Of a stretch of DNA of 64,000 nt, positions 1-64,000 are shown piece by piece (the stretch's first letter is position 1; every line of letters starts with the position of its first letter). The DNA comes from an uncultured delta proteobacterium. GTDB taxonomy: Bacteria > Desulfobacterota > Binatia > Binatales > Binataceae. The notes under the pieces are model-generated. The model worked only from the letters and a program-made list of their open reading frames with translations. It was not told the origin of the DNA and did not search any database. The position numbers and the translations under genes are program-made. The stretch covers positions 1,408,001 through 1,472,000 of the forward strand of contig CAWJET010000001.1 in assembly GCA_963842085.1 (NCBI GenBank). The letters are read 5' to 3'.

Positions 1-168
1 CTCGTCGCTCGCGCGATTCGGCCCCAGCCTGCGTCCGCCCTCTCCCCACGGCGGCTCGACCTTGACGACGTCGGCGCCCATGTCCGCCAGCAGCTTCGTG
101 GCGTAAGGCCCCGCAATGAAGTGAGTGAGATCGACGACGCGAACGTCGCTCAGTGCACGGTATCGCAT
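1..168 (-). CDS. CaiB/BaiF family III CoA-transferase, N-terminal part (runs off window)
   Basis: Manual translation [40 protein letters not shown] is the typical family III N-terminus; not in the ORF track because it is truncated. Confidence 0.9.
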
Positions 169-170
169 CG

Positions 171-680
171 TCAGCGCGGCCCGCGTTCGATAGCGTCGAT
201 CATGCGCCGGTAGTTCTGTTCCGCCAGCGGCATGTGTACGATTTCAAACTTCATTCGATCAGGTCCCAGAAAATAAAGTGCGTAGTAACCGCCCGGTCCG
301 AACGGGAACTCGCCCGGACCGTCGAGAATCTCCGCGCCGAGCGAACGCACCAGCTCGAACGCCTCATCGACCTGCTGGTGCCGCTGGACGTTGAAGGCCA
401 CGTGATGCAGGCCCGGCGCGTAAACTTGGAAGCGATGCTCCGACAGCTCGGGCTTCGCCTGCCAGATGTTGAACGCGGTCCCGTTGGACTCATTGAGATT
501 GACCGTGAGCCGGCCGCCAGTCCGCGTATCCTGAAAAATTCCGCCGACCGTGTAGCCGAGGAATTTCAGCAGCGGCCCAAAAAATTTCACGGCCTCGGGC
601 AAATCGCGGACGGTGATCGAGACGTGATTGATCGATCCATGAAGATCGGGTTTGGGGAGTGGCAGCGTGCGTTCCGGCAT
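171..680 (-). CDS. VOC/glyoxalase family protein
   Basis: [35 protein letters not shown] motifs. Confidence 0.85.
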
Positions 681-784
681 CGGTCGAATTCAGCGTATCG
701 AGGCGAAGCTGTCAAATGAATCTTGCCGCCGCTGAGTATCCCGCGGCGCTGATGGGCTCGATCAACCGCTAACGTCGCCGCAAG

Positions 785-1408
785 CTAGACCTTCGGCACT
801 TCCATGCCCTTCTTCACGGCCGGGCGCGCGCCGACCGCCGCGATCCATCGCCCGACGTTCGCACTCTCGCCTACCACGTGGGGTTTCACGGCTTTGATCG
901 CGGGGAAGCCGACGACGAGCCACGGGTAGGTCGCAATGTCCGCGATCGAGTAGTCGCCCGCGATGTACTCGGTATTCGCCAGCTGATTGTCGAGTACCTT
1001 GATCAGCCGAGCCGACTCGTTGGCGTAGCGATCGATCGCGTATGGAATTTTTTCAGGCGCCGCGTTGACGAAATGGCCCGCCTGTCCGAAGATCGGACCG
1101 ACATTTGCCATCTGCCAGAACAGCCATTCGAGCACTTTCGCGCGCCCCGGATTTTTGGCCGGGAAGAACTTGCCGGTCTTCTCCGCCAGATGCACGAGTA
1201 TCGCGCCCGACTCGAAGATCGAGACGCCTGCATCGTGATCGACGATCGCGGGAATCTTGCTGTTCGGGCAAATCTTTACGTAGTCGGGCTTGAACTGGTC
1301 GCCGTTGCGGATGTTGACCGGATGCACTGAGTACTCGAGGCCGCACTCATCGAGCATGATTGCGGGCTTGCGGCCGTTGGGCGTGGTCCAGCTGTAGAGA
1401 TCGATCAT
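785..1408 (-). CDS. Glutathione S-transferase / GSH-dependent disulfide oxidoreductase (YfcG-like)
   Basis: MIDLYSWTTPNGRK, PNSKIPAI, FESGAIL, YSIADIA; start moved to the ATG at 1408 behind GAAGGA. Confidence 0.9.
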   Translation of the reverse strand: MIDLYSWTTPNGRKPAIMLDECGLEYSVHPVNIRNGDQFKPDYVKICPNSKIPAIVDHDAGVSIFESGAILVHLAEKTGKFFPAKNPGRAKVLEWLFWQMANVGPIFGQAGHFVNAAPEKIPYAIDRYANESARLIKVLDNQLANTEYIAGDYSIADIATYPWLVVGFPAIKAVKPHVVGESANVGRWIAAVGARPAVKKGMEVPKV

Positions 1409-1549
1409 CGCAATAATTCCTTCGTGGCGAGGGTGATTACTCGTTGCTATCACACTGCCTGATCTCAGCCCACCGCGTTTCTGTTGCGCACGAGTTCGAA
1501 GCAGAGGCAGAATCCTGAATCGCGCGCGAAATAGCGCGCTGGATAACGA

Positions 1550-1584
1550 CCCTCACCTTCATCCTCTCCCTTGCCGGGAGAGGG
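1550..1584. repeat. Short REP-like palindromic element (CCCTCACC...CCTCTCCC ttgcc GGGAGAGG)
   Basis: 8-bp stem CCTCTCCC/GGGAGAGG preceded by CCCTCACC, in an intergenic region. Confidence 0.55.
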
Positions 1585-1624
1585 AATGCAGTCCTGAGCG
1601 GTTTCGCTCACGAGGAGAACTACC

Positions 1625-2854
1625 ATGCAAAGTGTTGCCGAAATCGAAGCGAGTCCCGAGGTACAGGACCTGCGCAATCGCGTTTCCGGTTTTCTGAGCG
1701 AGCTGATCTATCCCAACGAGAAAATTCTCGAGCGCGGCGGCGAGGAGTCCTCGCGCGCGATGAAGGCAATCCAGGCCGAGGCGAAAAAACGCGGGCTGTG
1801 GGCGCTCGGCCTGCCCAAAGAGATCGGCGGCGGCGGACTCGAGTTCATGCCTTACGTGTTCGTCAATGAAATCGTCGGGCGCAGCGAGTACGCGATCGCC
1901 GGCCTCGGCACGCATTCCGCGCAGGACGCGACCATGCTGCACCTGTACGGAAATCCCGAACAGAAAAAACGCTGGCTCGCGCCGCTGGTCAACGGCGACA
2001 TCTATCCGAGCTTCTCGATGACAGAACCCGAAGTCTCCGGCGCCGACCCGACCGGATTGCGCACGCGCGCGGTGCAGGACGGCGACGAATGGGTCATCAA
2101 CGGCCACAAGTGGTTCACCAGCGGCGCCAACGTGGCCGCGTTCTCGACCGTGATGTGCGTGACCGAGCCCGACGCGCCCGCGCACGAGCGCTTCAGCATG
2201 ATCGTCGTCCCGACCGACACCAAGGGCTACCAGATCGCGCGCATCGTGCCCGTGATGGGCGAGACCTCGGGCGGGCATTGCGAGATCAAATACACCGACG
2301 TGCGCGTGCCGCTGACCAACCTGCTCGGTCCGCGCGGGCAGGCGTTCAAGATCGCGCAGAAGCGGCTCGGCCCCGGCCGCATCTACCATTGCATGCGATG
2401 GCTGGGGCAGGCGCAGCGCGCGTTCGAGCTGATGGTGGAGCGGGCGATCAATCGCCACGCGTTCGGCGGTCCGCTCTCCGACAAGCAAACGATTCAAAAC
2501 TGGATTGCCGATTCGGCCGCCGAGATCCAGGCCGCGCGATTGCTCACGCTCAACGCGGCGGCGAAGATCGACGCCGGCGACGAGGCGCGCGTCGAGATAT
2601 CGCTGATCAAGTTCTTCGGCGCCAAGGTGCTGCACGACGTTATCGATCGCGCGATCCAGGTGCACGGCGCGATGGGCGTGTCGGAGGACACGCCGCTGGC
2701 CCGGATGTACCGTCACGCGCGCTTCGCGCGCATCTACGACGGACCCGACGAAGTGCATCGGATGGTGGTATCGCGGCGAATCGTCAGCGAGTTCAAGAAG
2801 GGCCGCAAGTGGGACTTCGGCCGCGGCATCGCGACCGACGGAAAGAAAAACTGA
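1625..2854 (+). CDS. Acyl-CoA dehydrogenase
   Basis: FSMTEPE, WVINGHKWFTS, QVHGAMG, RIYDGPDEVH; SD GAGGAG upstream. Confidence 0.95.
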   Translation: MQSVAEIEASPEVQDLRNRVSGFLSELIYPNEKILERGGEESSRAMKAIQAEAKKRGLWALGLPKEIGGGGLEFMPYVFVNEIVGRSEYAIAGLGTHSAQDATMLHLYGNPEQKKRWLAPLVNGDIYPSFSMTEPEVSGADPTGLRTRAVQDGDEWVINGHKWFTSGANVAAFSTVMCVTEPDAPAHERFSMIVVPTDTKGYQIARIVPVMGETSGGHCEIKYTDVRVPLTNLLGPRGQAFKIAQKRLGPGRIYHCMRWLGQAQRAFELMVERAINRHAFGGPLSDKQTIQNWIADSAAEIQAARLLTLNAAAKIDAGDEARVEISLIKFFGAKVLHDVIDRAIQVHGAMGVSEDTPLARMYRHARFARIYDGPDEVHRMVVSRRIVSEFKKGRKWDFGRGIATDGKKN

Positions 2855-2875
2855 CTCTGACGGTTAGCGCGATCG

Positions 2876-3235
<360 letters not shown>

Positions 3236-3357
3236 TCAGACTGGCCGCGCGGGACATATGCCGGCCTCCGCCCCATCCTCCAATAACCATTCTCTCAAGA
3301 TGCCGATGGTTCAAGTCCCCTGTTTCGGGCTTGCGCCGCGACGGCTCCGCGCGGCGC

Positions 3358-3765
3358 TTACTTGCTGAAAAACACCTCGCGCGCGTGATTGGTATCGTTA
3401 TACTCGCGCACCTCGGCAATCTTGTCGCCGTCGAAGCGGATGTCGAAGTGGTAGCGGTTGTTGTATTTCTTGCCGTTAGCCGCGACGGTATTCGATTCCG
3501 CCTGCACCGCGCATCGATTGCCTTCGCAAATGATGGTCTCGATTTTCAAGCCGAGTCCGCCGGGCATCATCGCCTTGATCACTTTGGCGAGATTGCGCAG
3601 CCCGTCGTGGCCCTTGACCGGCGGTATGCCTTCCATCCGGGTCATAACCTTCCACTCGAAGTCGTTGGCGACCATCGTGGCGAGACGCACCGGATCGGGG
3701 TCTTCAAACTCACTGAGAAAATCTGCGGCTAGTTCCTTTTTTTCGGCTGTATTCATTGGCCTCAC
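3358..3765 (-). CDS. SnoaL/NTF2-like family protein
   Basis: ~135 aa with NGKKYNNRYHF...DGDKIAEVREYNDT C-terminal pattern. Confidence 0.8.
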   Translation of the reverse strand: MRPMNTAEKKELAADFLSEFEDPDPVRLATMVANDFEWKVMTRMEGIPPVKGHDGLRNLAKVIKAMMPGGLGLKIETIICEGNRCAVQAESNTVAANGKKYNNRYHFDIRFDGDKIAEVREYNDTNHAREVFFSK

Positions 3766-3835
3766 TCCTCGCTGGCTACAGACAGATACCTAGTCGATCC
3801 CGCGAGATTGCGCCAACATCCAGCGCAATCGATGA

Positions 3836-3852
3836 CGCAAGCGCGATGCCAA
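3836..3852 (-). promoter_or_regulatory. Putative sigma-54 (-24/-12) promoter
   Basis: Minus strand TTGGCATCGCGCTTGCG matches TGGCAC-N5-TTGC with exact GG-N10-GC spacing; lies upstream of the SnoaL-like gene and glnB. Confidence 0.6.
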
Positions 3853-3956
3853 AGGCCATCGACCATTGCGATGCGCATTGCCGCATCACAATTATAGCTC
3901 GGCTCAGCCTCCGGGATGCTTAACTGGCGGGCGTCCGATTAATTGGCAGGCACTGG

Positions 3957-4571
3957 CTAGGACGCAGCGCTGTCGCTGGGCTTGGGCTGGAACCTGGGCT
4001 CTTCGCCGCGCGACAGGCGCTGGATATTCTCGCGATGACGGAACAGCACCAGCGCCGTCATCAGGATCGCGAGCAGCAAGTAGTGATGCGGCAGGGCCAG
4101 GGCTGCGACCGTCGGCGGCAACGCGATCGCCGCGCCCATCGACGCCAGCGACATGATCCGGCTAATCGCAAAGACCACGGCGAACACCGCGAGCGCGATC
4201 AGAATCACCGTCGGCGAGATCGCGAGCCAGATTCCCAGCGCACAAGCGACGCCTTTGCCGCCGCGAAAGCCGAGAAACACCGACCAGATCGAGCCGATGA
4301 AAGCGGCGAGCGCGGTCCACGCGATTGCCGCCGCCTGAAAGCCAAGGGCTCGCGCGACGATCACCGGAATCGCGCCTTTGAGCGCGTCGCCAACCAGGGT
4401 GATCACGGCGGCACTCGCACCGCCGGCGCGCGCGACGTTGGAGGTCCCGATATTGCCGGAGCCGACCGCGCGCGGATCGAAGCCGCGCACGCGGCCGACG
4501 ATCACGCCGGTCGGAATCGAGCCGATTAGATACGCGCCGAGTATCAGTAGTGTTTCAATCATAGTCGTCAC
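3957..4571 (-). CDS. plsY: Glycerol-3-phosphate acyltransferase PlsY
   Basis: YLIGSIP, GSGNIGTSNVAR, GGKGVA, RHRENI motifs; hydrophobic. Confidence 0.93.
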   Translation of the reverse strand: MTTMIETLLILGAYLIGSIPTGVIVGRVRGFDPRAVGSGNIGTSNVARAGGASAAVITLVGDALKGAIPVIVARALGFQAAAIAWTALAAFIGSIWSVFLGFRGGKGVACALGIWLAISPTVILIALAVFAVVFAISRIMSLASMGAAIALPPTVAALALPHHYLLLAILMTALVLFRHRENIQRLSRGEEPRFQPKPSDSAAS

Positions 4572-4611
4572 ACCGAGAGTCTGCGAGTTTTTTCAGCCGG
4601 CACGCAGCTCG

Positions 4612-4911
4612 TGTCATCCTGACGAGGCGAGCGACGCGAGCGGATGGAAGGATCTCGGATAGCGGCGCGCGCTTGTTTGTCATCCTGACGAAGCGAGCAT
4701 CGCGAGCGGATGGAAGGATCTCGGACAGCGGCGTGTAAGCGCCGCCGGTTCCGGTTTTGCGTCGCTGCATCCGATCAGAATCCGCAGCCTTGCGTGACGA
4801 CATCGGCAAAGGACCGCTTCGCGATTTCAAAACCGGTGCCGGCTTCGCTGGCGCGAAGCGGTCCGAGATCCTTCACTGCGCTCGCGTTGCTCGCTTCGCT
4901 CAGGATGACAA
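4612..4911. repeat. Cluster of REP/MITE-like TGTCATCCTGA...GAAGGATCTCGGA elements (direct copies 4612-4667 and 4678-4733, inverted copy 4861-4911)
   Basis: Near-identical ~55-bp units read directly; the inverted copy makes a long inverted repeat. Confidence 0.85.
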
Positions 4912-5019
4912 CTAATGCCGGCAGTGCAGATGTGCGCTGAAAAAAATTCACAGACTCTGAGGCGGGAGCAGGTTTCACAGTCGCACCCGACTTACGAAGG
5001 AGCTTCACTGAAAAAGAAA

Positions 5020-5094
5020 TCGGGGTGACTGGATTTGAACCAGCGACTCCTGCGTCCCGAACGCAGTGCTCTGGCCAGGCTGAGCTACACCCCG
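5020..5094 (-). tRNA. tRNA-Pro (anticodon CGG)
   Basis: CGGGGTG acceptor stem, TAGCTCAG D-arm, anticodon arm CTGCG-TTCGGGA-CGCAG, GGTTCAAATCC T-arm; CCA not encoded. Confidence 0.97.
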
Positions 5095-5211
5095 TCTCCG
5101 GTTGAACGTGATCGGGAAAGTACAGACGAGTGGTTATAGCATCCGAGGCGCAACCGCGCGAGTCCGCCGAACTGGCGCGCAATTGGCGTCGCGAAAAAAA
5201 TCGCCGTGGGT

Positions 5212-5820
5212 TCAGAACCGCGGAAGTGCGCTTTCGAGCCATGCACCGATAGGATTTGAGACCATGCGCGGCGACGGATGATAGCGATAATGATGCCACC
5301 TGGATCGGACGTATGCATGCCGGGGGTGGTATGAAATGTAGCTCAAACGCGGACGTTCGGCGGCGACGGAGCTTTCAGCGTATGCCGGCGTGCTTCTCGC
5401 AGTTGGCGTCACCTGCACTCTGCCGACGCCCTTCCCGGTCAACCCGATTTCGCGCGCTGCGCCGTGTGACAGGTCAAGTGAGCGGCCGCACACGAACGGG
5501 CCGCGATCGTTGATTCGAACCACCACCGACCTGCCGGTATCGGGGTTCGTCACCCGCACGTGCGAGCCCAGCGGCAGCGTGGTGGACGCCGCCGTCAAGC
5601 CCTCGGGATTGTAAATCTCGCCGGTGCTGGTAGGCCGTCCCGCGAAGCCGGGCCCGTACCATGAGGCGACTTCGGTGCGCGCCCCGCCATAGTTTCGGGG
5701 CGCGTAGTAGCTTGCTGTCGGCACCGGCTGGAAATTCTGTGAAGAGCATCCACCGATAAGAAACGCCAGCGCGACGAGCGTGACTCCGAGGATCCAGCCA
5801 GGAAATAGTTGCGGTTGCAT
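5212..5820 (-). CDS. rlpA: Septal ring lytic transglycosylase RlpA family lipoprotein
   Basis: Lipobox LIGGC; ASWYGPGF, TLPLGS, VRINDRGPF, DLS motifs. Confidence 0.9.
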   Translation of the reverse strand: MQPQLFPGWILGVTLVALAFLIGGCSSQNFQPVPTASYYAPRNYGGARTEVASWYGPGFAGRPTSTGEIYNPEGLTAASTTLPLGSHVRVTNPDTGRSVVVRINDRGPFVCGRSLDLSHGAAREIGLTGKGVGRVQVTPTARSTPAYAESSVAAERPRLSYISYHPRHAYVRSRWHHYRYHPSPRMVSNPIGAWLESALPRF

Positions 5821-5844
5821 CGCGCGCCGGCCCTGATTTGCAGC

Positions 5845-7254
5845 TTAGCGCCGAATCAACCGCGCGGCAAAGAATCCGTCGAGTCCGCCGACGTCGGGCC
5901 GCGTCCGCATGAATCCTCGCGCATCGATAACGTCTCCAAACCCGCCTCTAACCGCTACCCCGCGATCGATTTCGAAATCAGCGTGACGCGCGAGGAATCC
6001 ATCGACCACGCCTTCACCCTCGGCGGGCGCGATGCTGCAAACCGAGTACACGATTGCACCGCCACGACGCACGAGCGCCGCCGCATTCTCGAGCATCCGC
6101 GATTGTGTCGCCGCCATTCGCGCCGGGTCGGTTGGCTTGAGCCGCCACTTGATCTCCGGATGCTCGCGCAAGGTCCCGATTCCCGTGCACGGCGCGTCGA
6201 GGAGCACGTACTCGAAGCTCGAGGGTGCAAGCGGCGCGGCTGCAGTCAGATCGGCGCAAACAAACTCGATGTTGCGATGCCGCAGTCGGCGCGCCAGGCT
6301 GCGCGCGTTCTTGAGTCCGTTGAAATTGAGATCCACCGCGACCACTCGGCCGCGTTCGCCGACGAGCTCCGCGAGATGCGTCGCCTTGCCGCCCGGCGCC
6401 GCCGCACAATCCACCACCGTTGCATCGGCGCGCGGCGCCAGCATTCGCACGACCATCTGCGACGCCTCGGATTGCGCATGGAACAGGCCCTCGCGATAGG
6501 CGCGCGACTCGAAATTCGGCGCGCCCCTCAGCACGATCGTTTCGGGTGCGCGGCCGGGCGCGCCGATCGCGAAACCGTCGGCGCTCAGTTTCTCGATTAT
6601 CTCCGCGCGGGAGCCGCGCGCGAGATTCAGCCTCAGCACGTTGGGCGCGGCGTCGTTGTTCGCCGCCATCAGGCGCTCGGCACTCGCGACTCCGAACCAA
6701 TCGACGAATCGCTCGACCATCCAGCGCGGATGCGAATACGCAACGGCGAGATAACTTTTCTCGCTTTTTTCACCCCGCTCGCGCGCCGGCATCGGCGCCG
6801 TCTCGCCTTTCGTTGTCGCCCGGCGCATCACTGCGTTGATGAAGCCCGACGCTTTGCGCGCTTCGGGAATTCGTTTAGCCAAACTGACCGCGGTGTTCAC
6901 CACTGCGTGACTCGGAATCCGGTCGAGAAATCGAAGCTGAAAAAGCCCCATTCGCATGATCGCGAGCGCCGCGGGTTGAATCCCGGCGAGTTTGCGCCCG
7001 GTCAGATGGGCCAGCTCATAGTCGAGGCGTCCCTGCCACGCGAGCGTACCGAGAACCAGGCGCGTGATCAGGCGGCGATCGGCAGGCGCAAATTCGGGCA
7101 AGCGCGCGCCCAGCAGAACGTCGGCGTACGCGGACTCCTGGTCAACGCGGTACAGAATCTCGACCGCCGTCAGCCGCGACGCGAGGCCTTCGTCCATCCG
7201 CGTCCGCGAGCTCGATGGTGCGCCGACTTTCACTTTCGCCGGTTCTTCGCTCAT
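5845..7254 (-). CDS. rsmB: 16S rRNA m5C967 methyltransferase RsmB
   Basis: NusB-like N-domain, DCAAAPGGK, DAPCTG, YSVCS, DGFFAA; follows fmt. Confidence 0.95.
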   Translation of the reverse strand: MSEEPAKVKVGAPSSSRTRMDEGLASRLTAVEILYRVDQESAYADVLLGARLPEFAPADRRLITRLVLGTLAWQGRLDYELAHLTGRKLAGIQPAALAIMRMGLFQLRFLDRIPSHAVVNTAVSLAKRIPEARKASGFINAVMRRATTKGETAPMPARERGEKSEKSYLAVAYSHPRWMVERFVDWFGVASAERLMAANNDAAPNVLRLNLARGSRAEIIEKLSADGFAIGAPGRAPETIVLRGAPNFESRAYREGLFHAQSEASQMVVRMLAPRADATVVDCAAAPGGKATHLAELVGERGRVVAVDLNFNGLKNARSLARRLRHRNIEFVCADLTAAAPLAPSSFEYVLLDAPCTGIGTLREHPEIKWRLKPTDPARMAATQSRMLENAAALVRRGGAIVYSVCSIAPAEGEGVVDGFLARHADFEIDRGVAVRGGFGDVIDARGFMRTRPDVGGLDGFFAARLIRR

Positions 7255-8201
7255 CGGCCGAATCGCGCGCCCGCTTCCACGCGTTTGCCGCGAAGGAAAT
7301 CAGCCGCCGAAATTCTCTTTCGTCCCGGTGCCTGCACCTCGACGAGCCTGAGTCGTCCGATGCCGCACTGGACAACGGGATTCGGCTTCACGCTGACAAT
7401 CGTGCCGGGAGAACCGTTTGAGGCCGCGTCCTCGACCGCCGCGCGCCAGATGAGAACTTCGTCACGACCCAAACGGGTGCGCGCCACCGGCCACGGATCG
7501 TACGCGCGCGTCATCCGTTCGATCTGCACGGCGGTCGCAGTCCAGTCGATCACCGCATCCTTCTTTTCGACCTGCGCCGTGTAGGTCGCGAGCGATTCGT
7601 CCTGCGGCGTTTCGACCAGCGCGCCGCGCGCGGTGAGATCGATCGCCTCGAGCATCGCGGCCGCACCAAGCTCCGCGAGCTTCGCCTTCAGCGTCCCCTG
7701 CGTGTCGCTCGGCTCGATCGGAATCTTGCGCTGCAAATACATCGGGCCGGCGTCCATCCGCTCGACGATCCGCATGATCGTGACTCCTGTTTCGGCATCG
7801 CCCGCCAGGATCGAGCCTTCGACCGGGGCAGCGCCACGATGCCGCGGCAATAGCGATGCGTGCACGTTCATCGGCGCGATCCGTGCAACGTCGAGAACCG
7901 AGTTCGGCAAAATTCGCCCGTAAGCGGCCACCACCAGGAGGTCGGGTTCGAATGCTTTCAGCTCGTTCAGGAATTCAGGCGTCCGGATTTTGATCGGCTT
8001 CAGCGTGGGAATTTTGCGACTCGCCGCAACCGCACCGACTTCGCTCGGCTCCGTGCCGAGCCCGCGCCCGCGCGGACGATCGGGACGCGTGACTACACCG
8101 ACGACTCTGAACTTGGCTCCAGAAGCTGCCAGCAGCCGTTCCAGGATATGGGCCGCCAAGGCCGGCGTGCCCATGAAGACGATCTTTAGTGTCTCGGCGA
8201 T
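7251..8201 (-). CDS. fmt: Methionyl-tRNA formyltransferase (start codon uncertain)
   Basis: KIVFMGTP, VVAAYGRIL, NVHASLLP, MDAG; conserved N-terminus extends upstream of the first ATG (8174). Confidence 0.95.
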   Translation of the reverse strand: MAETLKIVFMGTPALAAHILERLLAASGAKFRVVGVVTRPDRPRGRGLGTEPSEVGAVAASRKIPTLKPIKIRTPEFLNELKAFEPDLLVVAAYGRILPNSVLDVARIAPMNVHASLLPRHRGAAPVEGSILAGDAETGVTIMRIVERMDAGPMYLQRKIPIEPSDTQGTLKAKLAELGAAAMLEAIDLTARGALVETPQDESLATYTAQVEKKDAVIDWTATAVQIERMTRAYDPWPVARTRLGRDEVLIWRAAVEDAASNGSPGTIVSVKPNPVVQCGIGRLRLVEVQAPGRKRISAADFLRGKRVEAGARFGR

Positions 8202-8202
8202 T

Positions 8203-8745
8203 TTAGATCCGCACCGTGGAGGGTCGCGCGTCGTCAGCTTTTCCCTCCTTGATTAGCTTCTTCAGTTTGCGCTTGTAGAGTTCGCGCTTGATTCGGCTGA
8301 TGCGGTCGATAAAGAGCTTGCCGTCCAGATGATCGATCTCGTGCTGCAACGCCACCGCGAGCAACTCGTCGGCTTCGATCTCGATCTCTTTCTCGTCGGG
8401 CGTCCACGCGCGCACCAGCACATGCGCCGCGCGCTCGACGTCGGCCGTGTAATCGATCACCGACAGGCATCCCTCTTCCCATACGATCTTGCCTTCAGCC
8501 TCGACGACCTGGGGATTGATGAGTTTCAGCAGATGCTTGCCGGGCTGCTCGTGATCGGTGTCGAGCACTATAATCCGCTTCGACTCACCCACCTGCGGTG
8601 CGGCAAGACCCACGCCCGGCGCGGCGTACATGGTCTGCACCATGCTGTCGATCAGCCCTTCGACATTGCCGTTGATATTCCTGACCGGGGCGGCCGGCTG
8701 TTTGAGCGAGTCGTCGGGAAATCTGCGAATTTTCAGCAGCGCCAT
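8203..8745 (-). CDS. def: Peptide deformylase
   Basis: GVGLAAPQ, EGCLS, QHEIDHLDG; start MALLKIRRFPD. Confidence 0.97.
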   Translation of the reverse strand: MALLKIRRFPDDSLKQPAAPVRNINGNVEGLIDSMVQTMYAAPGVGLAAPQVGESKRIIVLDTDHEQPGKHLLKLINPQVVEAEGKIVWEEGCLSVIDYTADVERAAHVLVRAWTPDEKEIEIEADELLAVALQHEIDHLDGKLFIDRISRIKRELYKRKLKKLIKEGKADDARPSTVRI

Positions 8746-8770
8746 CTCGAATACCGATTTTACAAATCTA

Positions 8771-9715
8771 TCAAAGGGTGATTGGCCCGGCGAGTCCGAG
8801 CGGAGCGAGAAACGATTCGACCGCGCGAATGCACTCGGCGGGACGCTCGATTTGAAGAAAGTGCGTCGTGCCCGGGATCGCTTCGTACGGCAGCCCGAGC
8901 TCTTCGGCCATCGCGCGGCCAATCAACGCCGGCGGCATCACTTCGTCGAGCGTCGGATCTCCGCACACGAGTTTCACCGGCACCGGGCAATGCGCCATCT
9001 GCGGCCAAAGATCGGGATTCGCGCCGCTGGAGAAGACCTGCGCCTCGTATTCGCGCGGACACGCGAGAATCCAGTCGCCGCTCGCGCGATCGTGCCGCAG
9101 CGTCGCCCGCGCCATCAGCTCGTACGCCTCAGGCACCCATCGCTTGAAGCGCCTGCGGAACTGCTTCGCCAGTTCCATCGGATCCTTGTAACGCTCGGGG
9201 CGCCGCGCCGCGCGCGAAGCGAGCGACTCCTTGTCGGATTGCTGCAGGTTGCGGACCGGATGCCCTTCGCGCGGATAGACCGGCGGATCGAACAGCACCA
9301 GCGCGTCGAATCGACGGCCGTACTTGAGCGCGTGCATTGCGGCCGTGACGCCCGACAAGGAATGGAACAGGCCGGCGGCAGGCTTCGCGCCAAGCTCGCG
9401 ATTGATCGCGTGCCAGACGACGTCCATGTCGGCGACGAAGTTCTGCCACGTATGCCCCGCCGCAGTATGCAGCGGATTGTGCCCGTGGTTGCGGAAGTCG
9501 AAGACGATCACTTCGTAGCGCTCGCGCAGCGGCCCCCAGAATGGAAAGTAGCCGTCGATCGCGAGCCCATTGCCGTGACTGAGCACGAGGCGCGGCGCGC
9601 CGGGGATACCGTGCTGGTGAACGTGGATCGTCGCGCCGTCGTGCATCTTCACGTCGAAGGCGTGACGCGCGCGCGGCACATGATGCGTCGGGCGATGTTC
9701 GTTCGTCTCGTTCAT
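8771..9715 (-). CDS. Alpha/beta fold hydrolase
   Basis: HGNG oxyanion motif, DFRNHG, HSLSG nucleophile elbow, C-terminal THF His. Confidence 0.85.
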   Translation of the reverse strand: MNETNEHRPTHHVPRARHAFDVKMHDGATIHVHQHGIPGAPRLVLSHGNGLAIDGYFPFWGPLRERYEVIVFDFRNHGHNPLHTAAGHTWQNFVADMDVVWHAINRELGAKPAAGLFHSLSGVTAAMHALKYGRRFDALVLFDPPVYPREGHPVRNLQQSDKESLASRAARRPERYKDPMELAKQFRRRFKRWVPEAYELMARATLRHDRASGDWILACPREYEAQVFSSGANPDLWPQMAHCPVPVKLVCGDPTLDEVMPPALIGRAMAEELGLPYEAIPGTTHFLQIERPAECIRAVESFLAPLGLAGPITL

Positions 9716-9719
9716 TCGT

Positions 9720-12197
9720 TCAGAGCATTCTTACCGGATCGATGTCGATTGCAAGATATATGTCGTCGCCCTCTGCCGACGGCCCGATTTCGGCGCGCAT
9801 CGCGGAGATTGCCGCGTGCATCGGTTTCAACTCGCGCGATTTTAACATCACCTGCCACCGATAGCGCTGCTTGATTCGCTCGATCGGCGCCGGCGCCGGT
9901 CCGAGCACGCGGATCCCCTCCGGCGTCGAGCGCATGGCCAACGATTTCGCGACCGCTTCGGCCACGCGTCTCACCAAGTGCGGCTCCGCACCTTCGATTC
10001 GCACCATCGCGAGGCGTGCGAACGGCGGGTACATCAGGTCGCGGCGCAGTTGCAGCTCGCGCCGCATGAAGCGCGCGTAATCCTGATCCTTGGCGCAACG
10101 GATGCTGTAGTGATTCGGCGCGTAGGTCTGGATGATCACGCGGCCCGGACGCTCGCCGCGGCCCGCGCGTCCCGCAATTTGCGTCAGCAACTGGAACGTG
10201 CGCTCGGCGGAGCGGAAGTCGGGCATGTTCAGCGCCATGTCGGCGTTGACGACCGCTGCCAGCGTGACGCCGGGAAAATCGAAACCCTTGGTGATCATCT
10301 GCGTGCCGACCAGGATATCTATCTCGCCCGCGCGAAGCTCGGCCAGCATCCGCGCGCGCAAGCCGCGCAGACTGCTGGTGTCGGAGTCCATTCTTTCGAT
10401 GCGCGCGGCCGGCATCATCTCCGCCAGCGTCTGCGTGAGCCGCTCGGTGCCGAAGCCCTGCCCCTTGAGGCCGTAGCCTTTGCACTCGGGGCACGTGTCG
10501 GGCGCGGCAGTGTGATTGCCGCAATAGTGGCAGCGGAGCGAGCGGTCGCGCATATGAAAGGTCATGCTGACGCTGCAGTTCGGGCACGCGATCACGTTGC
10601 CGCAAATGTGGCATTGCAGAAAATTGTGGAAGCCGCGGCGGTTGAGGAACACCATGCTCTGGCCGCCCGCCGCAAAATTTTCGCGCAGCGCCGCGACCAG
10701 CGTCGTCGACAGCGGCACCGCGTCCGCAACTTCCGCCGCTTGAGGTTTCTGTTCGCCGGAACCCGTTCCATTTGAAGGCTTGGCCGCAGCAGCCCTGCGC
10801 GCATCGGCGACTTCGCGCCGCATATCGACGATTTCGACCGATGCCATCGCGCGATCGTTCACCCGCCGCGAAAGGCGCAGCAGCCGGTAGCGCCCGCGCC
10901 GCGCATTCGCATACGACTCGCTCGATGGTGTCGCCGAGCCGAGCACGACAGGACAGTTCGAAAATCCCGCGAGCGCGACCGCCAGATCGCGCGCATGATA
11001 GTAAATCCCTTCCTCATTTTTGTACGACGCGTCGTGCTCCTCGTCGACGACGATCAACCCGGCGTCATGCATCGGCGCGAAAATCACCGAGCGCGGGCCG
11101 ATCATCACCCGCGCCCGGCCGCCAATCGCCGCCATCCAGCTCGCCCATCGCTCCGACACGCTCTGCGCGCTGTGCGCGATGCCGACCAGCGAGCCGAAAC
11201 GCGCGCGAAACGACCGCACTATTTCGTGGGCGAGCGCGATTTCGGGCACCATGATCAAAACGTTGCGCCCGGCCGCGAGCGCCCGCGCGGCGAGGTTCAG
11301 ATAAACTTCGGTCTTGCCGCTGGCGGTGACGCCCCAGAGCAGAAACGCCTCGTAGCGCCGGTGCTCGATGGCCGGTGAAATCGCATCGAGCGCGACCTGC
11401 TGCTCGTCGGTGAGATCGAACTCCGCCGCGACGCAATGACTTGCCGCCGCCGGCGCCGGCTCGATCGCAATCAGCCCGCGACCCGCGAGGCTCTTCAACG
11501 CCGCGCTCGCGCCGTCGAGTTCAGCCTTCAGATCTTCGACCCGTACCCCGGCGGCGCCGGCGTTGGCGATCGCGCTCAGCACTTCGCGTTGCTTGGGACC
11601 GCGAACGCCCTCGACGTTTGCGCCGGCCGCGAGTCGAGCGACCAAATCCGCCGTCTCGCGATGCCGACCGGTGGTAGCGTCGCGCCGCTCGAGTATGCCG
11701 TCGGCGACGAACCGCGCAATCGCGGCGCGCACCTCGCTGGGCGAACCGACTTTCTCGAGCTGCCGCGTCGATGCCGCCCGCTTGGCGATCGTCTCGACGA
11801 TGGCGCGCTCGACCCGCGTGAACGCGGCGCGCGCCAGCTCGTCGGGCGGAGTCGCGAGCTTGTACGCCGTCCTCGACTCGACCCGCGCGACCGCCGGAAT
11901 CACGATGCGGTAGGCGTCCGCGATCGAAACCATGTAGTACGACGCGAGAAACTCCATCAGTTGCAAATGCGCGCGGTCGAACAGCGGCCGCGGCTCGAGC
12001 ACTTCGAGAATCGGCTTCAGCTCGCTCGTCGAAAGAAGTTCGCCGACCTCCGTGACCACGCCCGTCACCATCCGCGAGCGCAGCGGCGCCAGCACGCGAT
12101 GCCCCGGCTGGATACGCCCGTCGAGGGCAGGCGGAATCGAATACGTCAGCGTTTCGAATCCGCGGGTCGCCCCGACGATCACAATATTGGCCTGCAT
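9720..12197 (-). CDS. priA: Primosomal protein N'
   Basis: GVTASGKTEVY, DEEHD, SAT, four CxxC pairs, GTQMITKGFDFP, QIAGRAGR. Confidence 0.97.
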   Translation of the reverse strand: MQANIVIVGATRGFETLTYSIPPALDGRIQPGHRVLAPLRSRMVTGVVTEVGELLSTSELKPILEVLEPRPLFDRAHLQLMEFLASYYMVSIADAYRIVIPAVARVESRTAYKLATPPDELARAAFTRVERAIVETIAKRAASTRQLEKVGSPSEVRAAIARFVADGILERRDATTGRHRETADLVARLAAGANVEGVRGPKQREVLSAIANAGAAGVRVEDLKAELDGASAALKSLAGRGLIAIEPAPAAASHCVAAEFDLTDEQQVALDAISPAIEHRRYEAFLLWGVTASGKTEVYLNLAARALAAGRNVLIMVPEIALAHEIVRSFRARFGSLVGIAHSAQSVSERWASWMAAIGGRARVMIGPRSVIFAPMHDAGLIVVDEEHDASYKNEEGIYYHARDLAVALAGFSNCPVVLGSATPSSESYANARRGRYRLLRLSRRVNDRAMASVEIVDMRREVADARRAAAAKPSNGTGSGEQKPQAAEVADAVPLSTTLVAALRENFAAGGQSMVFLNRRGFHNFLQCHICGNVIACPNCSVSMTFHMRDRSLRCHYCGNHTAAPDTCPECKGYGLKGQGFGTERLTQTLAEMMPAARIERMDSDTSSLRGLRARMLAELRAGEIDILVGTQMITKGFDFPGVTLAAVVNADMALNMPDFRSAERTFQLLTQIAGRAGRGERPGRVIIQTYAPNHYSIRCAKDQDYARFMRRELQLRRDLMYPPFARLAMVRIEGAEPHLVRRVAEAVAKSLAMRSTPEGIRVLGPAPAPIERIKQRYRWQVMLKSRELKPMHAAISAMRAEIGPSAEGDDIYLAIDIDPVRML

Positions 12198-12379
12198 CTC
12201 GACTGTCTCTGCGCATGCAACTTACACCCCACGCGAGCGACGCCGCGAGTCGCTACGCCGCCGACCGCGGGATTTGCCCGATCGATCCCCGCTTTCGCGG
12301 GCGCGTACAGTCTGGTTGAATCGGTCATGGAGGCCCGCTCGACCGAAAGACCGAACCCGCGGGAGGCGAAACAAACCCG

Positions 12380-13546
12380 ATGCTCCGATTCCTGACTGCC
12401 GGTGAATCGCACGGCCCCGAGCTGGTCGCGACGGTCGAGGGCGTGCCGGCCGGCTTCGACATCGACGTCGCCGCGATCAACGCCGACCTCGCGCGCCGCC
12501 AAAAGGGCTACGGCCGCGGCGGCAGAATGCTGATCGAAAAAGACGAGGTGCGGCCGGTTTCCGGCATCCGCTTCGGCAAATCGCTCGGCAGTCCGATCAC
12601 GTTCATCATCGAAAATCGCGACTTCAAGAACTGGGTCAAGAAGATGTCCGCCGACCCCAGCGATCGCGGCGCGGCGGAGATCGTCACGCGGGCGCGGCCC
12701 GGCCATGCCGACCTTGCGGGCGTGCTCAAATACAATCTCGAAGATATCCGCGACGTGCTCGAACGGGCGTCCGCGCGCGAGACCACTGCGCGAGTGGCGA
12801 TCGGCGGCCTGGCCAAGCAGATTCTCTTGCCGTTCGGGATCGACGTGCTCGGCTACGTAGCCGGCATCGGCGCCACCGAGGCGAAGACGCCGGCGGGCTT
12901 GAGCATCGAAGAGCTGCGCCGCATCACGGAAGCGTCGCAAGTGCGCGTGGCAGATCCAGAGGCCGAACGCAAAATAATCGCCGAAATCGATGAGTGCAAA
13001 AAGACCGGCGACACCCTCGGCGGCATCGTCGAAGTCATCGCGACCGGATTGCCGGTCGGGCTCGGCAGTCACGTGCAATGGGATCGCAAACTCGACGGAC
13101 GCCTTGCGTTCGCGCTGCTCAGCCTGCAAGCCGCCAAGGGCGTCGAGCTAGGCCTGGGCTTCAAGGCGGGACGGATTCGCGGCTCCGAGCTTCACGACGA
13201 AATCGGCTACGACGCCGCGCATCGACGCTTCACGCGCCACTCGAACAATTCCGGCGGCACCGAGGGCGGCATGAGCACCGGCGAGCCGCTGCGCGTGCGC
13301 GTCGCGTTCAAGCCGCTATCGACGCTGATGCGCCCGCTGCGCTCGGTCGATATCAAAACCAAGGCGGAAGCGGTCGGCGCGATCGAGCGCTCCGACGTAT
13401 GCGCGATTCCCGCCGCCGCCGTCATCGCCGAAGCGGTGGTCGCGTTTGAACTGGCGGCGGCTTTCATCGAAAAGTTCGGCGGCGATTCGCTGACCGAGAT
13501 TACGCGCAACTTCAAGGGCTTTCTCGAGCAGGTCCGCAACTACTGA
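12380..13546 (+). CDS. aroC: Chorismate synthase
   Basis: TAGESHG, RPGHAD, ERASARET, RSDVC. Confidence 0.98.
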   Translation: MLRFLTAGESHGPELVATVEGVPAGFDIDVAAINADLARRQKGYGRGGRMLIEKDEVRPVSGIRFGKSLGSPITFIIENRDFKNWVKKMSADPSDRGAAEIVTRARPGHADLAGVLKYNLEDIRDVLERASARETTARVAIGGLAKQILLPFGIDVLGYVAGIGATEAKTPAGLSIEELRRITEASQVRVADPEAERKIIAEIDECKKTGDTLGGIVEVIATGLPVGLGSHVQWDRKLDGRLAFALLSLQAAKGVELGLGFKAGRIRGSELHDEIGYDAAHRRFTRHSNNSGGTEGGMSTGEPLRVRVAFKPLSTLMRPLRSVDIKTKAEAVGAIERSDVCAIPAAAVIAEAVVAFELAAAFIEKFGGDSLTEITRNFKGFLEQVRNY

Positions 13547-13597
13547 AACGGCAAGCGCGCCCGGCTGGACAGACGCGCGCGCAATGCTGCAACGCCA

Positions 13598-14185
13598 ATG
13601 ACGCCCAAACTGATCCTCACCGGATTCATGGCCACCGGCAAAACCTCGGTCGGCCCGCTCGTCGCGCGCCGGCTCGGATGGGAATTCGTGGACGTCGATT
13701 CTGTAGTCGTCGCGCGCGCCGGAAAACCAATCGCGCAAATCTTCGCCGACCAGGGCGAGGCGCACTTCCGCAAGCTCGAACGCGAAGTGGTCGCGCACCT
13801 GAGCGGCGATCGCCGGCGATGCCCCCAATGCCACGGCCCGCATCCCGGAGTGATTTCGACCGGCGGCGGCGTACTGGTTGACGAGTCGAATTGCGCGGCG
13901 CTCAAGCGCGTCGGCGTGATTGTATGCCTCACGGCGCGGCCTGAAGTCGTCGCGGCGCGCGTCGAACGGTCGAAAGCAAAGCGCCCGAAACTCACCGAAG
14001 GCGGGAAATCCACCCTGGCTCGAATCAAGGAACTGATGGCCGAGCGCTCCGACGCTTACGCCCACGCCGACGTCCAAATCGACACCTCCGATCTCACGGT
14101 CGAGCAACTGGCCGACCATGTTATCGCGGCCTTCGGCGCACACGCCGCGCGACGAATCCTGCCATCGGCGGTTGACGCCGCATAG
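13598..14185 (+). CDS. aroK: Shikimate kinase
   Basis: GFMATGKT Walker A, DVD, GEAHFRKLE, STGGG, RP motif; lies between aroC and aroB. Confidence 0.95.
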   Translation: MTPKLILTGFMATGKTSVGPLVARRLGWEFVDVDSVVVARAGKPIAQIFADQGEAHFRKLEREVVAHLSGDRRRCPQCHGPHPGVISTGGGVLVDESNCAALKRVGVIVCLTARPEVVAARVERSKAKRPKLTEGGKSTLARIKELMAERSDAYAHADVQIDTSDLTVEQLADHVIAAFGAHAARRILPSAVDAA

Positions 14186-14187
14186 CG

Positions 14188-15264
14188 ATGCGTACCATCC
14201 GCATAGAACTGGGGCCCGCGTCGCATGACGCTCACGTCGGCGCGGGAATCCTCGAGCGGCTCGGCGAACTCGCGCGCGGCGCCGGACTGAAGCCCGCCAT
14301 CTGCGCCGTCGTCACCGACTCGACAGTGGAGAAGCTGTACGCAGCACGTGTCGAGGACGCACTTCGCAAGAGCGGTTTCTCACCCGTCGTGATTTCGGTG
14401 CCGCCGGGCGAAGCCTCCAAGTCTCTGCTGACGTTGGAGCTGCTCTACGATCGCATGACCGAGGTCGGGCTTGACCGCAACAGCGCGGTGTTCGCGCTCG
14501 GCGGCGGTGTCGTCGGCGATCTCGCGGGATTTGCGGCTGCGACCTTTCTCCGCGGTGTGCCGCTGGTGCAAGCGCCGACCACGGTGGTCGCGCAGGTTGA
14601 TTCCGCGCTCGGCGGCAAGACCGCGATCAACCATCGCCACGCCAAAAATTTGATCGGTGCATTCTACCCGCCGCGGCTCATCGTCGCCGACGTGGCGACC
14701 CTCGCTACGCTGCCCGACCGCGAGTTCCGCGAAGGCCTGGCCGAAGTTATCAAGTATGGCGCAATCATGGACGCGCCGATGATCGCCGACCTGGAACGCG
14801 ACCTCGACGCGATCCTGGCGCGGCGCCCGACCCTGCTTGAGCAGATCGTCGCACGCTCGCTGATGCACAAAGCCGCCGTCGTCGGCGCCGACGAGCACGA
14901 AAGCGGTCTGCGCAAAACCCTGAACTTCGGCCATACCATCGGCCATGCGATTGAAGCGAGCGCCGGCTACGGCAGCTATTTTCATGGCGAGGCCGTCGCT
15001 ATCGGGATGGTCGCGGCGGCCCGGCTCTCCAGCAGATATGCCGGCCTGTCGGCGGACGAGGCGTCGCGTCTTCAGCACCTGATCGAGCGCGCCGGCTTGC
15101 CGGCCGCGATGCCCTCTGGATGGCGCAATGACGACTTTATCCGCGCGCTCAGCCTCGACAAGAAACGCGCGGCCGGCGCAATCGAATTTGTGCTGCTCGA
15201 CCGCCTCGGTCATTCGTTGACAAAAAGTCTCTCGACTGACGACATCGTGTCACCTCTGCTTTGA
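14188..15264 (+). CDS. aroB: 3-dehydroquinate synthase
   Basis: GGGVVGDLAGF, GGKTAIN, LNFGHTIGHAIE, HGEAVAIGM. Confidence 0.97.
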   Translation: MRTIRIELGPASHDAHVGAGILERLGELARGAGLKPAICAVVTDSTVEKLYAARVEDALRKSGFSPVVISVPPGEASKSLLTLELLYDRMTEVGLDRNSAVFALGGGVVGDLAGFAAATFLRGVPLVQAPTTVVAQVDSALGGKTAINHRHAKNLIGAFYPPRLIVADVATLATLPDREFREGLAEVIKYGAIMDAPMIADLERDLDAILARRPTLLEQIVARSLMHKAAVVGADEHESGLRKTLNFGHTIGHAIEASAGYGSYFHGEAVAIGMVAAARLSSRYAGLSADEASRLQHLIERAGLPAAMPSGWRNDDFIRALSLDKKRAAGAIEFVLLDRLGHSLTKSLSTDDIVSPLL

Positions 15265-15472
15265 ATTTCTGCGTGCGCAGACAACCAAATCCTGAATGTC
15301 GTGACCGAAAGTGTTCTTGAGGTGACTAATTGTTTTGAAACTTCCGCTTGAACGCTTGGCGAGTCTATGATGTGTTTAGTATGTACTGAGTGGCGTACGC
15401 TGGGATTGGTCAAATCCTAAATAGTTAAGAGTCAAGAAGACGGGGCTAACGCGCGTAACGCAGAGGTGCTAC

Positions 15473-15691
15473 ATGGATCGTTTCGATGAAATGAAAAGCA
15501 GGGTGCTGACAGTACAGGAAGTGTCAAGCTACCTGCGGGTGCATCCGTCCACGATTTACAGGATGCTCAAGAAGAATCAGCTGCCGGCTTTCCGCGTCGG
15601 CAGCGACTGGCGCTTCACCGTCGAGGCAATCGACAAATGGCGCGCCGCGGTGGAGTTGGGCGCTCCCGCTCCAGCGAGCCACGACGGCTGA
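15473..15691 (+). CDS. Small excisionase-like (HTH_17) DNA-binding protein
   Basis: LTVQEVSSYLRVHPSTIYRM...LPAFRVGSDWRF; SD GAGG. Confidence 0.88.
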   Translation: MDRFDEMKSRVLTVQEVSSYLRVHPSTIYRMLKKNQLPAFRVGSDWRFTVEAIDKWRAAVELGAPAPASHDG

Positions 15692-15743
15692 GTTCGAAGT
15701 GCCCGGATAAACCCGGCTGGACGAAAATCGACGCGCCGGCCTG

Positions 15744-16697
15744 CTAATTCTGGAAATACCGGCGCGGATTTTCCACCAGCATCGCGCGAATTTTTGCCTC
15801 TCCTACGCCCGCCCGCTTCAGTGCCGGCACGATATTCTTGAAGACGTGCGTCGGTGTCCAGTTAGCTATCAGCTTGGCCGTCTCCGGCGTCAGATCGGGC
15901 CCGCGCCCAAGCCAGCATGCGACGGTGTCGTGCGACAGCACGAGTTGATTTTCGTAGCCCACGCCCAGCAATCCAATCAGCGCCGCCAGGCGCAGCTTGT
16001 CGGGATGCAGGAAGTCCAGGCCGAAGCGGTCGAACCCCAGGATGCATCCGCGATCGAGCATCGCCGTATGATAGCCGAGGTCCGACGAGCCGCAGCTATG
16101 CCCGATGATCACGCGGCTTAAGTCCGCGCCTTCCGACGCGAAGATGTCGAGCTGCTCGCGCCCCATCGTGCCATCATCGGTATGCGTTGTGATCGGCGCG
16201 CCGGTCGCCTTGTGCGCGCGCGCCGCCGCCCGCAGGCACATGTCCTCGTATTTCGTGATCTGCCCCTTGCCGGTCGCGCACTTGATGATGCCGGCCTTGA
16301 TTCCCGTGTCGCCCACGCCCTTGGTGATCTCGCTGATGTAGACCGACGCGATGTCGTCGATCGTGCGCTGCTTGAAATATGAAGTGTTGCCCAGGTCTTC
16401 CTTGTACAAGCCGGTCGCGCAGATTATTCGCACGCCCGACGCCGACGCCGCCTCGGCCATGAAGGTCACGTCGCGGCCGATATCCATCGGGCAGGGGTCG
16501 ACAAACGTCTCGAGTCCCAGGTCGCGCACCTCCTTGAGCCGCTCGACGCAGTTCTTGAGCGCCGCCTTGCGCTCGAACTTCGGTGCAGCGCAGTCAAGCT
16601 CCCATCCGGCCCAACCGATCAGCAGATGCTCGTGCATGAGCGTCGTCCCGAGCTGCTCCGGACTCGCGGTTCCAGTAACGGTGTTGATTGCTTTCAT
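15744..16697 (-). CDS. Phosphotriesterase-like lactonase/amidohydrolase
   Basis: TLMHEHL, GIIKCA (carboxylated Lys), THT, IGH, LSHD, NPRR. Confidence 0.92.
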   Translation of the reverse strand: MKAINTVTGTASPEQLGTTLMHEHLLIGWAGWELDCAAPKFERKAALKNCVERLKEVRDLGLETFVDPCPMDIGRDVTFMAEAASASGVRIICATGLYKEDLGNTSYFKQRTIDDIASVYISEITKGVGDTGIKAGIIKCATGKGQITKYEDMCLRAAARAHKATGAPITTHTDDGTMGREQLDIFASEGADLSRVIIGHSCGSSDLGYHTAMLDRGCILGFDRFGLDFLHPDKLRLAALIGLLGVGYENQLVLSHDTVACWLGRGPDLTPETAKLIANWTPTHVFKNIVPALKRAGVGEAKIRAMLVENPRRYFQN

Positions 16698-16816
16698 CGC
16701 GATGCGCTCCCTGCCAGGCGCAAATCTCGCGTCCGGCGCCGATCCAGACTTCGATTTTGCGAAACTAGACCCGCGGCGGCAACGCCGTCAAATGCGCCAA
16801 TCCGCGATTTAGCTTT

Positions 16817-17404
16817 TTAACTCGAACGATCCGGCCCTGGCTCGTCGTCGCTGCCAAAGAACGTGGCGAGGATGATCAGCACGACGCCAATCGAGATCGC
16901 GCTATCCGCGACGTTGAACACCGGGTAGTTCAGGTCGTAGTAATGCGCGCGCATAAAGTCGATCACGCGGCCGCCGCGCAGCGCGCGATCGATCAGGTTT
17001 CCCGTCGCGCCGCCAAGGATCAGTGCGAAGGCGACCGAATTGATCGACACGCGCGGCGCGCGCGCCAGCAGCACGACCAGCACAATGATTGCCGCGGTCG
17101 ACATCGACATCAGGAACGCCAGCCGCGCCCACGGCGGCGCCTGCGCCAGCATGCTGAATGCCGCGCCCGGATTCAGCGCGTAGGTGAGGTCGAGGTAGTT
17201 TGGAATCAGTGCGATACTTTCATAAAGGGCCATGTGCGCCTGCACCAGCATCTTGGTCGCCTGGTCGAGCAGGATGATCGGAATCGTGATGGCGCCGAGC
17301 AAAAAAAGGAACGGCCGCCGCGGCGGCGCCGCAGCCGATTCTTTTGCCGCTGCGCGTTCGGCAACCACACCCGGAAGGGGTTTCGCGCTCGATCGTTCCG
17401 GCAA
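16817..17404 (-). CDS. lspA: Lipoprotein signal peptidase
   Basis: LDQATK, NPGAAFS, GNLIDR, VIDF, FNVADSAI; downstream of ileS. Confidence 0.96.
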   Translation of the reverse strand: MPERSSAKPLPGVVAERAAAKESAAAPPRRPFLFLLGAITIPIILLDQATKMLVQAHMALYESIALIPNYLDLTYALNPGAAFSMLAQAPPWARLAFLMSMSTAAIIVLVVLLARAPRVSINSVAFALILGGATGNLIDRALRGGRVIDFMRAHYYDLNYPVFNVADSAISIGVVLIILATFFGSDDEPGPDRSS

Positions 17405-17407
17405 CGG

Positions 17408-20299
17408 CTACGCTCCCACCACCGCGCGGCATCTCGCATCCAACTGCTCGCCGCGGCCGTTCTCGAAGTACTTCCAGCATCGCGCGCACTTGACCCCCGA
17501 AGCGTGACGTCCGACCAGCGTGATTGCGGGATTCGCGGCGGCGCGCGCGAAGGCGCCATCGACGGCGAATGCCTCGCGATCGCCGGCTTGCCGCCTGATC
17601 TCGGCTGCCTGCGCATCGTCCATGATCGCCACCTCCGAGACGATGAACAAATCTTTCAGCGCTTCGCGATACTGCTTGAGCGTTTCGGCCAGTCCGCTCT
17701 CAGAGCCGCCGTTGACACCCAGGCTGATCGCGGCATCAAGCGGCGCGCCAATCGTCCCTGACTGGCGCATTGCCTCGAGCAGCTTGAGCGCTTCGTCGCG
17801 AACCTTGAGCAACCGCTCCCATCGCGCCTCCAGCTCCTGGTCGCGCCACGACGGATTCGCCGGATGCATCGTTGTCAGATGCACGCTCTCGAGCCGCTTT
17901 CCCGGGAGATACGCGTAAACTTCCTCGGCCGTAAACGGAATCAGCGGCGCGAGCATCCTGACCATCGTGTCGAGAATATTGAACAGCGCGGTCTGCGCCG
18001 AGCGCCGCTCGCGCGATTTTTCCGCCGAACAGTAGAGGCGGTCGCGCGCGACGTCGATATACAGCGAGCTCAAATCGACCACGATGAAATTCAGCATCAC
18101 CTGGAACGCGGTCTGGAATTCGAACGCTTCGTATGCACGGCGCACTTCGCTCTTGAGCTTCTCGGTGCGCGCCAGGATGAACCGATCGAACTCGAGCATG
18201 TCTTTCAATTCAACCGCATCGCGCGCCGGATCGAAGTCGGCCAGGTTGCCCAGCACGAAGCGGCAGGTGTTGCGAATCTTGCGATACGACTCCGACACTG
18301 CGCTGAAGATCGTCTGGCCGAGCGTGATGTCGGCCGTGTAGTCGAGCGACGCGTACACCAGCCGCAGCACGTCGGCGCCCATCCGTCCGACCGCATCAAC
18401 GGCGTCCTCCGAGTTGCCGAGCGACTTGGACATCTTGCGCCCTTTTTCGTCCACGGTCAGCCCGTGGCTGATCACACTCTTGAACGGCGCGGTGCCGCGC
18501 TCAGATACCGCGCAAACCAGCGACGAGCCGAACCATCCGCGCGCCTGCTCGACCGCCTCCAGGTACGCGTCCGCCGGCCACTTGAGTTCCGGGCGCGCGC
18601 CGAGCACGGCGGCTTGCGACGAGCCCGAATCGAACCACACGTCGAGGATGTCTTCTTCCCTGGTAAAAGCCGCGCTGCCGCACTTCGTGCACTTGAAGCC
18701 CGGCGCGACGAAGTCGGCAGCCGGCCGGCTGTACCACGCGTCGGACCCTTCGCGCGCGAAAATCTCCTCGGTGCGATCCAGCGTCGCGAGCAGCGGTGCA
18801 ACCTCGTTGCATTCGGCGCATCTGACGGCGGGAATCGGCACGCCCCACGCGCGCTGGCGCGAGATGCACCAGTCCGGGCGCGTCTCGGTCATGTTGCGGA
18901 TCCGGTCGCGCGACCATCCGGGGTACCACTTCACCTTATCGATCGCGTCGATCACCTTGGCGCGCAGTCCGTTATGGTCGATGCTCACGAACCATTGTTC
19001 AGTCGCGAGAAAAATCAGCGGATTGTGGCATCGCCAGCAATGCGGATAGCTGTGCGCGAAGCTTTGCGCATGCAGCAGCGCACCGGCCGCGCGGAGCCGC
19101 TCGACGATCGACTTGTTCGCCTTGAAGACATTCTGCCCCGCCCATTCTCCGCCGTCCGCCGTGAACACTCCGCCGCCATCGACGGGAGTGAATGGCGTCA
19201 GGCCGTACGCCTTGCCCACGACGAAATCCTCGTAGCCGTGGCCCGGCGCGGTGTGCACCAGGCCGGTACCGGTGTCGGCGGTGACGTGCTCGGCGTACAT
19301 CAGCTTGACGTCCCGCGGCAGGAACGGATGCCGAAAAATATCCTGGCCGTCGAGCGCCTTGAGCGACGCGCGGCTGAGCGCGATTCGTTTCTCGACTGCC
19401 AGGCCGCATTCCTTGGCGACGCTGTCCGCCAGTCGCGACGCCACCACGTAATAATGATCGCCAACCTTCAGCGCGACATAGTCGAACGTCTCGTTCAGTG
19501 AGATTCCGAGATTCGCGGGAATTGTCCACGGCGTCGTCGTCCAGATTACCGCCGAGAGTTTGCCGGCCTTGTGCGCGGCGGCCAGTTCGGCGCGGTCGTT
19601 GGCTTCGGCAGCCAGCGCGCCCGCGTCCTTGAGATTCGAGCTGAACGCAAACGCGACGTAAATCGAGGGCGACACGTGCTCGCGGTACTCGACCTCGGCT
19701 TCCGCCAGCGCCGAGCGGCAGTCGAAGCACCAATGCACCGGGCGCAGTCCGCGATAGACGTAGCCACTCTCGACCATCTTGCGCAGCACGCGGATTTCCG
19801 CCGCGTCGTACTGCGGCGCCATCGTGAGATACGGCTTGAACCAATCGCCGATACATCCCAGCCGCCGAAAGTCCGAGCGCTGCAAGTCGATCCACTTCTC
19901 CGCTTCGGCGCGGCACAGCTTGCGCAGCTCGAGCTTGGGCATCGTGCGCGCCCGGTCGCCGCCGAGTTCGCGCGAAACCTTGAGCTCGATCGGCATCCCG
20001 TGACAGTCCCATCCCGGCACGAACGGCGTCCGATATCCCATCATCGAGCGCGACCGCACCACGAAGTCTTTCAGAATTTTGTTGAGCGCAGTGCCGAGAT
20101 GCACGCGACCGTTGGCATACGGAGGTCCGTCGTGCAGCACCCAGGACTCGGCGTCCTTGCGGGCTTCCATCAGGCACGCGTAGACGTCGGTGTCGTCCCA
20201 ATGCTTGAGCATTTCCGGCTCCCGCTTGGGCAGATTCGCCTTCATCGGAAAGTCGGTCTTGGGAAGTTTCAGCGTCGATTTGTAATCGGTCTCAGCCAC
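17408..20299 (-). CDS. ileS: Isoleucine-tRNA ligase (type 1-like)
   Basis: LPKTDFPMKANL, HDGPPYANG, PGWDCHG, WTTTPWT, GTGLVHTAPGHG, KMSKS. Confidence 0.98.
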   Translation of the reverse strand: MAETDYKSTLKLPKTDFPMKANLPKREPEMLKHWDDTDVYACLMEARKDAESWVLHDGPPYANGRVHLGTALNKILKDFVVRSRSMMGYRTPFVPGWDCHGMPIELKVSRELGGDRARTMPKLELRKLCRAEAEKWIDLQRSDFRRLGCIGDWFKPYLTMAPQYDAAEIRVLRKMVESGYVYRGLRPVHWCFDCRSALAEAEVEYREHVSPSIYVAFAFSSNLKDAGALAAEANDRAELAAAHKAGKLSAVIWTTTPWTIPANLGISLNETFDYVALKVGDHYYVVASRLADSVAKECGLAVEKRIALSRASLKALDGQDIFRHPFLPRDVKLMYAEHVTADTGTGLVHTAPGHGYEDFVVGKAYGLTPFTPVDGGGVFTADGGEWAGQNVFKANKSIVERLRAAGALLHAQSFAHSYPHCWRCHNPLIFLATEQWFVSIDHNGLRAKVIDAIDKVKWYPGWSRDRIRNMTETRPDWCISRQRAWGVPIPAVRCAECNEVAPLLATLDRTEEIFAREGSDAWYSRPAADFVAPGFKCTKCGSAAFTREEDILDVWFDSGSSQAAVLGARPELKWPADAYLEAVEQARGWFGSSLVCAVSERGTAPFKSVISHGLTVDEKGRKMSKSLGNSEDAVDAVGRMGADVLRLVYASLDYTADITLGQTIFSAVSESYRKIRNTCRFVLGNLADFDPARDAVELKDMLEFDRFILARTEKLKSEVRRAYEAFEFQTAFQVMLNFIVVDLSSLYIDVARDRLYCSAEKSRERRSAQTALFNILDTMVRMLAPLIPFTAEEVYAYLPGKRLESVHLTTMHPANPSWRDQELEARWERLLKVRDEALKLLEAMRQSGTIGAPLDAAISLGVNGGSESGLAETLKQYREALKDLFIVSEVAIMDDAQAAEIRRQAGDREAFAVDGAFARAAANPAITLVGRHASGVKCARCWKYFENGRGEQLDARCRAVVGA

Positions 20300-20422
20300 T
20301 GGTCATTCTCGGGAATTGGATCTGCGTCCGATCAGATTAACTTACGCAGCGTTGCTTCGCGAGTATCGAGCGCTCAATTCGCCGTCTCCAGGCAACCTGC
20401 GTTAGGGCTCAGGCTGTGTTAC

Positions 20423-20986
20423 ATGGAAAATATGAAGAATCCCGTCAAGAGACCGCCCTTCATCATTGCCGCCGCGTCATGTCCTGAGACGCGCCACCAG
20501 TATCCTAACAGCGACGAATGCACCGGTTATCAACGGAGCATCGGGAGAGCTGCGGGACTGCTGAAGATTGGCGTGAACGTGATGCGGCTGCCGCCTGGAG
20601 AGCGAAGTTCCTGGCCTCATGCCGAGGAGAACGAAGAGGAGTTCGTATACGTTCTTGAGGGCGAGGTTGACGCTTGGATAGATGGCTTTCTTCACGCGAT
20701 GCGGCCCGGTGACTTTGCGGCCTTTCCCGCAAAGACCGGCATCTGCCATTGCTTCATAAACAACAGCGATAATGAGGTCCTGCTGCTTGTGGGAGGAGAG
20801 GCTTCAAGGCGCGACAATCGCATCTACTATCCGCTCAATCCTCAACGCCGCAATGACTTGCCATGGAGCGAATGGTGGGAGGACGTTCCAAAGCACCGCT
20901 TGGGACCGCATGACGGGATGCCCGACGCGCTTCGATGCCGCTCCGCCAATCGAGTGTCTCGGATACGCGCTCAACGCCGGAGCTGA
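20423..20986 (+). CDS. Cupin domain protein
   Basis: PHAEENEEEFVYVLEG and CHCFIN; only the 3' part of the 19571 ORF is real, the rest overlaps ileS antisense. Confidence 0.88.
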   Translation: MENMKNPVKRPPFIIAAASCPETRHQYPNSDECTGYQRSIGRAAGLLKIGVNVMRLPPGERSSWPHAEENEEEFVYVLEGEVDAWIDGFLHAMRPGDFAAFPAKTGICHCFINNSDNEVLLLVGGEASRRDNRIYYPLNPQRRNDLPWSEWWEDVPKHRLGPHDGMPDALRCRSANRVSRIRAQRRS

Positions 20987-21117
20987 CGGAACTACTCGGC
21001 CATCGCCTGCGCAGCCGCGTTCGTCGCCAGCTGCCGTCCTCTCGTTCGTTTGAATCCGGCGGCCAGCCTTCATATCATCTCTCGCGCATCCACCAATCAC
21101 ACGCATAGAAAAAAATT

Positions 21118-21420
21118 ATGGGACTCAGAAAAGTAACTTTGTTCGATAAGGAAGGCACCACGCTCGTGCCCGTTGACGAGGACGGCCAGGCGAAACCCGC
21201 GGTGATGGGCGTGCGATGGGTCAATCCTGACACCTTTGAAACCATTCGCGTGCGCGGCGGCAAACGCACCGGACCGAAGAACGAAGTCCTGATGGAAATT
21301 CCCGCGACGCTCGACACCGGCGCGTTCGCAATCGAGGACTTGCCGCCGCCCAAGGTCAAGCAAGAGCTCGAGGAAATCGAAAAGCCTCCCAACGCGGGAA
21401 CTTCGGCGAAGAAATCATGA
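21118..21420 (+). CDS. Hypothetical protein
   Basis: 100-aa ORF with host-like codon usage; stop overlaps the next start (ATGA). Confidence 0.7.
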   Translation: MGLRKVTLFDKEGTTLVPVDEDGQAKPAVMGVRWVNPDTFETIRVRGGKRTGPKNEVLMEIPATLDTGAFAIEDLPPPKVKQELEEIEKPPNAGTSAKKS

Positions 21421-22628
21421 CCCAGCCCGCCCCCGGCGCGCTCGCGGGTCTGAGCGTCCTCGACCTGAGCGGGCATCGCGCACAACTTTGCGCGCGGCTG
21501 CTCGCCGACATGGGCGCCGACGTCATCAAGATCGAGCCGCCCGCCGGCGACGACGCGCGCCGAGTCGGGCCGTTCCTCGACGATTTGCCGCATCGCGACC
21601 GCAGCCTCTTTTTCTGGTTCTATAATCTCAACAAGCGCTCGCTCACGCTTGACCTCAAGCATTCCCGCGGCGCCGACATTTTTCTGCAACTCGTTCGCAC
21701 CGCCGACGTCGTGATCGAGAGCTTCGCGCCCGGCACGCTCGACCGGCTCGGGCTTGGCTGGGATGTTCTTCATCGCGAAAACCCCGCGCTCGTGCTCTGC
21801 TCGATTGCGCCGTTCGGCCAAACCGGCCCCTATCGCGATTTCATCGCCGACGACACCGTGCTGGCGGCGCTCGGCGGGATGCTTTATGTCAACGGCTTCC
21901 CCAATCACGCTCCCGTCCGCCCGCTCGGCTTGCAGGCTTATCACTCGTCGGCATACTTCGGTGCGATCGCCATCATGCTCGCGCTGCTTGCACGCGATAG
22001 CACCGCCGAAGGCCAGTGGATCGATCTCAGCATGCAAGAGGCGACCGCCGCGGCCGTCGAGCACGTCGCCGGCGGATACTTCGAACGCAACGAGGCCGAG
22101 CCGCGCCGCGGCACTTTGCATTGGAGCCGTTTTTTTCGCGTTGGCAAATGCCGCGACGGTTACATCATGCATTGCACGCTCGGCGACTGGACCTCGCTCA
22201 TCGAATGGGTCAAGTCCGATGGCAGGGCGGCCGACCTCGACGACCCCAATTACCAGCAGCCGATGTATCGCTACCTGATGGCCGAGCATGTCTTTGACGT
22301 TCTCGACGATTGGGTCAAGGATTATCCGCGCGACGAGCTGCTCGAGCGCACGCAGCTTCTGCGCCAGCCGTACGCAACCGTCCGCCCGCCCGAGGCGCTG
22401 TTCGACGACGCGCAGCTCATCGAGCGCGGCTTCTTCGTCGAGGTCGAGCATCCCGAGCTTGGCCGCAAGTTCCGCTACCCGGGCGCGCCGTATCTTTTCA
22501 ATCGCACGCCGTGGCGCGTCACGCGGCGCCCGCCGCTCGTGGGCGAGCATACCGGCGAGATTTTGCACGACGAGCTCGCGATGGCTCCTGAAGCGCTCGC
22601 GACGCTCTACGCCGAAGGAGTGATCTGA
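21417..22628 (+). CDS. Family III CoA-transferase subunit (probably non-catalytic)
   Basis: [33 protein letters not shown]; LQAYH at the catalytic Asp position. Confidence 0.9.
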   Translation: MTQPAPGALAGLSVLDLSGHRAQLCARLLADMGADVIKIEPPAGDDARRVGPFLDDLPHRDRSLFFWFYNLNKRSLTLDLKHSRGADIFLQLVRTADVVIESFAPGTLDRLGLGWDVLHRENPALVLCSIAPFGQTGPYRDFIADDTVLAALGGMLYVNGFPNHAPVRPLGLQAYHSSAYFGAIAIMLALLARDSTAEGQWIDLSMQEATAAAVEHVAGGYFERNEAEPRRGTLHWSRFFRVGKCRDGYIMHCTLGDWTSLIEWVKSDGRAADLDDPNYQQPMYRYLMAEHVFDVLDDWVKDYPRDELLERTQLLRQPYATVRPPEALFDDAQLIERGFFVEVEHPELGRKFRYPGAPYLFNRTPWRVTRRPPLVGEHTGEILHDELAMAPEALATLYAEGVI

Positions 22629-22630
22629 CC

Positions 22631-23833
22631 GTGGCCGCGATGCCGCTGGACGGCGTGCGCATCCTCGACTTCACCTGGGTCGTCGCCGGCCCCGTCGCGA
22701 CGCGCATTCTGGGCGACCACGGCGCGCAGGTCGTCAAGGTCGAGCGCAAGAATCCTCCCCCGCTCGGCAATCGCAAGCTCGGCCTGCAATGCGACCTGCA
22801 TCGCGACAAACTCTCGGTCGCGCTCAACATGCAGCATCCGCGCGGCGTCGAACTCGCGCGGCGGCTGGCCGCCATGAGCGATATCGTGATGGACAATTTT
22901 TCCGCGCGTGTGATGCGCAGTTGGGGGATGGATTACCAGAGCCTCACCGCGGTCAAGCCCGACATCATCTGCATCAGCATGTCCGGCCTCGGCCACACCG
23001 GCCCGCTCTCCAGCTACGTCAGCTACGGCCCGACCCTGCAAGCGCTCACGGGCTACACGATGCTGATGGCGGAACCCGACGGCACGCCGGCCGGCTACGG
23101 CTACTCGTACGCCGACATGTGCGGGGGATATACCGGCGCCCTCGCGGCGCTGGTCGCATTGTGGCATCGACGCCGCACTGGCCGCGGCCAGTTCGTCGAT
23201 CTGTCGCAGTTCGAGGCGGTCGCCGCAGTGATCGGTCCCGCGCTGCTGGATATTTCAGTCAACGGCCGCACACAGTCGGCGCCCGGCTACAACTCCCAGG
23301 AAGGTCCGGCCGCGCCGCACGGCGTTTACAAATGCCGCCCGCTCGACGGCGACGATGATCGATGGGTCGCGATCAGCGTCGGCACCGGCCCCGAATGGCG
23401 CCGATTCCTCGTCGCGCTGGGCTCTCCGGAATGGGCGAGCGACCCAAAATTCCGCACGCTCTACATGCGGATGCAAAACAGCACCGAGCTCGACGCCAAC
23501 GTTTCACGATGGACCGCCGAGCACAGCGCCGAAGACGCGATGTCGATACTGCAACGCGCCGGTATCGCCGCCGGCGTCGTCGAAAACGGCATCGACCTCT
23601 GCGCGCGCGATCCTCAACTCAAAGAACGCGGCTTCTGGCCCGCCGTCTCGACCAAAAAAGGCGCGACGACGCATGTCACGGGAATCCCGTTCAAGCTTTC
23701 CGGCGGGTCGGGAAAAGTCAGCTCGATCGCGCCTGAAGTCGGCGAGGACTTCGACTACGTGCTGGGCGAGTTGCTGGCCTTAAGCAAAGCGGAGCGCGAC
23801 GAACTAGTCACCTCCGGCGCCGTCTGCCCCTAA
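22631..23833 (+). CDS. Family III CoA-transferase subunit (catalytic)
   Basis: ILDFTWVVAGP, GAQVVKVE, GHTGP, YADMCGG with the catalytic Asp. Confidence 0.92.
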   Translation: MAAMPLDGVRILDFTWVVAGPVATRILGDHGAQVVKVERKNPPPLGNRKLGLQCDLHRDKLSVALNMQHPRGVELARRLAAMSDIVMDNFSARVMRSWGMDYQSLTAVKPDIICISMSGLGHTGPLSSYVSYGPTLQALTGYTMLMAEPDGTPAGYGYSYADMCGGYTGALAALVALWHRRRTGRGQFVDLSQFEAVAAVIGPALLDISVNGRTQSAPGYNSQEGPAAPHGVYKCRPLDGDDDRWVAISVGTGPEWRRFLVALGSPEWASDPKFRTLYMRMQNSTELDANVSRWTAEHSAEDAMSILQRAGIAAGVVENGIDLCARDPQLKERGFWPAVSTKKGATTHVTGIPFKLSGGSGKVSSIAPEVGEDFDYVLGELLALSKAERDELVTSGAVCP

Positions 23834-23852
23834 CTGTCCCCGAATCTTGCGG

Positions 23853-24830
23853 CTACGCCGCGGCTTGCATTTGCGACAGCTCCGGCTTTGAGGTTGCCAG
23901 CGTGAGCACCGCGATATAGCCCGGCTGAATCTCCATCCGCGGTCCGTAGCCCTTCGCGAGCATGAGCTGATGCGCGCGCGGCAGGTTGTAGCACGGCACC
24001 GCCATCAGCAGGTGATGCTCGAGGTGATAGTTCACGAAATACGGCGCGATGAACGCGCGCTCGAGCCAATTCGCGTGCGTCGTGCGCGTGTTGCGGAGAG
24101 GGTCGTCGTTGTCGGTCACCATCGAATGCTCGGCGATGCTTCGAATGCGCACGATCAGCTCGTGGAACGTCATGAACGGAAACACCCATAGCGCAGGATA
24201 CAGCCACCAGTACCCCGCCACCGCGAGCACGCTGAAAATAATCGCGTTGGTGATGATCGCGCCGCGCAGCCGCTTCCATCCCATCGCGAGCCGCTGCGAT
24301 GCCGGCATATCCGCGCGCCCGAACGCGCGCCGAATCAGCGCCAGGCGCTGCTTGTAGGTCGTCTGCCCGGTGAGATCGCGAATGACCTTGCGCCGCATGC
24401 TGCTGCGCGTAATCGGAAACGGCGCCGACAGGCCAATGTCAGGATCGTTTTTCTGTTGGGTAAACCGATGGTGCCCGGCGACGTGATAAGGCCGATACGC
24501 GTACATGTCGCCGAGCAGCGGGTAGTCCGTCAGCCAGGTCCCGGCGAAATCGTTCACCTGCATGTTGTTGAACAGCAGGCCGTGCGCCGCATCATGCGAC
24601 AGAACGCCTAGCCCAAGCTGCCGTGCGCCGATTATCAGCGTCGCCGCGATGAACGTCAGCGGACTCGGCCACCACGCGAAAATCGCCATCGCGCCGAAGA
24701 TCACCGCCCACGCATGGAATATCATCCACGCCGCGCGCCACTCAGATTTGCGCTTGAGCGTCAGCAGTTCGTCGTCGGTGAAAACGCTACGCGCCTGGAA
24801 CATGATATCGTCCAATCTTCCCCTGCCCAT
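23853..24830 (-). CDS. Membrane fatty acid desaturase family protein
   Basis: His boxes HDAAH, HVAGHH, HLEHH plus AEH; hydrophobic segments. Confidence 0.9.
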   Translation of the reverse strand: MGRGRLDDIMFQARSVFTDDELLTLKRKSEWRAAWMIFHAWAVIFGAMAIFAWWPSPLTFIAATLIIGARQLGLGVLSHDAAHGLLFNNMQVNDFAGTWLTDYPLLGDMYAYRPYHVAGHHRFTQQKNDPDIGLSAPFPITRSSMRRKVIRDLTGQTTYKQRLALIRRAFGRADMPASQRLAMGWKRLRGAIITNAIIFSVLAVAGYWWLYPALWVFPFMTFHELIVRIRSIAEHSMVTDNDDPLRNTRTTHANWLERAFIAPYFVNYHLEHHLLMAVPCYNLPRAHQLMLAKGYGPRMEIQPGYIAVLTLATSKPELSQMQAAA

Positions 24831-24883
24831 AGCGGGCTGGAATTATCAGGTTCGGTCCGTCACGGGATTCTATGTAACAAGAA

Positions 24884-25711
24884 ATGGCAACGATTGCAAA
24901 TCCTCGTTATGTGCCGCGCCACTTGACCGCCAGGGAGCTGGTGCTCGACTTCCTCTCGAACCGCTACCCGCGCGAGATGTCGGCGCAGGAAATTCTAGGG
25001 GTCGGCGGTGCGTTGGGTTTCTCCGAGCAGAGCCTGCGGATGGCGCTGACGCGGCTGGTCGAGGGTGCGGTCGCCGCCAACCCCGGCCGCGGCCGCTATC
25101 GACTGAGTCCGTCAGGCGAGGCGATGCGCGATGAAGTGCGCAAGTGGCGGCACCTTGGCGAGCTGGCCAAGCCGTGGTCCGGCGCGTGGATAGGAGTGTT
25201 CGACGGCAGCGTCCCGCGCAGCGATCGCGCCGCGCTACGCCGTCACGAACGTGCGATGCGCCTGCGCGGTTTTCGCGAACTCCAAAGCGGTCTCTGGCTT
25301 CGGCCCGCCAATCTGCACGGCTCCGTCGCCGAACTGCGCGATCACCTGCGCGCGCTGGGCCTTCATCCCGCGGCGCTGGCCGTCGGCTTGCACGATCTCG
25401 ACGACGATGCGCGCGCGAAGGCCACCAGCCTGTGGAACACCGCCACGATGCTCGCGACGTACCGTGCGCTTGCCGACGAATTGCTCGCGAGCAAAGGCAG
25501 GCTCGAGCGGCTGCCGCTGGATACCGCCGCGGCAGAATCCATGGTGCTCGGCCGCGATGTCATCCGGCACATCAATCTCGACCCGGTGCTGCCCGAAGAG
25601 CTGATGCCGCAGCGGGCGCTCATAAATTTGATCGGCGTAATGACCGGCTACGATCAACGGGCCCGCCAAATCTGGCGCCGCTTTATCCGCGCGCACGCCC
25701 CGCGCGACTGA
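24884..25711 (+). CDS. PaaX-like transcriptional regulator
   Basis: N-terminal wHTH (SLRMALTRL...GRYRLS), WSGAW, LGF..GLWLRP-type motif, DPVLPEEL. Confidence 0.85.
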   Translation: MATIANPRYVPRHLTARELVLDFLSNRYPREMSAQEILGVGGALGFSEQSLRMALTRLVEGAVAANPGRGRYRLSPSGEAMRDEVRKWRHLGELAKPWSGAWIGVFDGSVPRSDRAALRRHERAMRLRGFRELQSGLWLRPANLHGSVAELRDHLRALGLHPAALAVGLHDLDDDARAKATSLWNTATMLATYRALADELLASKGRLERLPLDTAAAESMVLGRDVIRHINLDPVLPEELMPQRALINLIGVMTGYDQRARQIWRRFIRAHAPRD

Positions 25712-25727
25712 CCGTCTCCCATCTTCC

Positions 25728-25743
25728 TGTTACCCAAGTAACA
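25728..25743. promoter_or_regulatory. Perfect palindrome TGTTAC-N4-GTAACA, candidate operator
   Basis: AT-rich inverted repeat in the intergenic region before comM. Confidence 0.35.
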
Positions 25744-25839
25744 ATGTCCCCCCAGGTAGCACGCATCGCTCGCCGCCCCTGGTTGCGCTAGTGTCAGCTA
25801 CACTGGCAGTTAACAGTGAAAAGTCAGTGAGGGCGATTC

Positions 25840-27372
25840 TTGCACGCAAGCGTAATATCGAGCGCGCTGGTCGGCGTTGACGCGTTCCCGGTCGAAGTCG
25901 AAATCGACATCGGCGCCGGGATGCCGCCGCATCGTCTCGTCGGCCTGGCCGAGGGCGCGGTCAAGGAGGCGCTCGATCGCGTCAAGTCCGCGCTCAAAAA
26001 TTCCGGCTTCGAGTTCCCCACGCGCAAGATGACCATCAACCTCGCGCCGGCCGACACGCGCAAGGAAGGTTCGGCGTTCGATCTTCCACTCGCGCTAGGA
26101 ATTCTCGCCGCGCAAAACGTGTTGAAAGATCGCGAGCGTCTGCGCGCCTACCTCGTGCTCGGCGAGCTCGCGCTCGACGGGCGCATCAAGGGCATCAAGG
26201 GCGCGCTGCCTACCGCATTGCTCGCACGCTCGTCGCGGTTCGCGGGGGTGATGCTCCCGCGCGAGAATGCCTCGGAGGCATCGGTCGTCGGCGAGGGCAC
26301 GGCAGTGCTCGGGGTCGAGAGCCTGCGCGAGGCGTTCGAATTCTTCGAGGGTCTGCGCCCGCTCCAGGCCGCGCCCGCCGATCTCGCTGCCGCGTTCGGC
26401 AGCGCAAACATTTACGATGTCGATTTCAGCGAAGTGAAAGGCCAGGAGCAGGCCAAGCGCGCGCTCGAGGTCGCCGCCGCCGGCGGTCACAACGTCCTGA
26501 TGATTGGCCCGCCCGGCTCGGGCAAGACGATGCTGGCCAAGCGCCTGCCCTCGATCCTGCCCGCGATGACCTTCGAGGAGGCGATCGAGACCACCAAGGT
26601 TCACTCCGTGATGGGCCTGCTCGACGGCCGCGCGCTGATCACCACGCGTCCCTTCCGCGCGCCGCATCACACCATCTCGGACGCCGGGCTAATCGGCGGC
26701 GGCTCGATCCCGCGTCCCGGCGAGGTCAGCCTCGCCCATCACGGCGTCCTGTTCCTCGACGAATTGCCCGAGTTCCGCAAGAACGTGCTCGAGGTCCTGC
26801 GCCAGCCGCTCGAGGACGCGCGCATCACCATCTCGCGCGTGATGGGCACGCTCACTTTTCCCGCCTCGGTGATGCTGGTCGCCGCGATGAACCCGTGTCC
26901 GTGCGGCTTCTACACCGACCCGCAGCACGAATGCTCCTGTTCGCCGATCGCGATTCAGCGCTATCGCTCGCGCATTTCGGGCCCGCTGCTCGATCGCATC
27001 GACATCCATATCGAGGTGCCCGCAGTGAAGTACAAGGACCTGACTGATCGGGTCGCGCGAGAGCCGTCGATTGCGATTCGCGAGCGGGTCAATCGCGCGC
27101 GCGAGGCGCAACTCGTTCGCTTCGCCGGGATGCCGTTTTTCTGCAACGCACAGATGCGCGCGAGCGACCTTCGCCTCCATTGCCAGATCGAGTCCGGCGG
27201 CGAGCGCCTGCTCGAGCTTGCCATCAATCGCCTCGGCTTGAGCGCGCGCGCCTACACGCGCATCCTCAAAGTCTCGCGCACGATCGCCGACCTCGACGGC
27301 GCCGCCGCGATTGCCGCGCACCATGTCAGCGAGGCGATTCAATATCGCTCGCTCGACCGCACCGCGCCTTAG
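25840..27372 (+). CDS. comM: YifB/ComM family Mg-chelatase-like AAA+ ATPase
   Basis: [53 protein letters not shown]. Confidence 0.95.
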
Positions 27373-27381
27373 CCAAACGAA

Positions 27382-27411
27382 GCGGGCGGCTCGAATGATC
27401 GAGCCGCCCGC
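27382..27411. terminator. Hairpin between convergent genes
   Basis: 13-bp perfect stem GCGGGCGGCTCGA-atga-TCGAGCCGCCCGC. Confidence 0.7.
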
Positions 27412-27436
27412 CTGCGCATCTCCGGTTCTTTAAGTG

Positions 27437-28606
27437 CTAATGCACTTCGTATCCGGCTACGAACTCGTCCGGTTGATCGGTCCCTTGCTGCTTAATCACG
27501 ATCGTTCCCGATGCGACCGTGTTCGCCGGGAAGAACGTCCTGGGACCGGTCTTCGCGTTGCCTTCCGCGTTGGTTGGCGCAGCGATACCAGTATCCACGT
27601 CGCCGGAATTGTCGAGCGGCCGGAACCACACCTCGTAGTTGGTGCTCGGATTCGCGCCGTTCAGGGTCACGCTGATCTGTCCGCCTGCCTCCACCTGATA
27701 GGAGCCGCTGTCCAGTGGATCGCTCCCGCAAACCAGGTCATCCGGATCGGTCACGCTGGCGCATGGAACCAAGCTCGAGGCGGCGACTTTCGGACGCACG
27801 AACTTCTCATCCACCTTGAATCCCGACACGAACTCGTCGGTGGTGCCGCTCTGCAACACGATTGATCCCGAAGCGATCGTACTCGCCGCGAATTCAGCGG
27901 AATCCAGCAAAGAGGCGTTGCCCGCCTTGTTCGTCGGCCCAACCGTTCCAAGCGCGAAGGTTGTTCCGTCGGGAGCACGCAGGATTGCCGTGTAGCTCGT
28001 GCTCGGCCGCGCGCCGCTCACGTAGATCGCGGTTGCACCGTCGTCGTTTTCAATATCGACGTGGCCCCTCGTCAAAGAATCGCTTCCGCAATTCGCGAGC
28101 GTTCCCGGCACTGTCACGTCCGTGCAGCGCACCAGGGCGGGCTGAGAATCGCGGCCTGACTCGAAACCGTTGCCGGAGATCGTTATCCCGGTCACGAACT
28201 CCGCGCCGCCGCCGCTGCTCAGCACCACGTTGCCGGCGCCGACCGTTCCGAATTTGAAAAATGCGTCCTTTCGAAGCGCGCCGTCGCCGTGGTTGTCGGT
28301 CTTCAGATTGTCGATCGACCTGGTCTGAGTGCCGTCGCCCGAGACAAAACTAACAGCATAGCTGGCGTTGGTCGCAGCCCCGTAGACAATGACCGTGACA
28401 TCCCCTTGATCGCTGATCGTCGCGCCGCCGCGCTTCAGCGGATCCTGGACCGACGCGCAGGTCTTGAGCACAGCCGGCGTCATAACCGATTGGCATTGAA
28501 CCAGCGGTTCGTCGAACGTTTGCGCGCGCGCCATTCCCGCTGCCAGGCAAAGCGCCACTGGCGCGGCGAGCAATGCTGCCGGCCATTTCCGTCGTGTTTG
28601 AAACAT
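27437..28606 (-). CDS. Secreted hypothetical protein with three tandem ~115-aa Cys-containing repeats
   Basis: Signal peptide MFQTRRKW...ARA|QT; strong SD GGAGGGG; internal repeats visible. Confidence 0.8.
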   Translation of the reverse strand: MFQTRRKWPAALLAAPVALCLAAGMARAQTFDEPLVQCQSVMTPAVLKTCASVQDPLKRGGATISDQGDVTVIVYGAATNASYAVSFVSGDGTQTRSIDNLKTDNHGDGALRKDAFFKFGTVGAGNVVLSSGGGAEFVTGITISGNGFESGRDSQPALVRCTDVTVPGTLANCGSDSLTRGHVDIENDDGATAIYVSGARPSTSYTAILRAPDGTTFALGTVGPTNKAGNASLLDSAEFAASTIASGSIVLQSGTTDEFVSGFKVDEKFVRPKVAASSLVPCASVTDPDDLVCGSDPLDSGSYQVEAGGQISVTLNGANPSTNYEVWFRPLDNSGDVDTGIAAPTNAEGNAKTGPRTFFPANTVASGTIVIKQQGTDQPDEFVAGYEVH

Positions 28607-28880
28607 ACAGATTCCCCTCCTGCCTGTTCTTCGATTGCCTGCGCAATCGAGTGAAAATTTACGATTCGGAATGTAAGACGAGCGCAACCCCCGGTCTCGT
28701 TTACAGATGACTCGAAAATAATATTGGCCCATCCCGATCGATCCTTCCCAACACGACAGTCAACACGATGCCGTTACCTGAGTAGCCCCGCCATCGCAGC
28801 GGAGGCGTCGCGGCGTGGAGTTGATTCGAGTACGGTGCGCGGATACTTTTGGGTTATCCTTCACAAGAGAGACTAAGGGT

Positions 28881-28973
28881 GTGCGGAAGTAACTAGCTCC
28901 AAAGTTCGTGTTTTGGGACAACGGCTCGCGCGGTTTTTTTCGCTGCGCGCGGGTGTTTTGGTGGAGCAGTTAC
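28881..28973 (+). promoter_or_regulatory. Putative translational attenuator: uORF GTG-CGG-AAG-TAA plus SD-sequestering stem
   Basis: GTAACTAGCTCCA (28889-28901) is complementary, with one bulge, to TGGAGCAGTTAC (28962-28973), which contains the ABC-F SD. Confidence 0.55.
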
Positions 28974-28974
28974 C

Positions 28975-30477
28975 ATGTTCGTGCGGCTATCAGGTCTTTC
29001 TTTTTCATATACCGATTCCATTTCCACTCTGACCGGCGTGACCCTCACCCTCGCGCCGGGATGGACAGGAGTGGTCGGGCCTAACGGCGCCGGCAAGACG
29101 ACCTTGCTGCGCCTTATCGCGGGCGAGCTCGAGCCGGCGGCCGGTCACATCTATCTGGATCCGCCGCGCGGCGTGATTCGAGCGTGCGCGCAGACCGTCG
29201 AAGCGATGACACCGGAAATCGCCGCGTTTGCGCACGCGAGCGACGGTGTCGCGCGCCGAATCCACGGCGAGTTGCGCCTCGACGCTTTTTCACTGGCACG
29301 ATGGCCGACGTTGTCGCCGGGAGAGCGCAAGCGATGGCAGGTCGGCGCGGCGCTCGGCGCGGAGCCGGCGGTGCTGATGCTCGATGAACCGACCGACCAT
29401 CTTGACGTCGAGGCGCGCGAGCTGCTGATTGCGGGCCTCGAACGCTTTCGCGGCGTCGGGATCGTTGTCTCGCACGATCGCGCGCTGCTTGATCGAATCA
29501 CGAATCATACGGTGCGCGTGCATGACGGCACCGTGCGCATTTGGCGAGGCTCGTACTCCGACGCCAAGCGCGCGTGGGAAGCGGAGGAGCGCGAGCATTA
29601 CGCGGAATACGAACGGCTGAAGCATCAGCGGGAGAACCTGGCGCGCCGCCTCGCCGACCGACGCGCGTTGCAGGCCGCGGCCGCGGCCAATACAACTCGC
29701 AAGCGGATGAAAGGCCCGCGCGATCATGACGCGACCAGCTCGCTGGCAAAAGGGAAGGCGAGGGCGGGCCTGGCGCGACAATCGCACGAGGCAGGAATAC
29801 TTCGGCGCGAAGCGGACCGCGTGTCGGAAAGGCTCGGCGAGTACCGGTTTCGCAAGCCGAAGGGGCGCTCGATTTTCGTCGATTACGTGCCCGCGCCGGT
29901 GGCCAAGGTCTTCACCCTCGACGAGGCGGCGATTTTCGCGGGCGAGGCGCGAATCCTCGAGGACGTCCATCTGGCGGTGCTGCGCGACGCGAAAATTCGG
30001 GTCGCCGGCCCCAATGGAATCGGCAAGAGCACGCTGCTGGCCGCGATGATCCGCGGCGCGCATATCCCGCCCGGACGCACTCTCTACCTGCCCCAGGAAC
30101 TCACGGCGCGCGACGGCGTCGCGATGCTCGACAGGGTCCGCGAGCTCAACCCCGACGATCGCGGCCGCGTGCTTGCGTTGGTCGCGGCGCTGGGCGTCGA
30201 TCCGGACAGGTTGCTCGAGTCGGCCGCGCCGTCGCCCGGCGAGGCGCGCAAGCTCGCCATGGCGTACGGCCTGGGCCGGCAGGTGTGGGCAATGGTGCTG
30301 GACGAGCCGACCAACCATCTGGACATGCCGGCGATCGAGCGACTTGAGGAAGCGCTGGCCGAGTATCCCGGCGCGATGGTGATCGTGACGCATGACGACG
30401 CGCTGGCGAAAAGGTGCACCAGGGTCGAGTGGCGGCTGGATGACGGCCGCGTCGAGGTAGCAGAAGGCCTACATTAA
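28975..30477 (+). CDS. ABC-F family ATPase (ribosome-associated, possibly ARE-type)
   Basis: Two NBDs (GPNGAGKT...LDEPTDHLD; GPNGIGKS...LDEPTNHLD), long basic helical linker, no TM domain. Confidence 0.9.
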   Translation: MFVRLSGLSFSYTDSISTLTGVTLTLAPGWTGVVGPNGAGKTTLLRLIAGELEPAAGHIYLDPPRGVIRACAQTVEAMTPEIAAFAHASDGVARRIHGELRLDAFSLARWPTLSPGERKRWQVGAALGAEPAVLMLDEPTDHLDVEARELLIAGLERFRGVGIVVSHDRALLDRITNHTVRVHDGTVRIWRGSYSDAKRAWEAEEREHYAEYERLKHQRENLARRLADRRALQAAAAANTTRKRMKGPRDHDATSSLAKGKARAGLARQSHEAGILRREADRVSERLGEYRFRKPKGRSIFVDYVPAPVAKVFTLDEAAIFAGEARILEDVHLAVLRDAKIRVAGPNGIGKSTLLAAMIRGAHIPPGRTLYLPQELTARDGVAMLDRVRELNPDDRGRVLALVAALGVDPDRLLESAAPSPGEARKLAMAYGLGRQVWAMVLDEPTNHLDMPAIERLEEALAEYPGAMVIVTHDDALAKRCTRVEWRLDDGRVEVAEGLH

Positions 30478-30512
30478 CCTTCCTGGCGCAGCGAAGAATC
30501 GCGCGGGGCGCT

Positions 30513-30530
30513 TGACACATCGGGTTGTCA
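30513..30530. promoter_or_regulatory. Inverted repeat TGACA-N8-TGTCA, candidate regulator site
   Basis: Upstream of a TAGAAT -10-like hexamer (30552) and the DUF2946-like leader. Confidence 0.3.
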
Positions 30531-30587
30531 GACGGCAGGCTCGATGAGAGCTAGAATCCGGCGACGACCATCGGGCCGGAAGTTCCG

Positions 30588-30923
30588 ATGATATCCAGCT
30601 TTCACAAATGCGGCAGAGCGGGGGCGCGCACCATTGCTACATTCTGCGCCGCGCTGATCCTGGTTTCGCAGCTTATCGGCGTCGCTCATTTTCATGAGGG
30701 CGCGGTCTCGCGCGACGGGGTTGTAACCACCCAGCTCAGCGTGTACGAGGGGCTCTGCCCCATTTGTCAACTCGCGCTCCATGCGCCGGGCTCGCTCGCC
30801 GCGGCGACGACGGTCCAGCGCAGTCCTGCTATCGCCGAGACGATATTCATCGCCGCGCCAATTCGATTCGCGTCGCCCGTCTTCTCGACGGCGCGCGTGC
30901 GTGCTCCTCCCGTATCGCTCTAA
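30588..30923 (+). CDS. DUF2946/CruR-like leader protein with RAPP arrest motif
   Basis: N-terminal hydrophobic segment, AHFH, CPIC..ALH, C-terminal RAPP 3 codons before the stop; directly upstream of a TBDT. Confidence 0.8.
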   Translation: MISSFHKCGRAGARTIATFCAALILVSQLIGVAHFHEGAVSRDGVVTTQLSVYEGLCPICQLALHAPGSLAAATTVQRSPAIAETIFIAAPIRFASPVFSTARVRAPPVSL

Positions 30924-31030
30924 GCCCCCTTTTCGAAAGATTCGATTCTTCTCGTGCGCGCGACCGTTTCGCGCGCCGCCACTCGCGCATCGGAAGCGTG
31001 GGCGGAAACTTGAATGCATGGGAGCTTGCG

Positions 31031-33445
31031 ATGAGAAGGAGTTTCTTTGGGTTGATCTCGGCAGTAGCGATACTGATTCAACTGGCTATTTGCATGCCGG
31101 CACTGGCCGCTAATTTGAAGACTACGGCAACGAAATATCGAGTCACGGGCGTGGTGAAGGACGCGCTCGGCAGACCGCTCAAACAGGCGGCACTGTCTCT
31201 TCAGGGCTCCAACGGGCGGGTCGTGGCTCACTCGACGAGCAACGATGCAGGTGAATTTTCCTTCAGCGAGGTCAGCCGCGGCACCTATGCGGTGGTGGCA
31301 ACCAAGGAGGGATTCAAGACCGCGACCGAGATCGTCACGGTCTCGACCAAGGGCGCGGCGCCGGTGGTGCTTGCGATGGAAGCCGAGAAGGCGGTCAGCC
31401 TGAGGGTCGCGGCAACGCGATTGAATGAGGCGCGCAACTCCTTGTCGCCGAACACAGGTGGCAGCAAATACACGTTTACCCAGCAGGCTATCAATGAATT
31501 GCCGCAGGGCAACAATACGCCTCTAAACCAGGTGATTCTGCAGGCGCCGGGCGTCGCGCAGGATTCGTATGGACAGCTCCACGTCCGCGGTGATCACGCC
31601 AATCTTCAGTACCGGATCAACGGCGTCCAGCTTCCCGAAGGGATCACTGCCTTCGGACAGGTGCTGAGTCCGCGCTTCGCCCAATCGATCAGCCTGCTGA
31701 CTGGAGTCCTGCCGGCAGAATACGGCCTGCGAACGGCCGGGGTCATCGACATCAAGACCAAGGACGGGCTGCTCAACCCGGTCGCCGACGTGGATTTTTA
31801 CGGGGGACAGCGCGGAACGACTCAGCCGAGCTTCGAGTACGGCGGCTCGAAGGGCAACTTCAGCTACTTCGTGACAGGGCAATATCTCGGCACCGATCGC
31901 GGACTCGAGCCGCCAACCTCAGGACCTACCGCGATTCACGATACCAGCAACCAGGGCGCGGGCTTCGGATATTTCTCGTACTTCCTGAATCCGACGACGC
32001 GGCTGAGCTTGATCACGGGGACCGCCATCAATCACTTTCAGATTCCCGCCAACCCGAATCAGCCGCAGGCGTTCGTGCTGGCAGGAGTGCCGGTATATCC
32101 GTCGGCCAAGGTACGCGAGAACCAAGACGAGCAAAACTACTTCGGTGTGCTGGCGCTGCAGGGCACGGTTGGAGACAATTTCGATTATCAGATTGCGCCG
32201 TTCAGCCGTTACTCGGCGGTTACTTTCAATCCCGACCATACCGGCGACCTGATCTATGACGGCGCCGCGTCGCGAGTTTTTCGCAGCGACTGGAGCAACG
32301 GTTTTCAGCTCGACACGGCATATCACGGAATCGCCAGCCATACATTTCGCCTGGGCGGATACTTCGATGCCGAGCGCGTCGAGATCGACAATCATGAGTC
32401 GACATTCAAGGCCTTCCCGGACGGCACGCAAATGCCTCCTTACGTGCCCATCTCGTTCGTTGACGACGTCGGGCTGCAGACGTGGATCTACAGCGGGTAC
32501 CTACAGGACGAATGGAAGCCGATCGAAAAATTGACCTTTAACTACGGGGTCCGCTTCGACCTGTACGACGGACTGGTGCGTGCGGATCAGGCGAGTCCTC
32601 GTGTTGCGGCTGAATACAAACTATTCAGGGGCACGACGCTGCATGCTGGATACGCGCGGCAGATGACTCCACCCGAGACCGAACTGGTGCTGGTCAGCGA
32701 TATAAAACAAACGGAAGGCACGACGGGAGCACCGCCGTCGAAGGGTAACGGCACACCGACGGTCGAGCGTGATCATTTGTTCGATGTGGGTGTGATTCAG
32801 GACGTTCTCCCCGTTCCGGGGCTGCAAGTCGGGATCGATTCGTACTACAAGAAGGCTTCCGAACTGATCGACGAAGGACAGTTCGGACCCGCTCTAATCT
32901 TCGAGACCTTCAACTACAACAAGGGGCGCGTCTGGGGAGTCGAGTTCACCGGTTCGTACAATCACGAAAATATCTACGCCTACGAGAACTTCGCCTATAG
33001 CGTCGCGCAGGGGACGCAGGTGGAATCGGGGCAGTTCAACTTCGCGCCGGACGAGCTGAAATATATCAACAGCCACTACATCTTTCTCGATCACGACCAG
33101 ACCTTCACCAATTCTGCCGGGGCAGTTTACAACTGGCGCGGATGGATGTTCAGCGTCGATGGAATATACGGGAGCGGGCTCAGAAGTGGGTTCGCGAACA
33201 CGGGAAACCTGCCATTCTATATCCAGGTGGATGCGGGCATCACCCGGCGCGTACCGGTGCCCAACAATGGTGGGGTGCTCGAGTTTCGTGGCGCGATCGT
33301 GAACCTCTTCGATCACACCTACCTCGTTCGCAACGGCACCGGCATCGGCGTGTTCGCCAATCAATACGGACCGCGCCGCGCGTTGTACGGCGGGATAAAA
33401 TGGGAACTGCCATTCACCAAACCTGCCGCTACGCAGGCGCCATGA
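31031..33445 (+). CDS. TonB-dependent receptor with N-terminal carboxypeptidase-regulatory-like domain
   Basis: Signal peptide, VTGVVKDALGRPL domain, plug HVRGDHANLQYRINGV, YLQDEWK, NLFD...RALYGGIKW; start at ATG after GGGAG. Confidence 0.92.
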   Translation: MRRSFFGLISAVAILIQLAICMPALAANLKTTATKYRVTGVVKDALGRPLKQAALSLQGSNGRVVAHSTSNDAGEFSFSEVSRGTYAVVATKEGFKTATEIVTVSTKGAAPVVLAMEAEKAVSLRVAATRLNEARNSLSPNTGGSKYTFTQQAINELPQGNNTPLNQVILQAPGVAQDSYGQLHVRGDHANLQYRINGVQLPEGITAFGQVLSPRFAQSISLLTGVLPAEYGLRTAGVIDIKTKDGLLNPVADVDFYGGQRGTTQPSFEYGGSKGNFSYFVTGQYLGTDRGLEPPTSGPTAIHDTSNQGAGFGYFSYFLNPTTRLSLITGTAINHFQIPANPNQPQAFVLAGVPVYPSAKVRENQDEQNYFGVLALQGTVGDNFDYQIAPFSRYSAVTFNPDHTGDLIYDGAASRVFRSDWSNGFQLDTAYHGIASHTFRLGGYFDAERVEIDNHESTFKAFPDGTQMPPYVPISFVDDVGLQTWIYSGYLQDEWKPIEKLTFNYGVRFDLYDGLVRADQASPRVAAEYKLFRGTTLHAGYARQMTPPETELVLVSDIKQTEGTTGAPPSKGNGTPTVERDHLFDVGVIQDVLPVPGLQVGIDSYYKKASELIDEGQFGPALIFETFNYNKGRVWGVEFTGSYNHENIYAYENFAYSVAQGTQVESGQFNFAPDELKYINSHYIFLDHDQTFTNSAGAVYNWRGWMFSVDGIYGSGLRSGFANTGNLPFYIQVDAGITRRVPVPNNGGVLEFRGAIVNLFDHTYLVRNGTGIGVFANQYGPRRALYGGIKWELPFTKPAATQAP

Positions 33446-33493
33446 AACCCAGGTCGCGCATCGGGCGTCAGTTATCGTAAGGAGAGCTGAGGA

Positions 33494-34168
33494 ATGCAGG
33501 AACTATTAGTAGCGTGGAACGCCATCAAGTACGGCGGCGCGATGGTTTATCCGCTGCTGGCGCTCGGCGCTCTCGCAATCGCCATAACCATCGACCGCGC
33601 CGTGCTCTATACGCGATGCCTGCGGCTGCCGGCGCAGCTCGCCAACTTGATCGAGACGTTTGGATTTTCGTGGGTCGAGCTCGAGAAGCGGCTGCACGAT
33701 CTCGGGCCGCGCAACGCGTACGGGCGCTTCCTTCAGGTGATCGCCGACAATCGCAACAAGCCCGCGTGGTGGGTCGAATCGAGAGCCGGCGATGAAGCGG
33801 GCCGGATCGAAAAGACGCTCGCCCGTGGACTCTGGGTGCTCGAGACTGTTGTCACCGCGGCGCCGCTGCTGGGCCTGCTCGGCACCATCGCGGGCATGAT
33901 GCAGTCGTTCAACGTGATCGGCGCGTCAACGCTGGTCGCGCCGACTCAGGTGACGGCGGGCGTGGCGCAGGCGCTGATTTCGACCGCGCTCGGCCTGCTG
34001 ATCGCGGTGATTGCGCTGTTCGCGTTCAACCTCCTTTCCCGGACGCAATCGCAGGCGCTCGACACGATGGAGCGGCTGGGCTCGCGGCTGGTCGATCATA
34101 TTCGGCTCGACCAGGAAAGCGGCGGCGAATCCGAGCTCGTCCCGCGCCCGGCGGCGGTCGCGCGATGA
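33494..34168 (+). CDS. exbB: ExbB/MotA/TolQ proton channel
   Basis: APLLGLLGTIAGM, GVAQALISTALGL. Confidence 0.9.
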   Translation: MQELLVAWNAIKYGGAMVYPLLALGALAIAITIDRAVLYTRCLRLPAQLANLIETFGFSWVELEKRLHDLGPRNAYGRFLQVIADNRNKPAWWVESRAGDEAGRIEKTLARGLWVLETVVTAAPLLGLLGTIAGMMQSFNVIGASTLVAPTQVTAGVAQALISTALGLLIAVIALFAFNLLSRTQSQALDTMERLGSRLVDHIRLDQESGGESELVPRPAAVAR

Positions 34169-34190
34169 GCGCGCGCATCGGAGAGATACG

Positions 34191-34595
34191 ATGAAGCTCC
34201 AACGGGCGCGCCATTTTCGTCACGGGCGAATCGAAATCATTCCGATGATCGACGTGATGTTCTTTCTGCTGGTGACGTTCATGCTGGCGTCGCTGTCGAT
34301 GCAGAGTCTCAACTCGATCACCGTCAATCTGCCCAGGGGCGACGCCGAATCGCTCGAGCATCGCGAGCCGATCACGCTGACCGTCACCCACGACAGTCAC
34401 ATTTTCATCGACAAGACTCCCACCACGCTCGACCAACTGGCGTTCGTGCTCAAGCCGATGCTCAAGGCGAACGACCTCGGCGTGGTGGTCAACGCCGACA
34501 GCGACGCGCCTGAGGGCACCGTGGTGGAGGCGATGATCCAGGCGCGGCGCGCGGGCGTCGAGCATTTCCTGATCGCGGTGAAGCGCAAGCAATGA
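34191..34595 (+). CDS. exbD: ExbD/TolR
   Basis: IEIIPMIDVMFFLLVTFM, VNLP, NADSDAP; start MKLQRAR after GGAG. Confidence 0.92.
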   Translation: MKLQRARHFRHGRIEIIPMIDVMFFLLVTFMLASLSMQSLNSITVNLPRGDAESLEHREPITLTVTHDSHIFIDKTPTTLDQLAFVLKPMLKANDLGVVVNADSDAPEGTVVEAMIQARRAGVEHFLIAVKRKQ

Positions 34596-35338
34596 CCGAC
34601 GCCGCCCGCCTTCTCATGCAACCGCCCGAGCTCGACGAACCGGCGCGGCGCCTGCTCTTTGTAATCCCCGCTGCGATCGCGATCTGGGCGATCCTGCTGA
34701 GCGGATTTTCGCTCATCCTGATGCGCACGAAAGCGCCGCCCCCGGAGTTGCAGCCGATCGAAGCCCGGTTGGTCGAGATACCTCCGGCGGTCGGCGGGTT
34801 GCAGGGCGGCGGCGCGGTTCATGCACCGGCGCCGGCGATTCCTCATCCGACGACCGTACCGATCGTCAAACCCCATCCGGTGGTCCATGAGAAGAAGCTC
34901 GCGGCGCCGATGCCGCCGGTGATTCGCTCTCCTTACGGCACGGAGAAATCCACCAACGCGCCCAGCGTCGGAGAAACCTCCGGCGCGAAAGCGGGGACGG
35001 CGACGGAAAGCGGCGCGAGCGGCGGTTCAGAAACCGGCGAAGGCTCGGGCGGCGGCGGAATTGGCAGCGATACGGTGGGCGCGCGCGCGATCTACGCGCC
35101 GACCCCGATCATACCCGACGACCTGCGCGAGGACGTGATGCAGACCGAGGCCGTCGCGCGTTTCAAAGTCTCGTTCGACGGCACCATCGAGGTCACGCTG
35201 GAAAAGCCGACTTCGAGTCCGCGTCTCAACCAGGTGCTGCTCGACACGCTCAAGCAGTGGAAGTTTTTCCCCGCGGTGAAGAACGGCGTCGCGATCAATT
35301 CGTCGTTCGAAGTTCGAATACCTATTTCAGTTCAGTAA
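34592..35338 (+). CDS. tonB: TonB family energy transducer
   Basis: N-terminal TM anchor, Pro-rich linker, C-terminal WKFFPAVKNG TonB_C pattern. Confidence 0.85.
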   Translation: MTDAARLLMQPPELDEPARRLLFVIPAAIAIWAILLSGFSLILMRTKAPPPELQPIEARLVEIPPAVGGLQGGGAVHAPAPAIPHPTTVPIVKPHPVVHEKKLAAPMPPVIRSPYGTEKSTNAPSVGETSGAKAGTATESGASGGSETGEGSGGGGIGSDTVGARAIYAPTPIIPDDLREDVMQTEAVARFKVSFDGTIEVTLEKPTSSPRLNQVLLDTLKQWKFFPAVKNGVAINSSFEVRIPISVQ

Positions 35339-35377
35339 ATCCCTTTTGCCTCATCCCAAGAGTTTGTGAGGAAAGTT

Positions 35378-35785
35378 GTCGGTTATCGGAGTGCCGGCTC
35401 CGAGTCATCGCTCTTACGAAGCGAGCGACGCGCCACAGCTTGTCATCCCGACAACGGGAGCGTTAGCGTCGGGAGGAGGGACCTCGGACAGCTTCGCGCC
35501 ACGCGAAGCCGGTTCCGGTCTCTTCGTTCGCACGCCGCGCGCGCTCCACTTCACTCTTCAGGAGGATGAACTCATCGGCCTGGTCGGTTATCGGAGTGCC
35601 GGCTCCGAGTCATCGCTCTTACCAACGAGCGACGCGCCACGGCTTGTCATCCCGACAACGGGAGCGTTAGCGACGGGAGGAGGGACCTCGGACAGCTTCG
35701 CGCCACGCGAAGCCGGTTCCGGTCTCCTCGTTCGCGCGCCGCGCGCGCTCCACTTCACTCTTCAGGAGGATGAACTCATCGGCCT
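35378..35785. repeat. Tandem duplication of a ~204-bp non-coding unit containing a TGTCATCC element
   Basis: 35378-35581 and 35583-35785 are near-identical (a few substitutions, one 1-nt indel). Confidence 0.92.
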
Positions 35786-36096
35786 TATGCCCTCGACGCC
35801 AACGCGCTAGAATGCTTGACGATGGACAACGCTCATCGAGCGCGTCCGGTCCGGCTCCCCGAAATCATCCGACGTAATTCCCAGCGCGCCGCCCTCCGCT
35901 CAGTGCCGAGCGCCAGCCTCTTCCGAAAAACTAATTTTGACGGAACGAACCCACCGATAGTGGTACGCGGGTCGCAAACCACAATTAGTGGCCTGGATTA
36001 CTGTCCCGATCCCCGCTGCGGTTCCGGAAAGAACATCCTGATGTTGAGAGAATGAAACACGAATCGCTCAGAAATCGAGACACAACGACGAGGAAT

Positions 36097-37284
36097 TCAC
36101 GCGACACAGCACATGCGTTCGACGACTTTGCGAATCATCGCCGGCCCGCGTTCGAAGGCGTCGCGGCGGACGTACTCGTTGGGCTGATGCGCCTGCTCGA
36201 GGTCGCCGGGGCCGCAGATGAGCGAGGTGACGCCCGAGCCGGTGAACCATCCGCCGTCGGTGGCGTAGAGCGCGCCGCCCGAGGTCTTTGCCCCGGTCGC
36301 CTCGAACAGCGCGGCTTCCAGAGCCGTCCCGCGCGGCGAGTCGAGCGGCGGCACGACATTCGACAGTGCGATTTCAATTTTCGCGCGATGCTCGCTACCG
36401 GCATAGTCGTGGCCGTCGAGCGCGTCGAGCCGGCGCGCGATCTCGCGGTAAACGTCGAGCGGATCGGCGTCGGGCAGCGTGCGATAGCTGATGCGCAACG
36501 TGCATTGTTCGGCGATCATGTTGAGCGCGATCCCGCCGTGCACCGTTCCGAAATTCAGCACGTCGTACGGCGCATCGGGAAAAATCTTCGCGTATTCGGC
36601 AGGCCGCCGCGCGGCGAGCTCCCGCTGAAAACGGCCGATCGTGTCGATCACCCGGCCCATCACGGCAATCGCGTTGACGCCCCTTGCCGGTGCGCCACTA
36701 TGACCGCCGATGCCGCGCACGGTTACCCCGAACGAGACGATGCTCTTGTGCGCGTGAGACACGCCCCACGAAGTCGGCTCGCCGATCCATGCCAGGCGCG
36801 GCACCGGCGTGTCGCCCAGGATTTGTTTGAGCGCGGGCGCGACGCTATGGGCGCCGAGACAACCGACTTCCTCGCTCGCCGTGAAGACGAATACCAGCGG
36901 ACGTTTGAGCCGGGTCGAATCAAGCGTGCGCGCCGCGTCGAGGCATTGCGCGATGAACCCCTTCATGTCGCTGGTGCCGCGGCCGTAAATTCGCTCTCCC
37001 GCGGGTTCGAGCTTGAGCGGCTCACGCTCCCATCCGGGCTGTCCGTCGAAGGGAACGGTGTCGACGTGCGCTGAAATTATCAGTCCGTCGACGCGCGGCG
37101 GTCCAAGCCACGCCACCAGGTTGGCCTGCGAGACGCCGAGCAGCTCGACCGGTTGCAGTGCGGTTTTGAATCCCCGCGGTGCGAGTTCTCCTGCGATGAA
37201 TTCCATCGCGTCGCGATCGCTCTTTGCGCTGACCGTGTCGAACGCGACGAGCCGGGTTGCGACTTCGTACAGATAGTCATTCAT
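36097..37284 (-). CDS. argE: M20 family acetylornithine deacetylase-like amidohydrolase
   Basis: SAHVDTVP, GRGTSDMKG, EEVG, GEPT, GHSG, AHQPNE. Confidence 0.82.
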   Translation of the reverse strand: MNDYLYEVATRLVAFDTVSAKSDRDAMEFIAGELAPRGFKTALQPVELLGVSQANLVAWLGPPRVDGLIISAHVDTVPFDGQPGWEREPLKLEPAGERIYGRGTSDMKGFIAQCLDAARTLDSTRLKRPLVFVFTASEEVGCLGAHSVAPALKQILGDTPVPRLAWIGEPTSWGVSHAHKSIVSFGVTVRGIGGHSGAPARGVNAIAVMGRVIDTIGRFQRELAARRPAEYAKIFPDAPYDVLNFGTVHGGIALNMIAEQCTLRISYRTLPDADPLDVYREIARRLDALDGHDYAGSEHRAKIEIALSNVVPPLDSPRGTALEAALFEATGAKTSGGALYATDGGWFTGSGVTSLICGPGDLEQAHQPNEYVRRDAFERGPAMIRKVVERMCCVA

Positions 37285-37460
37285 GGTGCACCGGGCAAAC
37301 CTTGAGTCAGAAGATCGCACAATCGACGCGTCGATAACAAATCGACGTCTTATAACATGTCGGAAATACTGATTTATTAGTCACCATAGGGCCGGCAGGA
37401 TAGGCAATTGACCGCGCAGGCGGCTAGAATGCCGGGGTGAGGATGGGATCGGATGAGCAT

Positions 37461-39742
<2,282 letters not shown>

Positions 39743-39746
<4 letters not shown>

Positions 39747-41224
39747 CGCGGCCGTCTGCCGCGGGATCGACGAGCTTGGACCCGTGCGTCGAAGATGTCG
39801 GCGGGGCTGCCGAAAAGGTGGCGCTATATCGCGACCAGCGAATCGCGTATTGGAACAGTTACACTCGCCGCCGTTCGAGTAATTACTATCATCGCAGAAT
39901 CGCCGAGATATATCGGTTTCTCATTCCGCCGGGGCAGCGCGTTCTGGAGCTGGGAAGTGGCGAAGGAGACGTGATAGCGTCGATCGAGCCATCGATGGGG
40001 GTAGGAGTCGATTTTTCGCCGGAGATGGTATCTCGCGCACGAGATAGACATCCCGAAATCGAGTTCTTACTGCAGGACGTTCAGGAATTGAACGTGCCCG
40101 GAACCTTCGACTACATAATCCTGTCCGATCTTGTGAATGATTTGTGGGACGTCGAAGCGGTATTCGAGCGGGTAGCCCGGCTAAGTGGGCCGCAGACCCG
40201 CATCGTACTCAACACCTATAGCCGTCTGTGGGAACTTCCGCTCGCTCTGGTACGAGCGCTCGGTCTCGCCAATCCGGCGATCACACGGAACTGGCTGACT
40301 ACGCCGGACGTCGAGAATATGCTCTACCTGAGCGGGTTCGAGATGATCCGGCAGTGGCAGGAAGTTCTTTTCCCGCTACGAGTCCCGGTGATTGACGCGC
40401 TGTTCAACAAATACCTGGTAAAGATTGGACCGTTTCGGCTTGCAGCGCTCACTAATTTCCTTATCGCGCGTCCCTCATGGCAGCGGGAGGGCGCGCGCGA
40501 TCGAAAACCGATGGTGAGCGTGGTAGTGCCGGCCCGCAACGAAGCCGGCAATATCGACAACATCTTCCGCCGCGTTCCCGAGATGGGTGCGGGCACAGAA
40601 CTGATTTTCGTTGAAGGTCATTCTACAGACGACACCTACGGCGCCATCGAGCGGACGGCGGCAAACTATCCAGCCAGGCGCGTGAAGATCCTTCGCCAGA
40701 GCGGACGCGGGAAAGGCGACGCGGTTCGCGCGGGATTCGCGGCAGCCGACGGTGACGTCTTGATGATACTTGACGCCGACTTGACGGTGCCGCCCGAAGA
40801 CCTGCCGCGCTTTTACGAAGTATTGCGCTCGGGCAAGGGCGAATTCGTCAACGGCGTGAGGCTGGTTTATCCGATGGAGGCGCAGGCGATGCGCTTCTTC
40901 AACCTGATTGGAAACAAGTTTTTCGCGGTCGCATTTTCGTGGCTGCTGGGGCAGTCAATCAAGGACACGCTATGCGGCACCAAGGTGCTGAGCCGTCAGA
41001 ACTACGAATTGATAGCTCGGAATAGAGACTACTTCGGGGAGTTCGATCCGTTTGGCGATTTCGACCTGATCTTCGGCGCTGCCAAACTCAATTTGAAGGT
41101 CGTCGATGTGCCGATTCGCTACGCGGAACGCACATACGGCGAGACCAACATCGCACGCTGGAGACACGGCTGGCTATTGATCCGAATGGTGATGTTCGCC
41201 TGCACACGGATCAAGTTCGTCTGA
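39743..41224 (+). CDS. Fusion of class I SAM methyltransferase-like domain and GT2 (polyprenol-phosphate glycosyltransferase-like)
   Basis: VLELGSGEG at the N-terminus; VVVPARNE, EGHSTD, GKGDAV, ILDADL, DTLCGTK at the C-terminus; ATGA overlap with ppk1. Confidence 0.9.
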
Positions 41225-41228
41225 ACCC

Positions 41229-42896
41229 TTGTTCACTCACCTGAAAGCAGGTTCTTCACCCAACATCGATAAGCGATTGCAATTTCTGCTCGTGATGGGA
41301 CTCACCTTGATCGCCGCGTGGTTGAGATTTTCATCGATAGGGTTCGGGCTTCCCGATCAGTTTCGTCCTGATGAAGAACGGACCGTTCCGACGGCGCTCG
41401 GCTTCGAGAAGGATTGGAATCCTCACTTTGCGATCTATCCGGCGGCTCAGACCTATCTCATCCACGGAGCCTTGCGATCTTACGCCACGGTCACGGGTGC
41501 TGGCGCCAATCTGGAGACCGCGTATGGTTCCAATAACCGAGCGCAAGCGTTTTTGATCGCGCGGCAAATTTCGGCGGCGATGGGCACTGCGACCGTACCG
41601 GTGCTTTATCTGGCGGTCGCGCCGGTGTTTGGATCCGCGGCTGCACTGGCCTCCGCAGTGATAGTAGGTGTCTGCTACATTCACGTGCGCGAATCCAAGT
41701 TCGCCAAGCCCGAGGTTCCTGCCGGCTTGTGGCTGGCTCTAAGTATCTTCGCGATTTTGCGGATTGCCACCCGCGGTTATCTTATTGACTACGTGTTGGC
41801 AGGTCTTTTCTGTGGCCTGGCGGCAGCAACGCACTATGCGGCCGGGGCGATAGTGATTGGCATTTTCGTCGCGCATGTGGAAGCGCGACGCCGGGAGAAT
41901 CAACCGATGCTTGCTTCCCGGTTGGCTCCGAGAATTTACCTGGCAGGTCTTGTTGCGATACTGACCTTCTGTTGCGCTGACCCTTATTTCTTTCTCGATT
42001 TACGGCAGACTGTTCTCGACTTCGCCTACCTGCGAAGCAGTTACAGAATGTGGAACGGTGGTCACTCGCCGGTCGGCTATGGATGGCCATGGCTTTTGCT
42101 TCGGGCGATGCCAGCGGGTTTTGGAATCGGGTTGGAAGTCTTCCTGTTCGCCGCAATGCTGTGGGTGATCTTTCGCCCGAGGCCCGGTACGTTCCCTCTG
42201 CTCGCATTCGTCGTAGTCTGTTTCTTGATGCTAACCGGCGGGCATCCGCAGCTCGAGTTTCGTTATCTCACAACTCCGCTGCTCGCAATGGCGGTGCTTG
42301 GCGGCGTGTTTGCCTCGGACATGACTGCGTTGGCATGCTCGCGGATTGGGGCGCGTCCAGGTCTCCTGATGGCTGGGTTTGTCAGCATCGTCATATTGGC
42401 GCCTTCACTGATAAGGGATGTGCAGCTCAACTGGCTTCTCGATCAGACGGACAGTCGCACGATTGCCCGCAAATGGATGATCGAGCACATTCCGCGGGCG
42501 TCCACAGTGGTCTTCGTCGGCGGCGATGGCTTCGGGAAACCACAGGTGACTGGGATCTACGACCCGCTACCGGTCCATAGCCTGGACTGTCTGAAGAGGG
42601 CTACCAAGTCGGCGCAGTGGGTCGTTTCGGACAGCTTTCCACCGCTTAGTACCTGGTCGCCGGGCGCTACGGATGCGGAGTTAGCTGAACTAAATTCCAA
42701 AGGCACCCTCGAGTTCGATATGGGATCCATGAGACCGGGAACCGATCCCGTTTTCGATCCAAATGACGCGTTCTATGTCCCCTTTACCCATGCAACAGAT
42801 ATGTTGAGGCCTGGTCCCAGAATCCGCATATGGAAAATCACGGCATCGCCAAGCGCTTCTACGGTCCCTGCCGCCTTCCCGCCAGGAGGGTGTTGA
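41229..42896 (+). CDS. GT-C fold (PMT/ArnT-like) membrane glycosyltransferase
   Basis: RPDE after TM1, many TM helices, GLAAATHY, FRY motif, soluble C-terminal domain; TTG start. Confidence 0.8.
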   Translation: MFTHLKAGSSPNIDKRLQFLLVMGLTLIAAWLRFSSIGFGLPDQFRPDEERTVPTALGFEKDWNPHFAIYPAAQTYLIHGALRSYATVTGAGANLETAYGSNNRAQAFLIARQISAAMGTATVPVLYLAVAPVFGSAAALASAVIVGVCYIHVRESKFAKPEVPAGLWLALSIFAILRIATRGYLIDYVLAGLFCGLAAATHYAAGAIVIGIFVAHVEARRRENQPMLASRLAPRIYLAGLVAILTFCCADPYFFLDLRQTVLDFAYLRSSYRMWNGGHSPVGYGWPWLLLRAMPAGFGIGLEVFLFAAMLWVIFRPRPGTFPLLAFVVVCFLMLTGGHPQLEFRYLTTPLLAMAVLGGVFASDMTALACSRIGARPGLLMAGFVSIVILAPSLIRDVQLNWLLDQTDSRTIARKWMIEHIPRASTVVFVGGDGFGKPQVTGIYDPLPVHSLDCLKRATKSAQWVVSDSFPPLSTWSPGATDAELAELNSKGTLEFDMGSMRPGTDPVFDPNDAFYVPFTHATDMLRPGPRIRIWKITASPSASTVPAAFPPGGC

Positions 42897-43603
42897 TGAA
42901 CGCGGAAAGATTTCATGAGAGCGAGCACCGTTCCGTGATAAACGACCAGCCTCAAGCCGATTTGCAACTAACTCTTGACCTGTTGAAGGGTCTCGTTCCC
43001 AATGGCCCGACCGATCCCATCGCATACTACAGGCGTCCGCTGATCGGGCGATTCTTTCGCGGGCGAATCAATCTCGGTTTGCGGATGATAGCCGATCGCC
43101 GCTACCCCAAGGCGCTTGAGGTCGGCTATGGAGCGGGCGCGGTATTGCTCGCCATCGCTGCAAGCGTGGACGAGCTGCACGGCATCGACCTCGACGCCGA
43201 CCCGGCCCCCGTCCAGGCGTGGCTCGGCGCATACGGGCGTACCGCCAAGCTCGTCCAAGGCAGTGTGTATGAACTGCCGTACGAGACGGCGGAGTTCGAC
43301 CTCGTGCTCAGCTTCTCGGTCTTCGAGCACTTGCATCGCTACGAGCAGGGGCTCAGCGAGATTGGACGCGTCCTCAAGCCGGGCGGCCGTTTTCTTCTCG
43401 GCATGCCGGCGGTGAACCCGATGATGGAATTGGGCTTTCGGATAATTGGATTCAAGGGCATCGAGGATCATCACATCACCACGCCGCGGGCCGCGGCCAG
43501 CGCCTTCGATCGCGCCGGCTTGCGGGTCATCCGCCATGCGCGGCTGCGGCTGATTCCCGGATTGCCACTATATTTCAACTGGTTGCTCGAAAAGGCCGCG
43601 TGA
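42896..43603 (+). CDS. Class I SAM-dependent methyltransferase
   Basis: LEVGYGAG, LPY..AEFDLV, FEHL, RVLKPGG. Confidence 0.9.
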   Translation: MNAERFHESEHRSVINDQPQADLQLTLDLLKGLVPNGPTDPIAYYRRPLIGRFFRGRINLGLRMIADRRYPKALEVGYGAGAVLLAIAASVDELHGIDLDADPAPVQAWLGAYGRTAKLVQGSVYELPYETAEFDLVLSFSVFEHLHRYEQGLSEIGRVLKPGGRFLLGMPAVNPMMELGFRIIGFKGIEDHHITTPRAAASAFDRAGLRVIRHARLRLIPGLPLYFNWLLEKAA

Positions 43604-43636
43604 TCTTCACATCTCTCGATGCGGCTCATCCCTCGG

Positions 43637-45624
<1,988 letters not shown>

Positions 45625-45678
45625 CGGCCAGCCTGCGGCTGACCGCCTCAGGCTGGCCGATCGAATTAGCGAGTGCTG

Positions 45679-46041
45679 CTATTCGCCGGGACGCGGCGGA
45701 ATCGCAACGTAGTTGCCGGGATTGGCCGCCATCGCTTCGCGAATGTCCGGATGCGCCGAGAAGAAGTCGGCAAGTTCCGGATGCTTCTTCGCGTAGCCGT
45801 CGTTATTGATCAGCGATGGTTTGTAGGCGAGTTCGCGCGCGATCTTCGGATGCGCGCTCGCGAAGGCGCCCCAAGTCTGAAGCTTTTGCATGGCGATGTC
45901 GCTGGTGTCGGCGGCCTTGAACACGATCTCCGTATTTCCGTTGGCGACAGTGCCCAGCGTCGTTCCATTCTGCGCGAATGATGGAACGGCGAAAGCGACG
46001 GGAAGCGCAGCTGCGATCAACAGAGTCGATATCCGATTCAT
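45679..46041 (-). CDS. Small secreted hypothetical protein with HP repeats
   Basis: Signal peptide ...PSFA|Q; SD GAGGTG; repeated aromatic-xxx-HP motif. Confidence 0.75.
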   Translation of the reverse strand: MNRISTLLIAAALPVAFAVPSFAQNGTTLGTVANGNTEIVFKAADTSDIAMQKLQTWGAFASAHPKIARELAYKPSLINNDGYAKKHPELADFFSAHPDIREAMAANPGNYVAIPPRPGE

Positions 46042-46182
46042 ATTTTCACCTCTTTTCGCTTATCTTGGTAATCGGTAAGCCCAATACTAAGTGTGGAGGC
46101 AAATCTCATACCGGGTATATTTCCCTGTATTTGTGATACCTCATTCGGCTACCTTGGAGTGCGGACGTGCATTACTTACACA

Positions 46183-46878
46183 CTATTCAGTTTTTGCCTG
46201 ATCTTCGCCCATTGGGCTTATGGGGGATACTTCCGCGTGCTTTTTGGAATAGTTCAGCTTCGGCGGTGCGGCGGCGCCGCCCGACATGATGAAGGTCATC
46301 GCTTCGTTGATTGTCCAATCGAGCATCACAAGGCGGCTGGTCGGGACCAATTCCATGTAGCCTGAGGTTGGGTTGGGCGTGGTCGGGACGTAAACGGCGG
46401 CGATTTCCTCGCCGGTGTCGGCGTCGTTGAAAATCCTGGTCACAAGGCCGATGGTTTTCATTTCCGGCGAAGGAAATTCGATCAGCACCACGCGCTGGGC
46501 GCCGTCGGGGCCCGTCTGAAAACTCGTGACGAGTTGCCGCGCGGCGCCGTAGATCGATTGTACAATCGGGATTCGCGCCATCAGGTAGTCAAACGCGGCG
46601 ATCAATCGTCGTCCGGCGACGGCGGTCGCAATCTCGCCGAGAACGTACAGGGCTGCGAGGGCGAGCGCGACCGAGACCGTCGCTTGAAACCACTGCGCCG
46701 AAAATCCCGCGGCGAGGGTCGGCGAATGAATTCGCAGCCAGGATAGGCACGCACTGACTGGCGGACTGCCGAGGGCGACCAGGAGCCCGACCATGAAACT
46801 GATCACCCATACGGTGATCCAGATGGGAATGAAAGTCAGGATTCCCGCCACGACATTGTGACGGATCTTTGTGAGCAT
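46183..46878 (-). CDS. DUF502 domain membrane protein
   Basis: AGILTFIPIWIT, RIPIVQSIY, VLIEFP, VYVPTTPNPTSG. Confidence 0.9.
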   Translation of the reverse strand: MLTKIRHNVVAGILTFIPIWITVWVISFMVGLLVALGSPPVSACLSWLRIHSPTLAAGFSAQWFQATVSVALALAALYVLGEIATAVAGRRLIAAFDYLMARIPIVQSIYGAARQLVTSFQTGPDGAQRVVLIEFPSPEMKTIGLVTRIFNDADTGEEIAAVYVPTTPNPTSGYMELVPTSRLVMLDWTINEAMTFIMSGGAAAPPKLNYSKKHAEVSPISPMGEDQAKTE

Positions 46879-46886
46879 CGTGCTGT

Positions 46887-47510
46887 TTATCCTCCAACGC
46901 GCGCGAGTTTGGTCGTGCGGCGGCGCAGCGTGATTGCAGCGAACACCGTTACCGCAACCGCTAGTATGGCGAGCGCCACAAGCATCCAGAAGTACGCTTC
47001 GACCTCGGTTCCGAACACTGCCGCCAACGCCAGCACGGCGCTGACCCAGTAGAAGCTGCGGTCCATGTGCACGCCTGCCATGAAACAGGTCACGGCGAGA
47101 ATCACCAATGTCATCAGGGCAACTGCGTCGGCGTCCATCTGTCCGCGCGCGAGTTGCAGAAAAATTATCCGCACCGCGACGATCGGTCCGAGCCAGTGTA
47201 GCGCTTGCCGCAAGATCCGCTTCCACACCGGTCCTTCGTGGCGACTTGGCCCGAGCAGTTCGTGCCAGAGGCTCACGCCGAGGAAGACCGGGAACATCGC
47301 GCTCCAGTAAAACCGCGCCTCGAGGTGATTCACGTTGGTCAGGAACAGACCGACCATCACGAGCACGCATAGCACGCCGACGATTAGCAGCCGTCGCAGC
47401 AGCACCGCTTCGATCCTGCTCGTCCACGCCGGCGCCGGTGGCGTCGCGATCGTTGGCTGATCGGGCGGACTCTGCGCAATGTCTTTTGATTCCGTTTCGT
47501 TCACCGTCAT
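46887..47510 (-). CDS. Hypothetical multi-pass membrane protein
   Basis: About 6 hydrophobic segments; co-oriented and close to the DUF502 gene. Confidence 0.75.
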   Translation of the reverse strand: MTVNETESKDIAQSPPDQPTIATPPAPAWTSRIEAVLLRRLLIVGVLCVLVMVGLFLTNVNHLEARFYWSAMFPVFLGVSLWHELLGPSRHEGPVWKRILRQALHWLGPIVAVRIIFLQLARGQMDADAVALMTLVILAVTCFMAGVHMDRSFYWVSAVLALAAVFGTEVEAYFWMLVALAILAVAVTVFAAITLRRRTTKLARVGG

Positions 47511-47582
47511 ACCCTGATGACTCTAATGTCGATCGCGATCGGGCAGCCAGCAGACCAACATGCGGTGCGGGGCGACATCCCG

Positions 47583-50500
47583 TCACCAGGTATCGACGTT
47601 GGGCCGCTTCTTGTCGGCGCGCGGCGCCTTGGGCGGCGTCGAGCGCAGACCCGCCACGATCCACTTGCGCGAGTCGAGCGGATCGATGACGTCGTCGATC
47701 TCGAAGTGCGACGCGGTGTTGACCGCCTTACCGTGGCGATACATTCGCTCCACCATCTCGTCGAACAATTCCTTGCGCTTGGCGGGATCCTCGACCGCGG
47801 CAAGCTCGTTGCGATAGCCGAGCTTCACCGCGCCCTCCAGTCCCATGCCGCCGAACTCGCCCGTCGGCCATGCGACCGTGAAAATCGGCGCCTTGAAACT
47901 GCCGCCCGCCATCGCCTGCGCGCCCAATCCGTAGCCCTTGCGCAGTATGATCGTAAAAAATGGGACGCTGACGTTGGCGCCCGTCACGAACATCCGCGCC
48001 GCGTGACGCACCAGTGCGGTCTTCTCGACCTCGGGGCCGACCATGATGCCCGGGGTGTCGCACAGGAACAGCAGCGGGATGTCAAACGCGTCGCACAGCG
48101 CCATGAACCGCGCGGCCTTGTCGGCGCCGTTGCTGTCGATTGCGCCCGCGAGATGCACCGGGTTGTTGGCGATGAGTCCGACCGGACGGCCTTCGATCCT
48201 GATCAGCGCCGTCACCATTCCGGGGCCGAAATGCCGGCGTATCTCGAGCACCGAGCCGGTGTCGGCCAGGGTCTCGATGACCGATCGGACGTCGTAGATG
48301 CGAAGCCGATTCTCGGGAATGATCGTGCGCAGCAGACGCTGGTCGGCGCATTCCCAGTCGCGGACTTCGCCCTGAAAGTACGATAGGTACTTCTTGGCCA
48401 CTAGTACTGCTTCAGCTTCGTCGTTAACGGGAATGTCTACCACGCCATTAGCTACTTGCACGTCCATCGGTCCCACTTCTTCGGGGCGGAAGATACCCAG
48501 TCCGCCGCCTTCGATCATCGCGGGACCGCCCATTCCGATGTTGGATCCCTTGGTCGCGATTACTACATCGCAACATCCAAGCAATGCTGCATTGCCGGCG
48601 AAGCAGCGGCCCGAGTTGATACCCACCAGCGGGACCAAGCCGCTCAACTTTCCCCAGTAGTTGAACGCCATGCAGTCGAGTCCCGCGACGCCCAGCCCGT
48701 CGGTGTCGCCGGGACGTCCGCCGCCGCCCTCGGTGAAGAACACCACCGGCAAGCGCGACTTCTGCGCGATTTCGAACATCCGGTCTTTCTTGCGATGGTT
48801 CTGCTGCCCCTGGGTGCCGGCCAGCACGGTGTAGTCGTATGACATCAGGATGCACTGCGCTTTGGATTCCTCGAACAGGTCGCCGTTGACGCGCCCAATC
48901 CCCGCGACCATCCCGTCAGCCGGGGTATTCTTGATCAGGTCCTCAATCGTGCGCCGCCGCCGCTGCGCCGCGATCACCAGCGGACCGTACTCGACGAACG
49001 TGCCCGGGTCGCACAGGTCGTTGATATTTTCGCGCGTGGTGCGCTGCCCGGTCTTGCGCCGGCGCGCGACCGCGTCGGGCCGCGCGGCGTCGAGTCCGAG
49101 CGCATGACGCTCGACCACTTCCGCCAGGTCGGGACGCACGCGATCCAGGTCCACTTCCCTGGTTTCGGCGCTTTGCGTCGTTTCGACGTCGGCTTCCTCG
49201 ATGAACGCCAGCGGATGTCCTTCGAAGATTGCGTCGCCCGTGGCAACCGTGATCCGCCGCACGATTCCGCTCTTGTCGGCCGCGATGACGTGCTCCATTT
49301 TCATCGCTTCCATGACGAACAGTTGCCGCCCGCGATGCACGCGGTCGCCTTCGCTGACATCGATCGAAACGATCGTGCCCTGCATCGGAGCCTCGATGGC
49401 GACCGTATTTTCCGGCGCCGTGATGTCGTGCGCCTGCGGCGTCACGACCGTGGTGGACGCCGCAATTGGCGACGGCGCATTGCTCGCGGATTTGCCGTGA
49501 TGGAGCACGGCGAGCGGATCGCTCGCGTCGATCTTTGCTCCCGCGCGCCGTTCTCCGCCATGCCCGGTGCCCGCTCTGGGAGCCGGCTTTGGCTGATCGA
49601 AGAACAAACGCCGATGCTCGGATTTTTCACCGACCAGCTCCGCGATATTGTCCTCGACGAAGCGCGTGTGAATGCGGTTGGCGAGGAACTCCGGATGCCG
49701 CAGCAGGCTCTGGAGGAATCCGATATTTGTCGGCACGCCTTCAATTCTGAACTCGCATAGCGCGCGATAGGTCTTCGTCACCACGTCGGCGAAGTCCGCC
49801 GAATGCGAATGCGCGATCAGCTTGGCCAGCAGCGAATCGAAGTTCGGGCTCGTCGTGTATCCCGTGTACGCGAACGAATCGGTGCGCACCCGCGGTCCCG
49901 ACGGCGCCTCGAACGCGGTGATCGTGCCGCCCGCCGGCTTCGCGCTGCCGTCGGCGCGCATCGATTCCATGTTGATTCGCACCTGCATCGCGAACCCGCG
50001 CGGCTTGGGAATGTCCGCCTGTTGCATCCCAAGCTCCGCGAGCGAGCGGCCCGCAGCCAGTTGAATTTGCAGCTTGACGAGATCGATGCCGGTCACCTCT
50101 TCCGTGACCGTGTGCTCGACCTGGAGCCGCGGGTTGGCCTCGATGAAGGCGAAGCCCGCCTCGTCGTTCTGCGCGGGCGCGTCGCCGTTGACGAGAAACT
50201 CGAACGTGCCGAGGTTGTCGTAACGCACCTCCTTCGCCATCCGTACCGCGGCGGCGGTCAGCCGATCGCGGAGCGCCGGCGCGAGCCCCGGGCTCGGCGC
50301 CATCTCCACGATCTTCTGATTGCGGCGCTGGATGCTGCATTCGCGTTCCCACAGATGGCTGACGTTGCCCGAGACGTCGCCAATGATCTGCACTTCTATG
50401 TGACGCGCGCGCGGCATCAACTGCTCAACGTACACGTCGCCGTTTCCGAACGACGTGCGCGCCTCCGACTGGCAGCGCTTATATGCGCCCTCGATTTCCT

Positions 50501-51026
50501 CGACGCGCGAGACGGCGCGCATCCCACGTCCACCGCCACCGGCCACCGCTTTGATCATGATCGAAGCGCCCTCGCCCAGCGACAAAAAAAAGCGCCGCGC
50601 TTCGTCGAGGCTCGTCGGCCCCGAGGTACCGCGCAGAATCGGCACGCCGCATCGCTCGGCCAACGCTCTCGCCTGCACCTTGTTGCCGAAGAGCTCGAGC
50701 ATCTCGGCGCGCGGTCCGACGAAAGTGATACCCGCGGCGACGCATCGCCGGGCGAAGCCGGCGTTCTCGCTGAGAAACCCGTAGCCGGGATGGATCGCGT
50801 CGCAGCCCGCGTCTGTGGCGAGCGCAATAATCTGTTCTCCGTCGAGGTACGCGGCCGCGCCCACGCCGCTTAGACGGCGGGCCTCGTCGGCCTTTCGCGT
50901 ATGCAGCGAGGTGGCATCGTCGTCCGGGAAGACCGCCACCGTCCGGATGCCCATCTCGGCGGCCGCGCGGATGATGCGAATGGCGATCTCGCCGCGGTTG
51001 GCGATTAGAAGACTGTTCGGAGTCAT
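47583..51026 (-). CDS. Single-chain biotin-dependent acyl-CoA carboxylase (BC-BCCP-CT fusion)
   Basis: IANRGEIA, HPGYGFLSEN, GGGGRGMR, RLQVEH, EAMKM biotin site, YTVLAGTQG, DTPG, RKGYGLG. Confidence 0.95.
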   Translation of the reverse strand: MTPNSLLIANRGEIAIRIIRAAAEMGIRTVAVFPDDDATSLHTRKADEARRLSGVGAAAYLDGEQIIALATDAGCDAIHPGYGFLSENAGFARRCVAAGITFVGPRAEMLELFGNKVQARALAERCGVPILRGTSGPTSLDEARRFFLSLGEGASIMIKAVAGGGGRGMRAVSRVEEIEGAYKRCQSEARTSFGNGDVYVEQLMPRARHIEVQIIGDVSGNVSHLWERECSIQRRNQKIVEMAPSPGLAPALRDRLTAAAVRMAKEVRYDNLGTFEFLVNGDAPAQNDEAGFAFIEANPRLQVEHTVTEEVTGIDLVKLQIQLAAGRSLAELGMQQADIPKPRGFAMQVRINMESMRADGSAKPAGGTITAFEAPSGPRVRTDSFAYTGYTTSPNFDSLLAKLIAHSHSADFADVVTKTYRALCEFRIEGVPTNIGFLQSLLRHPEFLANRIHTRFVEDNIAELVGEKSEHRRLFFDQPKPAPRAGTGHGGERRAGAKIDASDPLAVLHHGKSASNAPSPIAASTTVVTPQAHDITAPENTVAIEAPMQGTIVSIDVSEGDRVHRGRQLFVMEAMKMEHVIAADKSGIVRRITVATGDAIFEGHPLAFIEEADVETTQSAETREVDLDRVRPDLAEVVERHALGLDAARPDAVARRRKTGQRTTRENINDLCDPGTFVEYGPLVIAAQRRRRTIEDLIKNTPADGMVAGIGRVNGDLFEESKAQCILMSYDYTVLAGTQGQQNHRKKDRMFEIAQKSRLPVVFFTEGGGGRPGDTDGLGVAGLDCMAFNYWGKLSGLVPLVGINSGRCFAGNAALLGCCDVVIATKGSNIGMGGPAMIEGGGLGIFRPEEVGPMDVQVANGVVDIPVNDEAEAVLVAKKYLSYFQGEVRDWECADQRLLRTIIPENRLRIYDVRSVIETLADTGSVLEIRRHFGPGMVTALIRIEGRPVGLIANNPVHLAGAIDSNGADKAARFMALCDAFDIPLLFLCDTPGIMVGPEVEKTALVRHAARMFVTGANVSVPFFTIILRKGYGLGAQAMAGGSFKAPIFTVAWPTGEFGGMGLEGAVKLGYRNELAAVEDPAKRKELFDEMVERMYRHGKAVNTASHFEIDDVIDPLDSRKWIVAGLRSTPPKAPRADKKRPNVDTW

Positions 51027-51163
51027 ATTTCTCTCGTCTCGTTTCAGTGCGCTGAATCCCTGGCCTGAATTTCTATCTAAAGCATGACGAACCGCCCGCG
51101 CGAAAGCGGCCACGTTGCCGCCGGTGTCGAAGCACAGCTATAGTTCTCGACGACTCTGATCGT

Positions 51164-52054
51164 ATGCGATTCCGCATCAAACACGTAACTCGGTACGTTT
51201 ACGAACAGCCCGCCTCTCATTCGCACAACGACGTGCGGCTCACTCCCATCGACGCGCCCGATCAGAAGCGGCTCGCCTTCAGGCTCGAGGTCAGTCCGCG
51301 GGCGGAGATCTCCGAGTATCGAGACTCTTTCGGCAATCTCACGCATTCAATCGATATCGTGCCGCCTCATACCGAGCTGGTAATCAGCTCGGATTCGCTG
51401 GTCGAGCGGCTGGTGCTGCCCGCGCCACCGCCGCCTCGAATCACGGTTGGCGATTATCTGGCCGGCGATACGGCCAGGATGCGGGAGCACGGAGAATTTC
51501 TGAATCCCAGCCGGTATGTACCGTTCAGCGATCGGCTGCGAAGATTTTTCTGGTCGGTGCGGCCACAACTGTCCGAGGATATCGCCGGGTATACCGAGCG
51601 CATGATCCTTTACGTGCGCAATCAATTTGGCTACGACGGCGGCGCCACTCACGTACACTCCACCGTTGACGACATACTCACCATGGGCGGCGGAGTATGC
51701 CAGGATTTTGCGCACCTCAGCATAGGCCTGCTCCGACTGGCCGGCATTCCTGCCCGCTACGTTTCCGGCTATCTCGCCCCTGACCCTCACCGCAGCGCCA
51801 GCTCTGGACCTCCTGAACTGGCCAGCCACGCGTGGATCGAGGCGCTATTGCCCGGCACAGGATGGACCGGATTCGATCCGACTCATCGGAGCCGCACGAT
51901 GATTCGCCACATACGCCTCGCTGTCGGCAGGGATTACAACGATCTACCGCCGGTATCTGGCGTCTATACCAGCGCCGGTGGCGGCCGGTACATGGCCTAC
52001 GAGTTAGAAGTGAGTCTCGCGAGCCGCGTTGGCGCCGACGCGTTGAATGGATAG
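51164..52054 (+). CDS. Transglutaminase-like protein (Bact_transglu_N + core)
   Basis: IKHVTRYVY, DSFGN, GVCQDFAH, PARYVSGY, SHAW, FDPT, GRDYND. Confidence 0.93.
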   Translation: MRFRIKHVTRYVYEQPASHSHNDVRLTPIDAPDQKRLAFRLEVSPRAEISEYRDSFGNLTHSIDIVPPHTELVISSDSLVERLVLPAPPPPRITVGDYLAGDTARMREHGEFLNPSRYVPFSDRLRRFFWSVRPQLSEDIAGYTERMILYVRNQFGYDGGATHVHSTVDDILTMGGGVCQDFAHLSIGLLRLAGIPARYVSGYLAPDPHRSASSGPPELASHAWIEALLPGTGWTGFDPTHRSRTMIRHIRLAVGRDYNDLPPVSGVYTSAGGGRYMAYELEVSLASRVGADALNG

Positions 52055-52072
52055 GCGCGCAGCGGCGGCGCC

Positions 52073-52951
52073 TTACGACTTGATTTCCTCGGCACCGTCC
52101 AATCGCTTCGAGAGATCGATTGGATCGCCCACTGTCACCTGGCTTGGATCGACCTGGTAGGCCCATACATCGAACCTGGTCAGGAGGGCGGGTCCGTACA
52201 CTGTTGCAAAGGCGCACTCGACCGCGTCGAGACCTTGCGCGATCTTTATTCGGCCTATCCTGGGTTCGTTGTAGCGAGCGTCAAAGACATGCCATTGGCC
52301 GCCTAGATACACTTCGCTGTAGGCGTGAAAATCCATCGGCGAACCGGGATCTACATGTCCTATGTCGGGCAGATGACCGGTGACGTATCGCGCCGGTATG
52401 TTTAAGGCTCGACACAGCGCAATCGTGCAATGAGCAAAGTCGCGGCATACACCATAGCCTCGTTCGATCACTTGCGCGGCGGAAATGTCCGGCCTCCCCG
52501 AACCAAAGCGGTATTCTATGTTGTTATGAACCCAATCTGAGATCGCCTGCACGCGCTCGCCCGCGTCGTATATGGATCCGAACTTATCCCTCGCAAACGC
52601 AAACAGCTTGTCTGAGTCGCAATATCGGCTAGGTAGAAGGTAACGCAGAAACGCCGGCTCGAGCGTGGCCACGGACGGAGCGTTGCCGAATTGCTCGGAC
52701 TTGTCCGATGCGGTGGACACGTCTACCAGCGCGTCGTGCTGAATCCGGTTCAGTCCAGTTCCGAGAATCACCCGGTAGGCGACGTTGCCGTCTGCGTCGA
52801 CGAACGATTCGGACTTGGTAGTGCTGCCGAAATCGAGAATTTCCTGCCGTATGGGACGGTCGGCATCCAGGCGCGGATTGACCAACAGTATAACCGTCGC
52901 AGACGATTCGCATTCAAAGTGAATACTGCAACCGACCCGCACCGTAAGCAT
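52073..52951 (-). CDS. Transglutaminase-like protein
   Basis: YLLPSRYC, GVCRDFAH, PARYVTG, DFHAY, FDARYN. Confidence 0.93.
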   Translation of the reverse strand: MLTVRVGCSIHFECESSATVILLVNPRLDADRPIRQEILDFGSTTKSESFVDADGNVAYRVILGTGLNRIQHDALVDVSTASDKSEQFGNAPSVATLEPAFLRYLLPSRYCDSDKLFAFARDKFGSIYDAGERVQAISDWVHNNIEYRFGSGRPDISAAQVIERGYGVCRDFAHCTIALCRALNIPARYVTGHLPDIGHVDPGSPMDFHAYSEVYLGGQWHVFDARYNEPRIGRIKIAQGLDAVECAFATVYGPALLTRFDVWAYQVDPSQVTVGDPIDLSKRLDGAEEIKS

Positions 52952-52980
52952 CCGGCACCTGCAAAACACAACGCGAATAG

Positions 52981-53604
52981 CTAGCCGCCATTGCGGACGC
53001 GATCGAAGAATTCCGCGAACAACGAAAGATAAAGCGAATCTCGTTCCGGATGATATTGCACCCCGATGGCGTAAGGGTACGAACGTAGGCGCGCTTGTTC
53101 GACTATTCCGTCGCTCGCCGACCAGGCCTCAACTTCAATTCCGTCGGCCAACCTCTCGAGTGCCTGATGATGCGAGCTGTTTACCGCCGCGAATCGGTGA
53201 ACTGCCGTCGCGCTGTGCCTGAGCGGCTGGATGTTCGCCGTGTCCGCGTTGTCATGGCCGGGAATGTCGATGTGCAAGGTCCCGCCCGTCGCGACATTCA
53301 GCACCTGCAAGCCGCGGCAGATAGCAAGGATGGGCTTTCCTGAAAAGAGCATCTCGCCGACCGCCTTGAACTCCCACTCATCGCGCTCCAGGTCGGTGTC
53401 GACAATCAATGACGGTTCCGCGACCGGCTGGCGCAGAAAGCCGGCTGAGATGTCGCCGCCGCCCGTCAACATCAACGCATCCACCTGGCCCAGATCGACC
53501 GGATGCGTCCGCGCGTTCAGCAACGTCAGATGCGGATAACGGCTGAATATAAGCGCGAACCAATGTTCGTCGCATTGGCGAATCCACGTCGCGATACTCG
53601 GCAT
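52981..53604 (-). CDS. Peptidase C26 / gamma-glutamyl-GABA hydrolase-like class I glutamine amidotransferase
   Basis: LTGGGD, RDEWE, AICRGLQ, VNSSHHQ, GVQYHPE. Confidence 0.9.
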   Translation of the reverse strand: MPSIATWIRQCDEHWFALIFSRYPHLTLLNARTHPVDLGQVDALMLTGGGDISAGFLRQPVAEPSLIVDTDLERDEWEFKAVGEMLFSGKPILAICRGLQVLNVATGGTLHIDIPGHDNADTANIQPLRHSATAVHRFAAVNSSHHQALERLADGIEVEAWSASDGIVEQARLRSYPYAIGVQYHPERDSLYLSLFAEFFDRVRNGG

Positions 53605-53766
53605 TTCTAACCTGTCCGGAAAACTTCGATCATAGCCTCGACGACGACAAACGCCCGCTCTTGAGACTACGGATGACTCGCGATTGTCGCAAATTCACCG
53701 CGGCTCCGCTCTTGCGACGAATCGGCGCGCCACCTATTTACAGTGTCACCGCGAGGGGCGGTGAGC

Positions 53767-55473
53767 ATGAAGATTCCCCGGTTTGCGTCGGCGGCGATGA
53801 TTGCCGCACTGTGTTGCACCGCCGTGGTCGGCCTGGCCTTCGCCGCCGACTCTCCCGCGCCAACTCCAAGCGCGGCGCAAGTTGCTCAAGGTCCGGGTGA
53901 CCTCGGCGCTCTGATCGCCGCCGGCACGCTGCCAGACTTGCGCTGGCCGAATTTCAGCGACTACCGCGACGATGTTAAAAAGTTCTACGGCGCCGGTGGC
54001 AATTTGCTCGCCTGGATCCAGAACGGCAAGGCCAGCCCTCAGGCCGCCTCGATGATATCGCTCTTTGAGCAGGCTGCGTCGAAGGGCCTCAACCCCGAAG
54101 ACTATGACGCATCGCGATGGGACGCGCGGCTCGCCAAGCTCCAATCCACGGCCCCGAAGGCCTCCGACACAGACCTTGCGCATATCGATTTGGCGCTGAC
54201 CGTATGCGCGATGCGCTACATTTCCGACCTGCGCGTCGGAAGGGTCAATCCTCAACACTTCAAGTTCGGCCTGACGGTCGGACCCAAAAACTATGACCTG
54301 GCCGAGGAGCTGAGGACGCAGGTGCTGACGGCGTCTGACATTCCCGCTGTCATCGCGAAAGTCGAACCTGACTATGACGGCTATCGACGCGCCGAGGATG
54401 CGCTCCTCACCTACTTGAAGATGGCTGGCGCGGGCGATACTCCGCTCATACCCGTACCGCAAAAAGGCGTGCGCCCCGGAAATTCCTTTGCGGCGATGCC
54501 TCAGTTGATCTTGCGCTTGCGTCAGCTCGGAGACCTGCCCTCCAATGCCGACGTGCCCGCCGATTCGACCGTTTACGCGGGTGCCGTCGTCGCCGCCGTG
54601 AAACATTTCCAACGTCGCCATGGCTTGGATACTGACGGTGTGCTGGGTAAGGGCACCGCGACCCAACTGAACGTGCCGCTCAAGACTCGCGTGCAACAGC
54701 TCCAACTCACGCTGGAACGATACCGCTGGATACCGCCGGGCTTTCCCCAGCCGCCAATCGTCGTCAACATCCCCGAATTTCGACTACATACTTTGCGTCG
54801 CCAGCCTGCCGACTACCTAACAATGAAAGTAATTGTCGGCAGGGCCATGCGTACGCAGACGCCCGTGTTCGCAAATAGCATGAAGTACGTGATCTTCCGC
54901 CCGTACTGGCTTGTACCGCTCTCGATCCAGCGCGCAGAGTTGGTGCCAAAGACGCGGCGCGATCCTGATTACCTGGCAGATCACGGATTCGAAGTAGTCG
55001 ACGGAAGTGGCAACGTCGTGCCTTCATCGCCGGCGTCGGACGAGGTCATAAGCGGGCTCCGTTCCGGCGCACTCAGCGCGCGACAAGTACCGGGACCCAA
55101 GAATGCGCTCGGCCTGGTCAAGTTCATATTCCCCAATCAGTACAACGTTTACCTGCACAGCACGCCCGAGCAGGAGCTGTTCTCGCGGTCCCGCCGCGAC
55201 TTCAGTCACGGATGCATCCGGGTAGAGAATCCGGTGGCTCTGGCGGCGTGGGTGTTGCGCGGCAAGCCCGAGTGGACGGTGGACAAAATTCGCGCAACGA
55301 TGAACGGCGATACAACCGTACAGGTGAATCTCGACAAACCTATTCCAGTACTAATTCTCTATAGTACTGCGGTAGTCGAACCGGACGGCGAAGTCCGCTT
55401 CTTCGATGACATATATGGCTACGACAAGTCGCTGGAAAAGGCACTCGCGAACGGCCCGCCGTATCCGAGCTGA
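53767..55473 (+). CDS. L,D-transpeptidase, YcbB/LdtD type
   Basis: Signal peptide, PG-binding FQRRHGL..DG, LERYRW, VNIP, NALG.VKF.FPN, YLHSTP...SHGCIRV. Confidence 0.93.
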   Translation: MKIPRFASAAMIAALCCTAVVGLAFAADSPAPTPSAAQVAQGPGDLGALIAAGTLPDLRWPNFSDYRDDVKKFYGAGGNLLAWIQNGKASPQAASMISLFEQAASKGLNPEDYDASRWDARLAKLQSTAPKASDTDLAHIDLALTVCAMRYISDLRVGRVNPQHFKFGLTVGPKNYDLAEELRTQVLTASDIPAVIAKVEPDYDGYRRAEDALLTYLKMAGAGDTPLIPVPQKGVRPGNSFAAMPQLILRLRQLGDLPSNADVPADSTVYAGAVVAAVKHFQRRHGLDTDGVLGKGTATQLNVPLKTRVQQLQLTLERYRWIPPGFPQPPIVVNIPEFRLHTLRRQPADYLTMKVIVGRAMRTQTPVFANSMKYVIFRPYWLVPLSIQRAELVPKTRRDPDYLADHGFEVVDGSGNVVPSSPASDEVISGLRSGALSARQVPGPKNALGLVKFIFPNQYNVYLHSTPEQELFSRSRRDFSHGCIRVENPVALAAWVLRGKPEWTVDKIRATMNGDTTVQVNLDKPIPVLILYSTAVVEPDGEVRFFDDIYGYDKSLEKALANGPPYPS

Positions 55474-55508
55474 TTAGCCACTCCAATAGTCACTCGCAAA
55501 TACATATT

Positions 55509-56345
55509 TCAGATTACGCCGTGCTCTTTGAACCAGGCCTGCATCCGCTTCCATCCATCCCTGGCGGCTTCCGGGTTGTAGCTTGGACGATAGTCGGCGT
55601 TGAAGCCATGACCGGCATCCGGATAGATCACGATTTCCGACGGCTTGCCGGCGGCCTTGAGCGCGGCGCGCAGCTGCTCGATCTGCGCAACCGGGATTCC
55701 CATGTCTTTACCACCGTAGAGACCCAGAATCGGCGCGTTGATCTGATTCACCAAATCGATCGGATTCTTCGGCCTGAGATCGGACGGCGGAAACCGCAGC
55801 GGCCCGTACCATGCGACTCCAGCTTTTAGCGCGGGGTTGTGCGCGGCATACAACCAGACCTGCCGGCCGCCCCAGCAAAAGCCGGTGATGCCGAGTTTCG
55901 TGGTGTCCGCCTTACCCGTGCTCTTCGCCCATGCCACGGTAGCGTCGAGATCGGACGACACCTGTTGGTCCGGTACTTTGGCGACGACCTTGACGATGAT
56001 CTGCTGGACGTCACCCATGCTCGCGACATCGCCCTGGCGCGAATAGAGCAACGGCGCCACCGCGAAGTAGCCGAGCTTGGCCAGCCGGCGGCAGATGTCC
56101 TTGATATGTTCGTGGACGCCGAAGATCTCGTGCACCCCCAGCACGGTCGGAAAGGGCCCTCCGCTCGCCGGCATCGCGCGATAAGCGGGAATCTCGCCGC
56201 CTTCGACCGGAATCTTGACCTCGCCGGCGATCAGTCCGTTGCTGTCGGTCGTAATGGTCTCTGCTGACACCGGCATCACCGCAAGCGCAAAGCCGGCCGC
56301 GAGACTTCCCACCACGAATGCGCGGCGCGAGATTTGAGTTTTCAT
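55509..56345 (-). CDS. Dienelactone hydrolase family protein with Tat-like signal
   Basis: SRRAFVV twin-arginine; HEIFG, GFCWGG, YGGKD, GHGF. Confidence 0.92.
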
Positions 56346-56368
56346 ACCTTCCAGTTTCTGCAAGGCCG

Positions 56369-57316
56369 TCAGCTGGAACGCAAGGGAGTTTCCCGCATGA
56401 ACCGGATCGTGTCTTCCAAATCGCGGATGCCGGCGTCCGAGCCAAGGCCTTGCGCAACCAACGCCGCCGCTGCATTGCCGAGTTTCATGCACTCCAATGG
56501 CGGCCATCCGGACCGCAGCGCGCGAATGAAGCCGGCGCAATATGCGTCCCCGCATCCCGACGTGTCGACTACCGCAATATCGTGCGCCGGCAGATGCACC
56601 CGGTCGCGCGCCGTCGCCAGGAAGCTGCCGTCACCGCCCATTGTGAGAACAACGCCGCCGACGCCGAGGTCGAGCAATCGCGAGGCTGCCTCCTCGGGCG
56701 TGTGGGATTCCGTCAGCCTGCAAGCTTGATCGGCGTTGGGCATGAACCAATCGACGAAAGGCAGACACGGCTTCAGGATGGCAAGCAGTTTGGGCGAGCC
56801 TTCGCTCAGGATGTCCATGCTGGTGGTCGCGCCGCCGTCGCGCGCGCGCTGGAGTATCTGCGCGGCCCCTTCGCGCCCGAGTCCACGCATCGAGTCGGTG
56901 CCGCCGAGATGCAGATGCGACGCGCGCTCGATGAGCGGCCACGGGACGTCGTCGATCGAATATACGGCGTTGGCTCCGATTGCGTGAAGCGCGGGCCGGT
57001 CGCCGTTTGGCCTGATCGGCAGGATGCTCGCCGAAGTTTGGACGCCGCTCTTGCGAACGACGTTGCTGGTATCGACACCGAAGCCATTCAGCGCGCGAAT
57101 TAGTACGTCGCCAAGAGCGTCGTCGCCGACCGCGCCGACGGTCGCGACCGAGAGTCCCAACTTCGCGAGCCCAACTGCTGTGCCCGCTGCAGCACCTGCC
57201 GGCGCCAGCCGAATCTCGTCGAGCAGCACGCTGCCCTGGCCTTCGGGAATGTGCGTGACGTAGCGGCCGAGGATGTCGAGGACGTGCGCGCCGAGCGTCA
57301 CCGTCGTGCCGCTCAT
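56369..57316 (-). CDS. PfkB family carbohydrate kinase
   Basis: [23 protein letters not shown]. Confidence 0.9.
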
Positions 57317-58047
57317 TAGTGACTTGGCTCCGGCTCGCGAACCGCTTGCATCCGCGCGATGCGGCGTTCTTCCTTGCGCTCGATTTCGCGATCCTGCCGC
57401 GCGATGACCGCGGCGTGAAGCTGCGCCACAGTCTTTTCAGGAAGAACGGTCACCGGCTTGCCGGTCGCCAGCGCGTGCATATAAATCGTGGCGGATTTTT
57501 CGAGCAGCTCGACGAAAGTGAACGTCTTGTCGAGATCGGTGCCGATGCAAAGCGTGCCGTGGTTCTGCATTATGTAGCAATGGCATCGATTCGCGAGCTT
57601 GCGCGCGACGTTGTCGTGCAGTTCGCGCGAGCCCGACAGAGCATAGGGCACGACGTCGATCGTGTTGCCAATCGCCAGCGTGACTTCGTCGAACAGCGGC
57701 GGGATTGGCAGGTTCAGCACGCTGAGCGCGCTCGCAAACGTCTGATGGGTATGAATGACAGCGCTGACGTCGGCGCGCGCCTTGTACGTCGCGACGTGCA
57801 TCGGAGTCTCGATCGACGGTTTGCGCTCGCCCTCGATTCGCGCGAGGTCGAAATCCACCACGCAGATGTCCTCGACCGTCATTGCGTCGTAGGGAAGGCG
57901 CGTCGGCGTGACAACGACGGCATCCTCGCCCTCGACGAGCAGCGAAACGTTGCCCGCACTGCCCGACTTCGATCCGAAGTAGCCGTCTGCCGACAGGCGC
58001 CGGCTGATGCCAAGGACTCGCCGCTTGTAGTCGTCGTAGCGTCCCAT
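57316..58047 (-). CDS. Class II aldolase/adducin family (FucA-like)
   Basis: GNVS, TPT, PSIETPMH, IHTH, NHG. Confidence 0.92.
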   Translation of the reverse strand: MGRYDDYKRRVLGISRRLSADGYFGSKSGSAGNVSLLVEGEDAVVVTPTRLPYDAMTVEDICVVDFDLARIEGERKPSIETPMHVATYKARADVSAVIHTHQTFASALSVLNLPIPPLFDEVTLAIGNTIDVVPYALSGSRELHDNVARKLANRCHCYIMQNHGTLCIGTDLDKTFTFVELLEKSATIYMHALATGKPVTVLPEKTVAQLHAAVIARQDREIERKEERRIARMQAVREPEPSH

Positions 58048-58050
58048 CTA

Positions 58051-58102
58051 AGAAAAACACCGCCCCCGGGTATCGCTCCACTCTCACGATACCGCGGGGG
58101 CG
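58051..58102 (-). terminator. Intrinsic terminator-like hairpin between ALDH and aldolase
   Basis: CGCCCCCG(C)GGTATCG...CGATACCCGGGGGCG followed by GTGTTTTTCT on the minus strand. Confidence 0.6.
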
Positions 58103-58116
58103 CTGTGCTTAACAAA

Positions 58117-59526
58117 TTATGAAAGCTTGACGGAGTTAACCACCTGAATTTCCGTGAAGCCGAGCAGCCCCCAGGTGCCGTTCTCCACGCCAATCCCCGA
58201 CCACTTCGCTCCGCCGAACGGCAGATTCGGTGCGATCGCGAGATGCTGATTGACCCACGCCGAACCGCATTCCAGTTGCGACGCGACCTCAGCGCCGCGC
58301 GCCGAATCGTTGGACCACACCGAGCCGCTCAGCCCGAAGTGCGTCGCGTTCGCGCGGCGAATCGCGTCATCGACATCCTTGTAGGGAATGACCGGAAGCG
58401 CGGGACCGAACTGTTCTTCATCGACGAGCCGCACGCCGTCGGAAATATTTCCGACAATCGTCGGCGCGAAGAAGTAGCCCTCCTTGCCCACGCGCGAGCC
58501 GCCCGAGACAATTTTGGCGCCGTGCCTCTTCGCGTCCTCGACCAGCTCCGTCACGCGCTCGAACTGCGGCTTGTTGTTGATCGGACCGAGCTGGGTGCCG
58601 GCCTCGAGACCGTCGCCCACCTTGACGCCGCGCGCGAGCTCGCCAAGGTTGTCGAGCAATGCGGCGTACATCTGTTCTGGAACGTACACCCGCTTGATCG
58701 CGCTGCAGATCTGCCCGGAGTTCTCGAACGCGCCCCAGAAAATCTTGGGCGCGACAGCCTTGGGATCGACGTCCGACAAGATGATCGCGGCGTCGTTGCC
58801 GCCGAGCTCGAGCGTAAGCCGCTTCAGATCGGGCGCGGCTGCCGCAGCAACCTTCTTGCCGGTTTCGATCGAGCCGGTGAATGAAATCTTTCTCGGCACC
58901 GGATGACTGGTCATCCAGGCGCCGAGGTCGTCGCCGCCCGAGACCACGTTGAGGACTCCGGGCGGAACGATGTCGCGCAGGATCTCGCCAAGCATCAAGG
59001 TCGTGATCGGAGTGAACGGCGACGGCTTCAGCACGATGGTGTTGCCGGCGAGCAGGGCCGGCGCGATCTTCCACATCGCGAGCATGATCGGGTAATTCCA
59101 CGGTGTGATCGCGGCGACGACGCCGAGCGGCTTGCGCTTGATTTCGATTTTGCCCTGCGGCGTGTCCTGAAGAACCTCGGCAGGCAAATCGAGCATCGCC
59201 GTGTATGCGCACCACATCGAGGTGCCCATGATTTCCTGTCCGGCCTTGTCGAGCGGCTTGCCCTGCTCGAGCGTGAGCGTCCGCGCCAGACCTTCAGGCG
59301 GCTGTTGCAGCGCGGTAGCGCATTCCTGCAGGACCTTGCGGCGCGCGTTGATGTCGCGGCCCCAGGCGGGGAACGCCTTTAGGGCAGCGGCCATCGCCTG
59401 GTCGAGTTCGGCCTTGGTGCAATCGGGAACCTCGGCGAAAACCTTGCCGGTGGCAGGATTGATGACGCCAGTGGATTTCGATCCCTTCACCGACTTACCG
59501 TCGATGGTCATGGTGTATCCGGGCAT
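58117..59526 (-). CDS. Aldehyde dehydrogenase
   Basis: ITPWNYP, FTGS, LELGGND, GQICSA, EEQFGP, PFGGAKWSG. Confidence 0.96.
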   Translation of the reverse strand: MPGYTMTIDGKSVKGSKSTGVINPATGKVFAEVPDCTKAELDQAMAAALKAFPAWGRDINARRKVLQECATALQQPPEGLARTLTLEQGKPLDKAGQEIMGTSMWCAYTAMLDLPAEVLQDTPQGKIEIKRKPLGVVAAITPWNYPIMLAMWKIAPALLAGNTIVLKPSPFTPITTLMLGEILRDIVPPGVLNVVSGGDDLGAWMTSHPVPRKISFTGSIETGKKVAAAAAPDLKRLTLELGGNDAAIILSDVDPKAVAPKIFWGAFENSGQICSAIKRVYVPEQMYAALLDNLGELARGVKVGDGLEAGTQLGPINNKPQFERVTELVEDAKRHGAKIVSGGSRVGKEGYFFAPTIVGNISDGVRLVDEEQFGPALPVIPYKDVDDAIRRANATHFGLSGSVWSNDSARGAEVASQLECGSAWVNQHLAIAPNLPFGGAKWSGIGVENGTWGLLGFTEIQVVNSVKLS

Positions 59527-59621
59527 GTGAATCTCCTTGTTGAGCGAATCCGTGGGGCAACTGTCAATTGATTCATTACAACGCCGGTCGCCTCGCGCGC
59601 AAACCGCGGCGCGCCGACGAA

Positions 59622-61007
59622 TCAGCCGGCGATCTTCTCATCCAATCCCGCCACCTTCAACGCCTTTCGCTTTGCACCCTTGAGGTCATAGTACCTGCGC
59701 GTGACGATTCGCTGCGCATAGAGCCCGCCGCCGGCCTGCACGTTGGTGACCGCCTTCCAGCCGCCGTAGGCGTCCGCGGTCAGATCGCGGATCGCATGAA
59801 AGAGCCGCGCACGATATTCACCGTCGATTCCACTGCTGGTTCCCATGTACTTGCGAACCAGCGGGCCCGTCACTTCGTTCTCGAGGTCGGCAACGCCCGG
59901 CGCGGTGAGGATCGAGCCGCCCGCGATGTCGTGCAGGTGCCGCACCATCAGGTTGTAGTTCGAGGCGCCATGATACTTGCCGGCATTCGTGTAGAGCTCG
60001 TCGGGGAATGCGCCCTGCTCGGTAATCTGGCAGTTTGCGATCGCCGCCTCGAGCGCCGCGCGAATCAAGGTGGCATGGATGAGCATCTCGGAGATCTTCT
60101 CCTTGATGTGCCCTTCGCCCGCCAGCCCGTTGGCTTCCGCTATGAGCTGGGCGAAGCCGACTAGCAGGTCGCCCTCCTCCGCCATCGCCGAAAGGCCGCC
60201 CAACCGCTCCCAGAGCCCAAGTGAATGAGCGAACACGGCGGCCTGCTGGACTGCGCCGTCGAGAAAGATGCGCTCGTTCGGCACGAAAACGTTGTCGAGG
60301 ATCACGAATCCTTCAGGCATATGGATTTTCGAGGAAACCGGAAATGTGCGCGTGTCGGGATGACGCGGCGCAAATGTCGTATCGATTATCTTGACCCCGG
60401 GCGAGTTGACCGGCACCGCGCATCCGATCGCGTACGCCTCCTCGCCGGGCTTCATCGCCTTGGTCGGAATCACCATCAGGTCATGCGCCATCGACGCGCC
60501 CGTGATGTGCAGCTTGGCGCCGCGAATCACGACGCCGTCGCTCCGCCGCTCGACCACCCGGGTGTATGCGTCCGGATCGTCCTGCTTGCCGGGCGGACGG
60601 CTGCGATCGCCCTTCGCGTCGGTGATGCATTCGACGATGCGGACGTCGCGGCGCTGCGCGGCTCGCACGTAATGCCGGATGCGCTCCGCATATTCAGGCA
60701 GGGTGTCCGCGATCCGAGTTGCCGCGGTCGTCAGCGTCATGATCGACTGGTAGGTCACGTTGGCAACGATGTCGGACTCGAGCAGCAGTGGGATCCGGTC
60801 GCGCAACTCGTCGGCCGACCGCGGAATTGCCATCAACGGACTGACGGCCCCGGGCTCGGGCGAGTAGAACTTGTCGTAGCCCTCGGCTATTCGCGAGACG
60901 CATTCGCCAAGCAGCGGGTGCGTAACGATGTCGCGGACGCGCTCGCCTTCGAAATAAGTTTCGCGGTTGTCATCCAACGACTTCTTGTATTGCTGTCCGG
61001 TCATCAT
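59622..61007 (-). CDS. HpaB / 4-hydroxybutyryl-CoA dehydratase fold flavoprotein
   Basis: MMTGQQYKKSL, TDAKGDRS...QDDPDAY, VIRGAKLHIT, DNVFVPNERIFL, DIAGG. Confidence 0.88.
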   Translation of the reverse strand: MMTGQQYKKSLDDNRETYFEGERVRDIVTHPLLGECVSRIAEGYDKFYSPEPGAVSPLMAIPRSADELRDRIPLLLESDIVANVTYQSIMTLTTAATRIADTLPEYAERIRHYVRAAQRRDVRIVECITDAKGDRSRPPGKQDDPDAYTRVVERRSDGVVIRGAKLHITGASMAHDLMVIPTKAMKPGEEAYAIGCAVPVNSPGVKIIDTTFAPRHPDTRTFPVSSKIHMPEGFVILDNVFVPNERIFLDGAVQQAAVFAHSLGLWERLGGLSAMAEEGDLLVGFAQLIAEANGLAGEGHIKEKISEMLIHATLIRAALEAAIANCQITEQGAFPDELYTNAGKYHGASNYNLMVRHLHDIAGGSILTAPGVADLENEVTGPLVRKYMGTSSGIDGEYRARLFHAIRDLTADAYGGWKAVTNVQAGGGLYAQRIVTRRYYDLKGAKRKALKVAGLDEKIAG

Positions 61008-61368
61008 CGCGGTCTTCTCTCTCCTTGGGTGTCGCGCGAACAAATCCTGCGGCCTTTCCAGTCGCAGCAGCGCAGAAGCCTAGTGCGGAATGCCGTTGGA
61101 TAAAAGCCCTCAGCCAGAGCACCAGGCTGCGCAGCGTCCATATCATCGGCAACCGCGCCGTCGAGTGCTGGTACACATCGGTCAGGCCGTGATATCGCTG
61201 AAGGGCACTATCGACCATTTGATGAATACGGTTTCAACTATCCGACTTTGCCGAATGCTATAAGAAACAGGCACTTGACGGTATCAACCGCCTCAGCGCC
61301 TGATGGGCGCGGTCGAGACGATTTCCGAGAGTAGCTTTCCCGGCAAGCTACTCTGAGGTAGGCCTCAG

Positions 61369-62241
61369 ATGCTAGCGACTTCAAAAGAGTTCCTTCTGCG
61401 GGTGTTTCGCGATTTCTCCAAAGACGAATGCCCGTCGATGGCGGCGGCTTTGGCATACGCGACGCTGTTCTCGCTGCCTTCTCTCCTGCTGATCGTCATT
61501 TATATTGCCGGCCTCGTTCTGGGGCCGCAGGCTGCGAGCGGCCAAATCGAATCGAAGCTTAGCGGCGCGATGGGCCCGCAGGCGGCCGCACAAATCCAGA
61601 CCATGGTCAGCAACGTGGCTCAGAACCATGCTGTCGGATTGATCGCGACGGCGTTGGGATTTGTCGGGCTCATACTTTCCGCGACCAGCGTGCTGTTGCA
61701 ACTTCAGCAGTGTCTCAACAAGGCGTGGAAAGTAAAGGCGGTTGGTTCCGGCATAAGGAATTTCGCGATGCAACGGTTCCGCTCGATTCTACTGCTGATC
61801 GGAGCCGGGATCCTCGCGATGGTTTCGGTGGCGGCGAGTTCGGCGATTTCGGCGCTGGCGCACATGCTGCCCTTCGCCGGGGCCGCGCACGCCGGGGAAT
61901 TGTTCACCTCATTGGTTCTGTTTGCGATCGTATTCGCGGCGATTCTGAAGGTAATGCCCGATGTCCAACTGCGCTGGAGTGATGTTTGGGTGGGTGGCGT
62001 GTTTATCGCCTTATTGTTCGTGGTCGGAAAATTCCTGATCGCCATTTACCTGGCGCACGCGGGGAAAGCCAGCGCCTACGGGGCTGCCGGGTCCCTGGCT
62101 ATAGTTCTACTGTGGACTTACTACTCTGCGCTGATCTTTCTGCTAGGAGTCGAATTAACCCAGGTATGGGTCCGCAGCCAGGGACGGAACGTTCTGCCAA
62201 AAGAAGGCGCCGTTCTGTTGGAGCCGCTGGCCAACAGCTAG
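61369..62241 (+). CDS. YihY/BrkB family membrane protein
   Basis: MAAALAYATLFSLP, LNKAW, AYGAAGSLAIVLLWTYYSALIFLLG. Confidence 0.92.
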   Translation: MLATSKEFLLRVFRDFSKDECPSMAAALAYATLFSLPSLLLIVIYIAGLVLGPQAASGQIESKLSGAMGPQAAAQIQTMVSNVAQNHAVGLIATALGFVGLILSATSVLLQLQQCLNKAWKVKAVGSGIRNFAMQRFRSILLLIGAGILAMVSVAASSAISALAHMLPFAGAAHAGELFTSLVLFAIVFAAILKVMPDVQLRWSDVWVGGVFIALLFVVGKFLIAIYLAHAGKASAYGAAGSLAIVLLWTYYSALIFLLGVELTQVWVRSQGRNVLPKEGAVLLEPLANS

Positions 62242-62578
62242 CGAGCCTCCACGAGTGTTGATCCCGTACTTCTTCAGCGCCGTGAGGATCACCTGGTTCT
62301 GCATCGAAAGGCCAGTGCCGTAGGTTAACTGTCAGTATGATCCTGTGCGCGAACCGAGCCAGGAGCGTGCGCTGCGTGGTCGGTTCCGGCAAGGTGCCAT
62401 GCATAACGCCGACGGTTTTCGGGAACCGCCTGCCGGCCTCGACCAGCCGCCAATTGGAGCAGTACTATAACGCTACATTTGGTTGACCAAACGATACGGA
62501 TTGGCGGATAAATTTCCAGTCTGGCCGTTGGTCGTGCCCGTGGCTGGCGGTCGGGAGACTCGTCAGGAGGTAGGTCGC

Positions 62579-63520
62579 ATGCCCAACTTTCGAATTCTGT
62601 CCTGCGACGGCGGCGGAATCCGGGGAGTGCTGAGTGCGGTGCTGCTTAATCGACTTCTCGGCAAGTATCCGGCGTTGTTGCAGGATCGACCCGGCACGAT
62701 CACGATGTTCGCCGGCACCTCGACCGGCGGAATCCTGGCTCTCGGTCTGGCTGCCGGTCTCACCCCCGCGCAGATTCGCGACCTCTACGTTACGAACGGA
62801 AAGCTGATCTTTGATTCCTCGTGGGGGCGCGATGTGGTCGAGCTGGGAGGACTCAGCGGCTCGAAGTACGACAACGTGAATCTCAAGCAGATTCTGCAGG
62901 ACACCTTCGGCGCTCTGAAACTCAAGGATCTGAAGCCACGCGTTCTGATCGCATCCTTCAGTTTGGACAATCAGGCGGCCGCTCCTTCCCCCCGCACTTG
63001 GAACCCGAAGTTCTTCCACAATTTTACCGGCGCCGACAGCGACGGCGAATCTCTGGTGGTTGACGTCGCCATGTCCACCAGCGCGGCCCCGACCTACTTC
63101 CCCTCGTACGGCGTGTTCATCGATGGCGGCGTGATTGCCAACAATCCGAGCATGGCCGCCGTGGTGCAGGCGATGGATGGCCGCAATCAGGCCGCCGAGC
63201 GAGCGACGCTGCAGGAGATCACGCTGCTGTCCGTCGGTACGGGCGCCTCGCTGCAATACATCGACGGGCAGAACCACGATTGGGGCGACGCGCAATGGAT
63301 CAAGCCAATCCTCAACGTGATGATGGACGGCAGCGTCGGGGTGGCTGATTTCGAATGCCGGCAACTCCTCGGCGATCGCTATTGTCGCGTCGAACCCATA
63401 TTCCCAGCCGGAAAGTCGTTCGCGATGGACGATGTCAGCAAGATCGTGGACCTGATGGACCTCGCAAATTCATTCGATCTCGCCGGCACCGTCGCATGGC
63501 TCCAGACCTCAGGATGGTGA
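62579..63520 (+). CDS. Patatin-like phospholipase
   Basis: DGGGIRG, GTSTG, SAAPTYF, DGG; SD AGGAGG before ATG 62579. Confidence 0.93.
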   Translation: MPNFRILSCDGGGIRGVLSAVLLNRLLGKYPALLQDRPGTITMFAGTSTGGILALGLAAGLTPAQIRDLYVTNGKLIFDSSWGRDVVELGGLSGSKYDNVNLKQILQDTFGALKLKDLKPRVLIASFSLDNQAAAPSPRTWNPKFFHNFTGADSDGESLVVDVAMSTSAAPTYFPSYGVFIDGGVIANNPSMAAVVQAMDGRNQAAERATLQEITLLSVGTGASLQYIDGQNHDWGDAQWIKPILNVMMDGSVGVADFECRQLLGDRYCRVEPIFPAGKSFAMDDVSKIVDLMDLANSFDLAGTVAWLQTSGW

Positions 63521-63561
63521 GGCGTGCCGACGACTCCACCTAAGGTCGCGCGTCGACGGGA

Positions 63562-63999
63562 CTATTCAGTCGGCGGTCTCTCGCCGCGGTACTTGAGCGT
63601 GAGCTCCGCGACCCCGGCTGCGACGTTCAGTCCGTTCTGCCCTTCGACTGATACCGGCTGAAGCGCGATCGACTGATCGAAGCCTCCGACCAGCACATTT
63701 GCGCCCGCACCCACGCCAAGCGTGACGCTCGCGGCCACCCCGCCGTAGTGGCCGCTCAACGCCCCGGGCTTGAGATCTTTGGTCGGCGCCGCGACCGCCC
63801 ACAAGATCACGGATGATTTGAGATAGCCGATATCAGCGCCGAATTTCGAGACGCTTCCACTGTAGTATTCGACTCTTCCGCCATTGGACGAGTATGCGCA
63901 TTTGAGGTCGCGCGAAGATCCGAACACGAATCCCCATCCCGACGCTTCGTGACAAGTGAGATAGCCCGTCTTGACAGTGTACTTGCTGCCTTGGGCGTG
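63562..63999 (-). CDS. DUF992 family protein (5' end outside window)
   Basis: GYLTC...GFVFGSSRDLKC, LWAV, GANVLVGG, LQPVSVEGQNGLNVAAGVAEL. Confidence 0.88.
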   Translation of the reverse strand, partial: HAQGSKYTVKTGYLTCHEASGWGFVFGSSRDLKCAYSSNGGRVEYYSGSVSKFGADIGYLKSSVILWAVAAPTKDLKPGALSGHYGGVAASVTLGVGAGANVLVGGFDQSIALQPVSVEGQNGLNVAAGVAELTLKYRGERPPTE

Positions 64000-64000
64000 C

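Follow-up and report, generated by a model that had tools for sequence, protein, structure and literature searches.

A short open reading frame 5' of a TonB-dependent receptor (TBDT) gene in Binatota is probably a CruR-type nascent-peptide arrest leader that controls the downstream operon in response to a metal. The locus lies within a 64,000-nt stretch of DNA that was analysed as a whole, here called the window. We observed its anatomy, its conservation and synteny, selection on the peptide and a homology signal. A sequence-only reading had placed the leader and its motifs, the TBDT-ExbB-ExbD-TonB operon, the spacer and the hairpin arms exactly where they were found, and its central proposal of a CruR/DUF2946-like leader came through every sequence-level test run.

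On the best reading, the leader heads a transcription unit of its own, comprising leader, receptor, ExbB, ExbD and TonB (Table 1). The receptor carries an N-terminal CarboxypepD_reg (transthyretin-like) domain (PF13620, 3.5e-14). A phmmer search returned no solved relative, profile matches to CirA, YncD and PqqU were weak, and no relation to OprC or any solved copper TBDT was recognisable. The ExbD stop and TonB start overlap (ATGA), and TonB also matches TIGR01352 (28.4 bits vs a cut-off of 27.1). The surroundings of the operon hold no metal-homeostasis gene that could name the metal.

Table 1. Features of the leader-receptor locus, numbered from the first letter of the window
Feature	Position	Strand	Remarks
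Conserved upstream block, candidate promoter or operator	30509..30545	+	alignment A4, 23 loci
5'-UTR hairpin, UCCGGC (30557-30562) / GCCGGA (30575-30580)	30557..30582	+	read from sequence
Leader ORF (uORF)	30588-30923	+	111 aa; starts at first start codon past in-frame stop
Hydrophobic helix, leader residues 10-33	30615..30686	+	after K/R-rich start
H34-F35-H36, candidate metal ligands	30687..30695	+	H34 invariant, H36 >= 90% in A3
C>G region, candidate Rho-utilisation site	30727..30999	+	C/G 1.2-1.8, 78-nt windows
C57-P-I-C60 + His65, candidate metal site near ribosome exit during stall	30756..30782	+	
R105-A-P-P108, arrest motif by homology	30900..30911	+	three codons 5' of stop
Candidate anti-SD AAGCCCCC	30922..30929	+	last two stop-codon bases + C-run; pairs GGGAGCTT 31020-31027
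Hairpin 1, arms GCGCGCGA (30956-30963) / TCGCGCGC (30969-30976)	30956..30976	+	5-nt loop
Hairpin 2, CC-A-CTCGCGC / GCGTGGG-C-GG	30979..31005	+	
Receptor Shine-Dalgarno (SD) GGGAG	31020..31024	+	6 nt before ATG 31031; nearly invariant in A2
TonB-dependent receptor	31031..33445	+	804 aa; PF00593 2e-18
ExbB	33494..34168	+	PF01618, 88.6 bits
ExbD	34191..34595	+	PF02472, 84.3 bits
TonB	34592..35338	+	PF03544, 24.9 bits (cut-off 24.6)

From its N-terminus, the peptide reads as an export-type helix, HFH, CPIC (residues 57-60, nt 30756-30767), His65, RAPP, V-S-L and the stop codon TAA. Residues 10-33 are helical in the AlphaFold2 model and are predicted to serve as a signal peptide or as a signal anchor; the helix ends in G-V-A, directly abutting His34. 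Small residues precede the first His of the distant relatives at -3 (231/237) and -1 (221/237). The model is otherwise poorly structured (pTM 0.35), with helices at 10-33 and 58-65 only. Six-frame translation of the window yielded five sites where R[AG]PP lies no more than 8 residues from a stop, among which the leader alone combines a frame of more than 26 codons (stop to stop) with a CxxC. By its substitution pattern the leader is under selection as a peptide and not as RNA, because RAPP codon changes are all synonymous (36 loci) and codon-position entropy is 0.57/0.36/0.96 (20 indel-free orthologs). The antisense ORF over the leader is open in just 12 of 33 loci.

The sequence-only reading had suspected a distant lineage and had named RAPP, CxxC and synteny as checks, and the relatives support it on each of these. 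CxxC, RAPP, HxH and a 44-residue spacer between CxxC and RAPP occur in 120/120 close sequences (query included), and three residues follow RAPP in 119 of them. Among 249 distant relatives, each of at most 250 aa, 239 combine RxPP with CxxC; these motif-bearing proteins keep a spacer of exactly 44 residues in 234 cases, HxH in 237 and a His at the fifth residue past the second Cys in 227. Alignment A3 (85 sequences, 22-44% identity to the query) is invariant at H34, C57, C60, R105, P107 and P108, and retains H36 and H65 each in at least 90% of its members. Conservation is strongest at the extreme C-terminus (A-R-V-R-A-P-P), where the tail is fixed at 3-4 residues, and weakest in the middle of the peptide. 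At the DNA level, the motifs are kept in 36/36 orthologous loci (window included), with a receptor gene 3' of the leader in 34/35 and all four operon genes in 30/35. The leader-receptor spacer measures 104-114 nt across loci, and its hairpins and SD are nearly invariant. The relatives are MAGs of phylum Binatota under the names Candidatus Binatus or Binataceae, far from the lineages studied before; as these alignments indicate, the leader is conserved in the Binataceae.

The proposed link to DUF2946 (PF11162) is supported. The family is the sole Pfam match of the leader, aligning residues 56-108, from CxxC to RAPP, with profile positions 63-117 of 117, but the score of 14.9 bits (E 0.045) falls under the curated cut-off of 23.7. 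Across the clade, 67 of 85 members match DUF2946 at E <= 1, and any other family is matched by at most three. At E <= 1e-4 the match persists in just 6/85 distant and 1/25 close members. One 66%-identical ortholog is annotated as PF11162 in the database itself, and DUF2946 clusters are among the nearest in the protein atlas (scores 0.95-0.96). Judged by sequence features, the leader has everything that defines CruR other than a score above the Pfam cut-off, and it is best read as a conserved but divergent offshoot, of CruR type, within the DUF2946/CutF-like superfamily.

In Bordetella pertussis, the DUF2946 prototype CruR (Bp2923) is likewise a small first operon gene with an export-type N-terminus and CxxC, and both peptides carry RAPP three residues from the C-terminal end (PMC9426467). 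The CxxC-RAPP spacer counts 45 residues in CruR and 44 here, and its length varies by one or two residues within the CruR family (PMC9426467). Both loci also share a long GC-rich spacer before the receptor (162 nt in CruR, 107 nt here), a C>G region at the leader 3' end and a peptide predicted to be poorly structured. CruR is longer (145 vs 111 aa), and its operon includes a PepSY_TM gene, whereas ExbB, ExbD and TonB occur here. The receptor, unlike that of the CruR operon, cannot be recognised as a member of the CrtA/BfrG type. The leader has a His five residues past the second Cys and, 20 residues ahead of CxxC, a conserved HxH; as ligands beyond CxxC, the available part of Roy et al. 2022 mentions just a semi-conserved Cys (PMC9426467). 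Unlike CruR, the leader belongs to Binatota. CruR is reported to require CXXC and RAPP, to depend on spacer length and to act through Rho (PMC9426467), and its arrest has been reported in the PURE system (PMC12992588).

By analogy, the leader peptide probably arrests the ribosome translating it and acts as a metal sensor. We infer the stall and the metal response from homology, and likewise infer the polarity of that response and each of the two output routes described below. With the stall position borrowed from CruR toeprinting (PMC12992588) and ApdA/ApdP structures (PMC10951233), CxxC-x4-H would lie just beyond the exit tunnel, some 42-50 residues away from the peptidyl-transferase centre, and HxH 20 residues further out. 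When metal is absent, the stall would persist and the downstream genes would be expressed. Metal bound by the Cys/His ligands would compact the nascent chain and release the stall; the ribosome would then terminate three codons on, and operon expression would fall. Such metal-off polarity would make sense for an uptake system.

Two routes, not exclusive of each other, could convert the stall into expression. As in CruR, the stalled ribosome may cover or block a Rho loading region, rich in C and poor in G, where the leader ends and the spacer starts, preventing premature termination. The C>G region spans the leader 3' part and the first part of the spacer, with a mean C/G of 1.2-1.7 in windows that begin 90-0 nt 5' of the stop-codon end and about 1.0 in operon coding sequence (32 loci). 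It was found in 32/32 loci, and its peak fails to reach the top 5% of background in 4/32, a comparison that flatters the peak by setting the maximum of 20 windows against single background windows. Alternatively, the stalled ribosome may open a long-range helix in which the final codons of the leader, its stop codon and the C-run pair with the receptor SD and start codon. Rho protection alone is a real possibility, though short of an even chance; helix opening alone is possible but more doubtful, and joint action of both rather unlikely.

For this helix, the sequence-only reading had proposed pairing of the RAPP-coding CTCCCGT with ATGGGAG. That pairing can form in the window (30907-30913 / 31018-31024) but lacks conservation, with 78.2% of cells paired, the U-A pair present in just 8/36 sequences and no covariation. 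The C-rich anti-SD right after the stop codon is the better candidate. RNAalifold pairs its CCC with GGG, 91.7% of cells pair with one two-sided pair change, and in 31/36 sequences the G's of the receptor SD are paired to this segment with P >= 0.5. With the first 30 nt blocked, the median unpaired probability of the AUG rises from 0.03 to 0.57, and that of the SD barely moves (0.20 to 0.24). A terminating ribosome would likewise open the anti-SD helix.

Elsewhere in the spacer, hairpin 1 is nearly invariant (92% of cells paired, zero compensatory changes) and is followed by no U-tract; a scan of the spacer for terminator-like sites found none. The hairpin 2 area includes CCGCCAC at 30977-30983 and GTGGGCGG at 30998-31005, and two basal pairs change on both sides while staying paired (C-G to U-A, three sequences). 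The 158-nt fold from RAPP to the TBDT is not unusually stable given its base composition (z = -1.26, equalled by 25 of 200 shuffles), and covariation is thin (4/28 pairs change on both sides, matched by 119 of 500 shuffles).

Other known systems suggest different readings. CutF of Rhodobacter capsulatus and 29 CutF-like clusters belong to the same superfamily as the leader, and CutF resembles it as a small exported leader with a Cys/His metal site, a C-terminal proline stall motif and predicted structure involving the next gene's SD (PMC9973294; bioRxiv 10.1101/2025.02.05.636593). In CutF, copper-induced stalling opens a stem-loop masking that SD (same sources). An opposite polarity is thus conceivable here, in which metal would induce or prolong the stall, melt the anti-SD helix and switch the operon on; the helix predictions and the export-type N-terminus are compatible with it. 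TonB-like proteins are also the second most frequent downstream neighbours in the CutF-like survey (bioRxiv 10.1101/2025.02.05.636593; PMC9973294). We consider this polarity improbable. CutF has CxxxC and PPP, is EF-P-dependent and lets copper switch on a multicopper oxidase, whereas the leader has the CruR motifs (CxxC, RAPP, a spacer near 45 residues) and an uptake target. CutF-type targets are detoxification genes (PMC9973294), and induction of an uptake system by excess metal makes little sense. That CutF was itself initially proposed as a copper chaperone (PMC9426467) recalls another reading, in which the peptide is a stable exported metal-binding chaperone or ligand-delivery partner of the receptor and RAPP has no regulatory role. 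An N-terminus suited to export and the conservation of Cys and His ligands agree with this, but the model is almost foldless, the middle of the peptide is its least conserved part, and a chaperone would not need the conserved C-terminus, the fixed 3-4 residue tail or the fixed 44-residue spacer. The long, conserved, structured leader-receptor spacer also suggests regulation, and we regard a chaperone as highly improbable.

Very little probability attaches to a leader that monitors export or periplasmic disulfide formation instead of metal, its stall being freed by Sec pulling or CxxC oxidation. RAPP arrest peptides such as ApdA and ApdP do monitor protein localisation, RAPP uORFs also precede DsbA or thioredoxin genes (PMC12992588), and the N-terminus is of the export type. 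Yet the operon encodes no component of Sec, YidC or Dsb, three His conserved with two Cys at fixed spacing suit a metal site more than a redox pair, and the CruR signal peptide is dispensable for regulation (PMC9426467). ApdA, ApdP and SecM monitor Sec or YidC and precede secretion genes, unlike the leader, and as described in the available part of Morici et al. 2024 (PMC10951233) they are without its Cys/His ligand set.

The metal-responsive arrest leader proposed here joins a described class of regulators, since RAPP uORFs before TBDTs are already published (PMC12992588). Fujiwara et al. 2025 describe RAPP/RGPP uORFs throughout Gram-negative bacteria and sort them by the annotation of the downstream gene. 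The leader fits exactly those preceding TBDT genes: it carries a localisation signal, its RAPP sits close to the C-terminal end, and the next gene encodes a TBDT. In the available part of that paper we found no description of the His/Cys ligand set of this clade, its 44-residue spacer or Binatota.

Upstream, the neighbouring gene varies between loci, and a conserved block persists. In A4, TTGACA (30512-30517) is invariant, a GGCAGGCT-like stretch is invariant or close to it, and the flanks are unalignable. The block includes a TGACA-N8-TGTCA dyad, missing in L009, L013 and L018, and no sigma-70 promoter passed a consensus scan. The 5'-UTR hairpin overlaps the leader's own SD GGAAG (30578-30582), and its arms are seen again in most A4 rows.

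The putative leader ORF that opens the TonB operon is best described as a divergent relative of CruR (Bp2923), the DUF2946 (PF11162) prototype from Bordetella pertussis. The sequence-only reading had proposed such an arrest leader, and its 111-residue frame, HxH, CPIC, additional His and RAPP were all located where it had placed them, as was the receptor-ExbB-ExbD-TonB operon 107 nt downstream (see the table of features). A six-frame translation of the window combined R[AG]PP near the stop, a long frame and a CxxC in this ORF only. The 107-nt spacer between leader and receptor carries GGGAG six bases ahead of the receptor ATG, and the ExbB-ExbD-TonB energiser is complete and co-oriented.

Features of the leader and the operon in the window
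Feature	Position	Strand	Remarks
Leader ORF	30588-30923	+	111 residues: K/R-rich start, hydrophobic stretch, HFH, CPIC, His65, RAPP, V-S-L, TAA
HFH	residues 34-36	+	Candidate metal ligands in the leader
CPIC (CxxC)	residues 57-60; nt 30756-30767	+	His65 further on
RAPP	residues 105-108; nt 30900-30911	+	Followed by VSL and the stop
TonB-dependent receptor	31031-33445	+	N-terminal CarboxypepD_reg (transthyretin-like) domain
ExbB	33494-34168	+	PF01618, 88.6 bits
ExbD	34191-34595	+	PF02472, 84.3 bits
TonB	34592-35338	+	PF03544, 24.9 bits against a cut-off of 24.6; start overlaps ExbD stop

On comparative sequence evidence, the leader is a conserved and translated gene. Across the window and 35 orthologous loci, the codons for R-A-P-P change solely synonymously (CGC/CGT; GCT/GCG/GCA/GCC; CCG/CCT/CCA/CCC; CCC/CCG/CCT). 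Entropy per codon position is 0.57/0.36/0.96 in the 20 of 36 uORFs with exactly 111 codons from the expected start, the rest being left out for differing length or frame. The antisense ORF 30528-31019 (163 aa) was rejected as a gene, as it has no Pfam family and stays open over at least 150 aa in just 12 of 33 loci. At the N-terminus, AlphaFold2 predicts a hydrophobic helix (residues 10-33) after the K/R-rich start, and distant relatives carry small residues at -3 (231 of 237) and -1 (221 of 237) relative to the first His. This arrangement resembles a signal-peptidase site, at which the leader may be cleaved. A 6-bp hairpin in the 5' UTR (UCCGGC/GCCGGA, window 30557-30582) overlaps the SD of the leader. 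It could keep leader translation low, as Roy et al. (PMC9426467) report for CruR.

Conservation was followed from the close family to a wider clade. A word-indexed search returned 167 proteins at E <= 0.01, of which the 119 matches listed besides the query are 63-79% identical to it, the named ones coming from Candidatus Binatus. Among the matches listed and the query, all 120 sequences contain CPxC, HxH, RAPP and a CxxC-RAPP spacing of exactly 44 residues, and 119 end three residues after RAPP. The 35 loci, obtained by scanning species-representative genomes, nearly all carry the label of Binatus, Binataceae or 'delta proteobacterium' MAGs; the host phylum of the relatives is Binatota. Neither P0001 nor the distant relative P0157 had a match in the plasmid collection.

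A distant clade emerged from a profile search run exhaustively over 1.84 billion cluster representatives, in which 116 proteins reached E <= 0.001; at 50% identity the clade has about 116 representatives, nearly all unannotated. Once long, truncated and motif-less members were left out, 84 of them (22-44% identity) were aligned with the query. Columns H34, C57, C60, R105, P107 and P108 are invariant in this 85-sequence alignment, and Q28, H36, H65 and A106 are conserved in at least 90% of it. The distant count drew on 249 proteins of at most 250 aa pooled from profile searches, one of which, run with distant members, gave 191 proteins. RxPP and CxxC, whose persistence in relatives the sequence-only reading had named as a check, occur together in 239 of the 249 (231 RAPP, 5 RGPP, 3 RSPP). 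Their spacing is exactly 44 residues in 234 of these 239 proteins, and the tail measures three residues in 152 and four in 75 (together 227). A His stands five positions after the second Cys in 227, and 237 have HxH, which lies 20 residues ahead of CxxC in 186 of them. The ten proteins lacking the motifs look truncated or frameshifted from their sequences.

Assignment to DUF2946 is borne out as to the family matched and falls short in score. This is the sole Pfam family matched by the query, at 14.9 bits (E 0.045) against a gathering score of 23.7, and the alignment joins residues 56-108, that is CxxC through RAPP, to profile positions 63-117 of 117. A match at E <= 1 was obtained for 67 of the 85 aligned members, every other family being matched by at most three. 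E <= 1e-4, by our estimate near the curated cut-off, was reached by just 6 of 85 clade members and 1 of 25 close orthologs. One ortholog (P0239, 66% identical) is annotated PF11162 in the database itself. In the protein atlas, DUF2946-named clusters are among the nearest (scores 0.95-0.96), behind the query's own Binatota cluster and one with few placed members, mostly Armatimonadota.

Roy et al. (PMC9426467) place DUF2946 leaders first in operons, often with a TBDT and a long spacer. The leader shares with CruR the conserved CXXC (both Cys invariant in the alignment), the C-terminal RAPP about three residues from the end, the CxxC-RAPP spacing (44 residues here, compared with the reference value in that paper), and the position as first operon gene with a long spacer (107 nt) before a TBDT. 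The 'poorly structured' character of CruR also has a likeness in the AlphaFold2 model (85-row alignment; pLDDT 70.9, pTM 0.35), whose only helices span residues 10-33 and 58-65. Because the motifs, the spacing and the operon position that Roy et al. give for CruR are present and the HMM score alone falls short, the leader is filed here as a divergent DUF2946/CruR-superfamily member, predicted to work like CruR.

The synteny that the sequence-only reading had named as a check is kept in most of the relatives. In a tblastn comparison of 35 loci, 34 have a receptor gene after the leader and 30 have the complete set of four downstream genes. Among the exceptions, contig ends truncate L023 and L027, the arrangement in L020 and L031 deviates, and L028 is a second leader copy. 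Conservation of the leader (54-76% identity by tblastn) is lower than that of the receptor (73-89%) and of ExbD (86-93%). In L029 (receptor at 6448-8847; record labelled Acidiferrales), a receptor only about 46-48% identical to that of the window lies under a 65%-identical leader, with ExbB and ExbD at 86-90%. Because receptor identity is 73-89% in the other loci, this case suggests that receptors are exchangeable under the same leader. The L028 copy (6001-6560), from the same MAG as locus L002, reads ARMRAPP at 56% identity by tblastn, and its spacer and SD are unchanged. Behind it come only a 34-codon receptor stub, then BacA/UppP and an SbmA/BacA-like ABC transporter, and the copy has the look of a decayed duplicate.

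By its predicted barrel and plug, the receptor of the window is a TonB-dependent transporter. PF00593 matches residues 366-742 at 2e-18; TIGR01783 recognises the plug region (positions 5-156, 2.1e-09) at a score far under that model's whole-protein cut-off, and Pfam lists no Plug domain for the protein. It does not match the NCBIfam OprC model (TIGR01778), phmmer returned 0 sequences at E <= 0.001 from a PDB copy that may be without the CrtA structure, and a profile search of solved structures gave weak matches only, to CirA, YncD and PqqU. Judged by these searches, the receptor is unusually remote from solved structures and without a close characterised relative. A match of its N-terminal domain to the NikL nickel/cobalt subunit (E 3.3e-4, 20.7 bits against 100) was read as a shared transthyretin-like fold only.

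Mean column identity is 73% in an alignment of 36 sequences that covers the RNA from the codons of ARVRAPP up to the start of the receptor gene. Both spacer hairpins described by the earlier reading are present and, like the SD, nearly invariant. RNAalifold predicts these two hairpins and, at long range, a helix between the SD's GGG and the C-run immediately behind the stop codon. When covariation was counted on the structure from the window's minimum-free-energy fold, 91.7% of cells were paired in the post-stop/SD helix, where a single pair changed on both sides; two such pairs (C-G to U-A, three sequences) lie at the base of hairpin 2, and hairpin 1 was 92% paired with zero compensatory changes. 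The overall covariation score of 0.132, against 0.113 in shuffles, was reached by 0 of 500, and kinship of the sequences inflates such scores; the count of double-changed pairs is unexceptional, being equalled in 119 of 500 shuffles. Nor is the whole RAPP-to-receptor stretch stabler than shuffles (z = -1.26). The pairing first proposed for the receptor SD, between the RAPP-coding CTCCCGT and ATGGGAG, is not conserved: 78.2% of cells pair, the U-A pair occurs in 8 of 36 sequences and double changes are zero. For 31 of 36 sequences, partition-function folds give P >= 0.5 for pairing of the SD's G's with nucleotides 32-45, which directly follow the stop. With the first 30 nt blocked, which mimics a RAPP stall, the median probability that the AUG is unpaired rose from 0.03 to 0.57, and for the SD only from 0.20 to 0.24.

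A second signal lies in base composition. In 78-nt windows whose first base lies 90 to 0 nt ahead of the stop-codon end, mean C/G is 1.2-1.7, compared with about 1.0 in operon coding windows and 0.4-0.8 in the second half of the spacer. This C>G region was found in 32 of the 32 loci long enough for the analysis (4 of the 36 were dropped). The Rho loading site of CruR was mapped to a comparable C>G region (PMC9426467).

The leader was also compared with other kinds. The predicted post-stop anti-SD helix, with only one pair changing on both sides, may correspond to the SD-masking stem-loop of the CutF type (CutF-like cluster 15), named after the Rhodobacter capsulatus leader. The peptide motifs differ, since that type is described by CxxxC and a C-terminal PPP (bioRxiv 10.1101/2025.02.05.636593), whereas the leader has CxxC and RAPP. 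The arrest peptides ApdA, ApdP and SecM precede protein-localisation genes, in contrast to the TBDT, ExbB, ExbD and TonB found here. At the RNA level, Rfam matched one tRNA in the whole window and nothing in 30400-36200 even at E <= 1, which rules out a riboswitch of a described family. An intrinsic attenuator was likewise rejected, as the spacer is without a terminator-like site and no U-tract follows either hairpin.

A CruR-type circuit would begin with ribosome arrest in which the two Pro codons occupy the P and A sites, a placement reported from toeprinting of CruR (PMC12992588) and from cryo-EM of ApdA/ApdP (PMC10951233). For the leader, the signs of arrest, copper relief and Rho-dependent termination are indirect: the solely synonymous variation in RAPP and the C>G region of 32 of 32 loci. 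The 44-residue ruler would position CxxC-x4-H just beyond the tunnel when the ribosome arrests. Metal bound by the Cys/His set, probably including the HxH 20 residues upstream, would then compact the chain and release the stall. Given the CruR precedent and the import role of the regulated genes, the polarity would be stall on, metal off. A ribosome covers about 15 nt 3' of its P-site codon. Stalled at 30906-30908, it would extend as far as the stop codon and lie against the C-run, exposing the helix on its AUG side; its place would also be midway along the C>G region. The stall could hinder Rho, open the anti-SD helix, or both, and the data do not separate these outputs.

Copper would be the default metal by homology. 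Because the leader has three added His residues, Ni, Co or Zn are possible as well. Ozturk et al. (PMC9973294) distinguish 29 clusters with Cys, His or mixed sites, of which the His-only ones adjoin HupE/UreJ genes, and conclude that copper specificity does not hold for all such leaders. Metal-homeostasis genes were recognised neither among 16 neighbouring ORFs (Pfam) nor among 28 other long ORFs of the window (NCBIfam). The clade consensus reads small-x-small, HxH, 20 residues, CxxC, 4 residues, H, 39 residues, RAPP. A mature N-terminal His-x-His, if exposed by cleavage, would presumably form an amino-terminal Cu(II)/Ni(II)-type or histidine-brace-type site. One joint reading, which we regard as rather unlikely in its entirety, makes the clade a distinct sensor type within the CruR/CutF superfamily: the cleaved His-x-His N-terminus would read periplasmic metal, not necessarily copper, together with CxxC and His65, and the leader would tune a dedicated TonB motor and receptor.

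Assignment to the CruR class places the leader among phenomena already in print. Published work describes DUF2946 leaders at the head of TBDT operons (PMC9426467), TonB-like proteins as the second commonest downstream neighbours in the CutF-like survey (PMC9973294), and, for Gram-negative phyla in general, an over-representation of RAPP/RGPP uORFs ahead of genes for TonB-dependent receptors (PMC12992588). Because the class is known, including RAPP uORFs before TBDTs and Cys/His leader variants, the gain is one of breadth and detail, not a new principle. Full-text searches turned up no paper joining 'Binat' with 'arrest peptide', and none joining 'upstream ORF', 'TonB-dependent', 'RAPP' and 'histidine'; ExbB and ExbD go unmentioned in the main text of PMC9426467 and PMC12992588. 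What is new, as far as sequence comparison reaches, is membership and detail: a large clade mostly missed by Pfam, the five-position Cys/His pattern, which published supplements may already show, and the exact 44-residue ruler. New as well are the occurrence in Binatota and, by analogy with CruR, the predicted government of the receptor together with its own energiser. Control by a nascent peptide that senses metal and stalls its own ribosome would thereby extend to an uncultured soil phylum and to a large clade of which the curated model catches only 6 of 85 members at about its cut-off. The clade also provides a clean natural experiment, with five conserved candidate ligands (two invariant Cys, one invariant His) and a fixed ruler of 44 residues. 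This combination makes it a good test of how a RAPP stall is released when ligand binds at the tunnel exit, and of whether metal selectivity shifts with the added His residues.

Upstream of the leader, 23 of 23 aligned loci keep the block 30509-30545, in which TTGACA is invariant, and its flanks diverge. It holds a TGACA-N8-TGTCA dyad, missing from three loci, and may be a promoter with an operator, which would add transcriptional control on top of the leader. A sigma-70 promoter scan of 30300-35700 returned 0 sites, and sigma-70, MerR-type and sigma-54 spacings fitted to the block by hand were unconvincing. Because the ABC-F gene upstream in the window is not syntenic in relatives, while the block is conserved and its flanks are not, leader and operon appear to form a single self-contained transcription unit.

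In 29 loci the operon ends against a convergent gene for an M20 peptidase. As it directly follows TonB in these relatives, the stretch of about 760 nt at 35339-36099 appears special to the window's genome. Between the TonB stop and the peptidase gene, a 204-bp tandem duplication (window 35378-35785; 2.0 copies, 97% identical) is crossed by a 144-codon ORF that matches neither a Pfam family nor any of the 35 loci; the repeat stretch has no Rfam match. Elsewhere in the window, the ORF 62483-63517 (+) matches the NCBIfam CBASS cGAMP-activated (patatin-like) phospholipase (6.4e-53; 180 bits, just under the 200-bit cut-off) and may be an anti-phage effector gene.
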